From positions 5,824,001 through 5,888,000 of the forward strand of contig OZ241867.1 of the NCBI GenBank assembly GCA_965203175.1: a stretch of 64,000 bases of DNA. Direction: 5' to 3'. This DNA comes from Candidatus Latescibacterota bacterium (GTDB lineage: Bacteria; Latescibacterota; UBA2968; UBA8231). This document shows, piece by piece, positions 1 through 64,000 of this stretch (its first letter is position 1; the number at the start of each line of letters is the position of its first letter). The notes beneath the pieces are model-generated. The model had not been told where the DNA came from and searched no databases. It saw only the letters and a program-made list of their open reading frames with translations. The translations under genes and the position numbers were made by a program.

Positions 1-1
1 C

Positions 2-1009
2 TTTCTCGATAGCTTTGACTACTCAAAGAGGTTATGGATAATAGATGTTGCCCGTCAGTGGGAGCACTTCTTCTTCGACATGCCTGACCACGTTTTTGAC
101 ACCCCGACCACCATCTCAGTAGGAGATCGCACTATCCGTCTTAAAGAGGGTGAGGTCATAGACGATATACGTATCTATGTGGATAAGCCGACAACAGAGG
201 AGATGAAAAGATCTAGTAGTGTATGGACTGACGACAGGCCCGAAGGCTTTGCTAGTGTTCCCCTATTTCGCCCTGACGGTGACGTTCCCCTTATAGCCCG
301 GATTACAATAGATGACGAGCAAATAAATTCAAACTTGGACAGTTTTTTTGCACCTCCCGACGCCCCTGAAATACACTGGAGGCGCATCTTTCAACACGAG
401 ATGGGCCATGCTATGGGCATCGGGTCATCTCCAGTTTGGGACCGGTATGTAGTATGGGAACGAGTTCCAGATGGTCTTCGGCCTGGGAAGACGATCTGGA
501 CAGCGTGGTTTACAGGGCCTAATGCCATGCGAGAGTACCGCAATATGCTTGAGGCTCCTGCACTTGGGGAAGATGGTCTTCCTATAAACGATCAGACCCT
601 AACAGCAGATTTAATGAAAGTTTCCTTCTCCAATGATCATGCCACAGTAGTCATTGATTACGCGGAACTAGCCGACAAGGGGATTCCACTAAGCATCAAC
701 ACCCTCGTTTCTCCAAGGCGAGCTTATCATTGGGGTTTAGTAATGCAGTGGGCATTTTTTAGCGCTTATTATATACGAGAAAATGATCTGCCAAATGTAA
801 CAAACATTTCGCTAGGCACATTTCACGACATAGGATGGAATGTCAATTATACAGCCGGGGCCGAAACAATCCCAATGGGCTCCTCCATATTGCCATGCAG
901 GCTTTTAGGCGATTACGGCAACTTCCGTCTATGTACGCGTCCCAGCAGCGGCAAGGTCGTAGTCAACGACACTCCCACTGCCCATTCCCATTGGTGGGGC
1001 GTCCACTGA
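2..1009 (+). CDS. Leishmanolysin-like (M8-related) zinc metalloprotease, 5' partial
   Basis: Frame is open from the window start (FLDSFDYSKRLWIIDVARQWEHFFFD precedes the Met at 80). Contains HExxH (HEMGHAMGIG), FTGPNA, a downstream HW and ISLGTFHDIGWNV. Lower GC than the flanks. Confidence 0.7.
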   Translation, partial: FLDSFDYSKRLWIIDVARQWEHFFFDMPDHVFDTPTTISVGDRTIRLKEGEVIDDIRIYVDKPTTEEMKRSSSVWTDDRPEGFASVPLFRPDGDVPLIARITIDDEQINSNLDSFFAPPDAPEIHWRRIFQHEMGHAMGIGSSPVWDRYVVWERVPDGLRPGKTIWTAWFTGPNAMREYRNMLEAPALGEDGLPINDQTLTADLMKVSFSNDHATVVIDYAELADKGIPLSINTLVSPRRAYHWGLVMQWAFFSAYYIRENDLPNVTNISLGTFHDIGWNVNYTAGAETIPMGSSILPCRLLGDYGNFRLCTRPSSGKVVVNDTPTAHSHWWGVH

Positions 1010-1193
1010 CCGCTGGCACGGCAATTCCGCAACGTACCCTCGAAGAGATTGCCTGCAACGGGCACTTCTGCGACTTATCGTTGCCGAAGATTCCTAATAA
1101 TCGTTGCCGAAGATTCTATCGGCTAGTTGTTTTTACAACCCTAGCCTCGCGGGTAATCGTGGATATTGCCAATCCTCAAACGGAGACTACAAC

Positions 1194-2267
1194 ATGAACT
1201 CACGCCCCCAAATACTCATCGCCTGCAACAAGCACGTGCGCGAGCAGTACCTCGCCGCGACCGATTTCGCACGCCTCGAAGCCTTCGCCGACTGGGACTG
1301 GTTCGAATGCGAAGGCGGCGGCATTTACGACACCAACGCAGATCCCGAGATCGCCCATGCGCTAGGCGAGCGGCTAGGTGGTTACGACGGACTAGTGGTC
1401 TGCCACGGCTGCCCAACGGTCGATGCCGCGATCTTGGAACAGACCTCCAACCTGAAAATCATCGGCGAGTTGGAAGGCGACCGCTTTGCCAGCCGCATCG
1501 ACGTCGAGGCCGCCTGGGAGCGGGGTGTCTGCACGGTCGATACGACCAACGGCTCGTCGTATCCAGTGTCCGAGTGGGCCTTGGCGCTCATTATCATTGC
1601 CCTGCGCAACGCCGGTGCCCAATTCCGCCGCCTCATCGCCGGCAACGTGAGCCCTCGTCCGCAAAGCGACTTTGGCTTCATCCACGGCGATCTGACCGGC
1701 AAGCGCGTCGGCCTGATCGGCTGCGGGCACATTGGCCGGCGGCTAATCCAATTTTTGCGCCCCTTCCAGACCGAAGTGTGGGTGTTTGATCCCTATCTGG
1801 CGCGGGAGATGGCCGACGCCGTCGGCTTCCTCAAAACCTCGTTGGACAACGTGATGTCGCAGTGCGATGCCATCGTCTGCCTAGCCCCGCACACCCCGCG
1901 CACCGAGCGCATGATTGGCCAACGAGAGCTAGACCTGATCCAGCCGGGCGCGGTGTTCGTCAATGTGTCGCGCGGTAAAGTAGTGGATTCGGATGCGCTA
2001 GTGAGGCGGCTCAAGCGGGGCGACATCGTCGCCGGTCTAGACGTGTTCGACCCGGATGTGGGCGAGGACAACGCCTATGGCGACAAGGAGATTCTCCACT
2101 TGGAAAACGTCTTCGTCACTCCGCACATCGCCGGCGTGACCGTACAGAGCTACCCGCGCTTTTTCGAGCTGATGGTCGACGAACTCAACCGCTTCTTCCA
2201 CGGGCACGAGACCCTTTTCGACCTAACGCCGCGCTCCATCGCCAACCGCCGGGGTAGTGAGAGTTGA
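1194..2267 (+). CDS. D-isomer-specific 2-hydroxyacid dehydrogenase (NAD-binding)
   Basis: GxGxxG (GCGHIG), NVSRG, GLDVF and TPHIAG motifs. ATG at 1194 has GGAG upstream. Confidence 0.9.
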   Translation: MNSRPQILIACNKHVREQYLAATDFARLEAFADWDWFECEGGGIYDTNADPEIAHALGERLGGYDGLVVCHGCPTVDAAILEQTSNLKIIGELEGDRFASRIDVEAAWERGVCTVDTTNGSSYPVSEWALALIIIALRNAGAQFRRLIAGNVSPRPQSDFGFIHGDLTGKRVGLIGCGHIGRRLIQFLRPFQTEVWVFDPYLAREMADAVGFLKTSLDNVMSQCDAIVCLAPHTPRTERMIGQRELDLIQPGAVFVNVSRGKVVDSDALVRRLKRGDIVAGLDVFDPDVGEDNAYGDKEILHLENVFVTPHIAGVTVQSYPRFFELMVDELNRFFHGHETLFDLTPRSIANRRGSES

Positions 2268-2269
2268 CT

Positions 2270-3061
2270 ATGCTGACCCCACTCCAAGTCGGCCAATTCC
2301 GCGCCATGGGTTTCCTCAAGCTGGAGGCGTGCCTGACGGCAGACGAGATAGCCCAGTTCGAGGCGGCGTACAACAGGCTGATCGCTGGGGGCTCGGTCTA
2401 CGACTACTTTGAGGATAACCTCGGGCAGCCGAGCCGGGGCACGCGCAAGCAGGATCGCTGTGCCGAGTTGGACGACGACTTCGCCAGCTTTGTCGAGCAT
2501 CCGCGCATCACCGCGGCGCAGCAGGACATTTTCGGGCGACCGTGTCTGTTCCACGGCGGCGGGGAAGTCTGGCTGAACAGGAGTGATACGCCGTGGCACA
2601 GCGACGTGCTGGGCGATCGAGACCGGGACCCGGATTTCTACACCATCAAGGCTGCGATCTACCTCGACGAGTTGGAGGCGGATTCTGGATCGCTGAACGT
2701 GATTCCCGGCAGCCACTTCCCGGCGTACGGCCAAGCCCTGTTCGACGAATGCGGATACAGGGAAGGGGGAATTCGCCCGCGTCTGCACCTTGCGGACCCG
2801 CCCGGGGCAGTAGCAGTGGCGACGCGGCCCGGCGACGTGGTCTTGTTCGACACGCGCATCTGGCATTCGGCCCGTGGCCGCCAGGGCGGCCGGCGCACCG
2901 CGTTTATCAGCTATGTGCCCGATCCCGGGGATTCGCCCCGACGGAGGGAGCAGGTCCGCGCCCTGATCCGGCCGTTCCCCTATACCGATCACCTGATCGA
3001 GACTGCCGGTCCTCGCAGGCGGGCCATGGTCGCGCGCCTGCGGGAACTGGCCATTGCCTGA
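2270..3061 (+). CDS. Phytanoyl-CoA dioxygenase (PhyH) family Fe(II)/2OG oxygenase
   Basis: HxD (WHSD), IYLD, GSLNVIPGSH, PGDVVLFD..IWH. Alternative TTG start at 2264 overlaps the upstream stop. Confidence 0.88.
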   Translation: MLTPLQVGQFRAMGFLKLEACLTADEIAQFEAAYNRLIAGGSVYDYFEDNLGQPSRGTRKQDRCAELDDDFASFVEHPRITAAQQDIFGRPCLFHGGGEVWLNRSDTPWHSDVLGDRDRDPDFYTIKAAIYLDELEADSGSLNVIPGSHFPAYGQALFDECGYREGGIRPRLHLADPPGAVAVATRPGDVVLFDTRIWHSARGRQGGRRTAFISYVPDPGDSPRRREQVRALIRPFPYTDHLIETAGPRRRAMVARLRELAIA

Positions 3062-3075
3062 GTATGAAACCGCTT

Positions 3076-3966
3076 CTAGGCGAGCAATCCCCGCAGGTAG
3101 TCGACGGCCAGGCCAATGGCCTCGAGGTCGCTCACCGCATTGCCCTGGCCCTCGAAGACGATGGACATATTGCCGTTGAAGTCGACTTGGCGGAGAATTT
3201 CGACAATGCGCTCGTAGTCGAGCCACTCCTCCCGGCCGCGGTCGATTTTGTATATTTTGGCCCGCACATAGGTGGCGTGGGGCGCGGTCTGCTCCATGAA
3301 GTCATAGAAGTCGACCGCGGGATCCTCGGTCCCGGAGGGCGCCGCGCCCGGCGAGCCTTGCCACCAGCCCGTGTCGAGGATGAAGGTGAAGTTTTCGCGG
3401 TTGACATCGCGCAGTATTTTGAGAATATCGTCCCCAGTGGGCGCGATGACCGGGGCGTGGTTGTGAAGGCCGACGAACACGCCTTTGCCGGCGGCGTAGT
3501 CGCAGACCTCCTGGAAGCTGCCAATGGCGTCCTGCCACAGGACGCGGCGGTCGACGGCTGCGGCGGGGATGCCGCCGCCGAAGAGGCGGACCAGGGGCGC
3601 GCCCATAAAGGCGGCCAGATCAATGCCCTCTTTGACTTCGGCAATGCGCCGGCGGCGTTCGGCTTGGGGCAGGGCAACGCCCTGGGGGCGGCCGTCGATC
3701 TGCTCGACGCCGACAAAGCCGCGGCCCACGCCCAAAAAGCCAATGGGCAGGCCGCACTGCTGGCAGAGGGCCTTGATGGAGCGCAGATAGGCCGGGTCCC
3801 GGGCGCGGAAGCCGCGGAAGAGCTGAAAGTCGACCACGTCGAGGTCCCAGGCGCGGATCTGGCGCACCAAGGCGGCGATGTCCAGCCAGTTGCGCGGGTC
3901 TTCCTTGTCGGCATAGGGCAGGTCTTCGGCGACCCGCAGCATGGCGTTGCAGCCGAGTTTGATCAT
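3076..3966 (-). CDS. Sugar phosphate isomerase/epimerase family (xylose isomerase-like TIM barrel)
   Basis: GAPLVRLFGG, GLHNH, ILDTG and SIVFEG motifs of the AP_endonuc_2 family. Confidence 0.85.
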   Translation of the reverse strand: MIKLGCNAMLRVAEDLPYADKEDPRNWLDIAALVRQIRAWDLDVVDFQLFRGFRARDPAYLRSIKALCQQCGLPIGFLGVGRGFVGVEQIDGRPQGVALPQAERRRRIAEVKEGIDLAAFMGAPLVRLFGGGIPAAAVDRRVLWQDAIGSFQEVCDYAAGKGVFVGLHNHAPVIAPTGDDILKILRDVNRENFTFILDTGWWQGSPGAAPSGTEDPAVDFYDFMEQTAPHATYVRAKIYKIDRGREEWLDYERIVEILRQVDFNGNMSIVFEGQGNAVSDLEAIGLAVDYLRGLLA

Positions 3967-4074
3967 GCGATGTCCGTGTGTCCGGGGCGCCTCGGGCAGA
4001 AGTCACCCATGCGCCCTACCTTGACCAAGTTCCCAAAAAGATCCTTATAATACACTACACAGAGAAGTTGAACC

Positions 4075-5193
4075 ATGCATCTGATTGCCCCGACGGCAAC
4101 GATACAAGTACCGGACTGGGTCGCGTACCCGGATCGCGACTGGATACAGATCACGCCCGCCGAAGCCGGTCTCGATGCGCGGAAATTCGCCGCCTGGCTA
4201 GCCAGCCTCAATGTCAGGGGGGCGAGCTTTGGCGGCGAGGACCACAGCGGCGACCAGCACGGCGCCGTGCTCACGCGCGGCGGATACCTAGTACACGCCT
4301 GGGGCGACCCCCACTATCGGCATCAGACGGCCTCGGTCGGCAAGGCCCTGACGTGGGTGGCGCTGGGCGCGGCCGTTGGCGACGGCCTCCTCGACCCGGA
4401 CGAGCCAATCCACCAGACGTGGACCGGGGCCGGGCAGCTATCGCACGAGCACAAGTACCTCGATTGCGGCCACCACCAAAAACTCACCTGGCGCCACTTG
4501 ATCGGGCGGCGCGATGAGAGCCTGCACTGGGGCGGCTTCCCCTTTGAAATCGGCAACCGCTGGCGGGAGCAGCGCACGGGTCTCGAAGAGCGGGACGCAG
4601 TTCCCGGCATCCCCGCATGGGCCCAGTGGACGGGCGATCCCTTCTACGACTGCTACGCCCATGCCGAACCGGGCACCCAAGGGCTGTACAGCAGCGCCGG
4701 CTTCTGGCGGTTAGGCCAAGCGCTGACCTACGTTTGGGGCCGCGACCTCAAGGACGTGATCCAGGAGCGCCTATTCGACGCCATTGGCATCCCGTACGAG
4801 CGCTGGGACTGGCTCGCCGGCGGCGACGTAAAAGAGCAAAAACACCTCTACCCCACCATTCCAGACGCGTACACCTACCTCGATCCACCCTACGAAATTG
4901 GCGGCCAAGTCGTGCGCAGCGGCCCGGGTTGGGTCGTCATCAGCGCCTCGGATCTGGCGCGCTTCGGCCACCTCAATGCCACCCGGGGCATGTGGAAGGG
5001 GGTGCGCGTCATCGACGCCGCCTGGCTGCGCGGCCACGGCGGGGGCAATAAGAGCGGGGCCAGCGGCGAGTGCGAGCACTTCACGGCCATGGGCGTGGTG
5101 ACGACGATCGGGCTGCCCGAGTACAGTCACGGGGTCGAGACCAAGAGCATCCTCCCCGACGACTTCTTCGTCGCAGAGGTCCAGCCGAGCTAG
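4075..5193 (+). CDS. Serine hydrolase (beta-lactamase-like family)
   Basis: SxxK (SVGK), PGT..LYSS, LF..IG and SASDLARFG motifs. Confidence 0.8.
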   Translation: MHLIAPTATIQVPDWVAYPDRDWIQITPAEAGLDARKFAAWLASLNVRGASFGGEDHSGDQHGAVLTRGGYLVHAWGDPHYRHQTASVGKALTWVALGAAVGDGLLDPDEPIHQTWTGAGQLSHEHKYLDCGHHQKLTWRHLIGRRDESLHWGGFPFEIGNRWREQRTGLEERDAVPGIPAWAQWTGDPFYDCYAHAEPGTQGLYSSAGFWRLGQALTYVWGRDLKDVIQERLFDAIGIPYERWDWLAGGDVKEQKHLYPTIPDAYTYLDPPYEIGGQVVRSGPGWVVISASDLARFGHLNATRGMWKGVRVIDAAWLRGHGGGNKSGASGECEHFTAMGVVTTIGLPEYSHGVETKSILPDDFFVAEVQPS

Positions 5194-5202
5194 CGAAAAA
5201 AC

Positions 5203-7920
5203 TCAGCGAGCGGAATCGAGGCAGTAGAGGACGGAGTCCTCGCCGATGAAGAGGATTTCGATCTCGCCGTCGCCGTCGACATCGGCCAAAGTCAGATCAC
5301 CCGGCCTCGTGGGCAAGTCCAACTGCCACCTCAGATGCGGTGCGTCGTCGCGGTCGCCGACCGCAAAGAGCGTCTGCTCGACCGCAAAGAGAAATTCATC
5401 CCGGCCATTGCCGTCGATGTCCGCGGAATAGACCGCAGTGCGCGCATTGCCCGGCAGCGGCCATTGCCATTTCTCCGCTCCGGTGGCCGCGTCCAGACAG
5501 CGCAGGCCCTGGCCCTCTTCCCAGCCGGTGATGCCCAACTCCAAACGACCGTCGCCATCGACATCGCCGACGCCAGCCATGCTGGCTCCACCGGCGTGGT
5601 ACCAGAGTACGCTGGCGTCCAAGGTGGTAAGCCCGTGGTGGTAGGGACCGCACCAGAGCAATTCCTCGCGGCCGTCGCCATCGAAATCGGCCACCATCGG
5701 CTGGCAATAGGCGGCCCAGACACCGGCGAACAGACCGCTGGCCGCGGATATGGAATGGACCAGGTCACCCGTGGTGCCGCGGGCGGCCATGTAATTGACC
5801 GGATACAGGCCAATTACATCCTCTAGGCCATCGCCGTCGATATCGGCCGAAGCCACGAAAGAGCCCCCAGCCCCCCAACCTCTTTCGTCCGCTCCGGTTT
5901 GGTCCGTACGCACTTCGCGCAGGTGCCACAGAGGCTCGCCATCCGCGCCCCGCAAGACCCAGGCTTCGTCGCTGTGCATGGTGCTGCGGCGGGCAGAGAC
6001 CCATATATCGTCGCGCTCGGCGTCGTTGTAACGTCCGCTCCACCAGCTAGTAATCCCGCCAAAATTCCACGGCGGATGGGGACCGGGAAAACCCGCCACC
6101 CGTCGGCGCCAGCGCGGATTGCCGTCGAGGTCAGCCGCAACTATTTCACCCTCTCCAGAGGTCGTCTGATCCGCGTACACCACCTCGGGCCGGCCGTCGC
6201 CGTCGAGGTCAGCGATGAGGGCTGGTCCGGCTCCCGGAAGGCGCCAGCGCAGTATTGCCGAATCTCCTTGGACCCGCGGCGGCTCCAGCGCTAGAATGTG
6301 GCGACTGGCTCCTTCGAAGATCACTCGGGTTGGCTGGCGGCTGCTAGCTGCCACGGCTACTGGCCGCGTCTGCATACCCGATCCGTCCGCGCCAGGGGTG
6401 CCAGCAGCTCCTGTGCGCTCCAGGCGCAGAGCGCGAATCTGAGCACCCTCTGCGACACCCAATTCAGCTATTGCGCCGTGCGTCTGGTGGAAGCTGACGA
6501 GCACCTCGTCAACCCCGTCGCCGTCTATATCGGCGGAGGCCCGCCATTGCATCCGGGAGCGGGCCGGAAGGTCGAAGCTCCACACCTGCTCAGTGCCCCC
6601 AGCCCGGTCGAGGACAAAGGCGCGCAACAGTTCAGTCCGATCATCTCTGGTTTCGACGGTGAAAAAGCCGCGCTGGCCCGAGGCCGTCAGGGACGCAGTT
6701 ACGATATCGTCGGTGCCGCGCGCCACAATGGTCGAATGGGTGGGAGGAAGCTCGGTCGCCGCTGTTACCCACTGTCCGCGCGCCTGGCGCCACAGGGGTA
6801 TGGCCGACTCGCCATCGACGCGCAGGAGGCTCAGCTCGGCATTGGTGGGCACCAGCAGTCCCGCGCTGCGAGAAACAAAGAGTTCGGGCACCCCGTCGTC
6901 ATCGACATCAGCGGTGCCGTGTAGATATTGCCGGGGCAAGTCGAGTACAGTCTCGCCGGTGAGTGCGTCGCAGGCGACTACATGCCATTGGCCGTCGTCC
7001 CACTCGTTGAAAAGGTTGAAGACAATCTCGATGCGGCCATCGCCGTCGATGTCCTGCACAGGATTGGGCCCGGGGCGAATGATGCGGCTCTTGCTCTGGA
7101 TATTTTGCTCGATATCGCGCCGCCACAGCAGCCTCAGCCGATCCCCCTCGTTTTTGACCACGTCGATGTGCATGGCAAAGTCGGCGATAACGACAAAATC
7201 TAGCAGGCCGTCGCCATCCACGTCAGTGGTGCAGAAGAAACCGTAGTTGCGCAGGCCGTGCATGTCGAGCAAGTGCTTGGTGCGGCCGCTCTGCGCGTCG
7301 AGGACAATGATCCGGTAATGAGGCGCAAAGGCGATTTCGAGGCGGCCGTCGCCATCTATGTCGGCGACGACAAAGTTGGTGTTCTGGACCGTGTGGAATA
7401 CCTCCGACCGCCATATTTCCCGCTTCCGCCCCTCCTCGTGGGCATAGCAAACCACTTGCCTGGGATCGGTCCCAGGAGCGTCCGCAACCAGTGGGAATTC
7501 AACTGTCTGCAGCCCGGGGACCTCGGGCAACAGCGCGGCCGCACGACCCGGATCGGGCACCAACTGGCCGTTGCCGTACAAATCGACCAAGCGGGGTCCA
7601 AGGCCCCATTGCCGGTCCTCGGCAGCGCGGAGGTGGGGCGGGGTGAATTGCTCGGACCCAGCGCTCGTCTCCGGCGAGGAGCTAGTTGCCGCGTGTACAG
7701 CCGCCCACACTTCGCCCCCCTCGATCAAGTATTGCCAAGCCACGACGGGCGCTTGGCGCATGGCTCCCGGCAGGACGGCCCGGCCCGTGAGGCGAGTGTC
7801 GCCGCGATACATGGGCCACGCTCCAATTGCCGTGGAAATGCGATCCATCGCCAATACACCAAAGGAAGACGAGAATAGGAGGCCGACTGCGGCGGCGATC
7901 GGCGTTAGCCAACTGCTCAA
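5203..7920 (-). CDS. Secreted FG-GAP/VCBS-repeat beta-propeller protein
   Basis: N-terminal signal-like segment, WPMYRGD, and about 11 DxDGDG-type Ca-binding repeats. TTG start overlaps the upstream stop. Confidence 0.8.
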   Translation of the reverse strand: MSSWLTPIAAAVGLLFSSSFGVLAMDRISTAIGAWPMYRGDTRLTGRAVLPGAMRQAPVVAWQYLIEGGEVWAAVHAATSSSPETSAGSEQFTPPHLRAAEDRQWGLGPRLVDLYGNGQLVPDPGRAAALLPEVPGLQTVEFPLVADAPGTDPRQVVCYAHEEGRKREIWRSEVFHTVQNTNFVVADIDGDGRLEIAFAPHYRIIVLDAQSGRTKHLLDMHGLRNYGFFCTTDVDGDGLLDFVVIADFAMHIDVVKNEGDRLRLLWRRDIEQNIQSKSRIIRPGPNPVQDIDGDGRIEIVFNLFNEWDDGQWHVVACDALTGETVLDLPRQYLHGTADVDDDGVPELFVSRSAGLLVPTNAELSLLRVDGESAIPLWRQARGQWVTAATELPPTHSTIVARGTDDIVTASLTASGQRGFFTVETRDDRTELLRAFVLDRAGGTEQVWSFDLPARSRMQWRASADIDGDGVDEVLVSFHQTHGAIAELGVAEGAQIRALRLERTGAAGTPGADGSGMQTRPVAVAASSRQPTRVIFEGASRHILALEPPRVQGDSAILRWRLPGAGPALIADLDGDGRPEVVYADQTTSGEGEIVAADLDGNPRWRRRVAGFPGPHPPWNFGGITSWWSGRYNDAERDDIWVSARRSTMHSDEAWVLRGADGEPLWHLREVRTDQTGADERGWGAGGSFVASADIDGDGLEDVIGLYPVNYMAARGTTGDLVHSISAASGLFAGVWAAYCQPMVADFDGDGREELLWCGPYHHGLTTLDASVLWYHAGGASMAGVGDVDGDGRLELGITGWEEGQGLRCLDAATGAEKWQWPLPGNARTAVYSADIDGNGRDEFLFAVEQTLFAVGDRDDAPHLRWQLDLPTRPGDLTLADVDGDGEIEILFIGEDSVLYCLDSAR

Positions 7921-8810
7921 TGGGAGGGCGGAAAAGTCTCCGGCCAGAGCGGATCGTAGTCGCTTTCAAAGAGCCAGTCGAAATGATCCGGCACAATGTG
8001 GGCGCGGTCCGGGCGCAGTTGACGCCGCAGCCGGGGGAAGAAGTCCATCAGGGCGTCGCGCTGGTTCTTGGGCAGGCCGCCCGCAACCCCGGCGGCAATC
8101 CACGAGGTGCCCATGGCTTTGCGGGGCACAGTGTCCTCGTTCTGCCAAGCCGAGTGCAGTCCGGCGCTGCAGAGCACTAGGATCTGTCCCCGCCGCGCCA
8201 CCGCGGGGATGGGCTCGCACTCAAGCCAGGGCCTCTCGCCCAGGTCCGGGATGTACTCGGGGAAAGCGGCCGCAGTCGGCGAGACTGGAGCCGGCCGCAG
8301 GCCGTGCACGCGGGGCAGTTCGGCTTTGTGCTCGGGCCGGAGGACCCGACTCCAGTGCGCCATGATGGAGCGGTGGCTGCCGGGCAGGATGCGCATGGCA
8401 CCGCGATGCGCGGGCACGTCGTTGAGCCAGAACCACAACTCGGCCCGCATCCGGCGAGGGGTGGCCTCAAAATCCTCCAGTGTGGCCTGGATGTCCACGT
8501 GGCACCCGCGCGCCCACTGCTCGCGGAGATCGTCGTACGGCGCTGAGGCCGGAGCCCGCTCGTGGGGGGCCAGGCCCCACCACAGATGGACCGCATCGGC
8601 GCGCAGCAGCTTTTTGGCCACCTCCTCAAAGTACGGGTGCTGGATAACTTCGACGTAATCCGGATCCTCGTACGGTGCACCGCCGTTGTCGCGCAAGCGG
8701 TCCCACGCCGCCTCTGCTCTGTCCAACTGCTCGGTGGTGAAGGGACTGTCGATGGTTACGGCACCCTGCTCTTCGTACTGGGCTAATTGCGCATCGGTGA
8801 TCATGGGCAT
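7917..8810 (-). CDS. Phytanoyl-CoA dioxygenase (PhyH) family protein
   Basis: HVD, WLNDV..RGAMRILPGSH and GLHSA motifs. Confidence 0.85.
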   Translation of the reverse strand: MPMITDAQLAQYEEQGAVTIDSPFTTEQLDRAEAAWDRLRDNGGAPYEDPDYVEVIQHPYFEEVAKKLLRADAVHLWWGLAPHERAPASAPYDDLREQWARGCHVDIQATLEDFEATPRRMRAELWFWLNDVPAHRGAMRILPGSHRSIMAHWSRVLRPEHKAELPRVHGLRPAPVSPTAAAFPEYIPDLGERPWLECEPIPAVARRGQILVLCSAGLHSAWQNEDTVPRKAMGTSWIAAGVAGGLPKNQRDALMDFFPRLRRQLRPDRAHIVPDHFDWLFESDYDPLWPETFPPSH

Positions 8811-8989
8811 CCTCAATTATTTGGGGAGGTGAATGGCCAAGCATAGGGCATTGCCGATGGTGAGTCAAGAATCTGCCAAAGGGACTTGATCGCGCCGTCC
8901 GACTGGGGTTAATTGCACCTGTTGACGCACGGATTGACGCTGTGAGGTCAAAAGGTCGCAGCTCCAATCAAGAGACAAGGAGGACAATC

Positions 8990-10570
8990 ATGAGCAAGAC
9001 CCACGAAGTGATGTTCTACACCGACGGCCGCCATTCAAGCGTGTACTTGTACGAGCCGCCCATGGGGGCCAAGCAGTACCTAGAGCCTATCGACGAGCTA
9101 GTCGACCTCGGCATTGACACCATCACCTATGCCGTGGGCGACTGTAGTGTTTTGCTCTACGCCACCAAGGTAGGCGAACGCTGGGGGCACAACGTCGACC
9201 TGACCGACCACGACATTTGGTGGCGGGCGGCGCACAACGCCAAGCTCATGATCGAACAGGGCACGGACCCGCTGCTGCTCGTGTGCCAGCACGCGCAGCA
9301 GCGCGGTTTCCAGTTTCTGCCCAGCCTGCTGTTGAACATGATTCACACACCGCACGACCGCGTCACCAATTGCCGGGTGGCCGACTTCACCACCGAGCAT
9401 CCCGAATGGCAAGTCGGCGCAGAGCCCGAGTATCCCGAAGCCCGCTTCGACAACCCCAACCGGCTATCCTTTGCCGTCCCCGAAGTTCGGGCGGACCGGC
9501 TGGCAGTAATCGCCGAACTAGTCGGAGATTACCCCGGCGACGGCATTGAGCTGAACATGTGTGACTACGCGCCGTTTATCGGCCGCGGAGAGGTCGCCGA
9601 GCACACTGAGACCTTGACCGAGTGGATGCGGGAAATACGCCAACTCTGCGACCGGGCCGCCGCAGAGCAGGGCCGTCCCAAGCGGTTGGTGGTCCGCATA
9701 GGCGCGTCCCTCGACGGCAATAAGCGGATGGGGATGGACGTGGAGACTTGGATCGAGGAAGGGATCGTCGACGCACTGATCTGCATGCAGGTCGTCGGTG
9801 GTTTTGCCAACGACACCACTGGATTGCGGGCCGTTGTCGCTGCCGCCGAAGGTAGGGATGTGCGGGTGTTAGCAGGTATGGAATCGACCAATAATCCCGA
9901 GCTTTCCCGGCCGTCAGTGCGGGCCGCTGCAGCCAATGCCTATGCCGCTGGGGTCCACGGCGTGTTCTTCCACACGTATTACCCAATGCCCAAGCGCTAT
10001 CCATACGATGATGAGGCGGCTGGAAGGATGCGGTTTATGGGACATCCAGACTTGTTGGACAATCTCGACAAGAGGTACCGGCTCGGCATCCCCATCAATC
10101 CCAAGTCAGCCCCTACCCATGGTCTAACCGAACAGCTACCAGCCGAATTGCCATGCGGAGATCCAGCGCGACCGTTCACGCTGGAAGTGAGCGACGACGT
10201 GGCCGGCCGGGACCGAGCCGGCGAATTGTGGCGCTGCGAGTTGCGCCTGATGTTGCAGCACCTGACGTACGAGGACCGGATCGGGCTGAAGTGGAATGGC
10301 GGCGAAATACCCGAGACCGCTTGGCGCAAGGCCGACTGGACCTACCAGTTGCGCCCCAGGCCGGATTACGCGGTCAACGGGTACCGGCTGCACATTGATC
10401 TCAAGCAGATCCAGCGCCTGCCCCAGAAGGGGATAAATACGGTAGAGGTAGAGGTCGTGGAGAAGGATGCCCAGCTCATTCACCCGGTGACCTTGGTGGA
10501 TGTAGAGCTGGTCGTCGAATATCTGCCGCACCGCAATGCGCTGCGAGACGACGAGGAGTACTTTGCCTGA
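8990..10570 (+). CDS. Hypothetical glycoside-hydrolase-like TIM-barrel protein (GHL10-like)
   Basis: AAGGAGG RBS before ATG 8990. Motifs EHPEW, LSFAVPEVR, DGIEL and DVETWIEEGIVD are typical of GHL10-like proteins. Confidence 0.65.
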   Translation: MSKTHEVMFYTDGRHSSVYLYEPPMGAKQYLEPIDELVDLGIDTITYAVGDCSVLLYATKVGERWGHNVDLTDHDIWWRAAHNAKLMIEQGTDPLLLVCQHAQQRGFQFLPSLLLNMIHTPHDRVTNCRVADFTTEHPEWQVGAEPEYPEARFDNPNRLSFAVPEVRADRLAVIAELVGDYPGDGIELNMCDYAPFIGRGEVAEHTETLTEWMREIRQLCDRAAAEQGRPKRLVVRIGASLDGNKRMGMDVETWIEEGIVDALICMQVVGGFANDTTGLRAVVAAAEGRDVRVLAGMESTNNPELSRPSVRAAAANAYAAGVHGVFFHTYYPMPKRYPYDDEAAGRMRFMGHPDLLDNLDKRYRLGIPINPKSAPTHGLTEQLPAELPCGDPARPFTLEVSDDVAGRDRAGELWRCELRLMLQHLTYEDRIGLKWNGGEIPETAWRKADWTYQLRPRPDYAVNGYRLHIDLKQIQRLPQKGINTVEVEVVEKDAQLIHPVTLVDVELVVEYLPHRNALRDDEEYFA

Positions 10571-10584
10571 GTTAGGCGTGAGAT

Positions 10585-10599
10585 TCAAACGGCGGGAAA
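10585..10599. repeat. 15-bp direct repeat, copy 1 (TCAAACGGCGGGAAA)
   Basis: Identical to 12745-12759. Confidence 0.5.
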
Positions 10600-10687
10600 G
10601 ATGTAGAGGTCGGGCTCGCGTCGACAGGTCCGTGGGCAAAAAGGCACCCCCGAAGTCCCTTTTATATCACACCTGCGAGATAGTTAG

Positions 10688-11698
10688 ATGAAAATTACCA
10701 ACATCGAACTCATCGAAGTGGACGTCCCCTACATCGCCCCCATCCGCAACGTCGGCCACGCGGACTGGGAGCACACCATTGCGAGGGTCCACACGGACGA
10801 AGGCCTGATCGGCCTGGGGGAAATCTGGCAGCCGTGCCGCGCAGTGCAGCCGCAAGCGGATGGACTCATCGGCAAAGATCCGCTGGGTATGGCTCTGGAG
10901 CGTGCCAGCGAGCCGTGGCAGTGCGCTCTGTACGACATTGTCGCCCAAGCCAAAGGAGTTCCAGTGTGGAGGTTGATGGGCGACAAGGTACGCGATGAAG
11001 TACCTGTCGCGTACTGGTCGCCCCACCTGCCTCCGGAGGAGACCGCCAGAGAGGCGGAAAAAGCTGCAGCTCTCGGGTTCACGGTTCACAAGCTCAAGGC
11101 GCATCCGGCCGACATTGTGCGCCAAGCGGAGTCGATCGCAGCAGCGACGGCGGGAGTGGACTACGCCATTCGCGTCGATCCCAACTGCGGATTCAAATAT
11201 CCCACCACGGCGGTCCGTCTCGCCAAGGAGCTGGTGCCCTACAACATTGAATGCTTCGAGGATCCGGTAGAGAAGATCAACGTCAACTACGCGTGGTATT
11301 CGCTGCTGCGCCACAAGACCGACATCCCGCAGGCGTTGCACCTCATCGACCCGTACGCCGTTCTCTGCGCGGTCAAGTCAGACGCCGTGGATTGCTTCAA
11401 CCTCAGCGGCACCGTGGCTCCCGTGAAGCGGAGCGCCGCCATCGCCGAGACAGCGAATTGCCCGATCTGGCTGCAGACCGGGGGGTTGTGTCTAGGGGTT
11501 CAGGCCGCCTTCTCAGCGCATCTGCAAGCGACCTTGACCAATGATCTGCGGCCCTGCGACGAACTGCCATTCGTGCGCGAAAACGACCTGATCGGGGGCT
11601 CGCTGGAATTCGCTTCAGGACACTTTGTCGTGCCCCGTGGAAATGGGCTCGGGATTGCGCTGGACGCCGCCGCCGTCGCCCACTACCGGACGCAGTGA
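10688..11698 (+). CDS. Mandelate racemase/muconate lactonizing enzyme (enolase superfamily)
   Basis: TDEGLIGLGE, ALYD..A.A.GVPVWRLMG, KxK (HKLK), DPN, FEDP and P.G.GLGI motifs. Confidence 0.88.
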   Translation: MKITNIELIEVDVPYIAPIRNVGHADWEHTIARVHTDEGLIGLGEIWQPCRAVQPQADGLIGKDPLGMALERASEPWQCALYDIVAQAKGVPVWRLMGDKVRDEVPVAYWSPHLPPEETAREAEKAAALGFTVHKLKAHPADIVRQAESIAAATAGVDYAIRVDPNCGFKYPTTAVRLAKELVPYNIECFEDPVEKINVNYAWYSLLRHKTDIPQALHLIDPYAVLCAVKSDAVDCFNLSGTVAPVKRSAAIAETANCPIWLQTGGLCLGVQAAFSAHLQATLTNDLRPCDELPFVRENDLIGGSLEFASGHFVVPRGNGLGIALDAAAVAHYRTQ

Positions 11699-11708
11699 CA
11701 ATTATCGA

Positions 11709-12074
11709 CTACGACAGGTCTTCCTTGAAGTCGGTCGCTAGATTTCTCGAAGCTTTGGCCTCGTTTTGGAGGCGACGGAGAACTTCCTCGCTCAGAGAGC
11801 CTATCACGGCAAAATCGCTTGGAATTCTGCTGGCAATTTTTTCGATGTCCGCTCGAATCGTCCTTCTAAGAATTAAGGCCGTCTCCTTACTTATAAAAGG
11901 ATGATCTCCTAGGTGTAGGCGAACATCTTGCCCTACATTCTTCCTAGCATCTGAGCACATGACAAAAAGAACTTCGTTATCTTTATTGGGACTGGAGAGG
12001 ATTATGAAGAGGTGGTATGGATGGTGGTTTGACTTGAGAATATGTCCGGCACGAAGAATGGGACGGTGTATCAT
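11709..12074 (-). CDS. Hypothetical protein, putative toxin partner of the Panacea antitoxin (possible PemK/MazF-like fold)
   Basis: ATG at 12074 overlaps the Panacea stop (ATGA). HLFIILS..VLFV..D..L..GDHPFI pattern, basic protein, lower GC. Confidence 0.55.
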   Translation of the reverse strand: MIHRPILRAGHILKSNHHPYHLFIILSSPNKDNEVLFVMCSDARKNVGQDVRLHLGDHPFISKETALILRRTIRADIEKIASRIPSDFAVIGSLSEEVLRRLQNEAKASRNLATDFKEDLS

Positions 12075-12631
12075 GCCAGCACTTTTTCTAGCCACTCACT
12101 CGTCCTTTCTAAGTCCATGATTTCGTCAATCTCATCCTTGCTCTTGCCTAGTGCATGGAGGATGTTTTCAAGAGAAATAGATGTCGCTTGGACGAGGCCC
12201 TCTGGATCTGGCTGTTCCCATTCGGGGAGGCTGTGTGTATATACAATGAGTCCATTAGGGCCCCAAATGTCTAAGCGTCCGTAGTCTTCCCAGATGTGCT
12301 GGATAATTTCTAATTCCGATTCGGACATACACCCTGTGCCGGGGTCGCTTTTGAGTCCTATTTTGTAGTCGGCCAAGCTCTCAATATGTTGCCTCCATAC
12401 AGGGTGATTTTTCGGATCGTCTTCTTGGTGCATCAAGCGATACGTGTTGCTAGGAACGGGTCCAAACTTCATTGATACCCAGCTATCAGTAGAGATGCTA
12501 CGTCCTTGCTCATTCAGTGATTCCCGGTCAGCTAGATATACCAGTTTGAGCACTTTGATGTACTCCGATGAGCCGCCGGCCAACGCTAGAATGCGAGCTA
12601 CTAGTGCAGTGGCCTTTTTTTCGTCAAACAT
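12071..12631 (-). CDS. Panacea-domain (DUF4065/SocA-like) antitoxin
   Basis: KVLKLVYLADRE..G..IS.D.W..M..GPV and later TH..PEW, the hallmark DUF4065 motifs. Confidence 0.85.
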   Translation of the reverse strand: MFDEKKATALVARILALAGGSSEYIKVLKLVYLADRESLNEQGRSISTDSWVSMKFGPVPSNTYRLMHQEDDPKNHPVWRQHIESLADYKIGLKSDPGTGCMSESELEIIQHIWEDYGRLDIWGPNGLIVYTHSLPEWEQPDPEGLVQATSISLENILHALGKSKDEIDEIMDLERTSEWLEKVLA

Positions 12632-12652
12632 GATTTTCTCTCCTAGTCCTTG

Positions 12653-12682
12653 AATGTATTATAGCGGCACGCTCTTTGTCAA
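12653..12682 (-). promoter_or_regulatory. Putative sigma70 promoter of the Panacea operon
   Basis: Minus strand TTGACA (12682-12677), then TACATT at 18-bp spacing. A TATAAT at 13-bp spacing is also present. Confidence 0.4.
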
Positions 12683-12740
12683 AATCCGCTGGGGACCTTC
12701 CTCCTAGGCACCCTTCCTGCGAGGGATACTATTACCCCGC

Positions 12741-14327
12741 TCAATCAAACGGCGGGAAAAAGGTCAGATCCGTACCGAAGTTATCCATCGCCACCACCTC
12801 GTCGCCACGCAGCCGCGCGCGGATGGCGCTGTCGCGCCACGTCAGGGTCGTCTCGTGGACGGGCAAGTCAAACGCAAAGCCGATCCAGTGTCCCACGGGC
12901 GGATGCTCGATCACCGCATAGCCGTCACGCAAGATCGGATGTTCGGCACCCTCAACTTCGAGGCGGTCGCTGTCGAGCCAAGGCGGCAGACGCACGTGCA
13001 GTGCTCCCGGCTGCTTGACTTTGACCGCTAGGCGCGGATGCGTATAGGGCGATTGTATTTCGAGAGTATCGGTCTCGCAGTCGAACAGCATATCCACCCA
13101 ATGCCCCGCTCCATCGCTGCGCATCACAGCCTTGTACGCCGCAGCCAGTGAGCCTACGGACCCACCGACAATGTCGATATTGAAGCCAATGCGCGGCTTG
13201 TTCGATTGCCAGATGCCCAGTGGCTCGTGCCCGTAGGGAGCCGGAAACCCAAAGCCGCCGCGCAGCCTGTGCGCCACTTGGCGCTTGCCGTCCACCCCCT
13301 CGGGATTATCTGGCTCGACGATAAACGAGACATCGCGCAATTGCGACGGCAGCAAATGGCTGCGCAATATGCGCTCGGCATCGGCGTAGTACTCGGGGTG
13401 GCCCCAGCGCCCCAAGATGAGCGCGGTCTCGATGATATCGCCGGTATTGTTGGCCTCGCCCCGGCGACAAAGTGTGGGTCGGCTCGAGACCTCAATGGAC
13501 CAACCGATCTGATCGCGCAAATCCCACAGACCGCCATCGTAGAAACGCTTGACCCGCTCCATCAGCCCGGCGTCCCCGGTACATTCAGCCAACTGCGCCA
13601 GCGACGACATCGCACAGGTCGTCGAATGCACGTGCGACCCAAAGCGCTCGGTGGCAAAGGAACCGTCGTCGAGAAAGAATTCGCGCACGGCCTTATCCTT
13701 GAGCACCGTAGCCAATTCCAAGGCCGGTTGGTACCCGGTGGCCTGGTACAGTTTGACCAGCGGCCCAATGGCGCGCGCCGGTCCTTGGATAAAGGTCCCC
13801 TCGCCGGAATCGCGGAGGCGCACCGGCGTGTCGCGTTCGAGACGGACGCGATCCCATTGCTCGTTGGGCACCCAATAATCGAACAGCAAATCAATGCTAG
13901 CGGCCGCCAATTCCATAGCCCGCTCGGACTCGCGGAAGGCTGTCAACGCGTATAGAGCGTGGAATCCCTCGCGCAAATTGTGCTCTTGCAGTTCAATGGG
14001 ATCGCCCTCGCCATTTATGTGCTGGCCGATGCGCTGCAAAGGCAGCGGTGCCCGGCTGTAGGAGAAAAAGGCTGCGCGGGCGTGCTTGTCGATCACTTCC
14101 TCGTCCAAGTCCAAGTCCATGGCGTCTTCAGCCGCCAGCATACCGTTCAACAGGCGACCCGGCATGTGGCCTTCCATACTGCCGCGCAAAAAAGCTTCGG
14201 GCCGCACCTGCGCTCCGCCGTAGGGCATATCGGCGTCATCGGCGTTGAACGCCCGGCTCATGGCTTGGCAGCCCAAGCTAATGGCCTCGCCGATATCAGT
14301 AGTATTTACGTCGCGCAGTTGTACCAT
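12741..14327 (-). CDS. Hypothetical (alpha/alpha)-barrel protein, GH127-like, paralog A
   Basis: GR.L..L, HVHS, GExN.TGD and AERI.R.HL motifs, plus a C-terminal beta domain (VRLPPW). Collinear with 16275-17834. Confidence 0.55.
   Translation of the reverse strand: MVQLRDVNTTDIGEAISLGCQAMSRAFNADDADMPYGGAQVRPEAFLRGSMEGHMPGRLLNGMLAAEDAMDLDLDEEVIDKHARAAFFSYSRAPLPLQRIGQHINGEGDPIELQEHNLREGFHALYALTAFRESERAMELAAASIDLLFDYWVPNEQWDRVRLERDTPVRLRDSGEGTFIQGPARAIGPLVKLYQATGYQPALELATVLKDKAVREFFLDDGSFATERFGSHVHSTTCAMSSLAQLAECTGDAGLMERVKRFYDGGLWDLRDQIGWSIEVSSRPTLCRRGEANNTGDIIETALILGRWGHPEYYADAERILRSHLLPSQLRDVSFIVEPDNPEGVDGKRQVAHRLRGGFGFPAPYGHEPLGIWQSNKPRIGFNIDIVGGSVGSLAAAYKAVMRSDGAGHWVDMLFDCETDTLEIQSPYTHPRLAVKVKQPGALHVRLPPWLDSDRLEVEGAEHPILRDGYAVIEHPPVGHWIGFAFDLPVHETTLTWRDSAIRARLRGDEVVAMDNFGTDLTFFPPFD
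12745..12759. repeat. 15-bp direct repeat, copy 2
   Basis: Identical to 10585-10599. Lies in the last codons of the gene at 12741-14327. Confidence 0.5.
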
Positions 14328-14336
14328 GATCTTTCC

Positions 14337-15296
14337 TCAAATACCGGCGACCAATCGCACGGCTTCGACGGTCCGCCCCCCCATGACAAACGGCTCGCCC
14401 GGCCCTCCATCCACAAAACCCAACTCCTTCAACCAAGCGCCTTTCTCCTCGTCCTCGACACAGACCCGCACCCAGCAACGCCCCCCAGCCCAGTCCATGA
14501 CCGCCCGCATCAAATTGACCCAAGCCTCTCCGTAGCGACCGTGGACGAAACCATCCACCTGACAAGCTCCCTCCCCGTCGGGCCGCGCACTAGCCAAGCC
14601 CACCAATCGCCCATCCCGGGTGCGGGCGGCAAACCAAGCGCCAGCTCCTTGTTCAACCAGCTTGGCATAGCGCGGATACAGCCCCATACAGGAATTCTGC
14701 TCGATATAGCGGGTCGAGTACAATTCGACATTGGCGTCGAGTACCCACCAGTCGTGCGGCGTGACAATCAAGGGGATCATGGGCACGCGCTGGGCCGGCG
14801 ACCCCGGCTCAATCCCGACCTCATCACTAGCCCTAAAGTAATCTACCAGAAAAGACTCAGGCGATTCCCCGCTGGCAATCAAAGTCCAGACAGTAGAACC
14901 GGCCATCTTGCGCCAACCCAAGCGATGGTAAATGCGGGCCGCAGTCGGATTGACTGTACCCAAGAACAGGGCCTGTCCCCCCGAGGCCAAAAAATCGTCG
15001 CGCGCCGCCCGACACAAGTGACTGGCAATGCCTTGGCCGCGACATTGCGGCACGGTAGCCACCTCGCCCAATCCACTCAGTTCTGGGTTGCCTACCGCCG
15101 TGGTTAAATGGCTGCTACCGACCGTGCATCCCCCCTGCTCTATGAGATAGAACGTATCGCTGTTAAAGTCGCGTTCATCACCGGCGTACGCAGGGCGGTC
15201 GGCTTGGTAACCGTCCCCGAAAATCCCCTCCCAAAAATCGATCAACTCCTCAGTCAGGCCCGAGTCCAAAGGAGGCGTCTCGACGCTTATCTGCAC
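14337..15296 (-). CDS. GNAT family N-acetyltransferase (tandem domain)
   Basis: Motif A VATVPQCRGQGIA and motif B N..A.RIYHRLGW, followed by a second degenerate domain ending in LGF. Confidence 0.85.
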   Translation of the reverse strand: MQISVETPPLDSGLTEELIDFWEGIFGDGYQADRPAYAGDERDFNSDTFYLIEQGGCTVGSSHLTTAVGNPELSGLGEVATVPQCRGQGIASHLCRAARDDFLASGGQALFLGTVNPTAARIYHRLGWRKMAGSTVWTLIASGESPESFLVDYFRASDEVGIEPGSPAQRVPMIPLIVTPHDWWVLDANVELYSTRYIEQNSCMGLYPRYAKLVEQGAGAWFAARTRDGRLVGLASARPDGEGACQVDGFVHGRYGEAWVNLMRAVMDWAGGRCWVRVCVEDEEKGAWLKELGFVDGGPGEPFVMGGRTVEAVRLVAGI

Positions 15297-15300
15297 GAGA

Positions 15301-16155
15301 TTAAGCCGGCGCCTTCCACTTCTTCAGTTGCCTCTTCCACACCCTGTCCAATTCGCGGCGCACCACCTGCACGTCCTTCCAGCGGTCGGGGAAAACCGAC
15401 AAATGGTAGCCGCCGGCAATCTGCTCGGGACAGGCGAACATTTCCCGACCCGGCTCGGCCGCTTCCAGCCAGCAGGCCATGACCTGCTCGGCAAATTCCA
15501 GCCAATCGACGAATTCGGGAATGATCTTGCCCCTGTGATCAATAGCCGGAATCATGGCGTGGTGCCCGTTGAAGGGCCTAAAGTGAAACTGCTGCGCCAG
15601 TTGAATCAGATCGACGCGCTCGGCCAAGCGCTCCCAGTAGGGCGGCGACAAATGCTTGATCACCGCCGGATGGGAAAAGTCCCAAGTCATTTTTAGCGGC
15701 TTCTTCTCCGCCTTCTCGTAACCAGCGGCCAAGGCATAGGTCTTTTCCGGCGTTTCCGTGCACGTATCGCGATGCATCTCCACAGCCACGTCCATCTCCA
15801 AGTCTTCGGCCGCGTCCATCAAGCGCCGCGCCACCTCCACGGCCCGCGGGGTGAGCGTGTCATGGTCGAGCATTTGCACGTTGACGCAGCGCGCTCCCGC
15901 CGCCTTGATTTCGCGCAACTTGGGCCTGATCTCGCGGATGCCCCCCAAGTCGGTGGTACAAGCAAAGACCAACCCCGAGGCCGAGACCTCGTCCGGGGTC
16001 ACCATGAAGACGCGCCCTACAAAGCCGTCGAAGCCAGCGTCTTTTATTTTTTTGAGCTTTTTGGCCGCGCTCCACTCGCCCTTCTTGTCGCCGTATCCCA
16101 TCAGGGAACCGAGGGAGCACATATGATAGATTTTAGGCCGTTTGATTTTCGCCAT
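15301..16155 (-). CDS. Xylose-isomerase-like TIM barrel (sugar phosphate isomerase/epimerase)
   Basis: IKDAGFDG, VEMHR, TWDFSH, FHFR and ACPE motifs. AAGGAGG RBS before ATG 16155. Confidence 0.8.
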   Translation of the reverse strand: MAKIKRPKIYHMCSLGSLMGYGDKKGEWSAAKKLKKIKDAGFDGFVGRVFMVTPDEVSASGLVFACTTDLGGIREIRPKLREIKAAGARCVNVQMLDHDTLTPRAVEVARRLMDAAEDLEMDVAVEMHRDTCTETPEKTYALAAGYEKAEKKPLKMTWDFSHPAVIKHLSPPYWERLAERVDLIQLAQQFHFRPFNGHHAMIPAIDHRGKIIPEFVDWLEFAEQVMACWLEAAEPGREMFACPEQIAGGYHLSVFPDRWKDVQVVRRELDRVWKRQLKKWKAPA

Positions 16156-16274
16156 GTTCACCCTCCTTGGAGTGATTGTACTGCTGCGATAGGGGCCGCT
16201 AATATATCGCCCGGATTCACGGGGACCAAGCACAATTAATGCGCGCCGTCAACTCACATCCTGTGCAAAGATTC

Positions 16275-17834
16275 TCAATCAAACGAAGGGAAAAAGGTCA
16301 GATCAGCCCCAAAGTTATCCATCGCCACTACCTCGTCGCCGCGCAGCCGGGCGCGGATGGAACGAGTCCGATGCTGCAGAACCAACTCTTCTTCGGCCAA
16401 GGCAAAGCGAATCTCGATAGGAGTGTTCAAAGGCGGTTGGGCAAAGAAGAGGAACCCGCCGTCTATGCGCGGCGACACAGCCCCTGTTACCTCTAAGTCA
16501 GACGGCGCTACCCAGCCGGGCAGGCGCACCCACAACGGCCCCGGCTGCTTAACCTCGACGCGCAGGACATCATGCGTATAAGGAGATTCGACGCGCACGG
16601 CCTCGGTCTCGTGGTCAAAGAGCAAATTGACCCGGTGCCCCGCCGGGCCGCTGCGCACCATCTCCCGGTACACCTCGCACAAAGACGCCACCGCCCCACC
16701 GACAATATCCATATTGAAGCCAACAGTCTCGGCTTCCACCGGCTCGTGGCCGTACGGCGCTGGAAAGCCAAAGGCTCCCTGGTGCCGCTGCGCCACGTCG
16801 CGCAGGCCGTCCACGCCCTCGGGGTTGGGCGGTTCGTCAATAAAGGAAATGTCGCGTAATTGCGACGGCAGCATATGCCCCCGCACAATGCGCTCGGCGT
16901 CTTGGAAGTACTCGCTCCAGCCCCAGCGCCCCAAGATCAGGGCAGTCTCGACGATGTCGCCGGTATTGTTGACCTCGCCGCGGTCGGGTGCCGCATCGGG
17001 ACGCGTGCTTTCGACGACCCAACCCAACGGATCGCGCATGGCCCACAGGCCATTATCGTAAAAAGCCTTGACGCGCAGCAGCAGCGCCGTGTCACCCGTC
17101 AGATCGGCCAATTGCGCCAACGACGACATGACGCAAGTGACCGAGTGCGTGTGGTCGCCCAGCAGTTCCCGGTCGTGGCCGCCGTCCGCAGTGAAAAACT
17201 CACCCGTGATCTTCTCAGCCAATTCCAAAGCCAACTCCAAAGCCGGCCCATAACCCGTCGCCCGATAGTACTTGACCAAAGGCCCCAAGGCCCGGGCTTC
17301 CCCCGGTATGAACAGACTCTCCCACGCCTCCAGTCCCAACCCCTGCAGCGTCGGTCGATCCCATCCCTCGTCCACGCTCCAATAGCGGCGAAACGCCTCG
17401 ATACTGGCCTCAGCTAGCTCTCGCGCCCGGTCCGAGTCGCGGTATTGCACCAGCGGATAGAGCGCGTGAAACCCCTCGCGGATGTTGTGCGGGATGAAGT
17501 TGACCAGCGGACCGTCCAACTCGGCCCGGTTGAGCGGCATGGCGATGGGGCCGCTGTACGAATAGAACGCCGCGGCCGCGTGTTTTTCAATCGCCGCTTC
17601 ATCTACTGCAACGCCCGCCGCATCTTCGGCGTTGAGTAGAGCGTTGAGGTGGCGGCCGGGCACGTGCGCCTCCGAATGCGCGGCGCTAAAGCGCAGTTCG
17701 GCTTGGGGACGCACGCGCGAGCCGAAAAAGGGAATATCGTTGTCGTCGGCATTGAAAACTCTCGACATAGTGCGGCAACCCAATTCAATGGCGCCGCGCA
17801 CATCCGTGGTGTTGACGTCTTGTAAACGAGTCAT
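16275..17834 (-). CDS. Hypothetical GH127-like protein, paralog B
   Basis: Full-length similarity to 12741-14327 (LxDVNTTD, HNxREGFHALY, LPSQLRD, GFPAPYGHEP, VVAMDNFG.DLTFFP). AGGAG RBS. Confidence 0.55.
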   Translation of the reverse strand: MTRLQDVNTTDVRGAIELGCRTMSRVFNADDNDIPFFGSRVRPQAELRFSAAHSEAHVPGRHLNALLNAEDAAGVAVDEAAIEKHAAAAFYSYSGPIAMPLNRAELDGPLVNFIPHNIREGFHALYPLVQYRDSDRARELAEASIEAFRRYWSVDEGWDRPTLQGLGLEAWESLFIPGEARALGPLVKYYRATGYGPALELALELAEKITGEFFTADGGHDRELLGDHTHSVTCVMSSLAQLADLTGDTALLLRVKAFYDNGLWAMRDPLGWVVESTRPDAAPDRGEVNNTGDIVETALILGRWGWSEYFQDAERIVRGHMLPSQLRDISFIDEPPNPEGVDGLRDVAQRHQGAFGFPAPYGHEPVEAETVGFNMDIVGGAVASLCEVYREMVRSGPAGHRVNLLFDHETEAVRVESPYTHDVLRVEVKQPGPLWVRLPGWVAPSDLEVTGAVSPRIDGGFLFFAQPPLNTPIEIRFALAEEELVLQHRTRSIRARLRGDEVVAMDNFGADLTFFPSFD

Positions 17835-17846
17835 AGTCATCTCCTG

Positions 17847-18980
17847 TTAAAAGTCGTACAGCTCCCCACTCGCCGCCGCAGCCCTATCGACGTACCCAGG
17901 CCAGCGCGGCGGCTCCAGTAGCAGGTCTCCCTCGGGACAGAGGATCCAGTCGGAGCGGCCGATCTCGTAGCTGCGGATGTGGGCGTAGGGGCCGTCGTCG
18001 TTGATGTACTGCACCACGAACAAGTCTCCGGATGGTCTCTGTACCCAGCCGGAGTAAGCACCGTCGCAGTGGATGCTGCGGTCGTGGTCTATGAAGAAAT
18101 ACCGGTGGCCGGCTTGGCGAGCGTAGTTGGCAGTGCAGTCCGGGTCCGCGGCAATAGCCTGGGTCTCGACGTGGAGTACGAGATTGCGCGGCGGCGTCAG
18201 GCGCTGGAAGCCGTGGACGACCGCAACCTCGCCACTGCGCAGGATGCCAGCCCGCGGCCTACCAACGCAGCAGGTGAGGAAGGTAGGGTATGGACCAGAC
18301 CAAGTTTTGCCGCCGTCCTGCGAAATCGCCTTGTGCCCAATGGCACGCCGCAAGTCCTCGCGCAGGTAGCAGACCAAGGTGCCGTCGTCCAACTCGACGT
18401 AGGTCCCCTCGTTGAGCCACAACTTCGGGTCGGAGCAGACGTGGATTGCCGGTCCCCAGGTCCGTCCACCATCGGCCGAGGTGAAGGCGTTGTGGAGCCA
18501 GACCACGTCGCGGTCGTCCCTCGGCCCAACGCGGTCAGCACCGATGATGATCTCACCGGCCTTGGTGCGAAATATGCACGGGCAGATGTGGCCCCTGATC
18601 CCGGTGGAGGCGCGCTCGCTCCAAGTGCGGCCTGAATCGGTCGAGCGGTAGATGAGGATCTCCGAATCGGGGTGGTGCTCCGGCTCAAGGCGGGGCAGCA
18701 GGTCGCAGATGAGTAGAACCTCAGAGCCGTCGAGGGCTAGCAGGCGCGGGTTGTTCAGGCGGCCCTCGGTTTCCGGGTCGTTCACCTCGTCGACGACGGC
18801 CTTCTCGCTCCAAGTGCGGCCGCCATCGCTGCTGAGGTGATAGACGATACGGCCAAAGGGAAGGGCCGTGTGCCCGAGACTCTCCCGGTACACGCATACC
18901 CAAGTGCCATCGCCGCACTCGACGAGATCGGGGAAGGCTTTGTACACGTTGTCTTCGCGGAACAAAACGGACTTGATCAC
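17847..18980 (-). CDS. Sialidase/BNR-repeat (exo-alpha-sialidase family) protein
   Basis: Four Asp-boxes (S.D.G.TW) and an N-terminal AFPD motif. Confidence 0.85.
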   Translation of the reverse strand: MIKSVLFREDNVYKAFPDLVECGDGTWVCVYRESLGHTALPFGRIVYHLSSDGGRTWSEKAVVDEVNDPETEGRLNNPRLLALDGSEVLLICDLLPRLEPEHHPDSEILIYRSTDSGRTWSERASTGIRGHICPCIFRTKAGEIIIGADRVGPRDDRDVVWLHNAFTSADGGRTWGPAIHVCSDPKLWLNEGTYVELDDGTLVCYLREDLRRAIGHKAISQDGGKTWSGPYPTFLTCCVGRPRAGILRSGEVAVVHGFQRLTPPRNLVLHVETQAIAADPDCTANYARQAGHRYFFIDHDRSIHCDGAYSGWVQRPSGDLFVVQYINDDGPYAHIRSYEIGRSDWILCPEGDLLLEPPRWPGYVDRAAAASGELYDF

Positions 18981-19004
18981 CTTTTAGCTCTCCTATCGTT
19001 AAAA

Positions 19005-19874
19005 TTACCGACCAGCGAGGGACGTCGATTGACCGTCCCCGCGCAATCCAATCTCGTTCTCCCAGCGCCGGTACATCTCGGGCCGGCGGTAATGGCGGAA
19101 GAACATCAGCGTCTCCCTGCGACTTTCCGCTAGCGCCGACGCACTCAGATCGGCGACGACCATCTCTTCTTCGCTGCCACTCTGTCCCTCGGCGATGACC
19201 GCGCCGAGGGGATCGCAGATGAAGGTCACTCCCGAAAACGTGCGACCAGCCCCGTTGTCTCCGACGTTATTGCAGATGGCGACGTACACGTTGTTGTCGT
19301 ACGCGCGAGCGGGAACGTAGCGCATCCAGCGAGCCCGCTTTTCTGTGGGAGTCTCCCCCGGTGAGGCATGGGGCAGGAAGATCACCTCGGCCCCCTTTTC
19401 CGCTAACAGGGTGCTCAATTCCGGGAAGTGGGAATCGTAACAAATCTCAATGCCGTAGCGAGCCTTCCCATGGTCGAATACCGGAAGATCGTCTCCGTGT
19501 CGCCAAGTGCCAATCTCAGCATCGGGAACGTGCGTCTTGCGATAGCAGCCGACGTATCCCTCGGGGCCGCAGACGACCTGCGTGTTATAGACGATGCCGC
19601 TGACGTCCCGTTCGAGAATACCAGCCAACAGCGTGATCTGACAGTTGCGTGCGATCTCTTCGAGCCTGCGCAACGATTCACCTTCGAGCGGCTCGGGCTC
19701 CGGTGTCGAGGTGTCGCCGGCGTTGTATCCGCACACGCATAGCTCGGGAAAACAGACGATGTCGACATCTTGCGCGGCCGCTGCCTCGGCAAAGCGCTCG
19801 ATAGTGGCTAAATTGCGATCGCGTTCCGCGACGCGGCAGTTCATCTGCACCGCGGCAATGCGTAGGTCTTGCAT
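19005..19874 (-). CDS. Carbon-nitrogen hydrolase (nitrilase) family
   Basis: E-K-C triad in FPEL, YRKTH and ICYD; RAYDN motif. Confidence 0.92.
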   Translation of the reverse strand: MQDLRIAAVQMNCRVAERDRNLATIERFAEAAAAQDVDIVCFPELCVCGYNAGDTSTPEPEPLEGESLRRLEEIARNCQITLLAGILERDVSGIVYNTQVVCGPEGYVGCYRKTHVPDAEIGTWRHGDDLPVFDHGKARYGIEICYDSHFPELSTLLAEKGAEVIFLPHASPGETPTEKRARWMRYVPARAYDNNVYVAICNNVGDNGAGRTFSGVTFICDPLGAVIAEGQSGSEEEMVVADLSASALAESRRETLMFFRHYRRPEMYRRWENEIGLRGDGQSTSLAGR

Positions 19875-19926
19875 CGGGTCGGTTCCTCCTCTTCTATATA
19901 TTCATCCATCGGATTGGATCATCCTC

Positions 19927-20487
19927 ATGCGCCGACTCAACCTCCACCAATTTAAGACAGTTCTCGCGTTTGCCCTACGACTGGCGATGTGTGCTGGCGT
20001 CGCCGCGTCGGCACAGGAAGAAGGCGAGGACAGCACCATATCCTGGTCCCTGACGCTGAAGACGATCCGCGCCGAGTTTCCGACAGTCGCCCATATATCG
20101 ACCGATACGCTGCAATCCTGGCTCGACGAATCTACAAATCGGGAAAACCTCCTGCTGTTCGACGCGCGAGAACCCGAGGAATATGCCGTCAGCCATCTGC
20201 AGGATGCCCGGTCAGTCTCCTCGAAAGACGAAGCTCTGAAAGCGCTTCAAGGAGTATCATCGAACCGGCCTATCGTTTTGTACTGTTCCGTGGGGCACCG
20301 TTCGTCGGAACTTGCCCAGTTTCTAATGAAAAAGGGATATACGGAGGTCTATAATCTAGAAGGATCAATCTTCGCTTGGGCAAACGAGGGACGACCAGTT
20401 TACCGGGGAAAGGAGCAGGTGAAGGTCGTCCATCCCTATGACAAAACCTGGGGCAGATTATTGAAGGAATCACTGCGAAAACAGTAG
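19927..20487 (+). CDS. Exported rhodanese-like domain protein
   Basis: Signal-like N-terminus, DAREPEEYAVSHL, active loop YCSVGHRS, NLEGSIFAW. Confidence 0.85.
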   Translation: MRRLNLHQFKTVLAFALRLAMCAGVAASAQEEGEDSTISWSLTLKTIRAEFPTVAHISTDTLQSWLDESTNRENLLLFDAREPEEYAVSHLQDARSVSSKDEALKALQGVSSNRPIVLYCSVGHRSSELAQFLMKKGYTEVYNLEGSIFAWANEGRPVYRGKEQVKVVHPYDKTWGRLLKESLRKQ

Positions 20488-20508
20488 CAGGCCGCGCCTG
20501 TTACAGGT

Positions 20509-21714
20509 CTACCCTTGCTCCTGTCGGCTGATGAATTGGCCCAATAGCGGCACTGCAAAGGAATACTTGCCATGTCGATTCTTGTACACCAGTCCTTGGG
20601 AGGCAAGGGCGACGAGCATCTGATTGACATGGCTACTGCTGAACGGTTTGTCCAAGGCTCGCTTGGATTCCCCGACCACTTCTTGGACCGTGAACTCATC
20701 GTCGCAATTCTCAAGCCGAGAAATTACGAACAGCAACGCCCTCTGCCGATCAGATGCACGAGCCCATCGCCCGGCAAAGAAGTCTGTGTCGAGTTTCTGT
20801 TCGATCCCCGCAGTGGGAACCGACGCGCTCTCCCCCTTATCGATCCTCTGAATGAACGCGTCGTACACCTCTCTGCAGATGAACTGGATGAAGTACGGAT
20901 AGCCGCCGGACATGTTGATTATCGTGTTAACGGAATTGTCACTAAGACGCACCGGGCACTCAGCATCTTCTACCGGTTCCCGAATTGCCTCCTCACTTTC
21001 CGACTTGTTGAGGCTCTGCAGAAACACGACTCTAAACATTCTCTCGGAAAACGTCCGGGCTTCCACTAGCTTGGGGAACAACGTCGGAAGGCCGGTCAAG
21101 ACGAGCATCAAAGGCAGGCCCTTTCTCTGCAGAGACTGAAAGCAATCGAGTAGTAAAGACAGAGGAAACTGGTCCTTTGCCGACTGGTCGGTGAGGTTTT
21201 GTGCCTCATCGTAGGCGAATATGATCCCGCGTATGTTCTGCTCCTTCGATAGAGCACGCCACACGATTTCCAGAACCCCCTTGATCTTGTCGAGCGACAG
21301 ACCAGGGATGTGGTTGTAGATCTCTATGAGAGCTTGGTAGGTAAGGGTTCGCGAGACTTGGTCTGTGTCAGCGACAAATCCGACGCGACGCACCTCTTCG
21401 GTTTCCACGACTAGGCTCGAGGTGACCGGAGATAGGTCTGTGCAAAGCCGGATAGCCATGTTGTGCTCGCTGATACTTGTGGACTCGGAAAGATCGGTCC
21501 CTACCCACACCCACCCGCGGCTCATTGCCAGAGGCTTGAACGAGTCGAGGAGCACCGTCTTTCCTACTCCTCGAAGCCCCGTCAGGACCATGTTTTCCAG
21601 AATCGTGCTTTGCCCGAGCAGGCGACGAAACTCTTCACGCTCCTCATGTCTCCCGGCCAAATATGGCGGGTGGTGGCCAGCACCTGGACGAAACGGGTTT
21701 GAGAACTCAGCCAT
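20509..21714 (-). CDS. AAA ATPase (AAA_16/STAND-like) with C-terminal winged HTH
   Basis: NPF.PG....P..LAGR, Walker A GLRGVGKT, Walker B FAYDEAQ, GGYPYFIQ, C-terminal L..GLVYK..HG.Y.F..PL. GGAGG RBS. Confidence 0.85.
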   Translation of the reverse strand: MAEFSNPFRPGAGHHPPYLAGRHEEREEFRRLLGQSTILENMVLTGLRGVGKTVLLDSFKPLAMSRGWVWVGTDLSESTSISEHNMAIRLCTDLSPVTSSLVVETEEVRRVGFVADTDQVSRTLTYQALIEIYNHIPGLSLDKIKGVLEIVWRALSKEQNIRGIIFAYDEAQNLTDQSAKDQFPLSLLLDCFQSLQRKGLPLMLVLTGLPTLFPKLVEARTFSERMFRVVFLQSLNKSESEEAIREPVEDAECPVRLSDNSVNTIINMSGGYPYFIQFICREVYDAFIQRIDKGESASVPTAGIEQKLDTDFFAGRWARASDRQRALLFVISRLENCDDEFTVQEVVGESKRALDKPFSSSHVNQMLVALASQGLVYKNRHGKYSFAVPLLGQFISRQEQG

Positions 21715-21740
21715 GTCGATATTCACCTCCGTAAAGTCAA

Positions 21741-21776
21741 TTGACTAAATTTATATAATAATATTAATTTAGTCAA
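21741..21776. promoter_or_regulatory. Perfect 11-bp inverted repeat, putative operator (TTGACTAAATT-N14-AATTTAGTCAA)
   Basis: Read directly in the very AT-rich divergent intergenic region between the ATPase and the methyltransferase. Confidence 0.6.
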
Positions 21777-21803
21777 TCAAGTAATCATAAATTAATAAAT
21801 GTC

Positions 21804-21905
21804 TTAGCTATAATACGCCTGCCGACGCTCCAACTACTCACCCCAGAGGCCACCATGTCCGACACCCCTATCTCCATCAGCTCCAACCGCCAACTACTGC
21901 TTGAT
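21804..21905 (+). repeat. Diverged ~102-bp direct repeat, copy 1 (-10 box, RBS and first 17 codons of gene 25611)
   Basis: Aligns without gaps to 25560-25661 with about 13 mismatches. Confidence 0.9.
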
Positions 21906-21926
21906 TTGGAGCATCCCTTATCGTAA
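21855..21926 (+). pseudogene. Truncated 5' remnant of the gene at 25611 (23-aa mini-ORF)
   Basis: MSDTPISISSNRQLLLDLEHPLS* versus MPNTPITIGSDRQLLLDLRLID in the intact gene. Confidence 0.75.
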
Positions 21927-21953
21927 GCTCAGTTTATTGAACGCAACCTAATT

Positions 21954-23609
21954 ATGAGGCTCGGCCAAGCAGTGAAAAAGGACTCGACCTACCGGGCGCA
22001 GCCTGCGCCATCGGCATTCCCTGTTCCCCAAGAGGGTGAACGGCCCGTTATCTATGCAGATCGCGTAGGGGAGTATTACGTCGAAAGGAAATCCGACGAA
22101 CACCGCAAAAATCACGGTCTATATCTCACGCCAGTCCCCGCCGCGGATTTCATGGCCAGATGGATCAAGGTGAGCGGGCCAAAGCTGCGGGTCCTCGATC
22201 CCGCCGCGGGAGCAGGTATTCTCTGCTGTGCGGCCATAGAGGCGCTTGTCTCCCGCGATTCAATGCCAAATATCATCGAACTGGTCGTCCATGAAGTCGA
22301 TAGAGACCTGATCGCGCCGCTACAGGCCGTTATCGACTATCTTGTCGACTGGTGCCGTAGCCGTGGAGTGAAGGTCGCCGTGCAGGTCGAGGCGACCGAC
22401 TTCATCATAGCGCACGCCGAGACATTGCGTTCGCTCGGCGGACTCTTTCCCTATCGGTCGGTAGCCGAAGACTTTGACATCGTTATCGCCAATCCGCCTT
22501 ACTTCAAGATCAGCAAGGCTGACCCGCGTGCGAGTGCTGCTTCCACCGTAGTTCACGGCCAGCCAAACATCTACGCTCTCTTCATGGCGGTCAGTGCCGT
22601 ACTACTGCGCGAAAATGGAGATTTCGTATTTATCACACCTCGAAGTTTTACGTCCGGCCCTTACTTCAGGCAGTTCAGAAACGTTTTCTTTGACATGATC
22701 CGACCAACGGAAGTCCATGTGTTCGGCTCTCGACGCGACGCCTTCAGTCGGGACGAGGTGCTACAGGAGAACGTCATTGTCTCCGGCACCCGTTATAATC
22801 TCCGGCGTTGGGACAAGACCGACTCGCCGTTTGTCATTTCATCAAGTCGCGGGGTCCGTGATATCGGTGAATCCGACCGTCGCGAGATTCCGTTAAACAC
22901 GGCTCTCGACCTCGATTCCACAAACAAGATTCTCCGCTTGCCGATCTGTGAAGGAGATGACGACGTGTTGGCTCTGGTGGATTCATGGCCGGAGAGCCTC
23001 CGCAGCTTCGGCCTAGATATCTCGACCGGCCCCGTAGTCGCCTTCCGTGCAACGGAGTTTATAGACAAGGAAGGCAAGGTGCCGGATAGCCATGTCCCGC
23101 TCCTATGGATGAACCATGTACACGCTATGCAGGCCACTTGGCCGCTCAACGGACACAAGCCAGAGTACATCAAGCGTTCCGGCACCGAGGCACTTCTGCT
23201 ACCGAACAGGAATTATGTGCTCATGCGCCGCTTTAGCGCCAAGGAAGAGGCGCGCCGGCTGACCGCGGCTCCCTACATCGCGACGGAATTTGCGACCCCC
23301 GAGGTCGGATTCGAAAATCATCTCAACTACATCCATCGGCCTGGAGGCACGCTCGCCGAAGACGAAGCATGGGGTCTGGCGGTGCTCTACAACAGCCGAT
23401 TGCTCGATACATGGTTCCGTGCGGTCAACGGCAACACTCAGGTGAGCGCCACCGAACTACGCACCATGCGGCTTCCTGCTCACCAAACGATCATCACGCT
23501 TGGTCAGTGCGTAAAACATCTCGCGAACCCCATGGAAGGCCTAGATCGGCTTGTCATGGACCTGATTGCCCATCCCGAATTGGAGGAGGCAGTCGTTGGC
23601 CAGCATTGA
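21954..23609 (+). CDS. Type II N6-adenine DNA methyltransferase (Eco57I/BsuBI-PstI-type)
   Basis: GLYLTP, motif I VLDPAAGAG, motif IV NPPY, NIYALF, FITPRSF, TGPVV.FR, ENHLNY and GNTQVSATEL motifs. Confidence 0.92.
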   Translation: MRLGQAVKKDSTYRAQPAPSAFPVPQEGERPVIYADRVGEYYVERKSDEHRKNHGLYLTPVPAADFMARWIKVSGPKLRVLDPAAGAGILCCAAIEALVSRDSMPNIIELVVHEVDRDLIAPLQAVIDYLVDWCRSRGVKVAVQVEATDFIIAHAETLRSLGGLFPYRSVAEDFDIVIANPPYFKISKADPRASAASTVVHGQPNIYALFMAVSAVLLRENGDFVFITPRSFTSGPYFRQFRNVFFDMIRPTEVHVFGSRRDAFSRDEVLQENVIVSGTRYNLRRWDKTDSPFVISSSRGVRDIGESDRREIPLNTALDLDSTNKILRLPICEGDDDVLALVDSWPESLRSFGLDISTGPVVAFRATEFIDKEGKVPDSHVPLLWMNHVHAMQATWPLNGHKPEYIKRSGTEALLLPNRNYVLMRRFSAKEEARRLTAAPYIATEFATPEVGFENHLNYIHRPGGTLAEDEAWGLAVLYNSRLLDTWFRAVNGNTQVSATELRTMRLPAHQTIITLGQCVKHLANPMEGLDRLVMDLIAHPELEEAVVGQH

Positions 23610-24534
23610 AGAAGCTAGGGAAATCCTCAAGGCACTCGGCATGCCACCGGCACAGCACAACCAGATGTCGGGTCTGACACTGATTGCCCTGTGCGGGCTG
23701 ACGCCGGATGCCCCTTGGTCAGATGCAAAACAGGGATCGTGCACCGTCACCAAGGGCATCATGGATTACGTTAAGGAGCACTACGGTACCGAATACGCAC
23801 CCAATACAAGAGAAACTTTCCGCCGTCAGGCGCTCCACCAGTTCGTTCAGGCGCGAGTCGCCGATTACAACCCGTTCGAACCCGGCCTCCCGACTAATAG
23901 CCCGCGCGCTCACTACGCCATCACGGAAGCGGCCTTGGAAGCCGTGCAGCACTATGGGACAAAAGGTTGGGATTCAGCCGTGGAAAAATTCCGCCACGAG
24001 CAGGGAACTCTTGTAGAGCGCTACGAGCGTGAACGGCTTCACACCATGATTCCGCTCAAGCTAGCCGATGGACAGGAGCTTCAGTTCTCCCCAGGCAAGC
24101 ACAACGAGGTGCAAAAAGCTGTCGTGGAAGAATTCGGGCCGCGCTTCGCTCCCGGCGCACGCCTGCTCTATGTCGGCGACACTGCCAAGAAGGACCTATA
24201 CGTAGACGAGGAGAGCCTTGACGAACTCGGCATCCCGATCACCGACCACGGCAAAATGCCGGATGTCGTGTTTTACGACGCCGAGCGAAACTGGCTGTTT
24301 CTCGTTGAGGCAGTAACATCGCACGGCCCCATGTCGCCGACGCGGGTCGCCGATCTGGAGGACATGCTTTCCGAGTGCTCCTCGGGTGTCGTTTATGTTA
24401 GTGCCTTTCCGGATTTCGAAGAATTCCGCAAGCACATGAAGAACATCGCTTGGGAAACGGAAGTATGGCTTTGCGACACCCCTAATCACATGATCCATTA
24501 CGATGGCGATAGGTTTCTCGGGCCTAGACAATGA
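23596..24534 (+). CDS. BsuBI/PstI family type II restriction endonuclease
   Basis: YAPNTRETFRRQ.LHQF, TNSP, GKHN, YVGDT..K, HGKMPDVV, EAVTSHGP and AWETEVW motifs. TTG start with GGAGGAGG RBS overlaps the MTase end. Confidence 0.92.
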   Translation: MASIEEAREILKALGMPPAQHNQMSGLTLIALCGLTPDAPWSDAKQGSCTVTKGIMDYVKEHYGTEYAPNTRETFRRQALHQFVQARVADYNPFEPGLPTNSPRAHYAITEAALEAVQHYGTKGWDSAVEKFRHEQGTLVERYERERLHTMIPLKLADGQELQFSPGKHNEVQKAVVEEFGPRFAPGARLLYVGDTAKKDLYVDEESLDELGIPITDHGKMPDVVFYDAERNWLFLVEAVTSHGPMSPTRVADLEDMLSECSSGVVYVSAFPDFEEFRKHMKNIAWETEVWLCDTPNHMIHYDGDRFLGPRQ

Positions 24535-24710
24535 TCTCGAACGACTGCGGGCGGGCCAATCAACAGGTGTTGGGCGAAGAGTATCTGCTGGGCAGTTCTT
24601 TCCAGCGAGAGCCATTGCCTAGATTCGAGAGACGGTCTACATTTTATCGGATTTGGCTATTATGCATCCGCTCCAAATGATACTGTTCAGTAAATATAGA
24701 AGAATGCGTT

Positions 24711-24980
24711 TTGACGAATAAATGCTATATCATCTCCTACGACATGGCCGGAGGCGATGATTATGACGAACTCCATGATGCCATCAAGGCATACGGCACT
24801 TGGGCTCACATCACTGAGTCGACATGGGCAGTGGTGACCGAGTATAGTGCAAAAAAGATTCGCGATGATTTGGGCCAATACCTGCCGAATGGGAGCCGTC
24901 TTCTCGTCGTAAAGTCTGGCGTTGAAGCGGCTTGGCGAAATCCAATCTGCCGCAACGAATGGCTAAAGAAGCACCTTTAG
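24711..24980 (+). CDS. Small Cas2/VapD-like ferredoxin-fold protein (orphan, no cas genes)
   Basis: 89 aa. N-terminal YIISYD strand, then Y..L..AIK..G.W..I.ESTW and a RLLVV strand, matching the Cas2-like pattern. Confidence 0.65.
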   Translation: MTNKCYIISYDMAGGDDYDELHDAIKAYGTWAHITESTWAVVTEYSAKKIRDDLGQYLPNGSRLLVVKSGVEAAWRNPICRNEWLKKHL

Positions 24981-24981
24981 T

Positions 24982-25362
24982 ATGTCCCAAACGGAGAGTA
25001 GCGGCGAAAAATCTGTCAGGATTCGGCGAGGTCCAGTCGATTCGCTTTCACTATACGAAATTACGGATTACGAACTGGATACCCTTGAAAGAGGAGGTCC
25101 TTCGAACCTTTTCCTAAACTTTGGCATTGCTCTACTATCCATCAGCATTTCATTCCTCATCGCTCTGTTCACAACACAGATAACCTCCGATCGTACCTTT
25201 ACAGTGTTTGTCATCATTGCTGTTATTGGTTCAGTCAGCGGTATCGTGTTGATGTTTCTGTGGTATTTCAATCGGAAGTCAATAGCCTCATTGATCCAAA
25301 AAATCAAGGGTCGAATCCCAGCCGACGAAGTGGGACCAACTGAGCAAGATGAAGATACATAG
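24982..25362 (+). CDS. Hypothetical two-transmembrane protein
   Basis: Starts 1 nt after the upstream stop. Two hydrophobic helices (LFLNFGIALLSISISFLIALF and FTVFVIIAVIGSVSGIVLMFLWYF) follow a soluble YEITDYELDTLERG segment. Confidence 0.75.
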   Translation: MSQTESSGEKSVRIRRGPVDSLSLYEITDYELDTLERGGPSNLFLNFGIALLSISISFLIALFTTQITSDRTFTVFVIIAVIGSVSGIVLMFLWYFNRKSIASLIQKIKGRIPADEVGPTEQDEDT

Positions 25363-25541
25363 AGAATCTTGAGATAGCCGAAGAGACCATTCTATTCATT
25401 CCCGACGAGGTGCGGCAGCGCGCTATCGTCGGCAGTAGTCTATTTATAGCCCCTAGTACCATTGCGACTCCGGAATCTTTTTCAATCGTCAGCCTCTGTC
25501 GCCGTCAGAAAACGGTACCTATCCCCAACCAGACGGCCAAG

Positions 25542-25570
25542 TTGTAAACCAGCCCTACGTTAGCTATAAT
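25542..25570 (+). promoter_or_regulatory. Sigma70-type promoter TTGTAA-N17-TATAAT
   Basis: Perfect -10 box and 17-bp spacing, 40 nt upstream of ATG 25611. Confidence 0.7.
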
Positions 25571-25661
25571 ACGCCCGCCGACACTCCAACTACCCACCCC
25601 CGAGGCCACCATGCCCAACACCCCCATCACCATCGGCTCCGACCGCCAACTACTACTCGAC
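25560..25661 (+). repeat. Diverged ~102-bp direct repeat, copy 2 (intact locus)
   Basis: Matches 21804-21905. Confidence 0.9.
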
Positions 25662-26987
25662 CTCCGCCTCATCGACGAGCTACAAGACGCCCGCCAAGTC
25701 CTCCACCAGCCCGTGCGCCGCAACGCCGCAGTGCGCATCGACCACCCCTATGAAGAAGGCGGCCTCGCCTACGCCGTGCTCTTTAAAGACGGCGACCGCT
25801 TCCGCGCCTGGTACCGCTGCATTCCCCACGCCGACAACAACAAAACCGACCGCGCCTGCACCGCCTACGTCGAAAGCAGCGACGGCATCACTTGGCACAA
25901 ACCAGAGTTGGGCCTAATCGACTTCCAAGGCTCGACGGCCAATAACTTAGTCATCGACGATCCCGACCTAGTCAACTTCTCCCCGTTCCTCGATCCAGAA
26001 GCCCCAGAGCAAGAGCGCTACAAAGGCATCGGCCGGCGCGGTGCCATTTATACTGCGACTTCGCCCGACGGCTTCCACTGGCGCAAAAACCCCGAACCCG
26101 TGCAGACCGAAGGCCCGTTCGACTCGCACAACATCGCCTTCCGCGACCCGTGGACCGGCCAGTACGTCATGTACACCCGAGGCATTCGCAGCGACGGCGA
26201 ACTAGGCCACGGTGCCACTCGCGCCTTTAAGGAAGGCGTGCGCTGGATTCGCCGCGCCACCTCCGACGACTTTGTTCACTGGAGTCCGCTAGAAGCCATC
26301 GACACCGGCGATGCGCCGCTGGAGCACATGTACACCAATTCCTGCGTTCCCTACGAGCGTTCACCCGGTCTCTACCTGATGTTCCCCTCGCGCTTTGTCA
26401 ACAGCCGCAGCCCCACGCCCGGCTGGCCGTACCCCGGGGTCAACGACGGCGTGCTAATGAGCAGCCACGACGGCCTCCACTTCGACCGCCTCTTCCCCGA
26501 GGCTTTCGTGCGCCCGGGGCCCGACCCCGGCAATTGGCACGACCGCAGCGTGTACATCATGCGCGGCCTGCTGCGCACCGGACCCGCCGAACTGTCGCTC
26601 TACATGACCGAGAACTGGCGTATGCCCACCTCCTGCATCCGCCGCCTGACCATGCGCCTCGATGGCTTCGCCTCGGTACAAGCGCCCTATCGCGGCGGCC
26701 AGTTCACCACCAAGCCCCTGATCTTCAGCGGCGATCAGTTGAGGCTCAATATGGCCACCTCCGCGGCCGGCAGCATCCGCGTCGAGGTCCAAGACGAAAA
26801 CGGCAAGCCCTTCCCCGGCTTGGCGCTAGCGGACTCGCCCGAGCTTTTTCAGGATCAGACGGACTTAGCAGTGGAATGGGAATCGGGCGCGGAGGTAGGC
26901 CCGTTGGCCGGACGGCCAGTGCGCCTGCACTTTGTCATGTACGACGCCGACCTGTACGCACTGCGCTTTTGCCGCAAAGAAGAATAG
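25611..26987 (+). CDS. Hypothetical glycosidase-like beta-propeller protein with C-terminal beta-sandwich
   Basis: Asp-box-like S.DG..W repeats, KP.LGL, FDS.N..F.DP, RLDGFAS, TTKPL and DADLYAL motifs. Confidence 0.65.
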   Translation: MPNTPITIGSDRQLLLDLRLIDELQDARQVLHQPVRRNAAVRIDHPYEEGGLAYAVLFKDGDRFRAWYRCIPHADNNKTDRACTAYVESSDGITWHKPELGLIDFQGSTANNLVIDDPDLVNFSPFLDPEAPEQERYKGIGRRGAIYTATSPDGFHWRKNPEPVQTEGPFDSHNIAFRDPWTGQYVMYTRGIRSDGELGHGATRAFKEGVRWIRRATSDDFVHWSPLEAIDTGDAPLEHMYTNSCVPYERSPGLYLMFPSRFVNSRSPTPGWPYPGVNDGVLMSSHDGLHFDRLFPEAFVRPGPDPGNWHDRSVYIMRGLLRTGPAELSLYMTENWRMPTSCIRRLTMRLDGFASVQAPYRGGQFTTKPLIFSGDQLRLNMATSAAGSIRVEVQDENGKPFPGLALADSPELFQDQTDLAVEWESGAEVGPLAGRPVRLHFVMYDADLYALRFCRKEE

Positions 26988-26999
26988 GAGACAGAACCC

Positions 27000-27884
27000 A
27001 TGTACCAATCAGTAGATGTCGCCGCCATTTCCTTCCGGCCTAAAAAATTCGACCTAGCCGGCAATGCCGACCACTTGGAAGCCATGTTCCGCGCCGCCGC
27101 CAAAGGCGGTGCCCAACTGGCCTTGGCACCCGAAGGGGTGCTAGAGGGCTATGTAGTCATGGAACTGATCACGGAGGAGGAACCGGAAGAACGGATGCGG
27201 GACGTGGCCGTCACCACGCGCGGCCCGGTCATTGGCCGCTTCCGCGAGCTGGCCCGCGAGTTGGGAATATGCCTCGCCTTTGGGCTAGCCGAGCGCATCG
27301 GCGACGATGTGTACAACTGCGCCGTCTTCATCGACCACCGAGGCCGCCTGTGCGGCAAGTACCACAAAATGCAACTGGCCGAAGGCTATCATCCCTCCTG
27401 GTGGTACAACCGCCTCGGTGCTCATGCCCACGCTTTTGACACTCCGTTTGGCCGCTGCGGCTTCCTCATCTGCAACGACCGCTGGAACCCCGACATCGCC
27501 CGCATCCCAGTGCTCGACGGAGCACAGTACCTGCTCATTCCCTCCTACGGCTCCCGTTCCAAGGAGCAAGACCGCGCCGTGTTGGCCCGAGCGCGCGAAA
27601 ACGGCGTCGCCATTGTCGAGGCCAACGTCGGCGTCACCTTGGTCATCAGCAAAGGAGAAATCGTCGCTCTGTCGCGCCGGGTAAGCGAAATCACCTACGC
27701 CACCATCGAAATCCCAGCCCTACCTTCGGCGCGCAACCGCAACGCGCAGGAACGCAGCTTTTTGCAATGGCGGCAAACGGAAATGCGCCACCGCTACAAA
27801 CAAGGAGAGGCCAAGCGCGCCCGCTCCGGGCCGCACGACCCCGACAAGGTCAGCCACGACCAAAAGGGCCGCTTGATCCATTGA
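27000..27884 (+). CDS. Carbon-nitrogen hydrolase (nitrilase) family
   Basis: Triad in APEG, YHK and ICND; ARAREN motif; AGGAG RBS. Confidence 0.88.
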   Translation: MYQSVDVAAISFRPKKFDLAGNADHLEAMFRAAAKGGAQLALAPEGVLEGYVVMELITEEEPEERMRDVAVTTRGPVIGRFRELARELGICLAFGLAERIGDDVYNCAVFIDHRGRLCGKYHKMQLAEGYHPSWWYNRLGAHAHAFDTPFGRCGFLICNDRWNPDIARIPVLDGAQYLLIPSYGSRSKEQDRAVLARARENGVAIVEANVGVTLVISKGEIVALSRRVSEITYATIEIPALPSARNRNAQERSFLQWRQTEMRHRYKQGEAKRARSGPHDPDKVSHDQKGRLIH

Positions 27885-27890
27885 AATAGC

Positions 27891-29669
27891 TTACCGCACA
27901 AAGGCCCTCTTCCCCACAATACCCTCACCCTGCGCAATGTCGTAGCGCGACCCGGCTGCAAGCTGTTCAAGGGCTTCCACCGTCCCATCCGGCCAGCGAA
28001 TCTCCAAGCGGTCGATCTGCTCGGCCGCGCCCAAGCCAACGGTCAGGCTCATCGGACTGTGGCTCAGATAAGAAGATCCCGTACGCACCATGAACACCTG
28101 CTCCTGTTCGCCCACCTGCGCAGTCACCTTCGCGCCAATAGCGTCGCGGTTGGGTGCCTTGCCCGTCAGGTCAAGCTCCACCACGCGGCCGGTCGGTCCC
28201 TCGTTGCGCAATAGATAGGCCGGCCCGCCATTGGTCGTCAGCAACACGTCCAAGTCGCCGTCTGCGTCTATATCGCCGACGGACAGCCCTCGCGCCACCA
28301 CTGGCTTGACAAATGGCCCACCCGTCTGCTCCGACACCTCGATCATCCGCCCCTCGCCGGTATTCCAAAACAACTGCGGTGGTTGACGATACTCGATCTC
28401 CTTCTGCGTCGAGTTGATCTCTGGCTCAATGTGCCCATTGGCCAAGATCAGGTCTTGGTAGCCGTCGAGGTCGTAGTCGAAAAAGCGCAGTCCAAAGGTC
28501 AGCGGCTGCAGCGTCGCCTGCACCAGCCGAGCTTTGCCCGCAGCATCGACAAAGACCTCGCCGCCGGCTTGGCGATAGAGCGAGAGCGCTTCTCGGCTGA
28601 AGTTCCCAATGGCGATGGAAAGCACGCCGTCGTTGGCGACCGAGGTAATATCTACGCCCATCCCCGCTCGCGCCCGTCCGGTCTCGTCATAGCCAATGCC
28701 CGCGGCGAGACCCCGCTCCGCAAAGCGACCCCCACCTAAGTTTTGCAACAGGAAATTGGGCTGAGTGTCGTTGGTGACGACCAAGTCGATGCGGCCATCG
28801 TCTTCAAAGTCGGTCATGGCCACGCCCATGGACTTGCCCTCGGGCAACAACAGACCGGCCTCTTCAGTTATTTCTCGGAAACGGCCCTCACCCAGATTGC
28901 GATAGAGCCTCGGCGTCGAGCCGGGGTACTGCTGTGGCGTGGCGTAGGACTTTCCCTTGCCGTCGAGCGTGGTATATATGTCAGTGCTAGCCGACCAGCG
29001 CACGTAGTTGGTGACCAACAGATCCAGCCAGCCGTCGCCATCCACATCGACCCAAGCCGCGCCCGTGGACCACTCGGGATTCTCATTGCCCGCATCGTCC
29101 CGCCAGACCGCGCCCGCCACGCCCGCTTCTTGCGCCACATCGACAAAGCGGCCCGCGTCGTTGCGCAACAGCAGGTTCGGCCCCAAGGTCGTCAAGTAAA
29201 TATCCGGGTCGCCATCGGCGTCGTAATCGGCAATCGTCGCGCCCATGCCATAGACCGAAAAGTCTAGACCCGCGCGTCCCGTTGCGTCATCAAAAGTGCC
29301 GTTGCCGAGATTGCGATAGAGCTTGCCGGGGGCCTTTTCGCCGCTCCAGCCTTCGCTGTTGACCAAGAGCACGTCCAGCCAGCCGTCGCCATCGTAATCA
29401 AAAAGCGCACAGCCGCTGCCCATGGTTTCCGGCATCCACTTGTCGCCGCGCGCACCAGTCTCGTGCCTGAATTCGAGACCAGCCTCTCGCGTCACATCGA
29501 CAAAGCGCACCGCAGGAGCCTCTTTCCGCCCGCGCCCCACCGCATAGTCGGCAGCCGGTTTGGTGTACTCAGGCTTCGGAGCCGGTTCCGAAGGCTCTTC
29601 CGGGCCGCAGGCGACTAACATCAATGCGCCGACCAAGAGTCGCCAGATCATACTACGAGATGTTGGCAT
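27891..29669 (-). CDS. CRTAC1-family lipoprotein (FG-GAP repeats + ASPIC/UnbV)
   Basis: Lipobox LVAC, F.DVT..AGL, ETMGSG, repeated DxDGD, and C-terminal NRDAIGAKV..GSSYLS..GLG..IRWPDG. Start uncertain (29714, 29669 or 29651). Confidence 0.88.
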   Translation of the reverse strand: MPTSRSMIWRLLVGALMLVACGPEEPSEPAPKPEYTKPAADYAVGRGRKEAPAVRFVDVTREAGLEFRHETGARGDKWMPETMGSGCALFDYDGDGWLDVLLVNSEGWSGEKAPGKLYRNLGNGTFDDATGRAGLDFSVYGMGATIADYDADGDPDIYLTTLGPNLLLRNDAGRFVDVAQEAGVAGAVWRDDAGNENPEWSTGAAWVDVDGDGWLDLLVTNYVRWSASTDIYTTLDGKGKSYATPQQYPGSTPRLYRNLGEGRFREITEEAGLLLPEGKSMGVAMTDFEDDGRIDLVVTNDTQPNFLLQNLGGGRFAERGLAAGIGYDETGRARAGMGVDITSVANDGVLSIAIGNFSREALSLYRQAGGEVFVDAAGKARLVQATLQPLTFGLRFFDYDLDGYQDLILANGHIEPEINSTQKEIEYRQPPQLFWNTGEGRMIEVSEQTGGPFVKPVVARGLSVGDIDADGDLDVLLTTNGGPAYLLRNEGPTGRVVELDLTGKAPNRDAIGAKVTAQVGEQEQVFMVRTGSSYLSHSPMSLTVGLGAAEQIDRLEIRWPDGTVEALEQLAAGSRYDIAQGEGIVGKRAFVR

Positions 29670-29801
29670 AAAATTTGCATCTATTGCGTACTTACTCGTC
29701 ATATCTCTTCCCATTAAGCCTTAGCAGTGTGAAAGGTGTGATACACAGGTGTTTGCTAGAGTAAACGACACGCAAAAAGAATGCAATCGGATTAGCTCGA
29801 C

Positions 29802-30113
29802 ATGAATCGCAGCGAAGCCTACATCGCCGACGAAAAATTGACTTACCTACTGCACGACGAAAGCAAGAACGGTCTATTCGTTCTATTAGGCTATGACGAC
29901 CACAATGTCGAGGACTTACGCAGAGGTCTGCTAATCATCGTCAGGACGCAACTACCTGCCGAACGCATTGCAACTGAGCACGGCACCAAATACATTATCC
30001 TTGGATATATTGACACACCATCATACGGCCTATTTCATCTGCGCACCGTGTGGTTTATCCGCCACGGCGAGACCGCGCTGCGTTTTGTAACGGCCGTTCC
30101 ACAAAGGAGTTAG
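29802..30113 (+). CDS. DUF6883-like protein (putative toxin/nuclease)
   Basis: KL.YLL..K..F..LGY, HGTKY.I.G.I.TP, TVW.I..GE..RFVTA.P pattern. Confidence 0.7.
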   Translation: MNRSEAYIADEKLTYLLHDESKNGLFVLLGYDDHNVEDLRRGLLIIVRTQLPAERIATEHGTKYIILGYIDTPSYGLFHLRTVWFIRHGETALRFVTAVPQRS

Positions 30114-30116
30114 TCC

Positions 30117-30371
30117 ATGAATACCCTAGCCGAACCCCTAGCTGAACCCCTAGCCGAACACCGACGGGCTGTCCTGACAGCCGATCAACCCCAAGCCGAA
30201 CTGATCGTCGGCGATGTCGGGATCGTGGTTTTCATTCACGGCGAAGGGGTCGCTTACGAAGTAGAGTTTCCCAACCGAGCCGTCCTCACCCTAGAGGCCG
30301 ACCAAGTGCGGCCCCTCGGCATGGAAGAAATTCTCCACGTGCGCCCTCAACCACCCTCCCCCAGCGGATGA
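30117..30371 (+). CDS. DUF4926-like protein (putative antitoxin)
   Basis: VL..D.P..L..GDVG.VV..H..AYEVEF..LTL..EILHVR pattern. AAGGAG RBS lies inside the upstream gene end. Confidence 0.78.
   Translation: MNTLAEPLAEPLAEHRRAVLTADQPQAELIVGDVGIVVFIHGEGVAYEVEFPNRAVLTLEADQVRPLGMEEILHVRPQPPSPSG
30123..30159. repeat. 12-bp tandem repeat x3 (CCCTAGCYGAAC) encoding LAEP-LAEP-LAEH
   Basis: Read directly from the sequence. Confidence 0.8.
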
Positions 30372-33211
30372 ACGTGGATTTTGAGCGCCTCGCGGTTGTC
30401 GTGCGGATGCTCTAGCCGATAGCGGCGCGTCAACTCTTGCGCCGACTCGTCAATCTGGTAGTACTGGTAAGCCTGCTCGGCAATGAGAGCCTCGTCCTCG
30501 CGGCCAAGGGCGCGCAGCGAGAGCATCCGGTGGTAGTGAGCGACGCGGTCTTCCGGGTCAATGGCCAGTACGCCGTCGAGGGCCTCTAAAGCCTCCTCAA
30601 AGCGGCCATCGAGGTAGAGCACCCGGCCCAAATTCCGCCACGTAGCACGATCCTCGGGAAAGTCGCGCAACACTCGGCGATACGCCTGCGCCGCAGCCTC
30701 GTAACGGCCATCCTCCTGCAACACCACGCCCCACACCCAAGCCGTCTGCCCATCGCCGCTAACTAACGCCTCGCAGTCCTCCAAATGCTCGTACGCTCGC
30801 TCCAAGTGCCCATCGCGCACGGCAACCTTGGCCAAGTTGCGGCAACCGTCCAAGCGCTCCGGCGCTAGCTGTTCCACCGTCGCAAAAGCCCGTGCAGCAC
30901 CCTGGGTGTCGTCTTGAAGCAGCAAGCCGATGCCATAGTCGTTGAAGCGCATCCAGTCGCCCGCATCTGGCACACCCTGCGCGGACGGCCCTCCCACTAC
31001 CAACGCCACCTCGCTGCGGGCGATCTCAGTTACCGGCAAATCCGGCACTTGGTCGAAGCGGCGGAAACCCTCGCGGTTGTTGTTAAAGGCAAATTCCGTA
31101 TAGGCGCGGTCGAACTTGCGCCACAACAGCCGCGCCCGCAGCGTCAGCTTACGCCCCGCGTAGTCCTCGGGCACCTCGAAGCTGTAGTGGGCTACATCCG
31201 CCGTACCGGGACCAATAGTGCGCACGTACACAGCCGTGACGATGTCCTGCGCATTGCGCCGGTGGATAGCTTGGCCTTTTGCATCGACCATCAGCGCCTT
31301 GTAAAAGTGCGCCCCTGGATCGACGTGCCCGTCGTCTTGCACCGCCCCGTTCAAAGCCAGCACCGCATCGTCGTCACCTACCACCGATACCTCTAGCCAG
31401 CCTTCGTTGGAATCGTTAGTCCCACCCGGGAAAGTGTGCCCGACGCCCTTGTTGCGCACCACCACATCGAATGTGTACTCGCCACCGGGCACCAGCGCCG
31501 GTTGACTCTTGTCCAGCGCGTAGTGCGCTTCTTCTTGGTGGTGCAGTGAGAACACATCGACGCTGAGTTTTTCGTCTTGCAGAAATTCCTCGATCCGCGC
31601 AATGGTCTCCTCGTCGCCGCGGATGAAGGGCAGGGCCGTGTTGACCGCCAAAAAGCGGTGCGACTTGACGTACCCATCCCGCGCCGACACGTCGCCCGCA
31701 ACCGCTTCCTCCAGCGGCATGTGGCAATCCTGGCAAACCCGCTTAACAGCAGGCAAATAGAAGGTCCTAGCGGCGTTGAGCGCCACGCCGCTGTCGTGCC
31801 AATTGTCGAACTCGTTTTGGCCGCGCAGCCAGCGGTAGCCATTGACGCGCGAGTCGAGACTGACCTTGTGGCAGGTGGCGCAAAACTCAGAAGTGCGAAA
31901 GAAGGGCTTGAGCATCTGCTTCTTGTGTACAATGGGCCTCGCCTTCAGCGCCGTGTCGTGCACGAAGCGGCCAACGCCTTCTTTGGCCTCGGCGAACAGA
32001 TAGGGATCCTCCTGTTCGTCGGCGATGTTGTAGTTGCCGTTGCCGGTCTGATCGTGAATCTCGTCGATGGCGTGGCAGCCCAGGCAGGTCAGCCCGGCTT
32101 GGGCTTGGGGCGAGGCGCGGTCGATCTCTTCGGTCATTTTGCCCGCCAGCATCAACGCCGGATCGTGACAACCCGAGCACCACTTGGACTTGACTTTGGC
32201 CTCCTCGCCCGCCAAGTCCTTGTAATAGGCGATGTGCGCGTCAACCTCTACATTGCTCTCGGTCGAGTTGCTGCGCATGTGGTTGATCGTCGCCTCGTAG
32301 AAGGGGTTGTTGAACGAAGCAAAGCGGTGCGCTGACGTCGCCCACTGTTCGACGATTGCCGCGTGACAGCGGGCGCAAGTCTCCGAACCAATCGGCTCGT
32401 TGACCACAAAGCCATACTCGTCCATGTCGCCAGCGAGTTTCTCCGGCTGCGAGAGATCGCCGCGCGTGATGATCCGCGAGGGCAGCACATCGCCAGTCGT
32501 AGTCGTAGTAGCCGCTGGAAAAAAGGGGCTTTCAGCCGGCACAAAATTGGCGGGGACAAACTCGTCAGGCGCAAAGTCAGCGACCTCCCGCGCCTTGGAA
32601 CCCGGCCCAGTGTGCTTGCCAGCGGCAAATGCCTCCTCGGCCGCCTGCGTGTACTGCTCGCCGCTATAACTCAACCCGTGTAGCACCACGGCTAGCGCCA
32701 ACAGCCCGACCACTGCTACGGGCACAATGCGATAGCTCCGCGCAGAGGGCTTCCACAGTGAGAGGCGACGGTGAGCCAAGTAAAAGAGAGGAATCAAAAC
32801 CGCCGCGGCCACGTGGCTCCAGTATGCCACCGGGTTGCCGCGATTGCTCGCCGCGCTGAGGATGAACAGCCCGCTGATGGCCAGTACAATGCCCAGCGTC
32901 AGCGTGGCGATGCCGGTGAGGATGGCCCGCTTGCGGCTCTTGCGCCATACCGCCGGTAGGTGCCAAGCCACAAAGCCCATCGCCAGGACCACCAGCACCA
33001 GACCGACGCCCGTATGCGACAGCACCATGCCTTGGTAAAACTTGGGCAGGGAAATGTCGGTGACGGCGAAGTAGGCGAAATCGAGAGCGTCGGCCAGCCG
33101 ATTGGTCAGCAAATAGAGCGTGTCGGCGACCATGAAGACGCCCAAGGCCACCACAGCTAGCAAGGTCCGTTGCTGGCGAGTACTCAGGCGACTCGGGGTT
33201 TTCTTTTGCAT
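30347..33211 (-). CDS. Membrane-anchored pentaheme c-type cytochrome (c554/c552-like) with C-terminal TPRs
   Basis: Five CxxCH motifs (CARCH, CSGCH, CLGCH, CATCH, CQDCH), five N-terminal TM segments, GH.FPGG, and TPR helices at the C-terminus. Confidence 0.88.
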   Translation of the reverse strand: MQKKTPSRLSTRQQRTLLAVVALGVFMVADTLYLLTNRLADALDFAYFAVTDISLPKFYQGMVLSHTGVGLVLVVLAMGFVAWHLPAVWRKSRKRAILTGIATLTLGIVLAISGLFILSAASNRGNPVAYWSHVAAAVLIPLFYLAHRRLSLWKPSARSYRIVPVAVVGLLALAVVLHGLSYSGEQYTQAAEEAFAAGKHTGPGSKAREVADFAPDEFVPANFVPAESPFFPAATTTTTGDVLPSRIITRGDLSQPEKLAGDMDEYGFVVNEPIGSETCARCHAAIVEQWATSAHRFASFNNPFYEATINHMRSNSTESNVEVDAHIAYYKDLAGEEAKVKSKWCSGCHDPALMLAGKMTEEIDRASPQAQAGLTCLGCHAIDEIHDQTGNGNYNIADEQEDPYLFAEAKEGVGRFVHDTALKARPIVHKKQMLKPFFRTSEFCATCHKVSLDSRVNGYRWLRGQNEFDNWHDSGVALNAARTFYLPAVKRVCQDCHMPLEEAVAGDVSARDGYVKSHRFLAVNTALPFIRGDEETIARIEEFLQDEKLSVDVFSLHHQEEAHYALDKSQPALVPGGEYTFDVVVRNKGVGHTFPGGTNDSNEGWLEVSVVGDDDAVLALNGAVQDDGHVDPGAHFYKALMVDAKGQAIHRRNAQDIVTAVYVRTIGPGTADVAHYSFEVPEDYAGRKLTLRARLLWRKFDRAYTEFAFNNNREGFRRFDQVPDLPVTEIARSEVALVVGGPSAQGVPDAGDWMRFNDYGIGLLLQDDTQGAARAFATVEQLAPERLDGCRNLAKVAVRDGHLERAYEHLEDCEALVSGDGQTAWVWGVVLQEDGRYEAAAQAYRRVLRDFPEDRATWRNLGRVLYLDGRFEEALEALDGVLAIDPEDRVAHYHRMLSLRALGREDEALIAEQAYQYYQIDESAQELTRRYRLEHPHDNREALKIHVHPLGEGG

Positions 33212-33316
33212 GGCTTAGCTGGGCAGAGCGCACATGGCCGGCGGGATTACCGGGTTTCCTCCCTTAAAGATAGGAGGTACGCGCGATCTCTGGTAGACTG
33301 CGACCGGCGGGGATGC

Positions 33317-34033
33317 TTATGCCCACTGCCCTTGTAGCCAGCCAACGACCTTTTCGACCATGACCTGCGCGTGCTCGCTAAAGACGTGATCGGCCCCGTC
33401 GATGACGACGAGTTCGCCGTTGTCCCTCGCTCGGGCGAGAATATCGTGCGAGTCATCAATCGGTACCACGTCGTCCTCGCTGCCGTGTACCAACAGCCAA
33501 GGCACTACAATCTCGGCCCCGCGTCGCACCACGGTGTCGATCTGGGCCATGTCGTCCATGTAGGCTTGCGAGAGCGGGCAGTCTGGCTCATCCCACATGC
33601 ATCCCTCGTCGGGCACCTCCTCGCCAAACTCGCGCTCGGCAAAGGCGTGCGTATGCACCATGCCCGCCAGGGAGACGAGCAGGCGAATGCGCTCGTCGCG
33701 GCTCAAGACGCCGACTGCTCCCCCCATGCTGTGGCCGACATAGCAGACCGAATAGCCGTCTAAAGCGTCGAGCACCGCGCCGAGATCTTCAACTTCTTTG
33801 GAGATCGTCGCGTCGGCAAAGCGGCCCTCGGACGCGCCATTGCCGGCAAAGGAAAAGCGCAACGCGTGGATGCCAGCGGCCGCTAATCTCTCGGCGAGCG
33901 CTACGACAAAGGGGCGGTCCTTGTTGCCGGTCACGCCGTGCCCCAAGACGGCGATGTGCCGCGATCCCTCCGTGCCGGCGTGAAACGTGTAGTCCAGCAT
34001 TTCGCCAGACGGGTTGCGAATGGTTCCGAACAT
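33317..34033 (-). CDS. Alpha/beta hydrolase
   Basis: HG..G.K, GNGASEG, nucleophile GHSMGG, HGSEDDVVP and ADHVF motifs. Confidence 0.9.
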   Translation of the reverse strand: MFGTIRNPSGEMLDYTFHAGTEGSRHIAVLGHGVTGNKDRPFVVALAERLAAAGIHALRFSFAGNGASEGRFADATISKEVEDLGAVLDALDGYSVCYVGHSMGGAVGVLSRDERIRLLVSLAGMVHTHAFAEREFGEEVPDEGCMWDEPDCPLSQAYMDDMAQIDTVVRRGAEIVVPWLLVHGSEDDVVPIDDSHDILARARDNGELVVIDGADHVFSEHAQVMVEKVVGWLQGQWA

Positions 34034-34176
34034 GGGGTTCATCCTTCTCATTTTGGTGTTCGATCTGTACGTCGTTAGGCTGTCTGCGCTTGAGAACATC
34101 CTCCGCCAGTGTTCTCCTTATCCACATGGCTAGCGAATCGCTGCTTGGATTACTGTTTGGGGCAATAGATTATAGT

Positions 34177-35268
34177 TTACTCGACTAAGTCGCCGAGACC
34201 ACAGGCCGAACCAAAGGTTTCTATCTTCCATCGCCCCTGCGAGCCGAGCGGGTGCCGCAGCCGAATCGCGCCTGGTGACATCGCTAGCTGTCGAAGTTCG
34301 ATGCCGGTACTGCGAATGGTTCGGTCAACCATACTATGCCTGCGCACTTGGGATGGTGCGGACAAACCGGTGCTCGCCGTTGCATAGGCGTTTGTTGTGT
34401 GTGCGAGAATACGCCGCACATCGCGTTGGCTCGGCAGTACATGGCCTCCCCTACACCATGGTGCCAGCACCGCGACGGGATTGGATTCCAGCATCCGGTT
34501 CCACACATCCGGTTCATCGGCGTTTTCCGATCCATGGTGCGGAACCTTGAATACTGACGCCTTGTCGGTTGGCCGCTCCTCACTCTGCAGAATTTCTACC
34601 CAACCGCGCTTTTCCAGATCCGAACCGAGTAGCACCGCAATATCATCAACGCCGATCCAGAGCACGACTGACATATCGTTGGGAGTAACATATGGAATCC
34701 GTGTCTTTGTCCGATTCTCTCTGGGGAACAGATTGCCAATAGATTGCAGGAAGTTCCAAAAAGCGACGTCACTAGGCGACAATGACCAGACCTCACAATT
34801 GCCCCAAGCATGGATACGTCGGTTGGCCGCAGCAAACGTGAGGCGCGACGCCTTGGACTCAAGCCAAGTGAATACGCGGTGTATCTCTCGAACTCCTGAA
34901 CCGGCCTCGGAGAGGTGGCGACTTTCCAAAGCACCAACGGCCGCGAGAAATTCATTGTTGAGGAGAGCATTGGCACAACAGAAATCGGCCTTGCTGCAGA
35001 CTTCCACTAGCCTCGTCATCCCGCATATGTGATCGTCGTGCCAGTGAGTCGCCACAACCAGATCGACCACTTGCGCCGGATCGACGCCGATGCTTTCGAG
35101 ATACTCTAAGGCACGTGGGTTTCCTTCGGCGTTGACACAGGAATCAACTATCACCCAACCACCGGAACCTATATGTAGGACGATGCTCTCGCCGTAGCCG
35201 GGGCCGAACAACACGACCTCAAACTCATCCTCGTCTGGCGGGATTCCCGCCTCCCCAGCTTCTGTCAC
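34177..35268 (-). CDS. MBL-fold metallohydrolase (ComEC/Rec2-like, putative nuclease)
   Basis: GPGYGESIV, VDSC, HxHxDH (THWHDDH), N..S, LLGSDLE and KVPHHGS motifs. GTG start overlaps the upstream TGA. Confidence 0.85.
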   Translation of the reverse strand: MTEAGEAGIPPDEDEFEVVLFGPGYGESIVLHIGSGGWVIVDSCVNAEGNPRALEYLESIGVDPAQVVDLVVATHWHDDHICGMTRLVEVCSKADFCCANALLNNEFLAAVGALESRHLSEAGSGVREIHRVFTWLESKASRLTFAAANRRIHAWGNCEVWSLSPSDVAFWNFLQSIGNLFPRENRTKTRIPYVTPNDMSVVLWIGVDDIAVLLGSDLEKRGWVEILQSEERPTDKASVFKVPHHGSENADEPDVWNRMLESNPVAVLAPWCRGGHVLPSQRDVRRILAHTTNAYATASTGLSAPSQVRRHSMVDRTIRSTGIELRQLAMSPGAIRLRHPLGSQGRWKIETFGSACGLGDLVE

Positions 35269-35879
35269 TGCTCGAAAGCCGCCATGATTTTACGAGCCCA
35301 TTCCTCGCCATCCCGAAGGTCAGTCTTGGTAATCGCCGGAAGATCGCGAAACACGATATAGGAAACACTCTTTTTCGCTCCCGCCGTGCGCTCGTAGCCG
35401 ATCACCCAGCGGAAGATGCTTCCGACCTGCAATTTGGCAGCATCGTCTTCTAATATTTCATCTAGGGGGATATTCGCTTCTTCCCCCGCATAGGTCGCCT
35501 TTGCCGTCAGGTCGGTCAGTCTTGCAGTGAATTCCGTGTCGTTTATCTCAGTGACATATCCTTCCCACTCTTGTAGGGCATGGAGTGTCACAGACGGGGA
35601 TGGGCTTACTGGAAGCTCCGGTAGTTTCACAATCCAGGAGAAAACATCGCTGTCCTGTTCATGGTCGGCGAACGCTGGCAAGGTCTCCTCTTCCATATCT
35701 TGGTCCTGGTCGTGCACAATTGTTGTCGGAGAGTCCGTTCCCTGCTCTAACGCCAAGGTGATAGCTTGGTCCGCATTCTGAACGAGGGGCTCCTGCTGCA
35801 CAGCATTCTCACCGAAATCGCTGAGCTTTTCATGCGGATTGGCATGTTGTACCGCTGTGGATTGAACCGCCTGCAACAT
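35265..35879 (-). CDS. Hypothetical protein with acidic disordered N-terminus and C-terminal QEWEG beta-rich (OB-like) domain
   Basis: LQEWEGYVTEI..FTARLTDL..EA.I..GSIFRWVIGY. Starts 3 nt after the upstream stop. Confidence 0.7.
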   Translation of the reverse strand: MLQAVQSTAVQHANPHEKLSDFGENAVQQEPLVQNADQAITLALEQGTDSPTTIVHDQDQDMEEETLPAFADHEQDSDVFSWIVKLPELPVSPSPSVTLHALQEWEGYVTEINDTEFTARLTDLTAKATYAGEEANIPLDEILEDDAAKLQVGSIFRWVIGYERTAGAKKSVSYIVFRDLPAITKTDLRDGEEWARKIMAAFEQ

Positions 35880-35882
35880 GAA

Positions 35883-36605
35883 CTAGTCCTCCTTTGTCTT
35901 TGCTAAGGACATAATGTGATCAATGATACCGTTGCTACGCTCAAGTGACGTATCGAAGTTGTCATCGAAAAGCTCCATCAAGCGCTCGGCAGTTTCCAAC
36001 TCGGCATTGTCGATGGCATAGTGATCGTTGACTCCTACATAAACTCCAGTTTGCCTATTTCTAATCCGGTAAGACGGTTCCACCGTAACGTTGATTTGAC
36101 CTCCCGTTGGCCTTCCATCGGGGGCGAGTTGCGACATCGTCAGCGACTTCATCCCGCCATGCCTGCCATCTAGATCGAGGTCACGCCCCCAAGTCCCCCA
36201 CGGTTCCACTGGTGCCAGCGTTCTGCCAATTCGATCCCGTTCGGCCAAACTTTCCACCCGAAAATGAACGTCGCGATTGATTCCGAACGCCCTGAGGGGC
36301 GTATGATGCAGGTACTCCTTGAATATCCGTACGACGAGGTCTCGCAGGCGAACGTGAGGTGCCTGCAATGTTTCGACGAAAAATTTATCAACCTGGACCT
36401 GCAGGCGAAGCCAGCCAGCGACAAAGTTAGTCACCTGCGGATTAGCAATATGTAATTCCGCGCTGTCTGCGACACTCTCCGGCAGAAGACCGTGCAGCGC
36501 AAACCAAGCCGGCGTGAAGATCGCCGGGTTGAAATCCCCGAGCAAGACGACACTCACGCCGCTGATCTCCGGCTCGATCCTCATGTTATCTATCCTCTTC
36601 GACAT
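35883..36605 (-). CDS. Hypothetical protein, TIGR04255-like
   Basis: SVVLLGDFNPAIFTPAWF, HTPLRAFGIN and N.HY pattern. Start may be 36584 (AGAGGA RBS). Confidence 0.65.
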   Translation of the reverse strand: MSKRIDNMRIEPEISGVSVVLLGDFNPAIFTPAWFALHGLLPESVADSAELHIANPQVTNFVAGWLRLQVQVDKFFVETLQAPHVRLRDLVVRIFKEYLHHTPLRAFGINRDVHFRVESLAERDRIGRTLAPVEPWGTWGRDLDLDGRHGGMKSLTMSQLAPDGRPTGGQINVTVEPSYRIRNRQTGVYVGVNDHYAIDNAELETAERLMELFDDNFDTSLERSNGIIDHIMSLAKTKED

Positions 36606-36765
36606 AGCTGGTGTCGTGCACGGTCATGTCACGAATCCAGCTTCACGAGATAATCTGTCCTATCTGCGCCGCCGTCAAGAGTACGCGTAGCGTCATCAGC
36701 ATCCGGTGGGCATGTCTGCGATGTATCGCTAGTAGGCGGATAGACCTCGAATATCGTTGGTGTAT

Positions 36766-37944
36766 TCATGACCCCAAAAATTCACAAGTCTGCCGCGCCA
36801 CCACCAATTCCTCGTCAGTGCGCAGCACGTAAATGGGCACTCGGCTCGACTCAGCGTGCAAGCTGCCCTCGCCTTGCACAGCCTCGTTTTTAGCCGCATC
36901 CATCACCACTCCCAAAAATTCCAAGTCGCGCAGAATCTGGCCGCGTACGGCAGTCGAGTACTCGCCAATCCCGCCGGTAAAGCTAATCGCGTCTAGCCCA
37001 CCCATCTCCACCACAAAAGCCCCCAGCCAGTCGCGCGACGACGTCGCCAACACGGCTATGGCCAAGGCACAGCGCTCGTCCCCGCTTTCCGCACCCGCTT
37101 CAATGTCACGCATATCGCCGTACCCGCAAAGCCCTACGAGGCCGCCCTCGTTAGCGCACTGCGCCAACACCTCGTCCCACGGTCGCCCCTCGTTGCGCAT
37201 AACCAAGTCCAGCGCGTACGGATCCAAGTCGCCGATGCGGTTGTTCTGCGGCAGGCCACTCTGCGGGCTTAGTCCATGCGACGCCCCCTGCGAGACTCCG
37301 TCCTTTACCGCGCACAGCGACGAGGACCCACCTAAGTGCATGTTGACATGTTTGAGGTCAGCACGCCCCGCCAGTTCCACGACCTTCTCAGCGGCGTAGA
37401 GGTGGCTGGCTCCGTGGAAGCCGTAGCGCTGGATGCCGTACTGTTCGTACCAAGCGTAGGGCACTGCGTACATTTTGCGCCGCTGCGGCATCGCACCGTG
37501 GAACGCCGTCTCAAAGCATCCGACCCGCCGCGCCTTGGGGGCCACCCGCGCAAACTGCCGGATCGCCGCCACGTACGCGGGATTGTGCGCCGGAGCCAGC
37601 GGATAAAAGTCCTCCATCCGCCCGACGATGTCCTCGTCGAGTTCGACCACCCCGGAAATAGCGCGCGCGTGAACAGCCTTAAACCCCACGGCGTCCAACT
37701 CCTCCACAGAAGCCAACACCCCCCCCTCGGCCAAGCGCGCGAGGGCCTCGTCAATCGCGCTGGCGTGGTCGGGTAACTCCACGGCCTGCTCAACCTCGTC
37801 GGCCCTGCCAATCTCGAAGGTGTGCACCGAGCCTTGACCCCCGATCCGATCCATGCCGCCCCGCGCCAAAACCACCTCCTCGGGCATGGAAAAGACCTTG
37901 TACTTAAACGAGGTACTGCCGAGATTAGAAACTAGGATTTTCAT
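36766..37944 (-). CDS. ackA: Acetate/propionate kinase
   Basis: NLGSTSFKY, LAPAHN, FETAFH, RYGFHGASH, HLGG..S, FTGGIGE and TDEE motifs. Confidence 0.9.
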   Translation of the reverse strand: MKILVSNLGSTSFKYKVFSMPEEVVLARGGMDRIGGQGSVHTFEIGRADEVEQAVELPDHASAIDEALARLAEGGVLASVEELDAVGFKAVHARAISGVVELDEDIVGRMEDFYPLAPAHNPAYVAAIRQFARVAPKARRVGCFETAFHGAMPQRRKMYAVPYAWYEQYGIQRYGFHGASHLYAAEKVVELAGRADLKHVNMHLGGSSSLCAVKDGVSQGASHGLSPQSGLPQNNRIGDLDPYALDLVMRNEGRPWDEVLAQCANEGGLVGLCGYGDMRDIEAGAESGDERCALAIAVLATSSRDWLGAFVVEMGGLDAISFTGGIGEYSTAVRGQILRDLEFLGVVMDAAKNEAVQGEGSLHAESSRVPIYVLRTDEELVVARQTCEFLGS

Positions 37945-37945
37945 C

Positions 37946-39145
37946 TCAGGGCCGCGCCGGGCTGCCGTCGGGCAAGCGCGTCTGCGTCCACCCTATGACC
38001 TCGTCTTTACAAGGATACTTAGCCGCCAAGTCCTCGTCGATGTCGATCCCCAACCCCGGGCCATCACTCGGATACATGTACCCGTTGCGCACCTCGGGCA
38101 GCCCCGGAAACATTTCGTATATGTGCTCTGCGAACCGGCACCACTCCTGTATCCCAAAGTTAGGTGCCCACAAGTCCAGATGCAGGTTGGCCGCATGCCC
38201 CACCGGCGAGGTGTCGCCCGGGCCGTGCCAAGCCGTGCGCACCCCGTACATCTGCCCAAAAGCCGCCACATTGCGCGCCGGAGTGATCCCCCCCATCTGG
38301 CTCACGTGCATGCGCATGAAGTCAATTAATCGTCCCTCGATGAGCGGCGTCCACTCGTGCGGGTGGTTGAACAACTCGCCCATGGCCTGCGGCGTCGCGC
38401 ACTGCTGGCGGATGTGGCGGAACCACTCAATGTCTTCGGGCGCGAGCGCGTCCTCCAAGAAGAATAGCTTGAACTCCTCCACATCCTTGGCAAAACCCAC
38501 CGCCTCAATCGGGTGCAGCCGCTCGTGGATGTCGTGCAGCAGTTCCACCTCAAAGCCCAGTTCGGCGCGGATGTGCGCAAACATCCGCAGGTGATTCATC
38601 ATGTACTCTTTGCGGTTGTAATACGCACCTTCGGGAGCGCCCTCGGGTTTGACCAAGGTCAATGCCTTGCCGCCGTAACCGCCCATCTGGCAGCGGATGT
38701 AGCGATAGCCTTGCTCTTGGAACTGGCGGATGCTATCGACGACGGCCTCGGGCGTGTCGCCGCCCGCGTGGCCGTACACCGCAGCCCCCTCGCGGCACTT
38801 ACCGCCCAGTAATTGGTACACCGGCATCCCCGCCCGCTTGCCCTTGATGTCCCACAGCGCCTGATCGACGCCAGAGATGGCGTTGTTGAGCACTGGGCCG
38901 TTGCGCCAATAGCCGTTGACCATCAACATCTGCCAAGTCTCCTCAATCCGGTCCACGTCGCGACCGATGAGGAAGGGCTTGAAATGCTGCTCGATGGCCG
39001 TATGCACGGCGTGGAAGCGCTGGGTGAAGGTCGCACAACCAAGTCCGTACAGGCCGTCGTCCGACGTGATAATCTTGACGATGACCAAGCGGGAGCCGCC
39101 CGGTTGGGTGAGAATGGTTTGAACGTCTTTAATGGTAACGGCCAT
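37946..39145 (-). CDS. rspA: Mannonate dehydratase-like / starvation-sensing protein RspA (enolase superfamily)
   Basis: YWRNGPV, ALWDIKGK, LLHDIHERL, FFLED, MGELF, TAWHGP and NFGIQE motifs. Confidence 0.88.
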   Translation of the reverse strand: MAVTIKDVQTILTQPGGSRLVIVKIITSDDGLYGLGCATFTQRFHAVHTAIEQHFKPFLIGRDVDRIEETWQMLMVNGYWRNGPVLNNAISGVDQALWDIKGKRAGMPVYQLLGGKCREGAAVYGHAGGDTPEAVVDSIRQFQEQGYRYIRCQMGGYGGKALTLVKPEGAPEGAYYNRKEYMMNHLRMFAHIRAELGFEVELLHDIHERLHPIEAVGFAKDVEEFKLFFLEDALAPEDIEWFRHIRQQCATPQAMGELFNHPHEWTPLIEGRLIDFMRMHVSQMGGITPARNVAAFGQMYGVRTAWHGPGDTSPVGHAANLHLDLWAPNFGIQEWCRFAEHIYEMFPGLPEVRNGYMYPSDGPGLGIDIDEDLAAKYPCKDEVIGWTQTRLPDGSPARP

Positions 39146-39178
39146 GAGATCTCCTTGTTAGGGTAAAAATCAGGGGGT

Positions 39179-39208
39179 ATTCTGCACACCAGCCCGCGTT
39201 TTTGTCAA
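39179..39208 (-). promoter_or_regulatory. Putative sigma70 promoter of rspA-ackA
   Basis: Minus strand TTGACA-N18-CAGAAT with TG just upstream of the -10 box. Confidence 0.45.
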
Positions 39209-39260
39209 GGGACGCGCCGTCCTTGTCGGGGCGGGCGGCGACGGTTAGCTTAAGCCCTCC

Positions 39261-40070
39261 ATGCACTGGCTACAAGCGCTCATCTTAGGCATAGTCCAAG
39301 GTCTGACCGAATTCCTGCCCATCAGCAGTACAGCTCACCTGCGAGTAGTACCTCACTTTCTCGGCTGGGACGATCCAGGCGCGGCGTTTTCCGCAGTGAT
39401 CCAACTGGGGACGCTCGCGGCTGTATTCGCGTACTTCACGGCCGATGTTAAAAAGCTAGTCGTCGCCGCGCTGCAAGGGGTGATGCACCGCAACTTCAAC
39501 CACAGCCCAGACTGCCGCATGGCGTGGTCCATTGCCGTGGGCACCGTGCCCATTGCCGTGCTCGGCCTCGGAGGACGCGACTTTATCGAGACCGAGGCCC
39601 GCCAACTCCCCCTCATCGCCACAAGCTTGATCGTCCTCGCGCTGTTCTTGATACTGGCCGAGCGCGTGGGGCGGCGCGAGCGCACCATGCAGGACCTCGG
39701 CTTCTGGTCGATCCAGTTCATCGGCTTGTGCCAAGCTCTTGCCCTGATTCCCGGTTGTTCGCGGTCTGGTTCAACCATCATGGGTGGGCTTTTCGTGGGT
39801 CTTCAGCGCGCAGATGCTGCTCGCTTCTCCTTTTTGCTCGGCCTGCCGGCCATTGGCGCCAGCGGCCTCCTGCAACTATTCGCCCTGCTCGAAGGAGGCC
39901 TAGGCGGCGCTGGGCTGCTGAGTTTGGGGCTGGGGATCTTCGCCGCCGCCGTCAGCGGCTACCTGTCCATCGGCTTCTTACTCCGCTTCCTTCAGCGCCA
40001 CGGCACCTACTCGTTTGCCGCCTATCGCATCCTGCTCGGCGGCCTCATCTTCTATTCACTGTACGGTTAA
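39261..40070 (+). CDS. uppP: Undecaprenyl-diphosphatase
   Basis: GIVQGLTEFLPISSTAH, IQLG, PGCSRSGST and AARFSFLL motifs. Confidence 0.96.
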   Translation: MHWLQALILGIVQGLTEFLPISSTAHLRVVPHFLGWDDPGAAFSAVIQLGTLAAVFAYFTADVKKLVVAALQGVMHRNFNHSPDCRMAWSIAVGTVPIAVLGLGGRDFIETEARQLPLIATSLIVLALFLILAERVGRRERTMQDLGFWSIQFIGLCQALALIPGCSRSGSTIMGGLFVGLQRADAARFSFLLGLPAIGASGLLQLFALLEGGLGGAGLLSLGLGIFAAAVSGYLSIGFLLRFLQRHGTYSFAAYRILLGGLIFYSLYG

Positions 40071-40087
40071 ATCCAACGGAGCTATCC

Positions 40088-40864
40088 ATGTATCCCAACA
40101 ACCTAAAAGCGCGTTTGCGCAGCGGCGAGATCCTCTTTGGCACCAGCCTGTCGGCTCCCACCCCACACGTGGCCGGGTTGATCATTTCCACCGGCCCCGA
40201 TTTTATCTGGGCCGACACCGAGCACATGCCCTTCGCCACCGAAGCACTCGACTCGATCTTGGTGCTGGCCCGGATGCGCGGCGTCGCGCCCATGGTGCGC
40301 GTCGCGTGGAACGACCCCGCGCTGATCAAGAAGGCGTATGACGCGGGCGCAGTGGCCGTAATGGTGCCCCAAGTCGATACGGCTGAAGAAGCCGCCGCCG
40401 CCGTCGATGCCGCCCGCTACGCTCCCGAAGGCCGGCGCGGACTCTCGCCCATGTGGACCCAAATCGCGGGTGCGGACTGGAACGAGGTCATCAAAACCGC
40501 CAACGAAGAGACGCTCGTCGTCCTCCAAATCGAAAGCCAGCGAGCCTACGACAACTTGGACGAAATCAAGCGCGTGCCCGGCATTGACGTGCTTTTCGTC
40601 GGGCCGTTGGACCTGTCGGCGACCGTGGGGACGATCACCAATACCGAGTCGCGGCAAGTGCGGGAAATCATGCGCGATGTGCCGCAACAGCTAGCGGACA
40701 CGGGAATCGCCGCAGGCACTACGCTGGCGGAAGTAGACCAGATTCAAGAGAAAATTCGCTGGGGATATCGCTACCTCAACGTCGGCAATGCCCTCCGCTA
40801 CGGCGTGCAAGTCCTCGACGGCCATCTCAAGACTCTGCGCGCTAATCCGCGCGGCGACAAGTAG
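40088..40864 (+). CDS. HpcH/HpaI aldolase family
   Basis: DTEH, VRV, VMVPQV, RYAPEGRRG, QIES and FVGPLDLS motifs. Confidence 0.92.
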   Translation: MYPNNLKARLRSGEILFGTSLSAPTPHVAGLIISTGPDFIWADTEHMPFATEALDSILVLARMRGVAPMVRVAWNDPALIKKAYDAGAVAVMVPQVDTAEEAAAAVDAARYAPEGRRGLSPMWTQIAGADWNEVIKTANEETLVVLQIESQRAYDNLDEIKRVPGIDVLFVGPLDLSATVGTITNTESRQVREIMRDVPQQLADTGIAAGTTLAEVDQIQEKIRWGYRYLNVGNALRYGVQVLDGHLKTLRANPRGDK

Positions 40865-40884
40865 GGGACGTGGAGATAAAAAAT

Positions 40885-40913
40885 TTGGAATCTGCCGGAA
40901 ATGATGGTATTTT
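40885..40913 (+). promoter_or_regulatory. Putative sigma70 promoter TTGGAA-N17-TATTTT
   Basis: 17-bp spacing and TGn extension, upstream of the TAAGGAGG RBS of gene 40950. Confidence 0.4.
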
Positions 40914-40949
40914 AACTAGCAGTATCTACTCTTTCTAAGGAGGTGCCTT

Positions 40950-41447
40950 ATGAAAAAGCAGATGCTGATGGCCGGTGTTGCTCTCGCGTTCGCGAGCGCG
41001 GCTTGGGCGCAATGTCCTCACGGTGCTCAGATTCTGGCACCGGAGCAAGTAAGGGCCAGCCTTTCTAGCCCTCAGTCCCAGTTCGTGCTGGTCGAGTGGG
41101 AAGGGGTCGAAGACGCGACCCGCTACGCGATCTATTTACAGGTTTTCGACCCCGACGAGATCGAAGTCGAAGCTGGTGGAGAGATCGTTGAGCCCACCGA
41201 AACACAGCCGACCTTCGTGCCGTGGGGCCACGTGGAAGCCGTACCCGATCGGGATCGGTACAGTATGGAATTTCTTGCAGACCTGCCGAATCCCGAGTCC
41301 GCGGTTTATGGCGTGTCTGCGGAGACCCAGATGCACGGCCGCTGGGTCTCGTCGCCGATCGTGCCCGCGAGTTGGACTGCCCCCCAAATAAGCACGGCTG
41401 TCGAGGCCGTGAGCTGGGGTCAAGTCAAGGCAACAGCCGACGAATAG
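40950..41447 (+). CDS. Secreted hypothetical protein (single beta-sandwich) with C-terminal TAVEAVSWGQVK motif
   Basis: Signal peptide MKKQ..AWA, FN3-like W..V.DA..Y.IY pattern, strong RBS. Confidence 0.8.
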   Translation: MKKQMLMAGVALAFASAAWAQCPHGAQILAPEQVRASLSSPQSQFVLVEWEGVEDATRYAIYLQVFDPDEIEVEAGGEIVEPTETQPTFVPWGHVEAVPDRDRYSMEFLADLPNPESAVYGVSAETQMHGRWVSSPIVPASWTAPQISTAVEAVSWGQVKATADE

Positions 41448-41472
41448 GACGCTTGCCTCATCAGACGTCCTG

Positions 41473-41506
41473 ACCCCGCCGAGCGCACTGTTCGGCGGGG
41501 TTTTTT
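41473..41506 (+). terminator. Rho-independent terminator
   Basis: Stem ACCCCGCCGAGC / GTTCGGCGGGGT followed by a T-tract. Confidence 0.88.
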
Positions 41507-41557
41507 ATTGGCGAGAAGCTCATCGAATCCCATCCACCCCTAATACCGGAGCATGCT

Positions 41558-42418
41558 GTGGAATCATTGCTAGCCAATCCTCGGTTGAGCCGCTTTGACC
41601 CCCTCGAGCGCATTCTGTGCTACGACGATTTCGACGCGGGGTTGAACGGCTGGACCGGACTGATCGGCAATTACGAAGATTCGCTCGATGCCATGCTGCC
41701 CGACTACCGTGACCTGCGGCCCCCCATGTTGAGCAACCTGACGATGTGGGACACTGGCACGGCCGGCTCCATGGAGGGCACTTACGCCCTTAAGCTGGCC
41801 ACTCGCCCGCAGGCCGGCGGCCTGTCCGTAGGCATCAAGCGGCACACCTTTCGGGCACTGGGCCAAGTGCAGTTAGAGTGCTATTTCGCGTTCAAGCCCG
41901 AAGCGTCCAAACTCAAGCTCGGCGAGATGGATGTCCGCGCTTGGGGTGTGCTCTTCGACGTGCAAGACGGCAATCCCCAAGGGCGGCGCTGGATGCCCCA
42001 CTTGCGCTACCTCAACGCCGAGGATGGCCAGCGCCGAGGACGCTGGCAGACTAAGCCTGCCACCCGGTCGGTACAGCCCATTGGCCACAGCGGCAAGACC
42101 GTGTCGCATTTCCACTTGGGGCCAGAGGGCTGGGAGGATGTGCCAGCCGAGCCGCAGCTTTTGTGCTACAACGAAATCGCCACCAAAATGAACTGGCACT
42201 ATCTGCGCATCGGCTTGGATCTCAAAAGGCGGGCCTTCACCGGATTCCAGTGCAACGATCACACCTTTGGGCCGGAGGGGATGCACTGCATTGAACTGCC
42301 GGCCATGGCCAACCTGTGGTGCATGCTCAACGCAGCCTTTTGGGTCGAAGCTGACGTGGATACGCGGGCCTTTCTCTATATCGACTCCGTGTTATTATCC
42401 GGGGAGTTTGCCCAATGA
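41558..42418 (+). CDS. Conserved hypothetical protein (DUF6772-like)
   Basis: Host-like codon usage and GGAG RBS. LSRFDP..RIL..DDFD.G.NGW, GTYALKLATR and YNE..TK.NWHY recalled as DUF6772 (unverified). Confidence 0.6.
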   Translation: MESLLANPRLSRFDPLERILCYDDFDAGLNGWTGLIGNYEDSLDAMLPDYRDLRPPMLSNLTMWDTGTAGSMEGTYALKLATRPQAGGLSVGIKRHTFRALGQVQLECYFAFKPEASKLKLGEMDVRAWGVLFDVQDGNPQGRRWMPHLRYLNAEDGQRRGRWQTKPATRSVQPIGHSGKTVSHFHLGPEGWEDVPAEPQLLCYNEIATKMNWHYLRIGLDLKRRAFTGFQCNDHTFGPEGMHCIELPAMANLWCMLNAAFWVEADVDTRAFLYIDSVLLSGEFAQ

Positions 42419-42777
42419 GTATGCGACAGAGCCACACCGCCGTCGTGGAGCGCAATCAGGTCTGGGAAAGCGATTTTGTCACCGAGCCGCACGAGGTCGG
42501 CTGGAGCCAAGAGGCCATTTTCTTCGTGCAGATACTCCGCTTTGAAGAAGAGGACTCGCAGCCCAACCCTTTGATTGACGCCGAGGTGCGGGTGCAGATA
42601 TCGCCCGACGGCATTCACTGGTGCGACGAAGGATCGCGTCTGAACTTCTTCGTCCAGCATACGCTCGATACGCCCTCCTTTGTGCGCGTGTCGCACTACG
42701 GCGGCTGGCTGCGTCTAGCCGGGAGGATTGCCAAAGGCCGCGCTTGGACACTCGTCCATCTAGCACTCAAGGCATGA
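42415..42777 (+). CDS. Small conserved hypothetical protein (DUF6385-like)
   Basis: ATGA overlap with the upstream gene. TEP.E.GW..EA.FF, VQISPDG.HWCDEG and GGWLRL motifs. Confidence 0.6.
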   Translation: MSMRQSHTAVVERNQVWESDFVTEPHEVGWSQEAIFFVQILRFEEEDSQPNPLIDAEVRVQISPDGIHWCDEGSRLNFFVQHTLDTPSFVRVSHYGGWLRLAGRIAKGRAWTLVHLALKA

Positions 42778-42833
42778 GGTAGGATCGTGGAACGAGTGCA
42801 CAAATCGCCTTTCAATCTGCAGACGATACTACG

Positions 42834-42859
42834 GGAACTATTTCGCTCTTGGGGCGTCT
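42834..42859 (+). promoter_or_regulatory. Possible ECF-sigma promoter (GGAAC-N16-CGTCT)
   Basis: Matches the general ECF AAC/CGTC consensus 33 nt upstream of ATG 42893. Confidence 0.4.
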
Positions 42860-42892
42860 TATGCCGTTAAACATCCGGGAGGAGATCGTACC

Positions 42893-43444
42893 ATGCGTTA
42901 TCTTGCCTCGCATTTCTGTTGGACCGCAGGCGTCTTAGTTGGCGTCCTAGCCCTGTTGCCCGTCCGCGCCGAACTAGGCGTGCCCAACCGCGTCCTGATC
43001 ACCGACGATGGTAGAGGTCCAATCTGGTCGCCCGACGGAACCAAAATCGCCTTTCAATCCGACCGGGACCTCGTCGGTGGACGATGGGATATATGGATCG
43101 TGAATGCCGACGGAACCAACCCACAAAACCTAACCCAAAATCCCGGCGTCGACGACATGCGTCCCGTCTGGTCGCCCGACGGCACTAGGATCGCCTTTCA
43201 ATCCTCTCGCGAGGGCTTAAGCATCCGCGATTCGGATATATGGATCATGGACGCCGACGGAACCAACCCACAAAACCTGACCCAGACTTCCGGCATCGGC
43301 GACACGCGTCCCGTCTGGTCACCTGACGGCACTAGGATCGCCTTTCAATCTGATGACGCTATCTGGGTATTGGAATTGGAAGCAGTACCCACTGGTGTGG
43401 CCCCAGCGACTTGGGGCACGGTGAAAAGAACTGTGTTCGAGTAA
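42893..43444 (+). CDS. Secreted TolB-like PD40-repeat protein with C-terminal TWGTVK motif
   Basis: Signal peptide, three P.WSPDGT.IAFQS repeats, GGAGGAG RBS. Confidence 0.88.
   Translation: MRYLASHFCWTAGVLVGVLALLPVRAELGVPNRVLITDDGRGPIWSPDGTKIAFQSDRDLVGGRWDIWIVNADGTNPQNLTQNPGVDDMRPVWSPDGTRIAFQSSREGLSIRDSDIWIMDADGTNPQNLTQTSGIGDTRPVWSPDGTRIAFQSDDAIWVLELEAVPTGVAPATWGTVKRTVFE
43087..43350 (+). repeat. Intragenic duplication (117 bp, 147-bp period)
   Basis: 43087-43203 versus 43234-43350, about 12 mismatches. Confidence 0.85.
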
Positions 43445-43698
43445 ATGCCTTCAGATGGCTCCGTTCGCGTTTGTAGCCGAAGCCGTCGTCCCAGTTGAGT
43501 CCCCCTCTGCACCTACAGTCGCCGCGAAACGTTAAAGGTTGGGGTCGGGCCGTCTGTCTCTTGTGGAAGCTCTGTCCATCTGCTGTATTATAATCCCTCC
43601 AAGAAAAAAGAACCTCAACGGACGAGACTTCGGCGATGCCCTAGACATTCCGGTATTGCGCTGATATCTCCGAGCCCAAACTGAATGGAGGTGCAACG

Positions 43699-44547
43699 AT
43701 GATCGACAAGGTGGCTAAATCCCTGCTGACCAATCGACACAGGCCATTGACCTCTGTCGCGGTGGCAATGCTCCTAGCTATACCGCCCGTGTTAGCCCAG
43801 ATCGACGCGGCGTTTGCCGAAGACCAGCGCTTCTATGTCGGCATAGCAGTCCCCGTGGAACAGCTCAATGCTTCCTTTGATAAAACCGTTGACAATACCG
43901 CCGAGAACACGCTGGTGCCCGAGCCACGCAAGGGCATGGTGTTTCAGGATGGGGATTCCGCCAATACATCGGCGTATGGGATCGGCTTCCTCGCCGGCTA
44001 TCGCGCCTCCCTCGCTGAGAGCAGTTTTTACCTGAGCGGCGAGGTCGATATTGCATTGCACGGCGGCGAAGTGGAGGGCCAACTTGCAGGGATTGGGGAG
44101 TCCCCGGGGCGCAATCAACTCGGGGAAAGCTGGCCCGATCACTGGTCTCTCGCCAAAGACAGAAGCTACGGCTTCACGCTCAAGTTGGGCGGAGGCTCTG
44201 GCGCGTTGCGGAATCTTTACGCGCTCGCAGGCATTCGCCGCGTTGAAGCCCAGTTTACGACCCGCTATTACGGCTGCTTAGATGCCAGTCCGTGTTCATC
44301 GGCTGAGGATACTCCCAACTTTGTTTCCGGAACAGACAGCCGCGACCTGGATTTGCAGGGGTGGACGGTCGGTCTCGGTTTAGAAAAGGCGCTCGGGCAA
44401 CAACTCGCGCTTCGCGCTGAAACGCGTTACACCCAGTATGCCAGTGAAGATTGGGTCACTCCATTTGACGACGTGGGCGTCACAGTCCCAGCAGTTCTGG
44501 AAGCCAACGAGACCAGCTTGTCGTTGAGATTGGCGCGGTATTTCTGA
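43699..44547 (+). CDS. Outer membrane beta-barrel protein
   Basis: Signal peptide, amphipathic strands (FYVG, AGYR, GWTVGLGLE, LRAETRYT), terminal YF. Confidence 0.82.
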   Translation: MIDKVAKSLLTNRHRPLTSVAVAMLLAIPPVLAQIDAAFAEDQRFYVGIAVPVEQLNASFDKTVDNTAENTLVPEPRKGMVFQDGDSANTSAYGIGFLAGYRASLAESSFYLSGEVDIALHGGEVEGQLAGIGESPGRNQLGESWPDHWSLAKDRSYGFTLKLGGGSGALRNLYALAGIRRVEAQFTTRYYGCLDASPCSSAEDTPNFVSGTDSRDLDLQGWTVGLGLEKALGQQLALRAETRYTQYASEDWVTPFDDVGVTVPAVLEANETSLSLRLARYF

Positions 44548-44675
44548 GGTGGGTCAGGAGGCCGACTAACCCGTCCATCGCCACATCGCCAGCAGCCTCT
44601 AGAAACCTGATCGACATTTCGACGTTCAATAACTCACAGGCGTTAAGTCCGTCTTTTTCACGGAGAGATTCCTCT

Positions 44676-45554
44676 ATGCGATTTTCGTTTGTCACGCTGT
44701 GCGCCCTCATCTGCTCCAGTGCGGCGATTAATGCTGCCAGCGCGGAAGCGGGACGATCCGGTTGGTACTTCAGCATCGGGACCGGTCTTGCACTAAATTC
44801 GGGCATGGACCAAGAGGGTTGGAATAGGGATACCGTGTGCTATCCAACAGATCCCTGTTTCGTTGCCGATCCCGTCCCAGAGCTTTCGGGCTACCGCTGG
44901 CGCTACGCCATCGATGCGGATGCCGGCAGTGGGTTCGAAATCACCTTCGGCCGTGCGCTCGGCCCCCTGCGCCTAGAGGTCTCGGCGTCGCAGAGCAAAA
45001 ATAACATTGAGCAGGAGTTTGCCTCGCTCGAATATCTCGACGGCAGTCCCTGGACGGGCCGCGAAGATGGAACGGTGGTTTCCAATGACGTGGCTTCGAT
45101 CGGCGACCTCACCACGCGGGTCGCAGCACTGAACGTCTATCGCGATTTCTCGGCGGCACACCGCGCCCTGACCCCGTACATTGGCATCGGGCTAGGCGCG
45201 GCCTTCGTCAAGATCAGCGACGTGCAGTACTCTAACAATTACCAGGATACGGCAGAGTCACCGCCTGTCTACGACCCGCCGCTGTCGTTCTACAACAGCG
45301 TCACGGATGTGGATTATTCCGATACGGTAGCCGCCGGTCGGTTACACGCTGGTGCCGATTACGCAGTGCATGACCGGATGCTTCTTGGAGTGAAGCTGAC
45401 CTATACACTAGTAGACGACATTGCGGACACCGGCGTCTATGACAGCCACCCAATGCAACAAGCGGGCGATCTCCCCTTCACCAACCAGACTACCTTCGAT
45501 GCCTCACATAGTTGGTCGCTAGCTATCGCGCTCAAGCATCAACTCGGCCGTTGA
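44676..45554 (+). CDS. Outer membrane beta-barrel protein (OmpA/opacity-like)
   Basis: Signal peptide; GWYFS.G.G, RLE, LNVY.DF, TPYIGIGLG and AGADY motifs. Confidence 0.82.
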   Translation: MRFSFVTLCALICSSAAINAASAEAGRSGWYFSIGTGLALNSGMDQEGWNRDTVCYPTDPCFVADPVPELSGYRWRYAIDADAGSGFEITFGRALGPLRLEVSASQSKNNIEQEFASLEYLDGSPWTGREDGTVVSNDVASIGDLTTRVAALNVYRDFSAAHRALTPYIGIGLGAAFVKISDVQYSNNYQDTAESPPVYDPPLSFYNSVTDVDYSDTVAAGRLHAGADYAVHDRMLLGVKLTYTLVDDIADTGVYDSHPMQQAGDLPFTNQTTFDASHSWSLAIALKHQLGR

Positions 45555-45576
45555 GCCTTCGTTCCTGTCGGTATCA

Positions 45577-47031
45577 TCAGCGCGTACTCTTGCCCGTCAG
45601 CACGAACCACACCGTTTGCAGCATGATCTTGAAGTCCAGCTTGAGCGACATGTTCTCGATGTAGTAGAAATCGTACTCCAGCCGCTCGCGGGCAATGCCC
45701 ACCACGTCCTTGGAATCGAGGTCGAACTCGTGCTTGGACTGCGCCCAGCCCAACAGGCCGGGCTTGACGTTGAAACGCCGCATGTACAAGGGAATCTGCG
45801 TCTTGAATTGCTCGACGAAAAACGGGCGTTCGGGCCGTGGACCGACCAAGCTCATGTCGCCGCGCAGGAAGTTGATGCACTGGGGAATCTCATCTAAGTG
45901 CAGGGCGCGCAGCACCCGGCCAATTGGGGTCACCCGGGGGTCTGCTCCCTTGGCCCACACCGGGCCAGTCTTCTCCTCGGCATCCACGTACATCGAGCGA
46001 AATTTGAGCATCGCAAAAGTCCGCCCCCCCTCGCCGACGCGCTCTTGGCGAAAGAACACCGGCCCTTTGGAGGTCAGCTTGATCGCCGCGGCCACCAACA
46101 GCCACAACGGAGCCAAACCCGCGAGCACGACGACAGCTACCACCACGTCGATGAGCCGCTTGACCGTCCGCTGCCAAGCCGGCATCAACTCGGGCATGAG
46201 TTCCATCAGCGGCACGCCGTAAATCTGCGTCGTGCGCACGTGGCCGGTCACAATGTCGTACAGGTCGGGCGTGATGCCGAAGGAGACCGGCAGCCCTTCG
46301 GCCTTCTCGACGATCTGCATGATCTCTTCGTGCGAATTGGCTTGCAAGGCGATGAGCACGGCCTCAATGCTCTCGGCCGCAAGGATGGTTCGCAACTCAC
46401 TTACTTCGCCGAGTATGGGCAGGCCGTCAATGGCCGCGTGATCGTTCTCGCCGCGCGCCCGCACAAGACCCACAATCTCATATCCCTGCGCCGGCGCCGA
46501 GCGCAATGCACGCAGCAACCGGATACCGCGCGCATTCACGCCCACAATGGCCGTGCGCCGGAGGCCAATGCCGCGCAACAACAGTTGCCGCTCAAAACTG
46601 CGCAGCAGCACCCGGCCGCCCGCCACCAGTGCGACCATGCCCAGCCAGTAGAACAGGACCAGCAGCCGAGTAAGGCGGATGTCGCGGTCAAAGGTAGCTA
46701 CCATGGCCAGCAAGATGCCCAAAGTGACGACCTTGACGACCTCGTATATTTCGTCGAAGCGCGAGCTAGACAGGGAGGATTGGTAGAAGCCAAAAAACAG
46801 GAACAGCAGCAGCCAGCAGCCACTTATTAGCGGCAACACGTCTGAGTAATAGCCCAACGCATACCAGAAGCTCGGTCCGTCCACAGCATCTGGATAGAGC
46901 CGCTCGTAGTTGTGGCGGACGATTTCTAGCCCGCCGCTGGCCAACTTCATCCACAAAAAGAACACCGACGCCAAACTGACGGCGACTGTGTCGCTCAGCA
47001 ACAGCAGGACAACGCGTTTCAGACGCGACAT
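45577..47031 (-). CDS. Polyprenyl-phosphate sugar transferase (WcaJ/WbaP-like priming glycosyltransferase)
   Basis: N-terminal TMs, then KRLID, FFRQERVG, KFRSM, DPRVT, LDEIPQ, GDMSLVGPRPE and KPG motifs. Confidence 0.93.
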   Translation of the reverse strand: MSRLKRVVLLLLSDTVAVSLASVFFLWMKLASGGLEIVRHNYERLYPDAVDGPSFWYALGYYSDVLPLISGCWLLLFLFFGFYQSSLSSSRFDEIYEVVKVVTLGILLAMVATFDRDIRLTRLLVLFYWLGMVALVAGGRVLLRSFERQLLLRGIGLRRTAIVGVNARGIRLLRALRSAPAQGYEIVGLVRARGENDHAAIDGLPILGEVSELRTILAAESIEAVLIALQANSHEEIMQIVEKAEGLPVSFGITPDLYDIVTGHVRTTQIYGVPLMELMPELMPAWQRTVKRLIDVVVAVVVLAGLAPLWLLVAAAIKLTSKGPVFFRQERVGEGGRTFAMLKFRSMYVDAEEKTGPVWAKGADPRVTPIGRVLRALHLDEIPQCINFLRGDMSLVGPRPERPFFVEQFKTQIPLYMRRFNVKPGLLGWAQSKHEFDLDSKDVVGIARERLEYDFYYIENMSLKLDFKIMLQTVWFVLTGKSTR

Positions 47032-47038
47032 ATACGCT

Positions 47039-48178
47039 CTACCTCGCAGGCTGCCAGACCCGGCGGCGGCGACCCATTAGGAAGCTCAGCAGCCCCAGCA
47101 AGGTGCCCCAATTGGTGGCGGTGAAATAGGCTGGCACGTAGAAGAGCCAACAGCGCCCGAGCCGCTCCGGCAGCAAGAGGCCCAAAGCGGCTAAGCCGTA
47201 GAAAGCCACTTGCAGCGCGAGCAAGATACCGTAGTACTCGCTCACGGCCAATGGAATATTGACCGCGAGCACTACCAACAGCCACACCGGCACGAGCCAG
47301 CGGAGCAGCTTGTGGGAGAACATCTGAAACGCAAAAAAAAAGTGTGCGAATGGGTTGAGCACGCTGGCCTCGGTCCATAGCCCGTAGAGCGAGCGCGAGA
47401 CAATGCGGCGGCGGCGGCGGAACTCATCGCCAAAGCGAACGCTGCTGTATTCGGTGGCAACGGCCTTTGGCTCGTACGCGATGCGAAAGCCGCGCTGCCA
47501 TGCACTCAGAGGCGCGACAAAGTCGCTGATAATATCGCCGCGCAGTTCGACGAACAGCTCGCGCCGGAGCGCGTAGATCGCCCCATTAGCGCCCAACGTG
47601 GAGCTGAGCAAGCTCTCTCGGCGCTTGAGAAATTGCTCGTAGCGCCAGTACAGGCCTTCGCCCTTGCCAGCACCTTGCTCATCTGGATTGGCGTATTGCA
47701 ACTCGCCGCAAACGCAGCCGATCCGCTCGTCGGCAAAGGGTGCCAACAGCCGCTTGAGCGCACTGGACGCGTACATGCTGTTGGCATCTGAGAACGCGAG
47801 GAACTGCCCGCGCGCCAAGCGCACACCCGCGTTTTGCGCCTCGGTTTTGCCGCCGCGGACCTCCTGTCGGTGTAGCCGCACCCCCCGCGCGGCAAATTCG
47901 GTGGCAATGCGGTCGGTGCCATCGGTCGAGGCGTCTGAGACGACGAGGATGTCGAGCCGCTCGGCTGGGTAGTCCATGGCCAGCGCGTTTTCTAGCTTGG
48001 CGCGCAATACGACTTCTTCATTGTGCGCGGCAATGATCAGCGACACTGTGGGCCATTCGCTCAGCGACGCGTACTCGGGCATCTTGCGACCGGCCGCTAA
48101 GAGCCAGAGCAAAACTGGGTAGATTAGGTAGGTATAGACGACGAGGAATAAAGCAGCCCAAAAAACGGCAATGAGCAT
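47039..48178 (-). CDS. Glycosyltransferase family 2
   Basis: IIAAHNEE, SDASTDGT, GK..A.N, FSDAN, GANGAIYA and SHKLLRW motifs. Confidence 0.93.
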   Translation of the reverse strand: MLIAVFWAALFLVVYTYLIYPVLLWLLAAGRKMPEYASLSEWPTVSLIIAAHNEEVVLRAKLENALAMDYPAERLDILVVSDASTDGTDRIATEFAARGVRLHRQEVRGGKTEAQNAGVRLARGQFLAFSDANSMYASSALKRLLAPFADERIGCVCGELQYANPDEQGAGKGEGLYWRYEQFLKRRESLLSSTLGANGAIYALRRELFVELRGDIISDFVAPLSAWQRGFRIAYEPKAVATEYSSVRFGDEFRRRRRIVSRSLYGLWTEASVLNPFAHFFFAFQMFSHKLLRWLVPVWLLVVLAVNIPLAVSEYYGILLALQVAFYGLAALGLLLPERLGRCWLFYVPAYFTATNWGTLLGLLSFLMGRRRRVWQPAR

Positions 48179-48309
48179 GGGATTCTAACGGTAGAAAACA
48201 GTGTTACGACGTATCTTATCTCATTATATTTTCGTCATTTGTAGTCATTTATGCAACCGTGCAACGCGCGTTGCATGGGATTGGTGCCAGCGGTGGGAAT
48301 TTGCGGGCA

Positions 48310-49470
48310 TTATCTGGCTAGCACCTCTTCGTAGAGCGCGTAAATGCGCGCTGCCACCCGGCGGTAGTCGTAGCGTTCCTCAGCCTGTCGGCGGATCACC
48401 TCGCGGTCGTAGCAATCGTATTCGTCTAGCACCGCGAGGATGCCCGCCGCCAAGTCCTCCGCGTCGCCGACCGCCACTAGCCTCCCGATCTCCTCATTGA
48501 CGACCTCCTCTGGCCCACCACAGCGCGTGGCGACCACGGGCAGGCCACAGGCCATGGCTTCGATCAGGGACGTGGTCAGTCCCTCGCTGAAACTGGGCAG
48601 CACGAACAGATCCGCGGCGGCCATATAGGAAGGTAGCTCCTCCCAAGGGATCGCGTCCTCAAACGACACATGCTCGGACAGGTTCAAGGCCTTGACTTGA
48701 GGTAGGAAAGGATCGGCGGTCCCGGTCGCAGGATGGCCACCGATCAAAGTCAACGAGACATCGCGGCCCTGACTGCGCACTTTAGCCAATGCCGGCAGCA
48801 AGACGCGCAATCCCTTTGCCTCGACAAATCGGCCCACATAAAGTAGGTGCCACTTTTCTTTATCGGGCTGGTGCGACCCGGCCACCGAAAAGAGCCGGCA
48901 GTCAACGCCGTTGGGAATGCAGTGAACCTTGTCGGCCGGAACGCCCAATTGCATCACCTGGCGACGCAGCTCTTGGCTGACGACAATAACGGCCGCGGCT
49001 TGCGTTAGGGTCTCAACGATCAATTGCCGCCATTGGGACTTGAGCTTGGGCAGGATCTTAACGTCGGAACCGTGGACTGTGATGACTACGGGCCGACCGG
49101 TTTGTGAACCGTACTCAACAGCGGCCCGACCGTCGGGATAGGCGCAGTGTGCGTGGATGATATCCGGCACACCCGCAACAGCGTTGCGCAAAGCCTTGAG
49201 GTGAAAACGCCACTGCTGGGTAAAGAAAATCCGCCGCGGTACGGCGAAGCGGCGGGGATGCCGCACCTCGATTTCGTCCAGCACTTCGCGGCTTGGGACG
49301 TGGCGGTAGGCACTCCACAACCCAAATCCCGGCAGGGGAAACCAAGGCACGGGTGCCACTACCTCTAGTTGACAATGATCTTGGAGGAAACGCGCCTGAT
49401 TGTGGACAAAACTTCCGGACAGCTTAGATATGGCGTTGGGGTAGAGGTGCGATAGCAGCAAAACTTTCAC
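48310..49470 (-). CDS. Glycosyltransferase family 4 (TuaC-like)
   Basis: DIIHAH, T.HGSD, IPNGVD, VGR...KG, LPS.SEG...SLIEAMACGLPVV motifs. Confidence 0.93.
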   Translation of the reverse strand: MKVLLLSHLYPNAISKLSGSFVHNQARFLQDHCQLEVVAPVPWFPLPGFGLWSAYRHVPSREVLDEIEVRHPRRFAVPRRIFFTQQWRFHLKALRNAVAGVPDIIHAHCAYPDGRAAVEYGSQTGRPVVITVHGSDVKILPKLKSQWRQLIVETLTQAAAVIVVSQELRRQVMQLGVPADKVHCIPNGVDCRLFSVAGSHQPDKEKWHLLYVGRFVEAKGLRVLLPALAKVRSQGRDVSLTLIGGHPATGTADPFLPQVKALNLSEHVSFEDAIPWEELPSYMAAADLFVLPSFSEGLTTSLIEAMACGLPVVATRCGGPEEVVNEEIGRLVAVGDAEDLAAGILAVLDEYDCYDREVIRRQAEERYDYRRVAARIYALYEEVLAR

Positions 49471-49524
49471 GATTGATCCTCGCGTTCTTCAAGCGCCGGC
49501 ACGGCAAACAGGGGACTAAGACCT

Positions 49525-50973
49525 TCACGGCGCACGTGCGTCCGCGTCGAGCCGTTGCACGGCGAAGAGCATGCCGATGTAGAACCAAAACATGTTGCTG
49601 GGCAGGTCACCATTGAACGTCTGATTGACCTGGAAGGCGACAAACGTGGCGATCAAGCCGATGGCTATGGCGCGCAAATAGGAATCCTGCATCTGCTGCA
49701 AGCGCCCCAAGCTCAAAAAGAACGTCTTCCCGACAAACCAGACAAAAGCTGCGAAACCAACGATGCCTAGTTCGCCCAAGATCGCAGTCACTATAGTGTG
49801 CGGCTCTTTCACTAGGGTCCAGTGGGGATATCCGGGCGGCGCGTATTGGGAGAATATTACCGGAAAGGATCGCCAACCAGTGCCCAAGAACGGATGGTCC
49901 GCAAACATGTCGAGCGAGGCCATGACGAGATAAATGCGCGCCGTACTCGAAGCGCGGCCGGTCGAGCCGAACTCATCAAACAAGGTGAAGATGGAGGCTA
50001 AGCGCTCGAAGATGTACTCGGCATAAGGTACGAATTCTTTGAGGCCGAACACCAGCAGGATAAAGGCAAAAACTCCAATAAAAAAATAGCGCAGCTTACC
50101 GCTCAACCAGAGGATGACGAGCACGCCGACCAGCGTTGACACCCAGCTAGAGCGGCTAAACGAGGCCAACAGCCCGCCAATGCCGATGACGACCGACAAG
50201 GCGAAGAGCATGCGCTGGCCCCTAGGCAGCCGATAATTGAGCAAGACGGCCAACAGCGGCAGGACGCCGCTCATTACAAACGAAGCGAAGATGTTGGGGT
50301 TGTGAAAGGCCCCCGTCGCCCGCGGCACGTTGCCGCCCAAGGCGGTGATGACCTTGGCCGGCAGGTGGAATTGGCCGGTGATGACCTGATAGGCCCCCAT
50401 CACTGAGCCCGCTATCGTCAAGACCACTAGGGACCATAAGACCGCGGACACGGCCCGCCTAGAGTCGAGCGTGATTTGCACCATGTAGGTGAAGAGCACG
50501 AGGGCGCAAATCCGCAAGAAGCTGACGGTTGCATCTAGCTGATTGGGCGTGTACGTCAGCGACACCGCAATAGACGCGAGGAACAAAAAGAGCGGCACCT
50601 TAATCTCGAAGTCGGGAAAGTGCACGCGCTGCCGCAGACAGATGTTGGCGGCCAAGCCGAGGACCATCAGCCCGAAGGCCAAGTGAAACCCCGTCAGCAA
50701 GAAGATCTCTTTTGAAGGGCCGGACTCGCCGAACAGCCGACCCGTGCTGTCGAGGCCCGTCGTCAGCAGCAAAATTGGGACGATAAGCCACGGCTTCAGC
50801 AGCAGGCCCGCGACAAAAAACGCGACGCAGAGCGCGCCGATGATGAGGGCCGGGAGGAATTCGAAAACGAAGATGCTGCCAGCAACCATCGCGCCTTGGA
50901 AAACCAAAAACGCCGCAAAGTAGCGGCGGTCGAGGGCGAAAGTCCGCGGGATCTTAGGGGCGGGGGCCGTCAT
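49525..50973 (-). CDS. O-antigen ligase/polymerase family protein
   Basis: Multi-TM protein with RATG.F.NPN, SFSRSSW, HPFLGTG and PH......ELGIVG motifs. Confidence 0.88.
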   Translation of the reverse strand: MTAPAPKIPRTFALDRRYFAAFLVFQGAMVAGSIFVFEFLPALIIGALCVAFFVAGLLLKPWLIVPILLLTTGLDSTGRLFGESGPSKEIFLLTGFHLAFGLMVLGLAANICLRQRVHFPDFEIKVPLFLFLASIAVSLTYTPNQLDATVSFLRICALVLFTYMVQITLDSRRAVSAVLWSLVVLTIAGSVMGAYQVITGQFHLPAKVITALGGNVPRATGAFHNPNIFASFVMSGVLPLLAVLLNYRLPRGQRMLFALSVVIGIGGLLASFSRSSWVSTLVGVLVILWLSGKLRYFFIGVFAFILLVFGLKEFVPYAEYIFERLASIFTLFDEFGSTGRASSTARIYLVMASLDMFADHPFLGTGWRSFPVIFSQYAPPGYPHWTLVKEPHTIVTAILGELGIVGFAAFVWFVGKTFFLSLGRLQQMQDSYLRAIAIGLIATFVAFQVNQTFNGDLPSNMFWFYIGMLFAVQRLDADARAP

Positions 50974-50976
50974 AAT

Positions 50977-52317
50977 TTACGCGCGAATAAAGGCGAGTAC
51001 TTCATCCCGCTTCTCGGCCATGCGCTCTGCGGATAGGGCCTCTAGGTTGAGTCGCAACAGCGGCTCGGTATTGGAGGGCCGCACGTTGAAGTGCCAGTCG
51101 TCGTAACTGACCGAAATCCCGTCGAGGCGCTGGATGTGGCCGTCTTGGTAGTGGTCGGCTATCGCCGCGATTTTGGCGGTGGGATCCGCGACCTCGGAGT
51201 TGATTTCAGACGACGTGAAGTACTGATGCTCTAGCGGAGCAAGCAACTCAGAGAGCTTAACCCCGCGCTGCGACAGCAATTCCAGCATCACTAGCGACGG
51301 CACGATGCCGGAATCTGCGCCAAAAAAGTCGCGGAAGTAGTAATGGCCGCTCAACTCGCCCGCGAAAACAGCTTCTTCCTCAAACATCCGCGGCTTGAGG
51401 AACGAATGACCAACGCGCTCAATCAGTGGGGTACCGCCGGCTGCTTTTACGAGGTCGGGCACGGCCCACGAGCAGCGCACGTCGTACACGATCTTGGCAC
51501 GGGGATGGCGCTCTAGCATGTAGCAGGCCATCAGCGCAGTCGCAAAATCGCCGGGCACAAAACGGCCCCGGTCATCAATGATGAAGAAGCGGTCGCCGTC
51601 GCCGTCAAAGGCAAAGCCGACGTCTGCGCCTTCGGCTAGGACGCGACGCTCCAAGTCGGCGCGGTTTTCCGGCTGCATGGGATCGAGGCCGTGGTTGGGC
51701 AGGTGACCATCTGGCTCTAAGTACATGCCGATAAACTCGATGGGCAACTGCTCGTACACGTCTTGTAGAATCGGCCCGACCATGCCGTTGCCCGTATCGG
51801 CCACTACCTTGAGCGGCTTGATCCGGGCCAGATCCACGAGACTCAACACCTTGTCGATAAAGCCCGGCGTCACGTCCTCGGCCCGAACCGCGCCCCGCCT
51901 CTGACCCGCACCCCAGCTTTCTTCCACCACGAGGCGGCGCAGATCTTGGATCCCGGATTCGCCGCTGAGCAGATAGGGCATTCGGCGCACCATCTTGAAG
52001 CCGCAGTATTCGGGCGGGTTGTGCGAAGCCGTCACCATCGCGCCCGGGCGGTCCAAGGTGGCGCAGGCGTAGTAGTATTGATCGGTACCGACTATGCCGA
52101 TGTCGATGACGTCCGCGCCTTGATCGACCAGGCCGCGCAAGAGGTGCTCCTTTATGGCCGGACTCGAAAGGCGCATGTCGCGTCCCACGACGACCTCCTC
52201 GCACTTCAGCAGGGCCACAAAGGCGCGGCCTATGGCGTAGGCTACTTCTTCGCTCAGGGGGTCGGGATAGATGCCGCGGATATCGTACGCTTTGAAGATG
52301 GAGGGATCGACCTGCAT
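50977..52317 (-). CDS. Phosphomannomutase/phosphoglucomutase
   Basis: FKAYDIRG, TASHNP, FDGDGDR, GELSGH and RPSNTEP motifs. Confidence 0.95.
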   Translation of the reverse strand: MQVDPSIFKAYDIRGIYPDPLSEEVAYAIGRAFVALLKCEEVVVGRDMRLSSPAIKEHLLRGLVDQGADVIDIGIVGTDQYYYACATLDRPGAMVTASHNPPEYCGFKMVRRMPYLLSGESGIQDLRRLVVEESWGAGQRRGAVRAEDVTPGFIDKVLSLVDLARIKPLKVVADTGNGMVGPILQDVYEQLPIEFIGMYLEPDGHLPNHGLDPMQPENRADLERRVLAEGADVGFAFDGDGDRFFIIDDRGRFVPGDFATALMACYMLERHPRAKIVYDVRCSWAVPDLVKAAGGTPLIERVGHSFLKPRMFEEEAVFAGELSGHYYFRDFFGADSGIVPSLVMLELLSQRGVKLSELLAPLEHQYFTSSEINSEVADPTAKIAAIADHYQDGHIQRLDGISVSYDDWHFNVRPSNTEPLLRLNLEALSAERMAEKRDEVLAFIRA

Positions 52318-52319
52318 GC

Positions 52320-53390
52320 TCAGACGAAGCGGCGCAGGGTGACGTCGAGCGCGCGCACGCCGCCCGCAGCCGGTTGGTGCTGCACCAGAATTGGGCTTTG
52401 GTAGGTACCCTGCAAGATGCGGTCCGCGCCGGCTCCCGCGCTGTCTGAGACCAGCAGCCGGATGTGGCGCTTCAGGCGCAAGATGCGCTGGGCCGGCGTC
52501 GATAACACCGAAAAGATACGGTCAATGACCGACCGTCCCACTGGAACTTGGTCGAGCAATTCGTTGTAGAAGTGGAGGGAATCGTAGGCCGCGTACGCGT
52601 GCATCTTGCCGGGGATGGAAGCGGGGTGCCGCAGGAGCCGCTTGCCGCGCTGGAACACGTAGCGCAGCGGATCGCTGAGGGCCTGGGGCAAGTCGTTGCG
52701 CATCAACAAGGTCTCGTACTCGTTGACGGTCATGCCGACGTGCCTTTCCTCTGGAGCGAGGCGAATGTCAATGCAGCCTTTGTCTATGCCGTATTGCCGC
52801 AGCTGGTCGGCGAGCGTTTCAAAAAGGCCGTAGCGCGGATCTTTGAGGTTGAAAGCGTCGATAGCATGGCTGCCGCCCACCGGGATCTCCACCCGACCGC
52901 GATGCACAATCTCGGCGTGGTTGTAGGCCATGACCGCAGTGCGCCGGCTGCGCACGTAGTGCTTGTAGATGCCGTCTAGTTCAATGAAGTACACCGGCTC
53001 CTCGGGACGGTGGATATAGGTCACGCAGTTTTTGAGACCCGCGGCGATAAAAGTCAGGTGCGAGTCGGCGTTGACCGGCTCTCTTTCCTTTTCCCTCTCG
53101 CTGAGCTCGTCGCGCAGCTGCATGCGGTCGTGGAAATAGCCAGCGTTGTAGGGAAATATTTTTTTGATGGCGCGGATGAACGGATCGATCTGCTTGCGGC
53201 TGTGGCCCAAGCGCCTACACGTGCCCTGCTCCATATAGCCAGCCGTGGTGTGAAACGAACAGTACGCGGCTTTGCGAAAGGGACGCAACTCGTCGCCGAC
53301 TTGCTGGCGAATCAGCTCTGCGATGTCGATGATTGCAAAGCGGTGCTGGGGGCGGATGGTTAGGTTGAGCTCTACGGGTTGTGGAGCCAT
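52320..53390 (-). CDS. Hypothetical protein with YjbQ/UPF0047-like domain(s)
   Basis: HTTAG, Y.HD, NADSH and FIELDG in the N-half. The C-half is a degenerate echo (H..MTVNE, GTYQS). Confidence 0.6.
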   Translation of the reverse strand: MAPQPVELNLTIRPQHRFAIIDIAELIRQQVGDELRPFRKAAYCSFHTTAGYMEQGTCRRLGHSRKQIDPFIRAIKKIFPYNAGYFHDRMQLRDELSEREKEREPVNADSHLTFIAAGLKNCVTYIHRPEEPVYFIELDGIYKHYVRSRRTAVMAYNHAEIVHRGRVEIPVGGSHAIDAFNLKDPRYGLFETLADQLRQYGIDKGCIDIRLAPEERHVGMTVNEYETLLMRNDLPQALSDPLRYVFQRGKRLLRHPASIPGKMHAYAAYDSLHFYNELLDQVPVGRSVIDRIFSVLSTPAQRILRLKRHIRLLVSDSAGAGADRILQGTYQSPILVQHQPAAGGVRALDVTLRRFV

Positions 53391-53511
53391 ATTATAAATC
53401 CTGAGTCGCGTTTGTATCGAGCACCAATACACACTATCTTGCTGCTGATAAAAATACCCTCTGGTAAATGCCCACGCAACCAAAGACGTTCCCCATTCCC
53501 AACGCCCCACC

Positions 53512-54009
53512 ATGAAGACCTTGCTAATCATGCGCCACGCCAAGTCGGCTTATCCCCCCGAGATAAGCGACGATTTCGACCGTCCGCTCAACAAGCGCGG
53601 CCGCGCAGATTTGCCGCGCATCGCTCGCCTGCTCGCAGCGTACGGCCCGCGCCCCGAGGTCGTGCTGTCCTCGGCTGCACGCCGGGCGCACCAAACGGCC
53701 ACCGGCCTAGCCGAATCCCTCGGCCTACCGGCGAGCATCCTGCACTTGGACGACGCGCTCTACCTCTCGTCCCCCCATACCTTGGCTCAAGCGGCGACCG
53801 GCTTGCCAGACAGCGCGCAGACCGGCCTCATCATCGCCCATAACCCAGGGATGGAGGAGTGGATCAGCGAGCTAACGGGTGCGCACGTCTCCCTGCCGAC
53901 TGCGGGCCTAGCCGCGGTCGAATTGGGCATCTACTCTTGGGAAGAAATCAGTCGCGGTCGCTTGCTCTACTTCGTGGTGCCGAGGCTCGTAAAAGCCATA
54001 ACTCAATAA
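53512..54009 (+). CDS. sixA: Phosphohistidine phosphatase SixA family
   Basis: RHAKS, DFDRPL..RG, SS.A.RA.QT and AHNPG motifs. Confidence 0.88.
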   Translation: MKTLLIMRHAKSAYPPEISDDFDRPLNKRGRADLPRIARLLAAYGPRPEVVLSSAARRAHQTATGLAESLGLPASILHLDDALYLSSPHTLAQAATGLPDSAQTGLIIAHNPGMEEWISELTGAHVSLPTAGLAAVELGIYSWEEISRGRLLYFVVPRLVKAITQ

Positions 54010-54076
54010 TAACGAGTGGTTGACGAATGTCGCAGAGAAGGCTTATTTTTCAACAAATCACCCGGAGATAACGCGC

Positions 54077-54550
54077 ATGAACCTGCTGGACATCCTGTCG
54101 CCCGAATCCACCATAGTTGACCTCAAAGGAGAATCCAAAGAGGACATCATCGCCGAGCTGGTCAACTCGCTCCCAGTCGGCGACGCGATCACCGACCGCG
54201 ATCAAGTATTGCAAGCCGTACTCGACCGCGAAAAGATCATGAGCACGGGCATCGGCGACGGTATTGCCATCCCCCACGGCAAGTCGGCCGCGGTGACCGA
54301 ACTGGTCGCGGCCATGGGCACTCAGCGGCGGGGAGTCGATTTCGACGCCCTCGACGGCGAGCCAGCCTTCGTATTCTTCCTGCTGGTCTCCCCGGCCAAT
54401 GTCTCAGGCCCCCACATCAAGGCACTGGCGCGGATTTCGCGCTTGCTCAAGAACGACGAGTTCAAAAAGAAGCTCATCGAAGCAGATTCAGCCGAGGAAA
54501 TCATCGCCACTATCGAAGCCGCCGAGCGCGATATTCCTTCAGCCAACTAG
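54077..54550 (+). CDS. PTS EIIA component (Ntr/fructose type)
   Basis: REKIMSTGIGDGIAIPHGK, FDALDGEP and HIKALARISRLL motifs. Confidence 0.92.
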   Translation: MNLLDILSPESTIVDLKGESKEDIIAELVNSLPVGDAITDRDQVLQAVLDREKIMSTGIGDGIAIPHGKSAAVTELVAAMGTQRRGVDFDALDGEPAFVFFLLVSPANVSGPHIKALARISRLLKNDEFKKKLIEADSAEEIIATIEAAERDIPSAN

Positions 54551-54568
54551 CGCAGCCCCTTCCCCGTC

Positions 54569-56638
54569 TTGCAGTTTCTCAATCCCGCGGTCCTCCTCGG
54601 ACTAGTCGCGGCGACCCTTCCCCTAGCCATCCACCTGCTGCATCGAGGGCGTGCCCAGCCCCAGCCTTTCAGCGACTTTGCCTTTCTGCGCCAGCTACAG
54701 CAAAACCGCATGCGGCGGCTCCAACTGCGCCAGTGGCTGGTCCTCTTGCTGCGCACGCTCATCATCGCGCTCATCGTCTGCGCCTTTGCCCGCCCGACGT
54801 ATCAGGCCGGCGGCGGATGGGGAGGCGGAGATCGCCCGGTGGCCGTTCACGCGCTCTTGGACCTGTCGTACAGCACCCGCTACCAACGGCCCTCTGGCTC
54901 CCTCTTCGACCAACTCCAACGCCAGCTCGGCGACCTGCTGGCCGTTTTGCCCTCGCGCGATCAAGTGGCAGTGCAGCCTTTTGCCCAACGGCCTCGCGCC
55001 CCTTTTGCGGGCGACTACGACTACTTGGCCGAGCGCATTGCCGAACTCGCGCCGACGCAAGAGGCAACGGATTTGCGCGCGGCCTTGCACGCGGCAGCCC
55101 AACGATTCGACCAAGAATCCGCCCTAGCCGCGCACGAGCTTTTTCTTTTTACCGATTTGGCCCAATACAACTGGGATCAACTCGAGGATTCAGTCCCGTC
55201 CTTTGCTGGCACGCACGTCTATATCGCCGGCCCGCTCGCCCAGACCCGGCCAAATGCTTACGTCGAGCGGGTCACGGCCCCGAGCTGGATGCTCGCGGCC
55301 GACGCCAAAGTCACCCTGCAAACCGAAATCGCGCACAGCGGCGCGGGCACGGCGCTCGACCTGTTTGTCGATGGCCAGCGCGTGCGCCGCCAGAGCATAG
55401 ATCCCGGAGCGCCGGGCACGACCCAAGTAGCACTCAGCTTTTCGCCGCGCCGGCCCGGGCGGTTGAGTGGGCACGTCGCGCTCGCAGACGACGCCCTCGC
55501 GCTCGACAACCGCCGCTACTTCACGCTCGACCTACCCACCGCCATCACCGTGCTGGTGGTGGGCGAGCAACCCGAGGACGCGTACTATGCGCGCCGGGCA
55601 CTCGGGGCGGCAGCCCTCTCCGATCCGGTCGTAAAAATCCGCACTGGTCTCTTTGCCAATCTCGACGTCAGCACCCTCGCCGGAGTAGATGTGCTCGTGC
55701 TCTGCAACCTCGCGCGGCTGAGCGCAGCGCAAAAGGCAGTTTTAGACGAATTCGTCGCCAGCGGCGGCGGCGTGGTCCTCTTTCCCGCACCGCAGAGCGA
55801 CCTCGGTTACTACAACCGCGACCTCTTGCCCGGCCTGACTCCGGGGCGCTTCAAAAACCGGATCGGCACACCCGGCAACACAGCCAACTATCAAGTCTTA
55901 GATTCGGACGAGCCTCACCACCCGCTTTTCAACGACCTCCTCGCCAGCGATGGCGATCAACCGCGCTTCTACGCCCATTTCACCATGACCCCCGCGCCCG
56001 ACCTCCTGCCCTTGGCCCGTTTCAATGACGGACAACTCGCCATGGCACTGGCTTGGAAGGAGCAGGGACGCGTCGCACTCGCGGCGTTCCCCATCGACCC
56101 GCAGTGGAACGACCTGCACCAACGCGGGCTGTTCGCCCCCCTCCTGCACCGCTTGGTTCGCGAGTTGAGCCTGCCACCCGACCGCCATGCCGCTTACCTA
56201 GTGGGAGAAACGGTCTATCGCCGCTTGGCCGATGTGCCAATGGAAACTGTAGTAGAGGCCGCGACGCCGTCGGGCGAGCGCCTGCGTTTGGAGCCGGAGC
56301 CCGTCGGCGGCCAATACTTGTGGAAAATTCCCCAAGTCGGCGAGGCTGGCATCTGGCGATTGCGGGCTGCGGGCGCAGAGGTCGATGCGTTTGCCGTCAA
56401 CTTCGACGCCCGCGAATCCGCTCTCGGACCCGTAGTGCCCGAGTACGTACGGAGCGTTTTCGCGGACGCGGAAGTCCATTTCCTCAACCCGGGTGACGAC
56501 CTGCGCCTCGCGGTCTTAGGCAATCGCCACGGCCGCGAACTGTGGCGCGAATTCCTGCTTTTAGCCCTCGGCCTCCTCCTCGCCGAACAGTGGATCGCCC
56601 GCGCACCCCGCGACGTTCCGGTTCGTCAGGCGGCGTAA
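54569..56638 (+). CDS. BatA-domain / vWA-like membrane protein
   Basis: FLNP..L.GL....P..IHLL, LLLR......FARP, LDLSYS, FTD and DN.RY motifs; C-terminal TM ELW...EQW. Confidence 0.85.
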   Translation: MQFLNPAVLLGLVAATLPLAIHLLHRGRAQPQPFSDFAFLRQLQQNRMRRLQLRQWLVLLLRTLIIALIVCAFARPTYQAGGGWGGGDRPVAVHALLDLSYSTRYQRPSGSLFDQLQRQLGDLLAVLPSRDQVAVQPFAQRPRAPFAGDYDYLAERIAELAPTQEATDLRAALHAAAQRFDQESALAAHELFLFTDLAQYNWDQLEDSVPSFAGTHVYIAGPLAQTRPNAYVERVTAPSWMLAADAKVTLQTEIAHSGAGTALDLFVDGQRVRRQSIDPGAPGTTQVALSFSPRRPGRLSGHVALADDALALDNRRYFTLDLPTAITVLVVGEQPEDAYYARRALGAAALSDPVVKIRTGLFANLDVSTLAGVDVLVLCNLARLSAAQKAVLDEFVASGGGVVLFPAPQSDLGYYNRDLLPGLTPGRFKNRIGTPGNTANYQVLDSDEPHHPLFNDLLASDGDQPRFYAHFTMTPAPDLLPLARFNDGQLAMALAWKEQGRVALAAFPIDPQWNDLHQRGLFAPLLHRLVRELSLPPDRHAAYLVGETVYRRLADVPMETVVEAATPSGERLRLEPEPVGGQYLWKIPQVGEAGIWRLRAAGAEVDAFAVNFDARESALGPVVPEYVRSVFADAEVHFLNPGDDLRLAVLGNRHGRELWREFLLLALGLLLAEQWIARAPRDVPVRQAA

Positions 56639-56751
56639 AGAGGGAATTATATACGTGAGTGTCGATAACCAAGCCACAACCATTCGATTCAACGAGAAGT
56701 TCATGACCCCACGCTGAGAAAGTTCGCCGTGGGCAATCTGCAAGGAGACCT

Positions 56752-57180
56752 ATGGAAAAAGTAAAAAGCTATTTTGATCAAGAACTAGTAGATGTCGTAG
56801 GGGCATTTCTGTCTTTTTCGTGTGCGATCCACTGCGTGGCAATGCCGCTTTTAGTAACAATTCTGCCGTTACTGGGGCTCGGGTTCCTCGCAAGTGAACG
56901 CGCGGAATTAATCATTATTGGAGCCGTTGCGCTCGCATTAGGTAGCGTCGTTTGGGGGATTAGGAATCACAAAAGTTGGAGAGCATTTCTCATCCTCGTA
57001 GTGGCAGTAGCGTTCATCGCCACCGCCCCCGTTGCTACTGAAGGAATCTTTGAAGTAGTCCTCCATGCAACGGGAGGCATCCTACTGGCAGCAGCACATC
57101 TCCTAAATCGGCACCTATGCAAGATATGTCCTGCCTGTGAACGCGAACATACGGGTGATTCTCATTCGCTGCAGCATTGA
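56752..57180 (+). CDS. MerC-domain membrane protein
   Basis: D..G..LS..CAIHC...P, four TMs, His/Cys-rich tail; lower GC. Confidence 0.8.
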   Translation: MEKVKSYFDQELVDVVGAFLSFSCAIHCVAMPLLVTILPLLGLGFLASERAELIIIGAVALALGSVVWGIRNHKSWRAFLILVVAVAFIATAPVATEGIFEVVLHATGGILLAAAHLLNRHLCKICPACEREHTGDSHSLQH

Positions 57181-57200
57181 CAGAGTATACGACCTTTGCC

Positions 57201-57518
57201 TCATCCGCCGGCATCTAGCGCACGAAAAAACTCAAACGTATAAATGCCGTGATCGTGCCCGTCGGCCCATTCAATGCGAATGCCGTAGCGCCCGACGTAG
57301 CTAACCCCCCGCACCTCGGCCGTGGCCGACACTGCCTCCGGCTGCAAAAGCGTCAACCCGCTTTCGCTCGTATCGCGCAATTCCCGGCAGTGAGCACAAG
57401 GGCACTCGCGCCGCAACCCCTCCAAGTCGTAGCGGCTCTCGCGGCCATCGTTCCACCCGATGACCAACTCACCGGCCCGGCCATCCACGGCAATGTCGCG
57501 CGGCTTCGCCTTGTTCAA
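57201..57518 (-). CDS. DUF971 (GBBH-like N-terminal) protein
   Basis: W.DG..S.Y....LR..CPCA.C and VG.Y...I.W.DGH..GIY motifs. Confidence 0.88.
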   Translation of the reverse strand: MNKAKPRDIAVDGRAGELVIGWNDGRESRYDLEGLRRECPCAHCRELRDTSESGLTLLQPEAVSATAEVRGVSYVGRYGIRIEWADGHDHGIYTFEFFRALDAGG

Positions 57519-58834
57519 CGCGGCGCTCCCACCACCCGAGCACTCAGTTCGTAGGGCGCAGCGTCAGTGATCTCCACTTCGACGAAAGACCCCACCGGAG
57601 GCGTGCCCTCGGCGATTACTACTTGGCCGTCGATTTCCGGAGCGTCGCGCTCCATCCGCCCATAGCACATCTCCCCCACGCGCGCATCGACCAAGACCAC
57701 CTGCCGCGAGCCGACAAGTTCGTCGTTTTTCTCCGTGCCCACGCGCTCCTGTAGTTGCGTCAAGCGGCTGTAGCGCTCCTGCTTGACCTCCTCGCTGACC
57801 GGATCGCCAAGCTCATACGCCGAAGTCCCATCTTCCGGCGAGTAGAGAAAGCCAGTCGCGTAGTCAAAGCGCGTCTCAGCTACGAACTCCAGCAAGGCGG
57901 CAAAATCGTCCTCGGTCTCGCCGGGAAAGCCGACGATGAACGTCGAGCGCAGTCCGGCCCCCGGCAACCGCTCCTGCAGTCGCGCCAACAAATCGAGCGT
58001 CTTTTGGCGCGTTGTCGCCCGCTTCATGCGCTTGAGCACCGGGTCGGAGATGTGTTGCAGCGGCATGTCGATGTACCGGCACATCTTGTCACACGTAGCG
58101 TAGAAGTCGATCAATTCCTCGGTCCAAAACGCCGGATAGGTGTACATCAAGCGCATCCACTCAATGCCCTCCACCTCGGCGAGCGCTTGTAAGAGGCGCA
58201 CGAGCTGCGGCCGGCCGTAGAGGTCGGCCCCATAGCGCACCGAGTCCTGCGAAACCAAGACCAGCTCCCGCACCCCCTCCGCGGCCAGCCGCTCGGCCTC
58301 GGCCACGAGCTGTTCGACCGGCTCGCTCACGTGCCGCCCGCGAATGGCGGGAATGGCGCAAAAGGCGCATTGGTGATCGCAGCCGTCCGATATGCGCAGG
58401 TACGCCCAGTGCTTGGGCGTCAGCGAAGTCCGCGGCAAGCTGGCCAAGTACCTGGGCCGCTGGACGCCCAACACATCGTCAACGTGGTGGACGATGTCGG
58501 CCTCGTCGGCGATCGTCAACAGCTTGTCGGCCTCTACCAACTCCTGCGCTAGCTCCTCGTAGTAGCGCGTCGATAGACACCCCGTGACGATCACCCCCTC
58601 GCACTGCCCCTCTTGCTTGAGCCGATGCGCGTCCATAATCGCGGCGAGGGATTCTTCTTTGGCTGGCTCGATAAAGCCGCAGGTATTGACCACCACCACG
58701 TCCGCTTCTTCCGGCGCGTCCGTCATCTGATAGGCATGGCCCTGCAAAAGCCCCAGCATCCGCTCGGAATCAACCGTGTTTTTCGGGCACCCCAAGCTGA
58801 CTAGGTGCACTTTGTGGGGCTGGTTCTCATTCAT
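57515..58834 (-). CDS. rimO: Ribosomal protein S12 methylthiotransferase
   Basis: SLGCPKN.VDSE, NTCGFI, radical SAM CDHQCAFC, YIDMPLQH, IVGFPGET and DAPEIDG (TRAM) motifs. Confidence 0.95.
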   Translation of the reverse strand: MNENQPHKVHLVSLGCPKNTVDSERMLGLLQGHAYQMTDAPEEADVVVVNTCGFIEPAKEESLAAIMDAHRLKQEGQCEGVIVTGCLSTRYYEELAQELVEADKLLTIADEADIVHHVDDVLGVQRPRYLASLPRTSLTPKHWAYLRISDGCDHQCAFCAIPAIRGRHVSEPVEQLVAEAERLAAEGVRELVLVSQDSVRYGADLYGRPQLVRLLQALAEVEGIEWMRLMYTYPAFWTEELIDFYATCDKMCRYIDMPLQHISDPVLKRMKRATTRQKTLDLLARLQERLPGAGLRSTFIVGFPGETEDDFAALLEFVAETRFDYATGFLYSPEDGTSAYELGDPVSEEVKQERYSRLTQLQERVGTEKNDELVGSRQVVLVDARVGEMCYGRMERDAPEIDGQVVIAEGTPPVGSFVEVEITDAAPYELSARVVGAPR

Positions 58835-58835
58835 C

Positions 58836-59939
58836 TCATCCCTCGCAAAACCGCTGCGCGTATGCAATGGCCACGCGCACCGTGTCATCGGTTATTCCCT
58901 CCACGACCTCCACTTCCCCAATCCGCCGACCCAACACGAACCGCAACTGCCCATCCACTCGCTTCTTGTCGGCCTTGGCACAGGTCAAAATCCGCTCCGC
59001 CTCCACCTCGGCCAATCCCCCGGGCACCCCCAACCGCTCCAGCAACGCGTCCTGCCGCTGCCTTTCTGCTTCGGGCCACAACCCCTCGCGGCAGGCGATT
59101 TCTCCCGCGGCGATCAAACCCAAAATTATCGCCTCTCCGTGCCGATAGCGGCTGTAATCCGTGGCGGCCTCAATCGCGTGCCCAATGGTGTGCCCGTAAT
59201 TGAGAATGGCCCGCAAGCCCTGCTCCTTCTCGTCGGCGGCCACCACCTCGGCTTTGATCTCGACATTGCGGCCGATGAGCCAGTCCAAGGTCTCCGGCAC
59301 CAGTGCCATATCCACGACCTCCTCCAAGTGCTCCTCCAAAAAGGCGAAGAGCTCAGCGTCGCGGATCAGCCCGTGTTTGACCACCTCGGCCATGCCCGCG
59401 ACCCGCTCCCGCCTCGGCAGCGAGTGCAGCGCATTGGTGTCGGCCAAGACCAAGCGCGGCTGGTGAAAGGTGCCGATCAGATTTTTGCCCAGCGCGTGGT
59501 TGACCCCCGTCTTGCCGCCAATGCTCGAATCCACCTGCGCGACGATGGTCGTCGGCACCTGCACATAGGGCACGCCGCGCAAATAGGTGGAGGCCACAAA
59601 GCCCGCCATGTCGCCGACTACGCCCCCGCCGAGGGCCACGACCCAATCGCCGCGGTCGAACCCGGCCGCGATCATCTGCGTGAAAATGCCCTCAGCCCCG
59701 TGCAGGTTCTTAGCCTCCTCGCCCCCAGTATAAACAATCTCCAACACCTCGAATCCAGCGGCGCGCAAGCTCGCGGCCGCAGGTTGCAGGTAGTGCGCAG
59801 CCACAACCTCGTCGCTCACCAGTGCTACCTGCCGCCCCAAAGCCAAGTCGCGGCAGCGCGGCCCTAGTTCCCCTAAGATATCGTGGCCGACGAAAATGGG
59901 GTATGCAGCCCCTGGGATGTCTAAGTCAATTCTTTGCAT
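58836..59939 (-). CDS. aroB: 3-dehydroquinate synthase
   Basis: GGGVVGDMAGF, QVPTT, DSSIGGKTGVN, KNLIG and LNYGHTIGHAIE motifs. Confidence 0.97.
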   Translation of the reverse strand: MQRIDLDIPGAAYPIFVGHDILGELGPRCRDLALGRQVALVSDEVVAAHYLQPAAASLRAAGFEVLEIVYTGGEEAKNLHGAEGIFTQMIAAGFDRGDWVVALGGGVVGDMAGFVASTYLRGVPYVQVPTTIVAQVDSSIGGKTGVNHALGKNLIGTFHQPRLVLADTNALHSLPRRERVAGMAEVVKHGLIRDAELFAFLEEHLEEVVDMALVPETLDWLIGRNVEIKAEVVAADEKEQGLRAILNYGHTIGHAIEAATDYSRYRHGEAIILGLIAAGEIACREGLWPEAERQRQDALLERLGVPGGLAEVEAERILTCAKADKKRVDGQLRFVLGRRIGEVEVVEGITDDTVRVAIAYAQRFCEG

Positions 59940-60459
59940 AGCTCTCCAGTAAGTCGCGGAGTTTCCCGGCCGTGTCCTCAGGCGTCTGCACCTGCGTGGT
60001 GTACAGCTCGATGTGGGCTTGGTCGTAAAAAGGAGCGCGCTCGCGGAGCAGGGATTCTATTTTAGCGCGCTGCGCCTGCGGGTCCAACCCGGCGAGCAGG
60101 GGCCGGTTAGAGCGGCGCCTGACGCGGGCAAAAATCGTCTCCACGTCGGCCTTGAGGCACACCAACACACCTGCGCGGCGCACGGCCTCGACGTTGTCGG
60201 CGCGGGTGATCGCCCCACCGCCCAAGGCCACCACGGCATCCGGGCGCTGACAGGTCTCGAGAACGCAGTCGCGCTCTAGCTGGCGGAAGTGAGCCTCGCC
60301 TTCGTCGGCGAAGATCTCCGCAATGGTCTTGCCAGCGCGCTGTTCGATCATCCGGTCGGTGTCCAGAAAGCAGCGCCCTAGCTCCCGCGCCAGAATGCGC
60401 CCGACCCGGGTCTTGCCCACGCCCATAAAACCAGCTAAAAATACCGGTCTCTTCGTCAT
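59926..60459 (-). CDS. aroK: Shikimate kinase
   Basis: GFMGVGKT, DTD, GE..FR.LE, GGG and RPLL motifs. Confidence 0.95.
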   Translation of the reverse strand: MTKRPVFLAGFMGVGKTRVGRILARELGRCFLDTDRMIEQRAGKTIAEIFADEGEAHFRQLERDCVLETCQRPDAVVALGGGAITRADNVEAVRRAGVLVCLKADVETIFARVRRRSNRPLLAGLDPQAQRAKIESLLRERAPFYDQAHIELYTTQVQTPEDTAGKLRDLLESYAKN

Positions 60460-60469
60460 GCCCCACGCC

Positions 60470-62185
60470 TCACATTCGCTCGAGCGTCTCGATGCCGAGC
60501 AGATCGAGCCCCTGGCGCACTATGCGCGCAGTCAACAGCGCCAGCAGCAATCGGCTCGTCCGCACCGGCTCGTCCGCGCGGAGAACCGGACACTGCTCGT
60601 AGAACTTCATAAAGGCGTCGGCCAGCTCGTAGAGATAATTGCAGAGTACGTGCGGATAGCACTGATGGACCACCGCCGCGACCACCTCGGGAAACTGCAA
60701 CAGCTTGATGGCGAGCGCCTTCTCGGCCCTTTCGCCAATGATTATCGCGCCGTCGAGCGCATCTCCATCCACACCAGCGCGGCGGAACATGCTCTTGATG
60801 CGGGCGTACGAATACAGCATGTACGGAGCGGTGTTGCCGTCGAGAGCCAGCATCTTGTCCCAGTCGAACACGTAGTCTGAGGTGCGATTGAACGACAGCT
60901 CCATGTACTTGATGCTGCCAATGCCAATCACGCGGGCGATCTTTCGCCGCTCGGCCTCGTCCATGTCGGGATTCTTCTCGCTCACTTGGGCAAAGGCCCG
61001 GGCTACGCCCTCCTCCAACACGTCCATCAGCTTGACCACGCCGCCAGTTCGCGTCTTGAATGGCCGGTTGTCCGCGCCGAGAATCGCGCCAAACTCGTGA
61101 TGCTCCAAAGCGGTCGCCTCGGGCGCGTACCCAGCCGCCCGCGCCACCGCGAAGACCTGCTGCAAGTGAAGCGACTGGCGTGCATCCACGATGTAGAGAA
61201 TGCGATCGGCAGCGAGCGCGCCAGCTCGATAGCGCACGGCCGCGAGGTCGCTCGTCGCATAGAGGTAGCCGCCGTCCGACTTCTGCACGATCACCGGCGT
61301 GATCTGGCCGTCCTTGTTTTTGAATTCCTCCAGAAAGACGCACTGCGCGCCGTTGGATTCCACCAGCAAGTCCTTGGCCCGCAAATCCTCGACCACGCGG
61401 GGCAAGTCGTCGTTGTACGCGCTCTCACCTTGCACGTCTTCGGGCTTGAGACCGACTCCTAGCGCGTCGTATATGCGCTGGCCGTGGGCGAGCGACTCGT
61501 CGATGAACTGCTGCCACATCCGCTGCACGTGCGGGTCGCCGCTTTGCAGCTTGACCACGTATTCCCGCGACAGATCGGCGAACGCCTCGTCTTGGTCAAA
61601 GCGCTGCCGCGCCGATTGGTAGAATACTTCTAGATCGGCCAATTCCGTAGCCGGGTCCGCAATCTCGTCCAAGTGGGCGATGAGCATCCCAAACTGCGTC
61701 CCCCAGTCGCCCACGTGATTGTGGCGCACGACCTCGTGGCCCGCAAATTCGAGGACGCGGGCGATGGCGTCGCCGATGACCGTGCTGCGCAAATGGCCGA
61801 TGTGCATTTCCTTGGCCAAGTTGGGATGCGAGTAGTCGAGTACGACCTTTTGCGGCGCGTCCTTGGACACGCCGAGCCGCGGATCGGCCAGCACGTTCCC
61901 TAACTGCGCGGCCAGCCACTCGCCCTTGAGTTGGATATTGATAAAGCCCGGACCAGCGATATCTACGGACGCAGCCATGTCCTCCAGATCCAGTTCCTCC
62001 ACGACTTGGGCGGCGAGTGCACGGGGATTGGTCTTCAGCTTCTTGGCCGCAGCCATCACGCCGTTGGCTTGATAGTCGCCAAACTCTGGGCGAGTGGCCG
62101 GACCAACGAGGGCCGGAGAATCGGCAGGCGCACCCGCTCGGGCCAGTGCCGCGCTAATGCGCGTTTCTAATGATTCGGTTATCAT
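60470..62185 (-). CDS. argS: Arginine--tRNA ligase
   Basis: FGDYQ.N, GPGFINI, HIGH motif, NHVGDWGTQFG, FKTR.G and GNTAPY motifs. Confidence 0.97.
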   Translation of the reverse strand: MITESLETRISAALARAGAPADSPALVGPATRPEFGDYQANGVMAAAKKLKTNPRALAAQVVEELDLEDMAASVDIAGPGFINIQLKGEWLAAQLGNVLADPRLGVSKDAPQKVVLDYSHPNLAKEMHIGHLRSTVIGDAIARVLEFAGHEVVRHNHVGDWGTQFGMLIAHLDEIADPATELADLEVFYQSARQRFDQDEAFADLSREYVVKLQSGDPHVQRMWQQFIDESLAHGQRIYDALGVGLKPEDVQGESAYNDDLPRVVEDLRAKDLLVESNGAQCVFLEEFKNKDGQITPVIVQKSDGGYLYATSDLAAVRYRAGALAADRILYIVDARQSLHLQQVFAVARAAGYAPEATALEHHEFGAILGADNRPFKTRTGGVVKLMDVLEEGVARAFAQVSEKNPDMDEAERRKIARVIGIGSIKYMELSFNRTSDYVFDWDKMLALDGNTAPYMLYSYARIKSMFRRAGVDGDALDGAIIIGERAEKALAIKLLQFPEVVAAVVHQCYPHVLCNYLYELADAFMKFYEQCPVLRADEPVRTSRLLLALLTARIVRQGLDLLGIETLERM

Positions 62186-62221
62186 GCGTTATTTATGTTG
62201 TTTGTCTTTATTGCCAGCAGT

Positions 62222-63070
62222 CTAAGCGGGAAAATGCTCCAGTGCGGCCGCAATCATCGCCTCGACTGGCGGCTTGACACCCGTCCATATCTCAAACGAA
62301 CGCGCGCCCTGCCAAGCAAGCATGCCCAAGCCGTTGATCGCGGATGCACCAGCGGCTGCGGCCTGCCGCATGAGTACGGTCTCCAAGGGATTGTACACAA
62401 TGTCGGCAACCAGCATGCGCTCGTGCAGGCACGACGGATCCGCCAGCGGCGAAACGTCGTCGCGGGGGTGCATCCCCAGCGCCGTGGCGTTGATGAGCAA
62501 ACCAGCGTCCCCAATCGGCCCGGTCTCTGCCAGCGATCCGACCCGCACCTTGCTCTTGCTGTCGAGGTCGCCGGCGAGGACTGCGGCCTTTTCCACCGTG
62601 CGGTTGAGCAGCAGCACTTCCTCCACCTCGTCCCGCGCCAGCAGCGCGTAGAGCACGGCCCGCGCCGCGCCACCCGCGCCGAGGAGCGCGACCTTGGGCG
62701 GCAGCGGGTCCAAGCCGCCATCGGCCTTGAGACTCTGCACGATCCCAAAGGCGTCGGTGTTGTACCCCAAAAGCCGGCCATCGCGGTTGGCAATGGTATT
62801 GACCGCGCCAATGCTCTGAGCCTCTGCGGAAATCTCGTCGAGATGCTCCATGACGGCCTGCTTGTGCGGCACAGTTACATTCAGCCCAACCATACCAAAA
62901 GCGCGCATTCCGGCGAGCGCTTGGGGCAAGGCTGCGGGAGCGACGCGGAACGCCGCGTACACATAATTGAGATTCAGCGCCCTGAGCGCGGCATTGTGCA
63001 TAGCCGGCGACGCCGTGTGTGCGACCGGGTCGCCAATGACGCCGAGTACCCGCGTCGTCCCGGAAATCAC
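62222..63070 (-). CDS. aroE: Shikimate dehydrogenase
   Basis: GDPV.H..SP.MHN, NVTVPHK, GAVNT, NTD, GAGGAARA, DIVYNP and GLGML..Q motifs. Confidence 0.96.
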   Translation of the reverse strand: MISGTTRVLGVIGDPVAHTASPAMHNAALRALNLNYVYAAFRVAPAALPQALAGMRAFGMVGLNVTVPHKQAVMEHLDEISAEAQSIGAVNTIANRDGRLLGYNTDAFGIVQSLKADGGLDPLPPKVALLGAGGAARAVLYALLARDEVEEVLLLNRTVEKAAVLAGDLDSKSKVRVGSLAETGPIGDAGLLINATALGMHPRDDVSPLADPSCLHERMLVADIVYNPLETVLMRQAAAAGASAINGLGMLAWQGARSFEIWTGVKPPVEAMIAAALEHFPA

Positions 63071-63209
63071 CCCAACAAATCCTCAACGAAGCAGTTGGCA
63101 ATTTCGAAGGATTCGCGCCACGATACGTTGTAGAGCAAGCGAATGGCGAGTAGGCCGCCACCCAACATCACGGCCGCGCACACAAAGAGCCGAAAGAGTC
63201 CTCTCATAT

Positions 63210-64000
63210 TTAATCTCCTCCAATAGATTGTACGGTCTTAAAAAAATCGGGCCAGATGGGTGCCAAGCACTCGCTACCTTGGATGGTCAACTCCCCTTCG
63301 GCCAACAGCCCGGCCACGGCAAAAGCCATGGTTAAATTAGGATTGCCCTTGCCGTCGAGTTGGCCACCCTGGAGCGGGAAGCCGCCTTTGATGACGAGCC
63401 CCTCCGGAAACTGGCCAATCCGCGCATCGAGCGAGCGCAGCGCAGCGCACAAATGCTCCACGTGCGGCATATCTTCGATGTCGCGGATAACCGTCGTCCC
63501 CTGCGCCTGAGTCGCCAAGACTGCTAGCAACGCGATCTGGTCGGCGACCTTATCGGTTCGCGACCCCGCCACGCGCGTGGCCTTTAACTGGCTGGCGCTC
63601 ACGTACAAATCGCACGCGCTTTCCCCTATGTCTTCCGCGACAATCTCCGCCCCAATCTGCCGCAGCAAATCCAAAAAGGCCCGCTGCCCAGGGCGAATGA
63701 CCACGCGCTTGACGGTTAGCTCCGACCCCTTGCGGCACAGCGCAGCCCCTATGAGCGGATAGGTCAACGCAAGTTGCCCGGGGATCTCTACGTCAACGTC
63801 CTGGAGCGCCTGCCCACCTTCTATCGACAGCAGTTTGCGCCGCTCAACGGAGATCCCGCGCCCGCGCAACAAGCGCTCCACGTGGGTGCCGACTTTCAGC
63901 GCGCTCGTCCCCTCGGCAAAGAGTGCGGCCACCATCGCGCCCAGCGCTAGGGCATCGGTCGGCGGTGCCTCGGAGAGGACGAACCCTTTGGCCTGCTGAC
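63210..64000 (-). CDS. EPSP synthase (AroA)-fold protein, 5' partial, catalytic motifs degenerate
   Basis: Open frame to the window end. AroA-like scaffold (A.G.T.IR, MAFAVAGL.A.G...I...EC....WPDFF) lacking SAQ, RDH, KESDR and DHR. Confidence 0.75.
   Translation of the reverse strand, partial: QQAKGFVLSEAPPTDALALGAMVAALFAEGTSALKVGTHVERLLRGRGISVERRKLLSIEGGQALQDVDVEIPGQLALTYPLIGAALCRKGSELTVKRVVIRPGQRAFLDLLRQIGAEIVAEDIGESACDLYVSASQLKATRVAGSRTDKVADQIALLAVLATQAQGTTVIRDIEDMPHVEHLCAALRSLDARIGQFPEGLVIKGGFPLQGGQLDGKGNPNLTMAFAVAGLLAEGELTIQGSECLAPIWPDFFKTVQSIGGD

Follow-up and report, generated by a model that had tools for sequence, protein, structure and literature searches.

What is a compact trio of genes doing between an acetate kinase gene and a hydrolase gene of a Latescibacterota genome, and whom does it serve? 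In a 64,000-nt stretch from Candidatus Latescibacterota bacterium (hereafter the window), we examined three short ORFs, termed g1, g2 and g3, that are flanked on one side by the acetate kinase gene ackA (PF00871, 2.2e-89) and on the other by a gene for an alpha/beta hydrolase. The initial annotation had described them as a co-oriented, tightly coupled insertion of lower GC content and had proposed a defence system. The ORFs, their junctions, the GC values and the PF00871 match all agree with the description; the proposed function is the subject of the sections below.

Organization of the cassette

All three ORFs are intact, and phage genes are absent among their neighbors (Table 1). Read directly, the g1/g2 junction consists of the TAG stop codon of g1, the triplet TTC and the ATG of g2, leaving a gap of 3 nt; AAGGAGGA lies immediately upstream of this ATG. 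At the second junction, the stop codon of g2 overlaps the start codon of g3 as GTGA. The GC content of the trio is 0.51–0.56, compared with 0.60–0.65 in the flanks. The family start of g1 is probably M8, which gives a protein of 233 aa.

Table 1. Positions of the trio and associated features within the window
Feature	Position	Strand	Description
Insertion in the ackA–hydrolase hotspot	34034..36774		~2.7 kb
g3	35268..34177	minus	ORF of 363 aa, MBL fold
g2	35879..35265	minus	ORF of 204 aa
g1	36605..35883	minus	ORF of 240 aa, first gene of the cassette
DUF7680 3'-end remnant	36646..36732	minus	41 nt upstream of g1; found by tblastn
Sigma-70-like promoter match	36650..36678	minus	TTGACG, 17 nt, GATTAT; upstream of g1

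In a promoter and terminator scan, promoter matches such as the one upstream of g1 occur at chance level, with two sites in the region versus 1.8 expected. Contigs of one metatranscriptome-labeled run cover g2 and not g3, and could stem from DNA carry-over; the same caution applies to the contig that spans the g1/g2 junction (35739–36101, with four differences in 363 positions) and to another at 36567–36800, and none of these contigs is counted as evidence of transcription. As for habitat, the labels of two 'sponge metagenome' runs aligned to the window are taken into account, and those of runs with small shares are set aside.

The three genes stay together across phyla

By tblastn over 81 related loci, g2 follows g1 in all 81 and g3 is present in 80, with the order g1-g2-g3 kept in 80 of the 81; of 68 loci, 58 have a 4-nt overlap between g2 and g3. 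Taxa named for the related loci include Latescibacterota, Gemmatimonadota, Alpha- and Gammaproteobacteria, Acidobacteriota, Binatia, Rhodothermales, Spirochaetia, Entotheonella, Poribacteria, Nitrospira, SAR202 and Thermodesulfobacteriota. The same order is found on two distant plasmids, where recombinase genes adjoin the trio and g3 identity is 27–30%, and in eight of nine viral contigs from a scan of IMG/VR, the ninth ending at its contig edge. In the INPHARED phage collection, tblastn returned no match for g3. Conservation of the gene order, which the initial annotation had named as a point to check, thus extends across phyla and to plasmids and viral contigs.

Within related genomes the distribution is patchy: g1 occurs in 13 of 41, at differing genomic places and in two copies in one of them. 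The L010 locus is 85% identical to the window in g1, 58% in g2 and 54% in g3, a mosaic divergence inside a single genus. Truncated or interrupted copies also exist (L017, L023, L034, L048, L054, L062, L066, L073, L085 and L089), and our alignments omit seven loci whose extended coordinates held stops.

g3 resembles the nuclease domain of ComEC

The motifs H75-W-H-D-D-H80, D217 and H244-H245-G246 of g3 are invariant in 62 sequences, confirming that its metallo-β-lactamase (MBL) site is intact, as first annotated. The best sequence matches among solved structures are the ComEC beta-lactamase-like domains 9ic4_A (E 9.5e-4) and 30bt_A (E 3.3e-3), to which both motif regions of g3 align. Among family models, g3 matches PF00753 of Pfam at 7.1e-8 and, in PHROG, phrog_28593 at 2.1e-37, as well as giving weak RNase Z rows in the NCBIfam search. 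Its partial matches in PADLOC are to LmuA (PDLC03854, 2.4e-12), RTasMBL (4.7e-12) and Avs1a (2.8e-4). The full-length ComEC models score far below their cut-offs (PRK11539 at 3.3e-6 with 25.8 bits versus 969 bits; TIGR00361 with 21.4 bits versus 190), and g3, at 363 aa, has no hydrophobic segment, the maximum 19-residue Kyte–Doolittle value being 1.53. The earlier statement that it lacks a membrane competence domain is borne out by these values.

The catalytic motifs are shared with ComEC/Rec2, but the latter has a membrane competence domain, whereas the parts of the trio are separate soluble proteins encoded by a mobile and patchily distributed cassette. ComEC pairs an OB domain with its MBL domain, and a small barrel protein, g2, similarly accompanies the putative nuclease of the trio. 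Long ComEC-like frames of ~818 aa are present elsewhere in the genome. Judged by sequence, g3 is a soluble hydrolase with an MBL fold of the type seen in ComEC nucleases, and it is the presumed DNase effector. MBL proteins of this type are shown in PMC12799240 to act as DNases in Hachiman and AVAST.

g1 and g2 belong to families without a named counterpart

The g1 protein is predicted to adopt an alpha/beta fold (AF2 pLDDT of 81.6) and has no match in Pfam, NCBIfam (E ≤ 0.1), PADLOC (E ≤ 1) or PHROG. A word-indexed search found 826 relatives at E ≤ 1e-3, and a full profile search 2400 cluster representatives. Identity among g1 proteins is 57–85% across phyla, and with a mean column identity of 65%, compared with 59% for g3 and 34% for g2, g1 is the best conserved of the three. 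Foldseek ranks TBP first at E 1.5e-4, but with TM of 0.3–0.4 and an rmsd of 12–13 Å. VIA finds the McsB kinase domain (Z 7.7), AdoMetDC (Z 6.3) and TBP (Z 5.5), where Z 8 is the level regarded as safe; with these values we claim neither a TBP nor a kinase fold.

The designation of g1 as TIGR04255-like in the initial annotation does not hold. The protein has no NCBIfam match at E ≤ 0.1 and falls short of the 30 bits or more against NCBIfam TIGR04255.1 that we took to define membership. A genome-wide search with the model at E ≤ 10 matched only C1:4681824-4682570, which is not g1; none of 60 g1-family representatives matched at E ≤ 0.01; and hhalign against the genuine member gave a probability of 0.06. 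The g1 protein is alike in length to the TIGR04255 family, and the genuine TIGR04255 gene of the same genome likewise heads an overlapping three-gene cassette, but kinship in sequence is undetectable by HMM or hhalign. The 126-aa middle gene of that other cassette likewise showed no relation to g2 (hhalign probability 0.3). The only support for the name is the ESM Atlas cluster nearest to g1 (0.98), which bears it as an automatic label; a literature search on the name found no paper.

In the g2 model, residues 1–85 have pLDDT values below 50, and the predicted disordered and variable N-terminal region extends to about residue 95. Residues 98–203 are modeled as a five-strand barrel with a helix at a pLDDT of ~90, and the QEWEG and FRWVIGYER motifs sit in this conserved region (96–204). 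The N-terminal part evolves fast; the conserved portion is the folded barrel and not the tail. A long acidic disordered N terminus followed by a small barrel had been proposed for g2. The pLDDT profile supports both the disorder and the barrel; the acidity of the tail is not a conserved feature, since the net charge of −16 in the window compares with a family median of −4 and a range of −16 to +6.

Like g1, g2 lacks matches in Pfam, NCBIfam, PADLOC (E ≤ 1) and PHROG. In VIA, the barrel is best matched by eIF5A, EF-P and cold-shock OB-type barrels, all below Z 8, including the eIF5A C-domain (Z 6.9, rmsd 2.1 over 62 residues) and the cold-shock domains of Unr (Z 6.1–6.7); the best Foldseek E is 0.028. 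Because the fold matches of g1 and g2 are this middling, they do not establish nucleic-acid binding by g2.

g2 is predicted to bridge g1 and g3

Modeled as three chains, the trio reaches an ipSAE of 0.79 compared with 0.35 for the best control, with g2 placed between g1 and g3. Among solved complexes, 116 of 157 attain this mark, as do 2 of 215 mismatched pairs; the counts apply only roughly here, the model being built from our own alignments and with three chains. At least 60% of the contacts agree between runs, and the partner pLDDT is 60–61. In the model, the barrel of g2 contacts both partners and its surface is taken up by protein contacts; g2 also touches g3 at residues 25, 45, 49, 78 and 82, next to its HxHxDH motif. 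From this model, which passes its controls, we infer that the three proteins form one complex, with g2 predicted to act as the adaptor that joins g1 to g3.

Five divergent proteins of 425–438 aa are natural g1–g2 fusions. Two further candidate fusions were rejected: P0241, apparently g2–g3, is a frameshifted reading after HHGS, and P0243 is joined to FtsZ.

The trio occupies a slot within Hma operons and a defense hotspot

HmaC is found in 22 of the 81 loci, HmaB in 19 and HmaA in 14, and 18 loci have the order HmaC-DUF7680-[trio]-HmaB-HmaA, which places the trio between HmaC and HmaB. These Hma loci also carry Septu (PtuA, five loci), Nsn (two) and PDC-M38 (one), which in some of them fill the HmaC/HmaB slot, sometimes alongside the trio. 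DUF7680, whose gene comes after HmaC in Hma systems, is present in full or in part upstream of g1 in 28 of the 81 loci. No trace of Hma is present in 53 loci, and neither the two plasmid loci nor the viral contigs have Hma genes. An 'AAA_16' annotation at L021:2821-7221 was dropped, this ORF being antisense to HmaC and overlapping it on the other strand. Among 13 diverse loci sampled for their neighbors, five have no defense or mobility gene nearby: in L027, L029, L030 and L042 ordinary metabolic or transport genes surround the trio, and the neighbors of L039 gave no defense or mobility match. This survey comprised 128 neighbors and gives raw counts, uncorrected for the background near random genes.

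In the window, the remnant upstream of g1 is 52% identical over 29 aa to residues 136–164 of the L018 DUF7680 protein (E 1.3e-4). For HmaA, HmaB and HmaC, tblastn gave chance-level matches only (E ≥ 0.6), and with nothing of Hma but a DUF7680 tail the locus is not an Hma system. Homology to the empty ackA–hydrolase site of a sister genome (G010) ends at 34033 and resumes at 36775, and homology to occupied sites extends to 34045 and 36772–36775. In other related genomes the same site holds Septu (G002 and G019), a pair of STAND-like ATPases with Septu (G023), or Septu together with an Hma system that has Nsn embedded in it (G001); the latter Hma retains DUF7680 and lacks the trio. The window cassette appears to be what is left of an Hma island in which the trio was embedded, with the trio intact and Hma gone. 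One site thus presents a natural series (empty, Septu, Septu with Hma, and the trio with an Hma scar), which documents that embedded cargo can outlive its carrier system. For these loci, the slot in Hma operons and a hotspot that in sister genomes holds Septu or Hma answer positively whether the trio lies close to defense genes, as the initial annotation had asked.

A candidate defense cassette and its alternatives

According to the preprint 10.1101/2024.01.29.577857, systems embedded in Hma are independent of it, and seven of nine tested candidates defended. The two features on which this guilt-by-embedding logic turns, as outlined there, are both seen in the trio, which is embedded in Hma in some loci and free of it in most. 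We favor, with moderate confidence, the reading that the trio is a self-contained, horizontally mobile cassette for defense against phages or other mobile elements. It is likely a candidate for an uncatalogued nuclease-based defense cassette, and probably a candidate immune system rather than a housekeeping one. A ComEC-type MBL nuclease as effector and a barrel-bearing protein as adaptor fit the data, and the initial interpretation as a whole is partly supported. In such a cassette, g3 would be the DNA-degrading effector, clamped onto g1 by the barrel and helix of g2, which would contact g3 at the edge of its active site. The sensing of infection or of foreign nucleic acid may fall to g1, possibly together with the variable tail of g2, and g3 would then be released or directed. 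The analysis shows the coupling of the genes, their conservation as a unit, a genomic context of the defense type, intact catalytic motifs and a complex model that passes its controls; the nuclease activity of g3, its substrate, its trigger and the outcome, whether direct restriction or abortive infection, are inferred.

An alternative that we consider unlikely is a tripartite toxin–antitoxin or addiction module, with g3 as the toxin, g2 as a labile antitoxin and g1 as helper or chaperone. Its chief effect would be to keep the islands, plasmids and prophages that bear it stable, and its layout is close to that of the initial annotation. Tight gene coupling, the disordered and fast-evolving N terminus of g2, its modeled contacts beside the HxHxDH motif of g3 and the presence of the trio on plasmids beside recombinases and in prophage-like contigs would all suit such a module. 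Yet Pfam, NCBIfam and PADLOC contain no toxin–antitoxin or SecB-type chaperone family that matches; the conserved part of g2 is the barrel predicted to contact both partners rather than the tail; the strongest conservation falls on g1, which would be unusual for a mere helper; and g1–g2 fusions are unlike toxin–antitoxin–chaperone (TAC) systems. An addiction module would also overlap with abortive-infection defense rather than exclude it.

The viral contigs raise the further prospect that the trio serves the mobile element, as a phage or plasmid nuclease complex that degrades host or competitor DNA, processes the element's own DNA or counters host defense, with bacterial copies as relics; taken together, we give these roles a low probability. 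In one contig the trio has the large terminase gene on one side and the portal gene on the other (L106). Elsewhere it adjoins Ant, repressor, CII and replication genes (L107 and L112) or DNA methyltransferases, a Mom-like gene and Que genes (L108, L109 and L112), or lies near endolysin and tail fiber genes (L110). Because its neighbors include terminase and portal, replication and DNA-modification genes, a role in the service of the phage fits too. The phrog_28593 match of g3 points the same way, as do the ESM Atlas cluster nearest to the g2 barrel, which is 58% viral (score 0.93), and the sole BFVD fold match of g2, a Cronobacter phage protein (E 4.2e-5, TM 0.32/0.54). However, temperate phages commonly carry host-defense cargo at such positions. 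Chromosomal copies, moreover, stand without other phage genes at a hotspot common to Septu and Hma, the trio lies within Hma operons in 18 loci, and in the window its ORFs are intact and phage neighbors absent.

That the trio is an accessory of Hma, a nuclease arm for this system of methylase, helicase and ATPase that would be inactive without it, is in our judgment improbable. The gene order within Hma is fixed in those 18 loci, and a DUF7680 tail accompanies g1 even where the rest of Hma is missing, the window included. Against this stand the 53 loci free of Hma, both plasmids and the viral contigs, the occupation of the same slot by Septu, Nsn or PDC-M38, the G001 Hma with DUF7680 and no trio, the PLD nuclease domain that HmaA already bears and the independence of embedded systems reported in 10.1101/2024.01.29.577857. 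A housekeeping role in DNA uptake, repair or RNA processing, unrelated to conflict, is very improbable: g3 does resemble the ComEC nuclease domain with its OB and MBL pairing, and MBL enzymes of the RNase Z and J type exist, but g1 is scattered over a minority of related genomes while being 57–85% identical across phyla, the GC content of the trio is below that of its flanks, a sister genome has an empty site and the genome has separate ComEC-like frames.

Relationship to known defense systems

The trio has no match among the named systems of PADLOC 2.0.0 and NCBIfam r20, which agrees with the initial failure to place it. With the Hma-embedded candidates HEC-01 to HEC-09 and the PDC candidates of 10.1101/2024.01.29.577857, it shares a place between hma genes, in loci where Septu, Nsn and PDC-M38 also occur; elsewhere it stands alone, as independent systems should according to that study. 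Against the HEC/PDC models of PADLOC-DB 2.0.0, however, g1 and g2 are unmatched and g3 is weak, with 1.4e-7 for PDC-M48B and 7.4e-5 and 2.4e-3 for other PDC-M48 B models. We rejected PDC-M48 as the identity of the trio, as only its B models match g3 and none matches g1 or g2; the plasmid and viral versions behave in the same way. The main text of 10.1101/2024.01.29.577857 does not contain 'MBL', 'metallo' or 'lactamase', and its supplementary tables may list such a cassette among the 376 embedded in Hma.

As a ComEC-like MBL-fold protein, g3 is probably of the same effector class as the nucleases in the MBL nuclease–protease pairs of Hachiman, AVAST, Lamassu, DRT and canu. PMC12799240 describes the nuclease of these pairs as being kept inactive until triggered, and two preprints (bioRxiv 2025.09.03.673762 and 2025.11.14.688446) also deal with such pairs. 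Those nucleases have a protease partner, whereas g3 is accompanied by g1 and the barrel-bearing g2; a trypsin-like or caspase-like protease was found neither in the trio nor among its immediate neighbors in the window or the 128 neighbors surveyed. The scores of g3 also lie far below family level (19.2 bits versus the 420-bit cut-off for NCBIfam Avs1a). TAC modules share with the trio three short coupled genes, one with a disordered segment, but the predicted architecture, with g2 bridging g1 and g3, differs, as does the absence of SecB-like chaperone and known toxin or antitoxin matches.

We tentatively propose that protease-independent gating of a ComEC-type nuclease by a g1–g2–g3 ternary complex constitutes a new defense family, although the odds are somewhat against so specific a scheme. 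Here g2 would lock g3 onto g1 by sitting on the rim of its active site, and an infection cue sensed by g1 or else by the hypervariable tail of g2 would free it. The cassette would move among Hma cargo slots, chromosomal hotspots, plasmids and temperate phages, and would have spread in this way to a dozen phylum-level groups, with many lineages known from marine sponges. If the trio does defend, systems with ComEC-like MBL nucleases would gain a family with two unclassified proteins and a second mode of control, by a partner complex instead of proteolysis. The trio is much more common in uncultured symbiont genomes than in the cultured genomes behind PADLOC, and its analysis extends guilt-by-embedding logic to the former. 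Cultured carriers, namely Adhaeribacter swui and Pantoea agglomerans plasmids, make the trio testable.

Gene organization and conservation

Three coupled genes, g1, g2 and g3, lie between the acetate kinase gene ackA (PF00871, 2.2e-89) and an alpha/beta hydrolase gene, with a GC content of 0.51–0.56 compared with 0.60–0.65 on either side. The TAG stop of g1 is followed three bases on by the ATG of g2, which has AAGGAGGA immediately upstream, and the g2 stop overlaps the GTG start of g3 as GTGA. These open reading frames, junctions, GC values and flanks confirm the arrangement described in the initial annotation. The longest hydrolase ORF begins 22 codons upstream of the start found at an empty site (MFGTIRNP, about 34033), and this extra N terminus, lying in inserted DNA, is probably not translated.

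The first gene is present in 13 of the 41 related genomes searched, and the order g1-g2-g3 is found in these genomes wherever g1 and a full-length g3 occur. One genome carries two copies of the trio, and some copies are decayed, which indicates that the cassette is lost as well as gained. A scan with a g1 alignment, covering one genome per species, returned 80 loci with 56–85% identity in g1, and twelve or more phylum-level groups appear in their record titles; one added viral contig brings the set to 81. By tblastn, g2 lies directly 3' of g1 in all 81 loci and is accompanied by g3 in 80, with g3 truncated or interrupted in about ten copies. Where g3 is nearly full length (68 loci), its overlap with g2 measures 4 nt in 58 loci, and in most of them g1 and g2 are separated by 2–5 nt. 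More distant g3 proteins occur on plasmids of Adhaeribacter swui (30% identity) and Pantoea agglomerans (27%), both with two preceding genes recognized as g1 and g2 by hhalign or hmmsearch, and on nine IMG/VR contigs (31–45%), eight of which carry g1-g2-g3 while the ninth ends at the contig edge. Joint conservation had been set beforehand as a test, and because the order is kept across the loci, the plasmids and the viral contigs, the three families are conserved together.

Features of the cassette and of related loci
Feature	Location	Coordinates	Strand	Description
g1	window	first ORF in 36605..34177	minus	240 aa
g2	window	middle ORF in 36605..34177	minus	204 aa
g3	window	last ORF in 36605..34177	minus	363 aa
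Hydrolase	window	33317-34099	minus	
DUF7680 remnant	window	36732..36646		between ackA and g1; last 29 residues (52% identity, E 1.3e-4)
Small gene pair	window	29802-30371	plus	DUF6883 (1e-09), DUF4926 (5.6e-10)
Decayed trio copies	G003:C69; G025:C1; G009:C1	13237-15019; 762818-764753; 185127-185658		stop-split frames or fragments
Duplicated DUF7680 tail	L019; L020; L021; L055; L058	7806-7943; 7638-7781; 7786-7929; 7765-7923; 7829-7972		directly upstream of g1
ackA-hydrolase site	G010			empty; ackA and hydrolase genes overlapping (TAATG)
ackA-hydrolase site	G002, G019			Septu
ackA-hydrolase site	G023 (L101, G023:C1:4693000-4699200)	313-4192		452-aa STAND-like ATPase (ATPase_2, AAA_16, nSTAND1) and 843-aa AAA_16-TPR protein, adjoining Septu with truncated PtuB
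ackA-hydrolase site	G001			Septu and complete Hma system, Nsn embedded
Duplicate of ackA 3' end	L102 (G001:C1:3085300-3100800)	2330-2431		102 nt, between Septu and HmaC
TIGR04255 cassette	L009 (G000:C1:4680324-4684070)	2262..1489; 1496..1116; 1119..496	minus	257, 126 and 207 aa; overlapping starts
Distant trio	L106 (IMGVR_UViG_3300009873_002594)	4732-7089		between large terminase subunit and portal

The three proteins and their predicted complex

The g3 protein has a metallo-beta-lactamase (MBL) fold, and its N-terminal part alone matches Lactamase_B in Pfam (7.1e-8). The top NCBIfam row is ComEC (PRK11539, 3.3e-6), at 25.8 bits against a 969-bit cut-off, with 6A-MBL and Avs1a MBL proteins also among the best rows and far under their cut-offs. 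PADLOC models matched are LmuA (PDLC03854, 2.4e-12), RTasMBL (4.7e-12), PDC-M48B (1.4e-7) and Avs1a (2.8e-4), and phrog_28593 is matched across nearly the full length (2.1e-37). The only solved structures matched by its sequence are ComEC beta-lactamase-like domains (9ic4_A, 9.5e-4; 30bt_A, 3.3e-3), to which both motif regions align. H75-W-H-D-D-H80, D217 and H244-H245-G246 are the same in all 62 aligned copies, bearing out the intact ComEC-type site originally proposed. A sequence scan found no hydrophobic segment.

The g2 protein had been described as a small barrel behind an acidic disordered N terminus. Both the disorder and the barrel hold: sequence varies across the N-terminal half, where residues 1–85 have pLDDT below 50, and residues 98–203 are confidently modeled as a five-stranded barrel with a C-terminal helix. 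The acidity is a property of the window copy (tail net charge −16) and not of the family (median −4, range −16 to +6). The nearest folds by the structure-comparison tool VIA are OB-type barrels, namely the eIF5A C-domain (Z 6.9, rmsd 2.1 over 62 residues), EF-P and the Unr cold-shock domains, all below the safe level of Z 8; the best Foldseek E value is 0.028.

The g1 protein is modeled (pLDDT 81.6) as a two-lobed alpha/beta sandwich and belongs to a large family of 2400 cluster representatives at E<=1e-3. Structure searches gave weak matches only: with Foldseek, TBP (1.5e-4, TM 0.3–0.4), and with VIA, the McsB/phosphagen-kinase catalytic domain (Z 7.7), AdoMetDC (Z 6.3) and TBP (Z 5.5). The TIGR04255 label given to g1 in the initial annotation is rejected, having failed every sequence test run (the NCBIfam model, genome-wide, with family representatives and by hhalign); the name is borne only by its nearest ESM Atlas cluster, as an automatic label. 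A genuine TIGR04255 gene (119 bits) of the same genome heads another three-gene cassette, which adjoins an oxidoreductase gene and has no Pfam match for any of its genes; it may represent a second cassette, distinct and so far unexplained.

When the three chains were predicted together and g2 was scored as the partner, the ipSAE was 0.79 in three runs sharing at least 60% of contacts (partner pLDDT 60–61), compared with 0.00 and 0.00 when g2 was replaced and 0.35 when g3 was replaced. Among solved complexes, 116 of 157 reach this mark, as do 2 of 215 mismatched pairs; the calibration is only rough for this score, for which own alignments and three chains were used. In the model, g2 residues 96–203 contact g1 residues 7–16, 40–44, 62–67 and 80–100 and g3 residues 103–143, 182–192 and 303–328; g2 also contacts g3 residues 25, 45, 49, 78 and 82, beside the HxHxDH motif. 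Five divergent proteins of 425–438 aa are natural g1-g2 fusions. Model and fusions support a predicted ternary complex in which g2 would be the bridge.

Genomic context and history of the insertion site

Pfam annotation covered 128 neighbors of 13 diverse loci, and PADLOC annotation covered 67 proteins (63 of these neighbors and four from the two plasmid loci). The recurrent frame is the defense system Hma, in the order HmaC (DUF499 ATPase), DUF7680, trio, HmaB (DUF1156 methylase) and HmaA (SNF2 helicase with a PLD domain). By tblastn, HmaC is matched in 22 of the 81 loci, HmaB in 19, HmaA in 14 and DUF7680, whole or partial, in 28; the trio stands between HmaC and HmaB in 18, and in some of these the slot also carries Septu, Nsn or PDC-M38. 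Among the other neighbors are a type IV Mrr enzyme in L075, an SngC-like helicase in L091 and, in L018, L038, L067, L091 and L092, transposases or recombinases. By tblastn, 53 of the 81 loci show no Hma trace, and in five of the 13 loci annotated (L027, L029, L030, L039 and L042) Pfam and PADLOC gave no defense or mobility gene nearby. Embedded genes are reported in 62.7% of 1,485 Hma systems, with known defense systems making up 22.8% of them, and seven of nine embedded candidates tested protected E. coli; the source, which introduced the term "guilt-by-embedding", does not mention an MBL cassette in its main text (10.1101/2024.01.29.577857).

The window copy appears to be a relic of an Hma-type island at a hotspot. 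A DUF7680 remnant precedes g1, and since DUF7680 follows HmaC in a trio-less Hma system of the sister genome G001, it belongs to Hma. Five further loci carry a duplicated C-terminal piece of DUF7680 (approximately residues 108–155) directly ahead of g1, also where the locus has a full DUF7680 gene at another position. This pattern suggests that the cassette and the DUF7680 tail travel as one, and it hints at exchange of the cassette by recombination within that tail.

We compared the ackA-hydrolase junction in five sister genomes. Homology of the window to the empty site ends at 34033 and restarts at 36775. In G023, neither ATPase-type protein beside Septu has a confident PADLOC name. The duplicate of the ackA 3' end in G001 is 91% identical to window 36847..36746, and it seems that the tail of the upstream gene is copied along with successive cargo insertions. 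In another species of the genus (L010, OZ220721.1) the trio occupies the same site, with protein identities to the window of 85% for g1 but 58% for g2 and 54% for g3, so that the cassette is a mosaic. Nucleotide homology, at 84%, extends from ackA across g1 and into g2 before it is lost near window 35006, which suggests that the nuclease end may have been swapped by allele exchange.

Proposed function

The defense interpretation of this candidate is well supported by context, and the best-supported reading is a self-contained candidate defense cassette whose putative effector is a ComEC-type MBL DNase. In this mechanism, g1 and g2 would hold and control the g3 nuclease; its substrate, trigger and outcome (restriction or abortive infection) are what we infer. 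The roles initially assigned to the three genes are thus supported in part, the g1 label excepted. Related MBL proteins are reported as gated pro-DNases in Hachiman and AVAST, with further relatives in Lamassu and DRT, and are activated by a partner protease (PMC12799240). Unlike those protease-activated systems, the trio has no protease by Pfam, either in its own genes and window neighbors or among the 128 neighbors, and would therefore need a different control of its nuclease. The repeated DNA-modification neighbors, including HmaB, would also fit a putative restriction-like nuclease that reads DNA modification state.

That the trio instead serves phages or plasmids is a rival kept alive by its phage contexts: between TerL and portal, beside Ant, repressor and replication genes, and beside methyltransferases, a Mom-like gene and Que genes. 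The terminase-portal position is an unusual place for cargo. The other rivals are a toxin-antitoxin-like addiction module, dependence on Hma and a housekeeping role.

Neither g1 nor g2 is represented by any model of Pfam (2025), NCBIfam r20 (June 2026), PADLOC-DB 2.0.0 or PHROGs, and our literature searches on TIGR04255, Hma and MBL/ComEC defense turned up no account of the trio, although supplements or newer tool releases may list it. We regard it as a nuclease-based defense candidate identified by embedding, in which the partner proteins are new. One metatranscriptome-labeled run has contigs on g2, the g1/g2 junction and the g1 start; DNA is possible in such libraries, and the contigs give at most a hint of expression. 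Elsewhere in the window, the adjoining DUF6883 and DUF4926 genes, in a low-GC patch (0.51), resemble a small mobile gene pair that may be of toxin-antitoxin type.
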